This document shows, piece after piece, positions 1 to 13,363 of a DNA stretch of 13,363 bases (positions within the stretch are counted from its first letter, which is position 1; every line of letters starts with the position of its first letter). The notes below the pieces were generated by a model, which saw only the letters and a program-made list of their open reading frames with translations, was not told the origin of the DNA and did no database searches. The DNA is from Thermoproteota archaeon (GTDB lineage Archaea > Asgardarchaeota > Njordarchaeia > Njordarchaeales > Panguiarchaeaceae), in the NCBI GenBank assembly GCA_024720975.1, contig JANJXX010000015.1, forward strand, positions 1 through 13,363. Direction: 5' to 3'. The translations under genes and the position numbers were made by a program.

Positions 1-543
1 CGACCTGCATATCGAGCACTTGGGATCAATTATCTCGAATGATTCATACCATGATCCGCAGACCTCGCAGACGTCGCCATATTGGCCAGGCGCGCCGCAC
101 TTCGGGCATGTGCCGATCACGAACCTATCGGGGAGGAAGATCTCGCAATTCGGGCACCACCACTGCTTGATGGTCTTCGGGTAGATGTATCCCCTCTCCC
201 ACAGCCTAAGATAAAATTCCCTAACGACTTGATAGTGTATGGGCTTGCTGGTCCTAGAGAAGATGTCGAAGCTTATCCCGAGCTTCTCGAAAACCTCCTT
301 CTGAACCGGATAATACATGTCGCAGAGCTCCTTCGGCGTCATCCCCCTCCTCATCGCCTCGATCACTATGCTGCTCGCATTCTCGTCGGTGCCGCAGACA
401 TAGACGACCTCCGCGCCCCTCATCCGCTTAAACCTAGCGAAGATGTCGGCTGGAAGATAAGCTCCAGCCAAGTGACCAAAATGCCTAGGAGCATATGAAT
501 ATGGAAGAGCTGCCGTGACTAATATCTTCTCGATGGATCTCAC
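1..543 (-). CDS. metG: Methionyl-tRNA synthetase, N-terminal part (runs off the left edge; missing from the ORF track)
   Basis: Manual translation from GTG at 543 gives VRSIEKILVTAALPYSYAPRHFGHLAGAYLPADIFARFKRMRGAEVVYVCGTDEN...FDIFSRTS...CPNC..FLPDRFVIGTCPKC...YGDVCEVCG...PKCSIC. It has the TxALPY plus HIGH (HFGH) motif, GTDE, and four CxxC zinc-knuckle motifs typical of archaeal MetRS. The frame is open down to base 1. The start codon is uncertain by a few codons. Confidence 0.95.
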   Translation of the reverse strand, partial: MRSIEKILVTAALPYSYAPRHFGHLAGAYLPADIFARFKRMRGAEVVYVCGTDENASSIVIEAMRRGMTPKELCDMYYPVQKEVFEKLGISFDIFSRTSKPIHYQVVREFYLRLWERGYIYPKTIKQWWCPNCEIFLPDRFVIGTCPKCGAPGQYGDVCEVCGSWYESFEIIDPKCSICRS

Positions 544-713
544 CGCATCACATGTCCTAAAGCTCTCATTTAACTCTTAAGCCTGCTTTAGCTCGTCACT
601 TAATTTGAAAAGAGAAAGAGTATGTAAAACTATGAAGCTGGTGGGATATTGCAGGCCGCATGATAACCAATCTAGCCTAACCTGATTAACGCTGAAAAGG
701 GCATGCATGCAGG

Positions 714-1631
714 CTACTTAATCCCCCATAGACTAACTTTAAGCCCGAGAGCCTCAAGTCTTCTCTTCATGATCTTGAGTTTTTCATAATCCGGGTTCTC
801 ATGAAAAGGCATACTATAAGGCATGCCCAGATAGAGGTATTTTTCTGAAACATCATGAAATGGCAACAAGTGTATCTCTTTCAATTCTTTGAGAGATAAA
901 ACTAATGAGATGAATTTCTCGAGATTATCTTCGACATCGGTTATTCTTGGTACCACCGGGAATCTTATTATAATATCTCCTCCCCTACCAGAGTCGATGA
1001 GAAATTTCAAATTTTGAAGTATCAACTTATTTGACACACCGGTATAGAGCTTATGCTCTCTCTCATCAACCAGCTTTATGTCATAGAGAAATAGGTCTAC
1101 AAACTTGGAGATTTTCTGAAAAATCTCCGCCCTAGCATATCCTGATGTCTCAATAGCAGTGTGTACACCCATTTCCTTGCATCTCTTTAACATCTCATGG
1201 AGAAAGCTCGGTTGATATAATGGCTCCCCACCTGAAAATGTCACACCACCTCCGGAGATATTGTAGAAAATGATATCCTTCTTGACTTCCTCAAGTATTT
1301 CATCCACAGTAACTTCTTTACCAATGATCTTGAGAGCGCTGGTTGGACAGGCGTTTACGCATCTTCCGCAAACATTGCATATCTTCCTATCTATAATGTG
1401 CTTATCTTCATTCATCAATTTTATCGCATTCAAGGGGCATGCTTTAACGCAAAGATGACAATGAATACATAGCCGAGCATAATATGCTAGTTGAAGCTCC
1501 TTACTGAGTCCTTCTGGATTCTGACACCACCAGCATCTAAGTGGGCAACCCTTCAGGAATATAAGCGTTCTTATACCAGGTCCATCATATATTGCGAAAC
1601 GCTGTATATCGAAGATTATTCCCTTCTCCAT
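714..1631 (-). CDS. Glycyl-radical enzyme activating enzyme (radical SAM, with 2x[4Fe-4S] ferredoxin-like insert); putative HypD activase
   Basis: N-terminal IQRFAIYDGPGIRT, radical-SAM motif GCPLRCWWCQNPE, insert CIHCHLCVKACP and CNVCGRCVNACP, GGGVTFSGGEP, HTAIETSG. It starts 19 bp after the GRE stop, with an AGGAG RBS-like sequence in the gap. Confidence 0.95.
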   Translation of the reverse strand: MEKGIIFDIQRFAIYDGPGIRTLIFLKGCPLRCWWCQNPEGLSKELQLAYYARLCIHCHLCVKACPLNAIKLMNEDKHIIDRKICNVCGRCVNACPTSALKIIGKEVTVDEILEEVKKDIIFYNISGGGVTFSGGEPLYQPSFLHEMLKRCKEMGVHTAIETSGYARAEIFQKISKFVDLFLYDIKLVDEREHKLYTGVSNKLILQNLKFLIDSGRGGDIIIRFPVVPRITDVEDNLEKFISLVLSLKELKEIHLLPFHDVSEKYLYLGMPYSMPFHENPDYEKLKIMKRRLEALGLKVSLWGIK

Positions 1632-1650
1632 GTGAGATGATTCTCTCCTG

Positions 1651-4086
1651 TTAGAAGGACTTCTTCTCAGTCCTAGCTATGATCTCTTCTTGAAGCGCTT
1701 TAGGCAATCTTATGAAATAATCGCTGTATCCAGCGACCCTAACCATGAGGTCTTGAAAATCTCTTGGCCTCTTCTGAGCCTCTCTCAGCAACTCAGCACT
1801 TATAACATTAAATTGCACATGATGACCACCAAGCCTAAAGAATGCTCTTATTGCTTGAGCAAGCTTTTTCACATTTTCCTCGCTGTCAAAGATTTCGGGA
1901 GATAGCTTCATATTTAATAATGCTCCACCAGTCTTGTCCCAATCACATTTAGCAACGCTCATGAAAGTCGCTATAATTCCTTTCCTATCCATTCCTTGAA
2001 CAGGCGAAATACCCTCGGAGACAGGAGTCCCTCCTCTTCTACCATCAGGAGTTGCTCCCGTAACTTTCCCAAAATAAACATGAACCGTTGTTGGCAACCA
2101 ATATACTCTTCTTGAAGCTTTTCTGATAGGCGAACATGGGTAGCTTTCAACAAGCTTGCTTATTTCATCAACAAGTCTGACCGCGATACTATCCGCCCGA
2201 TCATCGTCATTACCGTATTTAGGCGTTTTATCGGGATTGCGCAGAACTTCAATCATCCACTCGTATCCGTTGAAGTCCTTGCCTAAGGCATCCATGATCT
2301 CATCCATTGTAAATGTCTTCCATTCGAACACATGATATCTAATAGCTGCAAGTGAATCTGCAACCGTCCCGAGACCCACCATCTGTATATATTGAGTGTT
2401 ATACTTTGCTCCACCGGCATTATAGTCCTTCCCCTTCCTAACACAATCTTCTATCCAAAGTGATAGAAAAGGCACTGGTAAGTATTTCGCATAAATCGCC
2501 TCGATGACATCATTCCCTTTAATTTTAATATCTAAGAAATATTTTACTTGCCTCATGAAAGCATTCCATAAATCCTCAAAACTCTTAAAGGATCGTGGAT
2601 CACCCGTCTCTAATCCAATTTTCTTACCTGTCTTGGGATCTACTCCATTATTCAACGTTATTTCCAGTATTTTCGGAAGATTAAAGTAGCCCGTCAAGAT
2701 ATATGCTTCCTTGCCAAATACGCCAGATTCCACGCACCCGCTTACACCCGCTAACCGAGCGTCTTCAAGCTCCTTACCTTGTCTAAGCATTTTTCTAATT
2801 ACGCCATCATGATTGAAAAATGGCGGCTCACCATATCCAGCTGAAGCAATCTTCAAAGCATGTATCAGAAAATGATCTGGTGTTCTCTCACTCACAAGAA
2901 CAGCAAAGTTCGGCTGAAGCGTTCTTAGCTCATCATAAGCCTCCAGAATTAAATACGATAATTCATTAACAGCGCTCGATCCATTCTCTCTCAGCCCCCC
3001 AATGTTTATCTTAGAGAAATCATTATATGTGGCACTTTCTTCATGCGTTACTCCAACTTTTGGTGGAGCTGGCTGGCTTGAAAACTTCAGAAAGAAGCAT
3101 AACAAAAGTTCCTTAGCCTTCTCCCTAGTAAGTCTCCCCTCTTCAATATCTTTTTTATAGAATGGATAAAGCCACATGTCGAGCCTGCCCGGTGTAAAAG
3201 AATCCCATGGATTTGTTTCATACGTTATCCCGACATGTATAAACCAGTAATGCTGAAGTGCCTCCCAGAATGTTCTCGGAGGATGAGCTGGAACCCAGTC
3301 GCATATCTTAGCCATCTGCTTAAGTTCTCTCCTTTTTTCAGGATCTTGTTCATCGTCAGCCATTTTATTAAGTAATTCAGCATATCGTTTAGCATAAATC
3401 AGAATACCATCTGCTACTATATCCATCGCCTTAAGTTCCTCGATTTTCTCAAGATATTCGGGATCACTCGGGTCAAGCTGGGAAATAGTTTCCCTAATTT
3501 CTTTCTTGATATCAAGTACTCCCATCTTAAAGACCCTTTCGCCGCCAGCGGTATGTCCCGGTGCTCTCTGCTCCATAAACTCCGTCCATATCCCAGCTTC
3601 ATACGCATGCTTCCATTTCTCATCCATATTCTCGAAGATAATCTCCCTAATAGTCCTGCCCTTCCAGAATGGGATTATCTCACTCTCGTAAACGCATATG
3701 ATTTCATTGTCCACGCGATACGGCATAACTTCTCTCTCATTCAAAATTTTAAGATCCTCCAAACTATGCAGGGTTATTTCGGGATAGGTTGGGGTCTCAT
3801 TCACACCAGTTCCTCTAATACCAATAATCAGCTGACCCGGTTCAACCGGCAAGCTCACATTCTCCATAAGATACTTGAATGCAAGAGCTCTCTGAACAGG
3901 TACAGACTTACCCCTCCCCAATCCTCGCTTATAAAACTCCGTAATAAGCCTCGCTCTCTCAACGGACAACTTAACCTCACTCTCAACAACAAATTTCCGT
4001 AACCGATCAACCCTCTCATTAAGCGGCTTTACAACACCCCTTCTGCGCGTCAGCTCTTTTAAAATATTTACGTATTGAAAGCTCAT
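1651..4086 (-). CDS. hypD: Glycyl radical enzyme, trans-4-hydroxy-L-proline dehydratase (HypD) family
   Basis: Gly loop RVAG786Y and Cys loop SGC451VE453. HypD-type motifs: TEF170MEQRAPGH178T, NPW294D295SFTPGRLD, QPAPPKVG, ES351ATYND356F357, LTGY467, L664PT666T. These correspond to C. difficile HypD F152/H160/W277/D278/S334/D339/F340/C434/E436/Y450/L643/T645/G765 as recalled. Confidence 0.9.
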   Translation of the reverse strand: MSFQYVNILKELTRRRGVVKPLNERVDRLRKFVVESEVKLSVERARLITEFYKRGLGRGKSVPVQRALAFKYLMENVSLPVEPGQLIIGIRGTGVNETPTYPEITLHSLEDLKILNEREVMPYRVDNEIICVYESEIIPFWKGRTIREIIFENMDEKWKHAYEAGIWTEFMEQRAPGHTAGGERVFKMGVLDIKKEIRETISQLDPSDPEYLEKIEELKAMDIVADGILIYAKRYAELLNKMADDEQDPEKRRELKQMAKICDWVPAHPPRTFWEALQHYWFIHVGITYETNPWDSFTPGRLDMWLYPFYKKDIEEGRLTREKAKELLLCFFLKFSSQPAPPKVGVTHEESATYNDFSKINIGGLRENGSSAVNELSYLILEAYDELRTLQPNFAVLVSERTPDHFLIHALKIASAGYGEPPFFNHDGVIRKMLRQGKELEDARLAGVSGCVESGVFGKEAYILTGYFNLPKILEITLNNGVDPKTGKKIGLETGDPRSFKSFEDLWNAFMRQVKYFLDIKIKGNDVIEAIYAKYLPVPFLSLWIEDCVRKGKDYNAGGAKYNTQYIQMVGLGTVADSLAAIRYHVFEWKTFTMDEIMDALGKDFNGYEWMIEVLRNPDKTPKYGNDDDRADSIAVRLVDEISKLVESYPCSPIRKASRRVYWLPTTVHVYFGKVTGATPDGRRGGTPVSEGISPVQGMDRKGIIATFMSVAKCDWDKTGGALLNMKLSPEIFDSEENVKKLAQAIRAFFRLGGHHVQFNVISAELLREAQKRPRDFQDLMVRVAGYSDYFIRLPKALQEEIIARTEKKSF

Positions 4087-4111
4087 TCCACTTCCCCGTA
4101 TTTTTATTAAA

Positions 4112-4130
4112 TATTTAAGCCTTATCCTTT
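4112..4130 (-). promoter_or_regulatory. Putative archaeal BRE/TATA promoter for hypD and its activase
   Basis: Minus-strand CTTAAATA (4119-4112), preceded by purine-rich AAAGGATAAGG, ends 25 nt upstream of the ATG at 4086. Confidence 0.55.
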
Positions 4131-4151
4131 ACAATTTTTCATTATGCCTTG

Positions 4152-4160
4152 AAAAATAAA
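4152..4160 (-). terminator. Putative oligo-T terminator after the ABC operon
   Basis: Minus-strand TTTATTTTT about 30 nt after the stop of the last ATPase gene and upstream of the hypD TATA box. Confidence 0.4.
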
Positions 4161-4192
4161 GCATCTAAAACATTTACACTTTTATCGTAAAA

Positions 4193-5170
4193 CTACTTAT
4201 GATAAAGCCAACATCTAACTATGCTATTATTCACTATCTTATCTGGTGGTGCTTGAAGCTTACATTTCTCTTCTGCATAGGGACATCTGGACACAAATTT
4301 GCATCCTGTTGCCAAAAACTCTTTTTCCTCAATTTGTGAGAGCCTAATCGGATGCATATAGTATTCTCTTTTTCTTAAATCCAAGGTGGGCAAGGACTCT
4401 AGTAACATTTTCGTGTAAGGGTGTAAAGGCCTCTTTAACACCTCATCAATTGGTCCTCTTTCAAGTATTGTGCCTCTATAGAGTATCGCTATATAATCAC
4501 TTATGTAGTATGATGTTGCTAAATCATGAGTTATATATAAAAATGAGATATTATACTCCTCTTTAACTTGCTTGAAGATGTTAAGTACACTTACTCTAAA
4601 TGATGCATCAAGCATGGAGACAGGTTCGTCCGCGATCATTAGCCTAGGCTTTGTAAGTAACGCCCTTGCTATGGCAACTCTTTGAAGCTCTCCCCCAGAT
4701 AATTCATGCGGATACTTTTCTTTTATATCACTTATCCTTAATCCAACTTCTGCGAGAACATCATCTACCACCTTATTAATCTCAGCTTCTTCTTTGATAT
4801 CAGCCAATGATTTAGCAGTTTCTTGGAAATACGAGTATATTTTTCGCATAGGATTAAATGAAGCAAAAGGATCTTGGAATATTGCTTGAACCTCTTTCCT
4901 AAACCACTTAACTTCAGACTTCTTTAATTCGTATATATTTTTCCCTCTATAGAGAACAATGCCTTCTTCAGGCTTATAAACTCTGAGTATTACCTTCGCT
5001 AAAGTGCTCTTACCGCTACCACTTTCACCCGCCAGAGTACATATTGAAGGCTCTTCACCAAGCTTGAGATTAACTTTATCTAAAGCCTTGAATTCGAAAC
5101 CAAAAAGACCATAACGAAACTTTTTCACAAGATCTTTCACTTCTAAAAGGATTTTTGATCTTTCTATCAT
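4193..5170 (-). CDS. Opp/Dpp-family ABC transporter ATP-binding protein (DppF/OppF-like)
   Basis: Walker A GESGSGKST, Q-loop IFQDP, signature LSGGELQR, Walker B MIADEP, ITHD, HPYT, and a Cys-rich C-terminal oligopeptide-ATPase domain (GCKFVSRC..C...C). GGGTGTGA RBS-like sequence upstream. Confidence 0.95.
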   Translation of the reverse strand: MIERSKILLEVKDLVKKFRYGLFGFEFKALDKVNLKLGEEPSICTLAGESGSGKSTLAKVILRVYKPEEGIVLYRGKNIYELKKSEVKWFRKEVQAIFQDPFASFNPMRKIYSYFQETAKSLADIKEEAEINKVVDDVLAEVGLRISDIKEKYPHELSGGELQRVAIARALLTKPRLMIADEPVSMLDASFRVSVLNIFKQVKEEYNISFLYITHDLATSYYISDYIAILYRGTILERGPIDEVLKRPLHPYTKMLLESLPTLDLRKREYYMHPIRLSQIEEKEFLATGCKFVSRCPYAEEKCKLQAPPDKIVNNSIVRCWLYHK

Positions 5171-5173
5171 ATT

Positions 5174-6163
5174 TCACACCCCACTATAAAGATAACATGA
5201 AACAAAATGTTCTTTGTCTGCTTCCACTAATAATGGAGGCTCGGATTTGCATATCTCTTTCATATATGTGCATCTTGGATGGAATCTGCAACCTTTTGGG
5301 GGGGCTGATAAATCTGGTGGCGATCCACGAATTCCTTGTCGAAGTTCTTTGTCTCCGAGTCTTGGAAGAGAAGCTAGGAGCATCTGCGTATATGGGTGTA
5401 AGGGGTCTTCAAAGAGTTCTTTGGAAGTCGCGATCTCAACAATTTTGCCAGCATACATTATTGCCACCCTATCACATAACATTGCATGTATTGCTAGATC
5501 ATGGGTGACCATTACTATCGTATTTCTCAAGGTCCTCTGACTATTCGCTAGGAGTTGGAGAACTCCTCTTTGCATGACTACATCAAGAGCGGTAGAAGGT
5601 TCATCTGCTAAAATTATTTGCGGTTTTGTAATTAAAGCCAAGGCTATTACAAGTCTTTGTCTCATTCCACCACTCAATTGATGTGGAAAAGCATTTATCA
5701 CGTCTTTTGGAAGCCCAGTTTTATGAAGATAGTCAATAGCCATTTCCATAGCTTCTTTTTTAGCAATATTCATGTGTGCCCTCATTATCTCAACAAAGTT
5801 ATCCTTTATCCTCATAGTGGGATTAAGGACATTCATGGAATTTTGTGGAATCCAAGATATTACCTTCCACCAAACTTTTCTCCTCCTTTCCTCTTCACTT
5901 AAGGATAAAATGCTGACTTTTTCATCTTTAAGTGGTAATATCACTGAACCTTGTTTTACAATTAGTGGAGGTCTAAGGTAACCATAAATAATTTTAAGTA
6001 AAGTTGATTTACCACAACCTGATTCACCAGCAATTCCAAAGATTTCATTTCTTCTTATCAAAAGGCTAACATCGTTTACAGCATCAACATACTTTGATCC
6101 ATTATATTTAACGAAATATCCTCCAAAAATGTTGTTAATAATTAATGCCGCATCCTGGCTCAT
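5174..6163 (-). CDS. Opp/Dpp-family ABC transporter ATP-binding protein (DppD/OppD-like); start revised to ATG at 6163 (MSQDAA...)
   Basis: GESGCGKST, LSGGMRQR, ILADEP, VTHD, HPYT, GCRFHPRC. The track start at 6316 overlaps the permease by 151 nt. The ATG at 6163 lies 2 nt past the permease TAA and has GAGGTG upstream. Confidence 0.93.
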   Translation of the reverse strand: MSQDAALIINNIFGGYFVKYNGSKYVDAVNDVSLLIRRNEIFGIAGESGCGKSTLLKIIYGYLRPPLIVKQGSVILPLKDEKVSILSLSEEERRRKVWWKVISWIPQNSMNVLNPTMRIKDNFVEIMRAHMNIAKKEAMEMAIDYLHKTGLPKDVINAFPHQLSGGMRQRLVIALALITKPQIILADEPSTALDVVMQRGVLQLLANSQRTLRNTIVMVTHDLAIHAMLCDRVAIMYAGKIVEIATSKELFEDPLHPYTQMLLASLPRLGDKELRQGIRGSPPDLSAPPKGCRFHPRCTYMKEICKSEPPLLVEADKEHFVSCYLYSGV

Positions 6164-6165
6164 TT

Positions 6166-7059
6166 TTACCTTCCACCTCTTAATCTCGGATTCAAGTACT
6201 CCTGGAGTCCCGCGGAGATCAAGTATAATGCAATGAAGAGAAAGATTAATGTCATTACCGGCGGCAATACCCACCACCACATATTGCGTAACATAGCTCC
6301 GTATCTCTGGATCCAATAAATCATAGTTCCCAGAGTATCTATTTCAAGTATTGATAATCCTAGAAATGCAAGACCTACTTCGGCACCTATTGCTCCAAGC
6401 ATAGTATTTATTATGTTGGTTAGATGGAATCCTAAAATATGTGGAAAAATTTCTAAAAAGATAATTTTTAAAGTAGACATACCTGATAGCTGAGCGGAAG
6501 TTATGAAATCTTTTTCTTTTATGCTTAAAGCCATGGCTCTTATCATTCTTGACGACCATGGCCATGAGATTATTGAAATTATGATGCCAATGATGATCAG
6601 ATTAACTATGGGTTTCAATATCATAACAAGCATTATGGTAAGCGGTAGTCCCGGTATAGCTATAAATGCATCAGTAATGAACATAACAGTTTTATCTACT
6701 GCACCGCCTTTCATACCGGCTATCAATCCAAATACTAATCCAATATGACATGCTATCATTGCTGTCACAAAGGCTATTATAAGCGAGTTCATGATTGCGT
6801 GAGTTAAGACCCAGAAGACGCTACGCCCGTCAGCAGTGGTTCCGAAAATAAGATCTATTGACTCAAATTTTGGCTGCATTCCCGTTGGCAGGTAGTAAAG
6901 ATAACTGTAGTAAGGAGGTGAAAAATTGGATGCTAATCCTAAGGCAAGGATTGCTAAAAAAAGAATGAAGCCTATTCTAAACTTTTTACTGAATTTAAGA
7001 ACTCTTTTTAGAATACCGAATATTCGCAAAGATTTAGATAGTGCTTTTTGTAGGGTCAT
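6166..7059 (-). CDS. Opp/Dpp-family ABC transporter permease (DppC/OppC-like)
   Basis: FGTTADGRSVF motif, several hydrophobic segments, EAA-like loop (KEKDFITSAQLSG), LAFLGL, WWWVLPP, terminal NPRLR. GGTGA RBS upstream of the ATG. Confidence 0.93.
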   Translation of the reverse strand: MTLQKALSKSLRIFGILKRVLKFSKKFRIGFILFLAILALGLASNFSPPYYSYLYYLPTGMQPKFESIDLIFGTTADGRSVFWVLTHAIMNSLIIAFVTAMIACHIGLVFGLIAGMKGGAVDKTVMFITDAFIAIPGLPLTIMLVMILKPIVNLIIIGIIISIISWPWSSRMIRAMALSIKEKDFITSAQLSGMSTLKIIFLEIFPHILGFHLTNIINTMLGAIGAEVGLAFLGLSILEIDTLGTMIYWIQRYGAMLRNMWWWVLPPVMTLIFLFIALYLISAGLQEYLNPRLRGGR

Positions 7060-7065
7060 TCACCA

Positions 7066-8082
7066 TCACCCATATCTCACTCTGGGATCCATGAGCGGGT
7101 ATATCAAGTCGAGAATGTATGCTGCTACTGCGACACCTATTATTGATAAGGATACTATTCCTAAAACTAGCGGATAATCTCCGGCATTGACAGCTTGGTA
7201 AAGAAGTTGTCCAAGTCCCGGGTAATTAAAGAGCATTTCAGTTAGTAGTGCTCCACCGAATATCCCTCCCAAATTTAAGCTAAGGGCAGTGATCTGAGGC
7301 ATCATTATATTTTTTAGCATATATTTTCTTAAGAGCAATCTTTTAGGCAATCCTTGTATCTCGCCATAATAGTAGTAATCCTCAGATAAAATGTTTAATG
7401 CGAGTGCTCTAGAACTTAAAAACCACCATCCAAGTGCACCAGGTATTATTATTGAAAGAGCTGGCAATGTCATAGCTTGAAAGATTGCTGAGAGAAATTC
7501 AAGTGAGAATATGTTCTCTGGGATCCGTACTGGAGCTAAGGAGAATAATGGTATGATATAAGCGAATAGATAAGTGAGAACTATAGCAAAAACATAATAT
7601 GGAATTGGATAAAGTGTGACCGCTATAGCTTGCAGAGTTTTTGACATTTTCGATCCTTCGAAAAGGGAGGCTATAGCCCCCATAATATTACCAAGGATCC
7701 AGGCAATAACTATTGAAAACGCTAGGAGAGTTGTTGTCCATGGTAGCCTATAGGAAATTATCTCTCTTACTGTCGTTGGTCTTGCAAGAATTGAGATACC
7801 AAAGTCTAATGTTAGAAACCTTCTCAAGAAACCTAAATATTGCTCCAAGAGAGAGCCTTTAAGTCCGAATAGCTCATAATACATGTCATACATTCTTTGA
7901 ACGGCTTCGGGGTCTCCAAGTGCTGCTCCAGTAACAGCCATACTCCTCGCCACCATATTCTTGACGATATCTACTGGTAATGCTTTTAGCATGAGGAATG
8001 TGAGGGTGAAGGCCATTAAGATGGTTGCAATTAACAATAACGTTCTATATAGAATGTATCTCATGAAGGGTTTGAACGACAT
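7066..8082 (-). CDS. Opp/Dpp-family ABC transporter permease (DppB/OppB-like)
   Basis: N-terminal RYILYR, DFGIS, LPWT, EAA-like loop SEDYYYYGEIQGL, EMLFNYPGLG, DYP, terminal DPRVR. Confidence 0.93.
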   Translation of the reverse strand: MSFKPFMRYILYRTLLLIATILMAFTLTFLMLKALPVDIVKNMVARSMAVTGAALGDPEAVQRMYDMYYELFGLKGSLLEQYLGFLRRFLTLDFGISILARPTTVREIISYRLPWTTTLLAFSIVIAWILGNIMGAIASLFEGSKMSKTLQAIAVTLYPIPYYVFAIVLTYLFAYIIPLFSLAPVRIPENIFSLEFLSAIFQAMTLPALSIIIPGALGWWFLSSRALALNILSEDYYYYGEIQGLPKRLLLRKYMLKNIMMPQITALSLNLGGIFGGALLTEMLFNYPGLGQLLYQAVNAGDYPLVLGIVSLSIIGVAVAAYILDLIYPLMDPRVRYG

Positions 8083-8094
8083 TCTTACAACACT

Positions 8095-8106
8095 AAAAAT
8101 AAAAAA
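8095..8106 (-). terminator. Putative internal oligo-T terminator/attenuator between the binding-protein gene and the permeases
   Basis: Minus-strand TTTTTTATTTTT in the 37-bp gap just after the SBP stop codon. Confidence 0.5.
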
Positions 8107-8119
8107 GTATGGGGATTAA

Positions 8120-10465
8120 TTAACTCTTCGCAACCGTTTTCTTCCGCGCCCGAAGAACGTAGCCTATCGCTACCCCCACTATTAGTATCATTATGGAGAG
8201 CACCGTTACTAATGTCCAATCAATAGTTGGTACCTCCACCTTGGTGGTAACGATTGATGTAACAATCCTGATTTCAGCAGTCGTTACTGTAACTGGCACA
8301 GACGTCGTTACCGTAACGGTGGTAGCCATAACGGTAGGAGTAACAGTAATAGTGGGAGTAGGTGTTGTTATTGTAACAGTAGGTGTTGGTGGAGCTGTTG
8401 GCGGCGTTTCTGAGACAAGTGGTTTAAATTCTACGGTTATCTGTTTCGGTATTTTAGCAGGTTCTGAGGCAGCATCCTTTATCGGGCATCTACCTGAAGG
8501 TTTCACGCCTAGTATAGTGAACAAGAATGATGAGCAATATGGCTTAGGCTCGGCATATCTGTTAGTCAGAGTAGGCCATCCTTCCCAACAGTAGCTATTC
8601 GCCACCATATATCTAGCTGGTGAGAACACCGTTATCCAGAACCTATACTTCAGATGGATCTTTAACAGCTCCTTGACAATGTCAACTATACTCGGGTCCC
8701 ATGGTGGAGTGTTTATGTATTGCTCGACAAGCCTATCAAGTTTCTCCCTGTCCGGGAAGACTGTTTTAGCTACTTCAATGTTCTTCCTCACATCTTCTGG
8801 TATTCTCTCAGGTGGCAAGCCATAGCACATTATATAGCCTACCCAAGGAAGCCTAGCTCCAGGAACGCATTGACCGCTATGCCATTCCCTAGGAGATTCC
8901 CACCAGTCAAGAGTTGGGAATCCTCCACCTGGCCATTCAAATGCTACATCCCATGTATGACTGTAAACTCTATCCCAATATGCTTCTAAAGCCTCAAGCT
9001 TAACCTCTATTCCAAATCTTCTCCACTGATCGGCAACAATCGTGACTAGTGGGAAGGAGAACTCCGCTCCAGGTAATGATATTAAGTTAACTTCGAATAA
9101 TCTACCATCTGGCATTCTCCATTTTCCATCAGGTCCTTTGTAAAATCCAACAGCCTGTAAAAGTTTTGTCGCTCTTTCAGGATCATACTTAAACCATGTT
9201 ATTTCCGGATCTAAACCTAGTATCTTCAGATAGTTTTGTATCTCTTTTGGCGGCGAATCATCCAAATTATACTTCTTTAGTTCATCTTTAAGTCCTTGAA
9301 CATAAAGTTGCTCTAATGGATAAAATCTTGAAACTGGAAGCGGGTTAGGGACTGCGGATGACCCATCTGGGGTCTTGTATGCGCCGAAGATCACGCGATA
9401 ATCTATAGCATAGGTTAAAGCCCAGCGAACTTCGGTTAAATTGAATGGATACTTCAATATATTAAACACTAGCTCTCTAGTTCCTTCATCCCTTGTCCAG
9501 GCCCATGGGAAGTTTCTTCCATTCCATGCCAATGCATATGTATTTCTCTCCATTATAACTCCCACATATTCTGATGTGAATTCTGTGAAATCTAGCTCAT
9601 TATTTGTCATAGAAATGACTGATCTTTCTTGACCTCCTAAAGCGATAAAAAGTAAATACTTTGGAGAGGGTTTTATGCCTAATAATTTGGCTCCCCACCA
9701 ATTCTCAAGCCTCTCCCAAAGGTACCATTTTCCATGCGGATCGGCATCAATCAACTTATAGGGACCAAGACATACTGGTGGATAGAAGTTATATTTCACC
9801 GGATCTTTGACGGTCTCGAATACATGCTTTGGTATAACATAAAAGTTAACGGGCCATCCATAATGTCTCATAGTCCATTCATAATGGTAATACGGGTTAG
9901 GCTTCTTTAGACGTATCTCAACAGTATAGTCATCCAATTTTTTGACAGATTCCACCTGACCTGTAACTCTTACATTACATAATCCTAGCTCAGGATGGTC
10001 TCTACAATACTCTATTGTAAAGACGAGGTCATCGGCGGTAAATGGATGTCCGTCACTCCATGTTATGCCTTTCCTAAGTACAATCCACAATGTTCTATAA
10101 TCTGGGGAGTATATTGGTGGCTTTTCAGCAAGCCATAAAATTAGCCTTCCATCTGTGAGATTCATAAACCATAGAGGGCCTCCGCATGCTGTTTGCAAGA
10201 AGCCTGTACAAGCTGTAGCCCACCCAACTACATAGTAATTGAATTGATAGGGGTCTGGTCCCCATCCTCCGGGGCAGACAACACCATTCTCTATAACGAG
10301 TACATCGCCTCTAGGTATCCCAGGGGGTAATGGTAATTGTGGTGTTGCGCTTACCACGTTCATCGGTGTAGTAACTACTAATGCTGATAATAATGCTATA
10401 AACAGCAGAGCTTTAATAATTAATCCGTAAGATCTGCTGGCTTTTTTCTTTTTTTCTCTTAGCAT
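8120..10465 (-). CDS. ABC transporter extracellular solute-binding protein, family 5 (oligopeptide/oligosaccharide type), with signal peptide, Thr/Pro/Val-rich linker and C-terminal membrane anchor
   Basis: Basic N-region (KKKK), hydrophobic stretch and VSA cleavage-like site. Family-5 motifs LRKGITWSDGHPFTADDLVFT, GPYKL, VRWALTYAID, YDPERATKLL. C-terminal TM segment followed by basic tail RARKK. Confidence 0.92.
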   Translation of the reverse strand: MLREKKKKASRSYGLIIKALLFIALLSALVVTTPMNVVSATPQLPLPPGIPRGDVLVIENGVVCPGGWGPDPYQFNYYVVGWATACTGFLQTACGGPLWFMNLTDGRLILWLAEKPPIYSPDYRTLWIVLRKGITWSDGHPFTADDLVFTIEYCRDHPELGLCNVRVTGQVESVKKLDDYTVEIRLKKPNPYYHYEWTMRHYGWPVNFYVIPKHVFETVKDPVKYNFYPPVCLGPYKLIDADPHGKWYLWERLENWWGAKLLGIKPSPKYLLFIALGGQERSVISMTNNELDFTEFTSEYVGVIMERNTYALAWNGRNFPWAWTRDEGTRELVFNILKYPFNLTEVRWALTYAIDYRVIFGAYKTPDGSSAVPNPLPVSRFYPLEQLYVQGLKDELKKYNLDDSPPKEIQNYLKILGLDPEITWFKYDPERATKLLQAVGFYKGPDGKWRMPDGRLFEVNLISLPGAEFSFPLVTIVADQWRRFGIEVKLEALEAYWDRVYSHTWDVAFEWPGGGFPTLDWWESPREWHSGQCVPGARLPWVGYIMCYGLPPERIPEDVRKNIEVAKTVFPDREKLDRLVEQYINTPPWDPSIVDIVKELLKIHLKYRFWITVFSPARYMVANSYCWEGWPTLTNRYAEPKPYCSSFLFTILGVKPSGRCPIKDAASEPAKIPKQITVEFKPLVSETPPTAPPTPTVTITTPTPTITVTPTVMATTVTVTTSVPVTVTTAEIRIVTSIVTTKVEVPTIDWTLVTVLSIMILIVGVAIGYVLRARKKTVAKS
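8226..8410 (-). repeat. Low-complexity Thr/Pro/Val-rich linker coding region within the SBP
   Basis: ETPPTAPPTPTVTITTPTPTITVTPTVMATTVTVTTSVPVTVTT...VTTKVEVPT, with imperfect TVT/TPT repeats. Confidence 0.8.
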
Positions 10466-10487
10466 GTTAAAATTTTTCTCATTCTCA

Positions 10488-10531
10488 TATTTAAGTTTAA
10501 CCTAGTAGAAAAATAGGAAAATACTTAAGTA
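10488..10531. promoter_or_regulatory. Back-to-back archaeal TATA boxes for the ABC operon (-) and the GH127 gene (+)
   Basis: CTTAAATA (minus, 10495-10488) ends 22 nt before the SBP ATG. CTTAAGTA (plus, 10524-10531, preceded by GGAAAATA) ends 22 nt before the GH127 ATG. Neither gene has an RBS, which fits leaderless mRNAs. Confidence 0.65.
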
Positions 10532-10553
10532 GTTTTTACCTTAAGAGTTTTGC

Positions 10554-12542
10554 ATGACGACTAATGTTGTTGATGTTAGTAGGAGCCCCCATGCATCGCT
10601 AAGGCCTGTTCCTATCGAGAATGTTAAGCTTGAAGGAGGGTTTATGGGTAGATGGTTAACAGTTGTTGCTGAGAAAGCTATTCCTCATCAGTATAAGATG
10701 CTGGAGGAACATGAACGGCTTGATAGGTTTAGGTGGGCGTCAGGGAAGATTAGTAGGAAGCCGAAAACTTCTTTCTATCCATTCGATGACACTGATGTGT
10801 ATAAATGGCTTGAAGCTTGTGGGTACGTCCTTGCTTGGCCTGATCTGGAGGAGTCTAAGTCTAGGGAGTTACGGGGTCTTGTTAAGCAAGTGATTGATGA
10901 AGTTGTTGCAGCACAGGACTCTGATGGCTACCTTTTCACGGAGCATAAGGGGCGTGAAGGTGAGAGGTGGAAGAGCCTTACCTTTGACCATGAATTATAT
11001 TGTGCAGGACACTTAATTCAAGCAGCGATAGCTCTTCACCGCTCCATAAACGAGGAAAAGTTGTTTAATGCCGCGAGGGGATTTGCCGACCTAATAGCCA
11101 ATACATTCAATCCTGAGGGTATCAGAGGTGTTCCAGGCCACCCCGAAGTTGAGATGGCTTTGGTCGAATTATATAGAGAGACTAATGATAGGGCTTATCT
11201 AAATACCGCGGCGTTTTTCATAAATGAGAGAGGGAAGGGTTTACTGGAGGTAAAGGGTTCCCCGACTTTTCTCGAGTCTGCGGAATACATGATGTACCAT
11301 GTCCTTGGAGGCTTGGAATACTTCATAGATCATAAACCTATCAGAGAATTAACGGAGATCGTCGGCCATGCCGTTAGATCTCTTTACTTGAATTGTGGTG
11401 TAACGGACTTATACATGGAGACTGGCGAGCAGGCTTTACTCGATGTAATGAATAGGCTTTGGGAAGATTTCGTCTATAGGAAGATGTATGTGACTGGTGC
11501 TGCTGGCTCTAGATATATTAGTGAATCATTTGGAGATCGGTATGAGCTTCCTAATGAACGGGCTTACGCAGAAACGTGTGCTGCTATAGCAAACTTCATG
11601 TGGAATTGGAGAATGTTTCTCGCAACCGGTAACGCGAAGCATGTTGATGTAATGGAATCAACATTCTATAATGCGATACTATCTGGAATATCTCTGGACG
11701 GCACCAAATACTTTTACATGAATCCGTTAGCCGTATTCAAGGAGTATACTAGGGAGCCATGGTTCCAATGCGCATGTTGTCCACCAAATGTTGCAAGGCT
11801 AATAGCTTCTCTTCCAGGATATTTCTACTGTGTTGTTGATGATGGAATATATGTTAACCTATACAATAGCAGTAGGGCTAGGGTAAGTTATAGGGAGATG
11901 GAATTGGAGATTGTTCAAGAGACAAAATATCCGTGGAATGGAGAAGTGAAGTTAACGCTTCACATGCCGGAACCTCTTTCCTTCAAGATATATCTTAGAA
12001 TTCCGGGATGGTGTGATGGGGCTGTTGTAAATGTAGATGGTAGAATTTTCAAGCCTAAGTCGTCTACATATCTGCCGATTATGAGGAAGTGGAAAGATGG
12101 AGATGTGATTAAGGTCGCATTCCCGATGCCGGTGAAGCTTACAGCTTCCCACCCGTACGTTAGGAACAACATCTCCCAGGTTGCCATAAAGCGGGGGCCG
12201 ATAGTTTATTGCCTTGAAGAGATCGACAATCCCGTGGATATAAGAAACATCGTGTTAAGTGATGACATAAGGTTTACTGCAAAATATAGGGGAGATTTGC
12301 TGGATGGCGTAGTAGTGGTTGCTGGAAACGCATACTATGTTAAGGAGTGGGGAGAGAATTACCCATTATACTTCCCCATCGAGAAGTTGCAGGTTAGAGC
12401 TAGGCGGATCAGGTTAACGGCGATACCCTATTACGCATGGGCAAATAGGAAACCAGGCAAGATGATGATTTGGATACCATTAGCTGAGTGGCTCAAAATA
12501 AGGAGGAAGCCTTCAAAGAGATCGAAGCAGAGGAGGAAATAG
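10554..12542 (+). CDS. Glycoside hydrolase family 127 (DUF1680), HypBA1-like non-reducing-end beta-L-arabinofuranosidase, cytoplasmic
   Basis: DTDVYKWLEA, H146ELYCAGH, GH196PEVE, GH272AVR, SE324SFG, YAE340TC342A, YFYMNPL, CAC408C409PPN, YPW, LRIPGW, RGPIVYC, AIPYYAWANR. These match B. longum HypBA1 E322 (acid/base), E338/C340/C418 (Zn ligands) and C417 (nucleophile) as recalled. No signal peptide. Confidence 0.92.
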   Translation: MTTNVVDVSRSPHASLRPVPIENVKLEGGFMGRWLTVVAEKAIPHQYKMLEEHERLDRFRWASGKISRKPKTSFYPFDDTDVYKWLEACGYVLAWPDLEESKSRELRGLVKQVIDEVVAAQDSDGYLFTEHKGREGERWKSLTFDHELYCAGHLIQAAIALHRSINEEKLFNAARGFADLIANTFNPEGIRGVPGHPEVEMALVELYRETNDRAYLNTAAFFINERGKGLLEVKGSPTFLESAEYMMYHVLGGLEYFIDHKPIRELTEIVGHAVRSLYLNCGVTDLYMETGEQALLDVMNRLWEDFVYRKMYVTGAAGSRYISESFGDRYELPNERAYAETCAAIANFMWNWRMFLATGNAKHVDVMESTFYNAILSGISLDGTKYFYMNPLAVFKEYTREPWFQCACCPPNVARLIASLPGYFYCVVDDGIYVNLYNSSRARVSYREMELEIVQETKYPWNGEVKLTLHMPEPLSFKIYLRIPGWCDGAVVNVDGRIFKPKSSTYLPIMRKWKDGDVIKVAFPMPVKLTASHPYVRNNISQVAIKRGPIVYCLEEIDNPVDIRNIVLSDDIRFTAKYRGDLLDGVVVVAGNAYYVKEWGENYPLYFPIEKLQVRARRIRLTAIPYYAWANRKPGKMMIWIPLAEWLKIRRKPSKRSKQRRK

Positions 12543-12681
12543 GGTGCAGCATCAAGGGATAAGATGATATAGTTTTCCCGCTTTTCTCACATTATATTTG
12601 CTGATCATCGTAGCCTTCTAAGCATTCTTCAAGGATAACGATTCGAATTCTAAATCAAATATTTTTTCACATTGAGCGAGC

Positions 12682-13362
12682 TCAGCTTCCTGTCTTCGGA
12701 TACTCCACCTCAACTACTGATAGATTTATTTTGAGCGGTCTTTTACCGAGAACCTCCGCTATATTGGGCTCCGTTCTCCCCTCATCGCCGTCTATAAGCT
12801 CCTTTATGTAGAGCCCTCCCTGAGCCTTGATCTTGAACTTGATGACGCGGTCGCCGAGTTTCTCGGCCTCGACGTAGTAGACCTTCTTCTGCCTAATCTT
12901 GTCCGCTCTTCTCCTTAAAACCCTCCTCGGCGTCCGCTGGTTCACCACTATGTCCCTGAACTTCTCCTCTACGAGCTTCAGCGCCCCCTCATCCACGTCG
13001 CCATCGAGCTCGACTATGGCCTCATAGGTTTTGGAGGCGATCGGGGAGAGGCTCTTCAGCAACCTCAGCTCCCTCCTGCTGGAATACTCCAGGCCCGAGA
13101 TCTCGACCTTGCCCCGCGCGCCCTCATTCACCGCCCTCTCCAGCATCGCCAGATCCACGAATCTTCTTCTGGGGTGCTTTAGCTCCAAGATGAACGGCCT
13201 GCCTGTTCCGGTAACAGTCGCGTCCACGTCTTCCCTGCCGGCGCCGTGAAACTTGTAGCTCAGCGCTTCGAAGATCTTGAGAGCCGGCTCGCCTATCAGC
13301 TCGCTGACAGACTCGGGGTACTCCCTGCCCGTGTAGTTGCATTTCTCGCATCCGCGGCCCCA
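12682..13362 (-). CDS. pus10: tRNA pseudouridine(54/55) synthase Pus10, C-terminal part (5' end beyond the right edge)
   Basis: The frame is open to the window edge: WGRGCEKCNYTGREYPESVSELI...KFHGAGREDVDA..GTGRPF...QRTPRRV..RRAD..R...GGLYIKELIDGDEGRTEP. The track start at 13227 is an internal GTG inside the catalytic motif. Confidence 0.95.
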   Translation of the reverse strand, partial: WGRGCEKCNYTGREYPESVSELIGEPALKIFEALSYKFHGAGREDVDATVTGTGRPFILELKHPRRRFVDLAMLERAVNEGARGKVEISGLEYSSRRELRLLKSLSPIASKTYEAIVELDGDVDEGALKLVEEKFRDIVVNQRTPRRVLRRRADKIRQKKVYYVEAEKLGDRVIKFKIKAQGGLYIKELIDGDEGRTEPNIAEVLGKRPLKINLSVVEVEYPKTGS

Positions 13363-13363
13363 G

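Follow-up and report, generated by a model that had tools for sequence, protein, structure and literature searches.

What function could unite a glycoside hydrolase of family 127 (GH127), a family-5 ABC importer, a glycyl radical enzyme (GRE) resembling the hydroxyproline (Hyp) dehydratase HypD and a GRE activase in one block of archaeal DNA? The original prediction proposed a pathway for arabinosyl-Hyp, with import, de-arabinosylation and radical dehydration as successive steps. We analyzed the whole 13,363-nt stretch, hereafter the window, and our results uphold this reading in part: the linkage of GH127 and hypD is recurrent, whereas the ligand of the importer and the specificity of the GH127 for Araf-Hyp are still what we infer. 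We consider it probable (roughly 60%) that the genes jointly form a composite locus for the catabolism of beta-L-arabinofuranosylated Hyp. The beta-L-arabinofuranosyl-Hyp linkage is typical of extensin-type hydroxyproline-rich glycoproteins (HRGPs) of plants and green algae.

The GH127, the complete importer, the HypD-type GRE and the activase all lie where they had been placed, and the window carries eight intact genes (table 1). The order is GH127, then the SBP5 gene, two permease and two ATPase genes, and then hypD and the activase gene. Two intergenic gaps are wide, one of 106 nt ahead of hypD and one of 88 nt separating GH127 from the SBP gene; the others measure 3–37 nt or are replaced by overlaps, an operon-like layout. 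The junction between hypD and the ABC genes is not an assembly artefact, because a 6,387-bp contig from an independent 2018 data set spans positions 3828–10214 with two differences. Prolidase and proC are absent from the window, and Rfam and tRNA scans of it returned no matches. Neither a GH121 beta-L-arabinobiosidase nor a GH43 HypAA gene sits beside GH127, the eight complete ORFs all being members of other families.

Table 1. Features of the window (positions counted from its first nucleotide)
Feature	Position	Strand	Evidence or remark
Flank: methionyl-tRNA synthetase (MetRS) gene, 5' part	1..543	-	79% identity to Aigarchaeota archaeon SKYB24 MetRS
Glycyl-radical enzyme activase (HypD-AE type radical SAM)	714..1631	-	TIGR02494 359 bits
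trans-4-Hydroxy-L-proline dehydratase (HypD) candidate	1651..4086	-	PFL-like + Gly_radical domains
Intergenic spacer, TATA-like CTTAAATAT at 4111-4119	4087..4192	-	
OppF/DppF-type ABC ATPase	4193..5170	-	ABC_tran + oligo_HPY
OppD/DppD-type ABC ATPase	5174..6316 (listed ORF)	-	ABC_tran + oligo_HPY
ABC permease (OppC-like)	6166..7059	-	BPD_transp_1
ABC permease (OppB-like)	7066..8082	-	BPD_transp_1
Family-5 solute-binding protein (SBP)	8120..10465	-	SBP_bac_5
Divergent promoter region, SBP operon / GH127	10466..10553	.	
GH127 beta-L-arabinofuranosidase-family enzyme	10554..12542	+	three GH127 Pfam domains
Flank: archaeal Pus10 gene, 3' part	12682..13362	-	TIGR01213 269 bits

The GRE aligns with Clostridioides difficile HypD (CdHypD, 6vxc) over residues 21–808 with 902 bits. 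Its score against the HypD model NF043068 (1089.3 bits) is 11 below the 1100-bit equivalog cut-off, and the next family reaches 621 bits. All HypD catalytic residues checked in the alignment to 6vxc are conserved: F170, R174, H178, W294 and D295 correspond to CdHypD F152, R156, H160, W277 and D278; K343, S351, D356 and F357 to K326, S334, D339 and F340; and C451, E453, Y467, T666 and G786 to C434, E436, Y450, T645 and G765. They include the glycyl radical motif RVAGYS with G786 and the Cys loop C451-V452-E453, together with H178, D295, D356, S351, F357, Y467 and T666, the equivalents of the substrate and acid-base residues His160, Asp278, Asp339, Ser334, Phe340, Tyr450 and Thr645 of CdHypD, an enzyme that requires free Hyp as substrate (PMC7077986). 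A dedicated radical-SAM activase gene adjoins hypD, starting 19 nt past its stop. Its translation carries CPLRCWWC (CX3CX2C) and two ferredoxin-type CxxCxxCxxxCP clusters and scores 351 bits against NF043069, under the cut-off of 425. As judged from these residues and scores, the GRE is a candidate HypD that would dehydrate Hyp to P5C.

The GH127 contains the catalytic, middle and C-terminal domains of the family (PF07944, PF20736, PF20737) and is cytoplasmic, carrying no signal peptide. It matches Geobacillus GH127 (4qjy) with 482 bits and HypBA1 (3wkw) with 349 bits. Its E324, E340, C342, C408 and C409 align with HypBA1 E322, E338, C340, C417 and C418, of which Glu322 is the acid/base, Cys417 the nucleophile, and Glu338, Cys340 and Cys418 the Zn ligands. 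Hydrolysis of Ara-Hyp by GH127 enzymes has precedent. Specificity varies across the family, which also includes the aceric acid hydrolase BT1003 and a 3,6-anhydrogalactosidase. The sole NCBIfam match of the window enzyme is NF049879 (aceric acid hydrolase; 484 bits against a cut-off of 950), and its catalytic-core segment has BT1003 (6ex6) as best solved match, both having a short loop before the Cys-Cys motif. Cleavage of the Araf-Hyp bond by this enzyme is proposed here as a presumed activity.

The importer comprises an SBP_bac_5 protein, two BPD_transp_1 permeases and two oligo_HPY ATPases. As its listed ORF extends 150 nt into the permease gene, the OppD/DppD-type ATPase probably starts near 6166; its orthologues are 330–331 aa long. 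The SBP has an N-terminal signal/anchor, a Thr/Pro-rich linker and a C-terminal membrane anchor. Its best solved relatives are the mannoside and cellobiose binders of Thermotoga and a chitin-oligosaccharide binder (E 1e-27 to 1e-19), whereas peptide and nickel binders match more weakly (AppA, E 5e-8; NikA, E 4e-9 to 5e-10) and no match with a peptide-binder annotation is better than about E 1e-12. By these similarities, the SBP belongs to the sugar-binding subgroup of family 5. Every homologue found at 73% identity or more is encoded in an ABC operon adjoining GH127. Transfer of a ligand from distant homologues (30–46% identity) was rejected for lack of a consistent neighbourhood, some of them occurring in unrelated contexts such as beside GH3 and acetylxylan esterase genes. 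We infer Hyp-arabinosides, not beta-arabino-oligosaccharides, as the cargo of the importer.

Near-identical TATA boxes had also been reported for this block. The 9-mer CTTAAATAT indeed precedes both the SBP operon (10487–10495, minus strand) and hypD, 22 and 25 nt upstream of the respective ATG; it occurs exactly twice in the window and 33 times in the 1.36-Mb assembly, that is, 0.3 times expected per window. GH127 has the element CTTAAGTA at a similar distance. Transcription of hypD and the activase gene likely starts from an internal promoter in the spacer at 4087–4192. A TATA-like element does not prove co-regulation, and the genes of the locus are presumed to be co-regulated. Metatranscriptome contigs with 90–99% identity cover the SBP gene and parts of hypD, and are uninformative on transcription level and operon structure; GH127 is without such cover, which proves nothing about its expression.

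Judging from its flanking genes, the contig is mis-binned in an Asgard MAG, and its true host is an Aigarchaeota-like hot-spring archaeon. The flanking MetRS is 79% identical to that of Aigarchaeota archaeon SKYB24, against 30–36% for the congeners of the MAG, which has its own complete MetRS on another contig (C11). The flanking Pus10 found no match in same-genus genomes at 1e-10. A synteny test with same-genus genomes, aimed at an insertion separating metG from pus10, failed owing to the mis-binning, and this failure exposed the misplacement of the contig (C6). Host inferences drawn from the MAG (no proC above the cut-off; an M24 peptidase on contig C2) are consequently moot, and the HypD loci of same-phylum Asgard archaea (52–56% identity, with an activase and no GH127) are uninformative after the host correction. 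Another contig of the same bin, carrying GH51 and a CUT1 ABC system, encodes a DNA-ligase fragment 78% identical to that of the same Aigarchaeota relative, and it probably derives from the same organism as the window.

Situated between metG and pus10, the block forms an island that varies among strains. Sequencing depth in two hot-spring runs is 100–240x on the flanks and 3–5x on the island, at whose borders the high-depth contigs end. A near-identical strain (GH127 99% and HypD 96% identical) carries a second GH127, divergent from hypD and 167 bp from it, in the position of the 106-bp gap of the window.

A search for hypD beside GH127 in independent lineages, proposed along with the original prediction, was positive in Aigarchaeota, Desulfurococcaceae, Thermotogota and Atribacterota. 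Among the 78 genomes holding the 80 nearest HypD loci, only six have any GH127. The two genes lie 1–6 kb apart in four of the six (G056, G088, G097 and G107) and 13.7 kb apart in G041; in the unlinked case, G042, the hypD contig nearly matches the Aigarchaeota one in sequence and has probably been binned wrongly. By chance, a single-copy gene would fall within 10 kb in about 1–1.5% of cases in a genome of 1.3–2.3 Mb. The linkage takes three arrangements in Aigarchaeota and is also found in one Desulfurococcaceae archaeon, where GH127 is accompanied by an M24 gene directly upstream of hypD, the activase gene and GH51. Of the seven Thermotogota genomes with both genes, six have GH127 upstream of hypD, in the same orientation and no more than 3 kb away. 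Across 151 Thermotogota genomes the two genes are uncorrelated in their presence (7 with both, 9 expected), and in this phylum the physical linkage is the only non-random feature. In total, the genes are adjacent in 10 of the approximately 13 genomes having both. About 95% of HypD loci are without GH127, and hypD is often bordered by Opp-type ABC systems that have no GH127.

The bacterial operons encode an SBP, two permeases, GH127, an M24 Xaa-Pro peptidase, HypD and the activase, the last four in this order in four annotated loci. One of these loci, that of the cultured Pseudothermotoga sp. U03pept, is a tight operon of eight genes that overlap or are spaced by 16 nt. A GH51 alpha-L-arabinofuranosidase gene occurs near several linked loci, including bacterial ones; the Xaa-Pro peptidase and GH51 fit extensin-type glycopeptides. 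In the GH127 tree as in the HypD tree, the linked pairs of archaea group apart from those of bacteria, which indicates that the link arose independently at least twice. The linkage of GH127 and hypD is non-random and has evolved repeatedly. The closest GH127 relatives (~60% identity) sit amid housekeeping genes without ABC or HypD genes, one of them in a genome with no HypD anywhere. In G041, the nearest genome, the separated ABC-GH127 module lies among other transporters and GH31, and hypD neighbours other Opp systems, a racemase and a hydantoinase/oxoprolinase pair.

In the pathway that we propose, the membrane-anchored SBP would capture a small arabinofuranoside, for which Araf(1-3)-Hyp or a short glycopeptide is the likeliest candidate, and the Opp-type ABC system would import it. 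The cytoplasmic GH127 would then strip the beta-L-arabinofuranose units and free the 4-OH of Hyp, and HypD, once activated by its activase, would dehydrate Hyp to P5C. P5C is presumed to be reduced to proline by ProC or to enter glutamate metabolism otherwise; proC was found in all five linked genomes tested, including elsewhere in the genome of G041. Arabinose could serve as an additional carbon source. More tentatively, and with somewhat less than even odds, the SBP may be a dedicated receptor of Hyp-O-arabinosides (glycosylated amino acids or dipeptides), and import, GH127 and HypD would then form a closed pathway for anaerobic thermophiles of hot springs. If so, Aigarchaeota, Desulfurococcaceae, Thermotogota and Atribacterota would feed on Hyp-arabinosides, the residue of plant and algal wall glycoproteins that withstands alkali and heat; this would explain how HypD organisms are supplied with free Hyp from plant glycoproteins.

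A different division of labour, which we regard as rather unlikely, would have the importer and GH127 use beta-L-arabino-oligosaccharides (beta-Ara2) for their sugar while HypD takes Hyp from peptides, the two branches being clustered through HRGP degradation; the product of GH127 would then not be the substrate of HypD. The SBP-TMD-TMD-HypBA1 system of Bifidobacterium longum imports beta-Ara2 and not Hyp-arabinosides (PMC7263609). The Thermotogota operons share this SBP-permease-permease-GH127 order, followed by M24-HypD-activase, and both the nearest relatives of the window SBP, which are oligosaccharide binders, and the frequency of Opp-type systems beside hypD without GH127 agree with such separate branches. 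However, most extensin Hyp is O-arabinosylated and would be barred from HypD until the last Araf is removed, and the cytoplasmic GH127 is the only candidate enzyme for this removal in the linked loci. That M24 is encoded between GH127 and HypD, in an operon with translational coupling, is also easier to reconcile with one glycopeptide substrate than with two separate ones.

Alternatively, two functionally unlinked modules, one for arabinoside uptake and one for dehydrating free or peptide Hyp, might have come together by chance in a flexible nutrient-uptake island of Aigarchaeota. The uneven coverage of the island, the separated modules of G041, the standalone GH127 relatives and the uncorrelated gene presence in Thermotogota all point this way; the adjacency in most genomes with both genes, the independent origins, the tight same-strand bacterial operon and the second GH127 divergent from hypD in the sister strain make mere juxtaposition improbable. 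Even less credit is due to a GH127 acting on another beta-L-furanoside, such as aceric acid, or on a microbial glycan imported by the ABC system, with Hyp unrelated. This would account for the NF049879 match and for the core similarity to BT1003, but the former reaches half the family cut-off, the best full-length match is the Geobacillus beta-L-arabinofuranosidase, and GH51 alpha-L-arabinofuranosidases accompany linked loci.

No description of GH127-HypD coupling was found in the searched literature, nor one of the Thermotogota/Atribacterota operon. Like the B. longum HRGP system (BLLJ_0208-0213: SBP, two TMDs, HypBA1 GH127, HypBA2 GH121 and HypAA GH43), the window links ABC importer genes to the gene of a cytoplasmic GH127 whose catalytic Glu and Cys/Zn residues are identical, and its proposed target is likewise the Hyp-linked beta-L-arabinofuranosides of extensins. 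Unlike that system, which has a CUT1 sugar SBP, harvests arabinose only and is without HypD, it has a family-5 Opp-type SBP and no GH121 or GH43, and continues into Hyp catabolism. GH51, not GH43, is present on the separate contig probably belonging to the same organism. As in C. difficile hypD/hypD-AE/proC (6VXC/6VXE), a HypD orthologue with all mapped substrate-binding and catalytic residues adjoins its activase gene; however, no P5C reductase gene lies beside hypD in the window, the host is archaeal and thermophilic, and hypD is tied to a glycosidase and an importer rather than to Stickland-type proline reduction. XeHypBA1 of Xanthomonas euvesicatoria prefers Ara-Hyp, a GH127 specialisation for the Araf-Hyp bond, the step that our model needs; this enzyme is extracellular, from a plant pathogen and unlinked to Hyp catabolism.

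HypD is among the most abundant GREs in anaerobes, and the recurrent linkage offers a concrete candidate for a missing step, the release of free Hyp from plant glycoproteins. It joins HRGP de-arabinosylation and radical Hyp dehydration, which are separate in the searched literature, and would add a plant and algal detritus niche to hot-spring Aigarchaeota. The recurrence of the pairing in unrelated heat-loving bacteria speaks for a hitherto undescribed way of feeding on plant or algal wall glycoprotein. The Thermotogota/Atribacterota operon, also thermophilic and anaerobic, resembles the window in uniting GH127, HypD-activase and an ABC importer with GH51 nearby, but differs in its CUT1-type transporter and in the extra Xaa-Pro peptidase between GH127 and HypD; it is independent in origin because its GH127 and HypD clades differ from those of the window. 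The cultured Pseudothermotoga strain, with the order SBP1-SBP1-permease-permease-GH127-M24-HypD-activase, makes the link directly testable.

The block in the window, which is the entire contig C6 (13,363 bp) of a 1.36-Mb Asgard-binned metagenome-assembled genome (MAG), consists of eight intact genes between truncated metG and archaeal pus10 genes. Genes overlap or are separated by gaps of 3–37 nt, except for 106 nt before the glycyl radical enzyme gene. The ORF listed for the first ATPase (5174–6316) runs 150 nt into the upstream permease gene; as its orthologues are 330–331 aa long, the true start is probably near 6166. Scanning the window for tRNA and Rfam families gave no match. The 9-mer CTTAAATAT, found in 33 copies across the whole assembly, has exactly two copies in the window, 22 nt before the SBP start codon and 25 nt before that of the radical enzyme, which makes a TATA-like internal promoter for hypD plausible. 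The near-identical TATA boxes of the original prediction are partly confirmed by this; co-regulation stays putative.

Features of the window, with coordinates and strand
Feature	Position	Strand	Remark
metG, truncated	1–543	-	flank
Radical-SAM activase	714–1631	-	
Glycyl radical enzyme (HypD)	1651–4086	-	
Two Opp-type ATPases		-	oligo_HPY domains
Two ABC permeases		-	
Family-5 solute-binding protein (SBP)	8120–10465	-	
GH127, three-domain	10554–12542	+	divergent from SBP gene, 88 bp from SBP start
Archaeal pus10, truncated	12682–13362	-	flank

The assignment of this block to a GH127, a family-5 ABC importer, a HypD-type enzyme, and its activase was confirmed, with intact genes and conserved catalytic residues. 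The radical enzyme matches Clostridioides difficile HypD (6vxc) over its full length with 902 bits, against 466 bits for the next solved family, and its NCBIfam HypD score of 1089.3 is 11 bits below the equivalog cut-off. All residues established in the C. difficile enzyme for hydroxyproline (Hyp) binding and acid–base chemistry (Backman et al., PMC7077986) are kept in the alignment to 6vxc once the 20 tag residues on the PDB chain are allowed for: F170, R174, H178, W294, D295, K343, S351, D356, F357, C451, E453, Y467, T666, and G786. The activase has a CX3CX2C motif and two ferredoxin-type clusters. The best match of the GH127 is a Geobacillus beta-L-arabinofuranosidase (482 bits; HypBA1, 349 bits), and the acid/base Glu, the nucleophile Cys, and the Zn ligands of HypBA1 are conserved (E324, E340, C342, C408, and C409). 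As it carries no signal peptide, this enzyme should be cytoplasmic. At the C-terminus (12480–12542) it ends in some 17 Lys/Arg-rich tail residues (KIRRKPSKRSKQRRK); relatives of 646–648 aa are shorter and, judged by length, probably lack it. The SBP contains a signal/anchor and a Thr/Pro-rich linker and has a membrane anchor at its C-terminus. Among solved structures, oligosaccharide binders of Thermotoga and Vibrio come closest to it, rather than peptide or nickel binders. Its nearest homologues (73–84% identity) are always encoded in an SBP5-ABC operon adjoining a GH127 gene.

The MetRS fragment at the left end shares 79% identity with that of ‘Aigarchaeota archaeon SKYB24’, the nearest relative genome, versus just 30–36% with those of the MAG's own genus. 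On its 410-kb contig C11 (145418–146494), the MAG encodes a separate, complete MetRS, 68–81% identical to those of the same genus. On these comparisons, C6 is mis-binned and does not derive from the Asgard MAG. HypD (80%) and SBP (77–84%) identities also indicate SKYB24 as a relative. A small contig of the bin, C13 (L099, 1–6492; GC 0.438 vs. 0.40 for the MAG), encodes part of a second DNA ligase together with a GH51 alpha-L-arabinofuranosidase and a CUT1 ABC system; as the ligase fragment shares 78% identity with the SKYB24 enzyme, C13 is probably also mis-binned and from the same organism as the window.

The locus was found in hot-spring metagenomes of at least six studies, and a contig from an independent 2018 data set matches positions 3828–10214 with two differences. 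In two hot-spring runs (X8 and X9), depth is 100–240x over the metG and pus10 flanks versus 3–5x over the genes between them, and the high-depth contigs stop at the borders (∼459–510 and ∼12746), suggesting a strain-variable island. Metagenome contigs L104–L106 have the same gene order (GH127 99% and HypD 96% identical). In these contigs, a second GH127 gene (51% identical) occupies the position of the 106-bp spacer; it is flanked by the last ATPase gene and hypD and diverges from the latter at a distance of 167 bp.

Among the 80 nearest HypD loci of species-representative genomes, which span 59–80% identity and without exception come from archaea and bacteria that are thermophilic or halophilic, four have a GH127 gene within 10 kb of hypD: L033 (Desulfurococcaceae archaeon), L065 and L085 (Thermotogota), and L074 (Atribacterota). 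According to whole-genome searches, any GH127 is present in only 6 of 78 genomes, at 1–6 kb from hypD in four of them; a single-copy gene falls within 10 kb by chance in about 1% of cases in a ∼2-Mb genome. In SKYB24, the two genes are 13.7 kb apart on one contig. In the sixth genome (G042), hypD lies on a short contig that is near-identical to this Aigarchaeota contig and is probably mis-binned. Across 151 Thermotogota genomes, HypD was found in 33 and GH127 in 41; their presence is uncorrelated (both in 7 genomes vs. 9 expected). In six of the seven genomes with both, GH127 is encoded on the hypD strand and lies upstream by no more than 3 kb.

The GH127 tree places the linked copies of archaea in one 27-member clade (SH-aLRT 96) and those of bacteria in a separate, fully supported one; unlinked second copies of the same bacteria branch elsewhere. 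The HypD tree mirrors this topology: the window sequence clusters with SKYB24 and L019 as sister to a Desulfurococcaceae/Sulfolobales pair, with L074, L065, and L085 in a clade of their own. These separate clades indicate that the linkage arose at least twice, and by the same phylogenies it survived inter-phylum transfer each time. Recurrence in independent lineages, which the original prediction regarded as supportive, is seen in Aigarchaeota, a Desulfurococcaceae archaeon, Thermotogota, and Atribacterota. L019 (JAOACC010000086.1, ‘bacterium SKW194’) encodes a HypD nearly identical to that of SKYB24 (tree distance 0.0013) and is probably an archaeal contig in a bacterial MAG.

The closest GH127 relatives (∼60% identity), in other Aigarchaeota, have housekeeping genes as neighbours, with neither ABC nor HypD genes beside them, and one genome with such a solitary copy has no HypD. 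As about 95% of HypD loci also lack GH127, both enzymes clearly work alone and their coupling is facultative. Aigarchaeota show three arrangements, from three different GH127 sub-clades. In SKYB24, hypD and the activase gene come after the SBP5-ABC-GH127 module, GH31, a further Opp system, a racemase, and a hydantoinase/oxoprolinase pair, in that order. The Asp/Glu/hydantoin racemase and hydantoinase/oxoprolinase A and B genes immediately upstream of hypD (L018, 5120–9810) could be a second feeder into Hyp/proline metabolism, e.g., by cyclic-amide ring-opening.

Linked loci encode further relevant activities. In Pseudothermotoga sp. U03pept, two SBP1 genes, two permease genes, and those of GH127, M24, HypD, and the activase follow in this order and overlap or are 16 nt apart, with GH10 and GH51 downstream. 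L065 adds to this core a family-5 ABC system (SBP 33% identical to that of the window) and GH51. L074 encodes a permease, GH127, M24, HypD, and activase, and L033 GH127, a prolyl-oligopeptidase fragment, M24, HypD, activase, two permeases, and GH51. The M24 proteins are of the Xaa-Pro dipeptidase or aminopeptidase P types. The extensin glycan is alpha-Araf-(1,3)-[beta-Araf-(1,2)]2-beta-Araf-Hyp (PMC6085000). Converting an extensin glycopeptide to arabinose and P5C requires alpha- and beta-arabinofuranosidases, an X-Pro/Hyp peptidase, and HypD. All five linked genomes tested carry proC at another site.

Comparative genomics thus supports well a functional coupling of GH127 and HypD, the part of the original prediction that stands. 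Its more specific proposal, that a Hyp-arabinoside would be the imported ligand and Araf-Hyp the bond cut, is inferred. In B. longum, an SBP-TMD-TMD-HypBA1 module imports beta-Ara2 (PMC7263609); a model in which sugar and Hyp are handled in parallel branches is therefore a serious rival. GH127–HypD coupling is directly testable in a cultured Pseudothermotoga. The discoverers of HypD speculated that hydroxyproline-rich glycoproteins feed HypD organisms, described the releasing enzymes as an open challenge, and already knew archaeal HypDs (PMC6219649). In the non-subscription literature searched, no paper joins HypD or ‘hydroxyproline dehydratase’ with GH127 or arabinofuranosidase, and none joins Aigarchaeota with hydroxyproline; the locus is a combination of known enzymes, itself undescribed in that literature. 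Among GH127-free loci (L023, L027, L034, L048, L052, L055, L062, L129, L150, and L172), several have tblastn matches to M24-family, Xaa-Pro peptidase-like proteins near hypD and several others Opp-type ABC genes; peptide-derived Hyp may be the commoner feed for this HypD clade.
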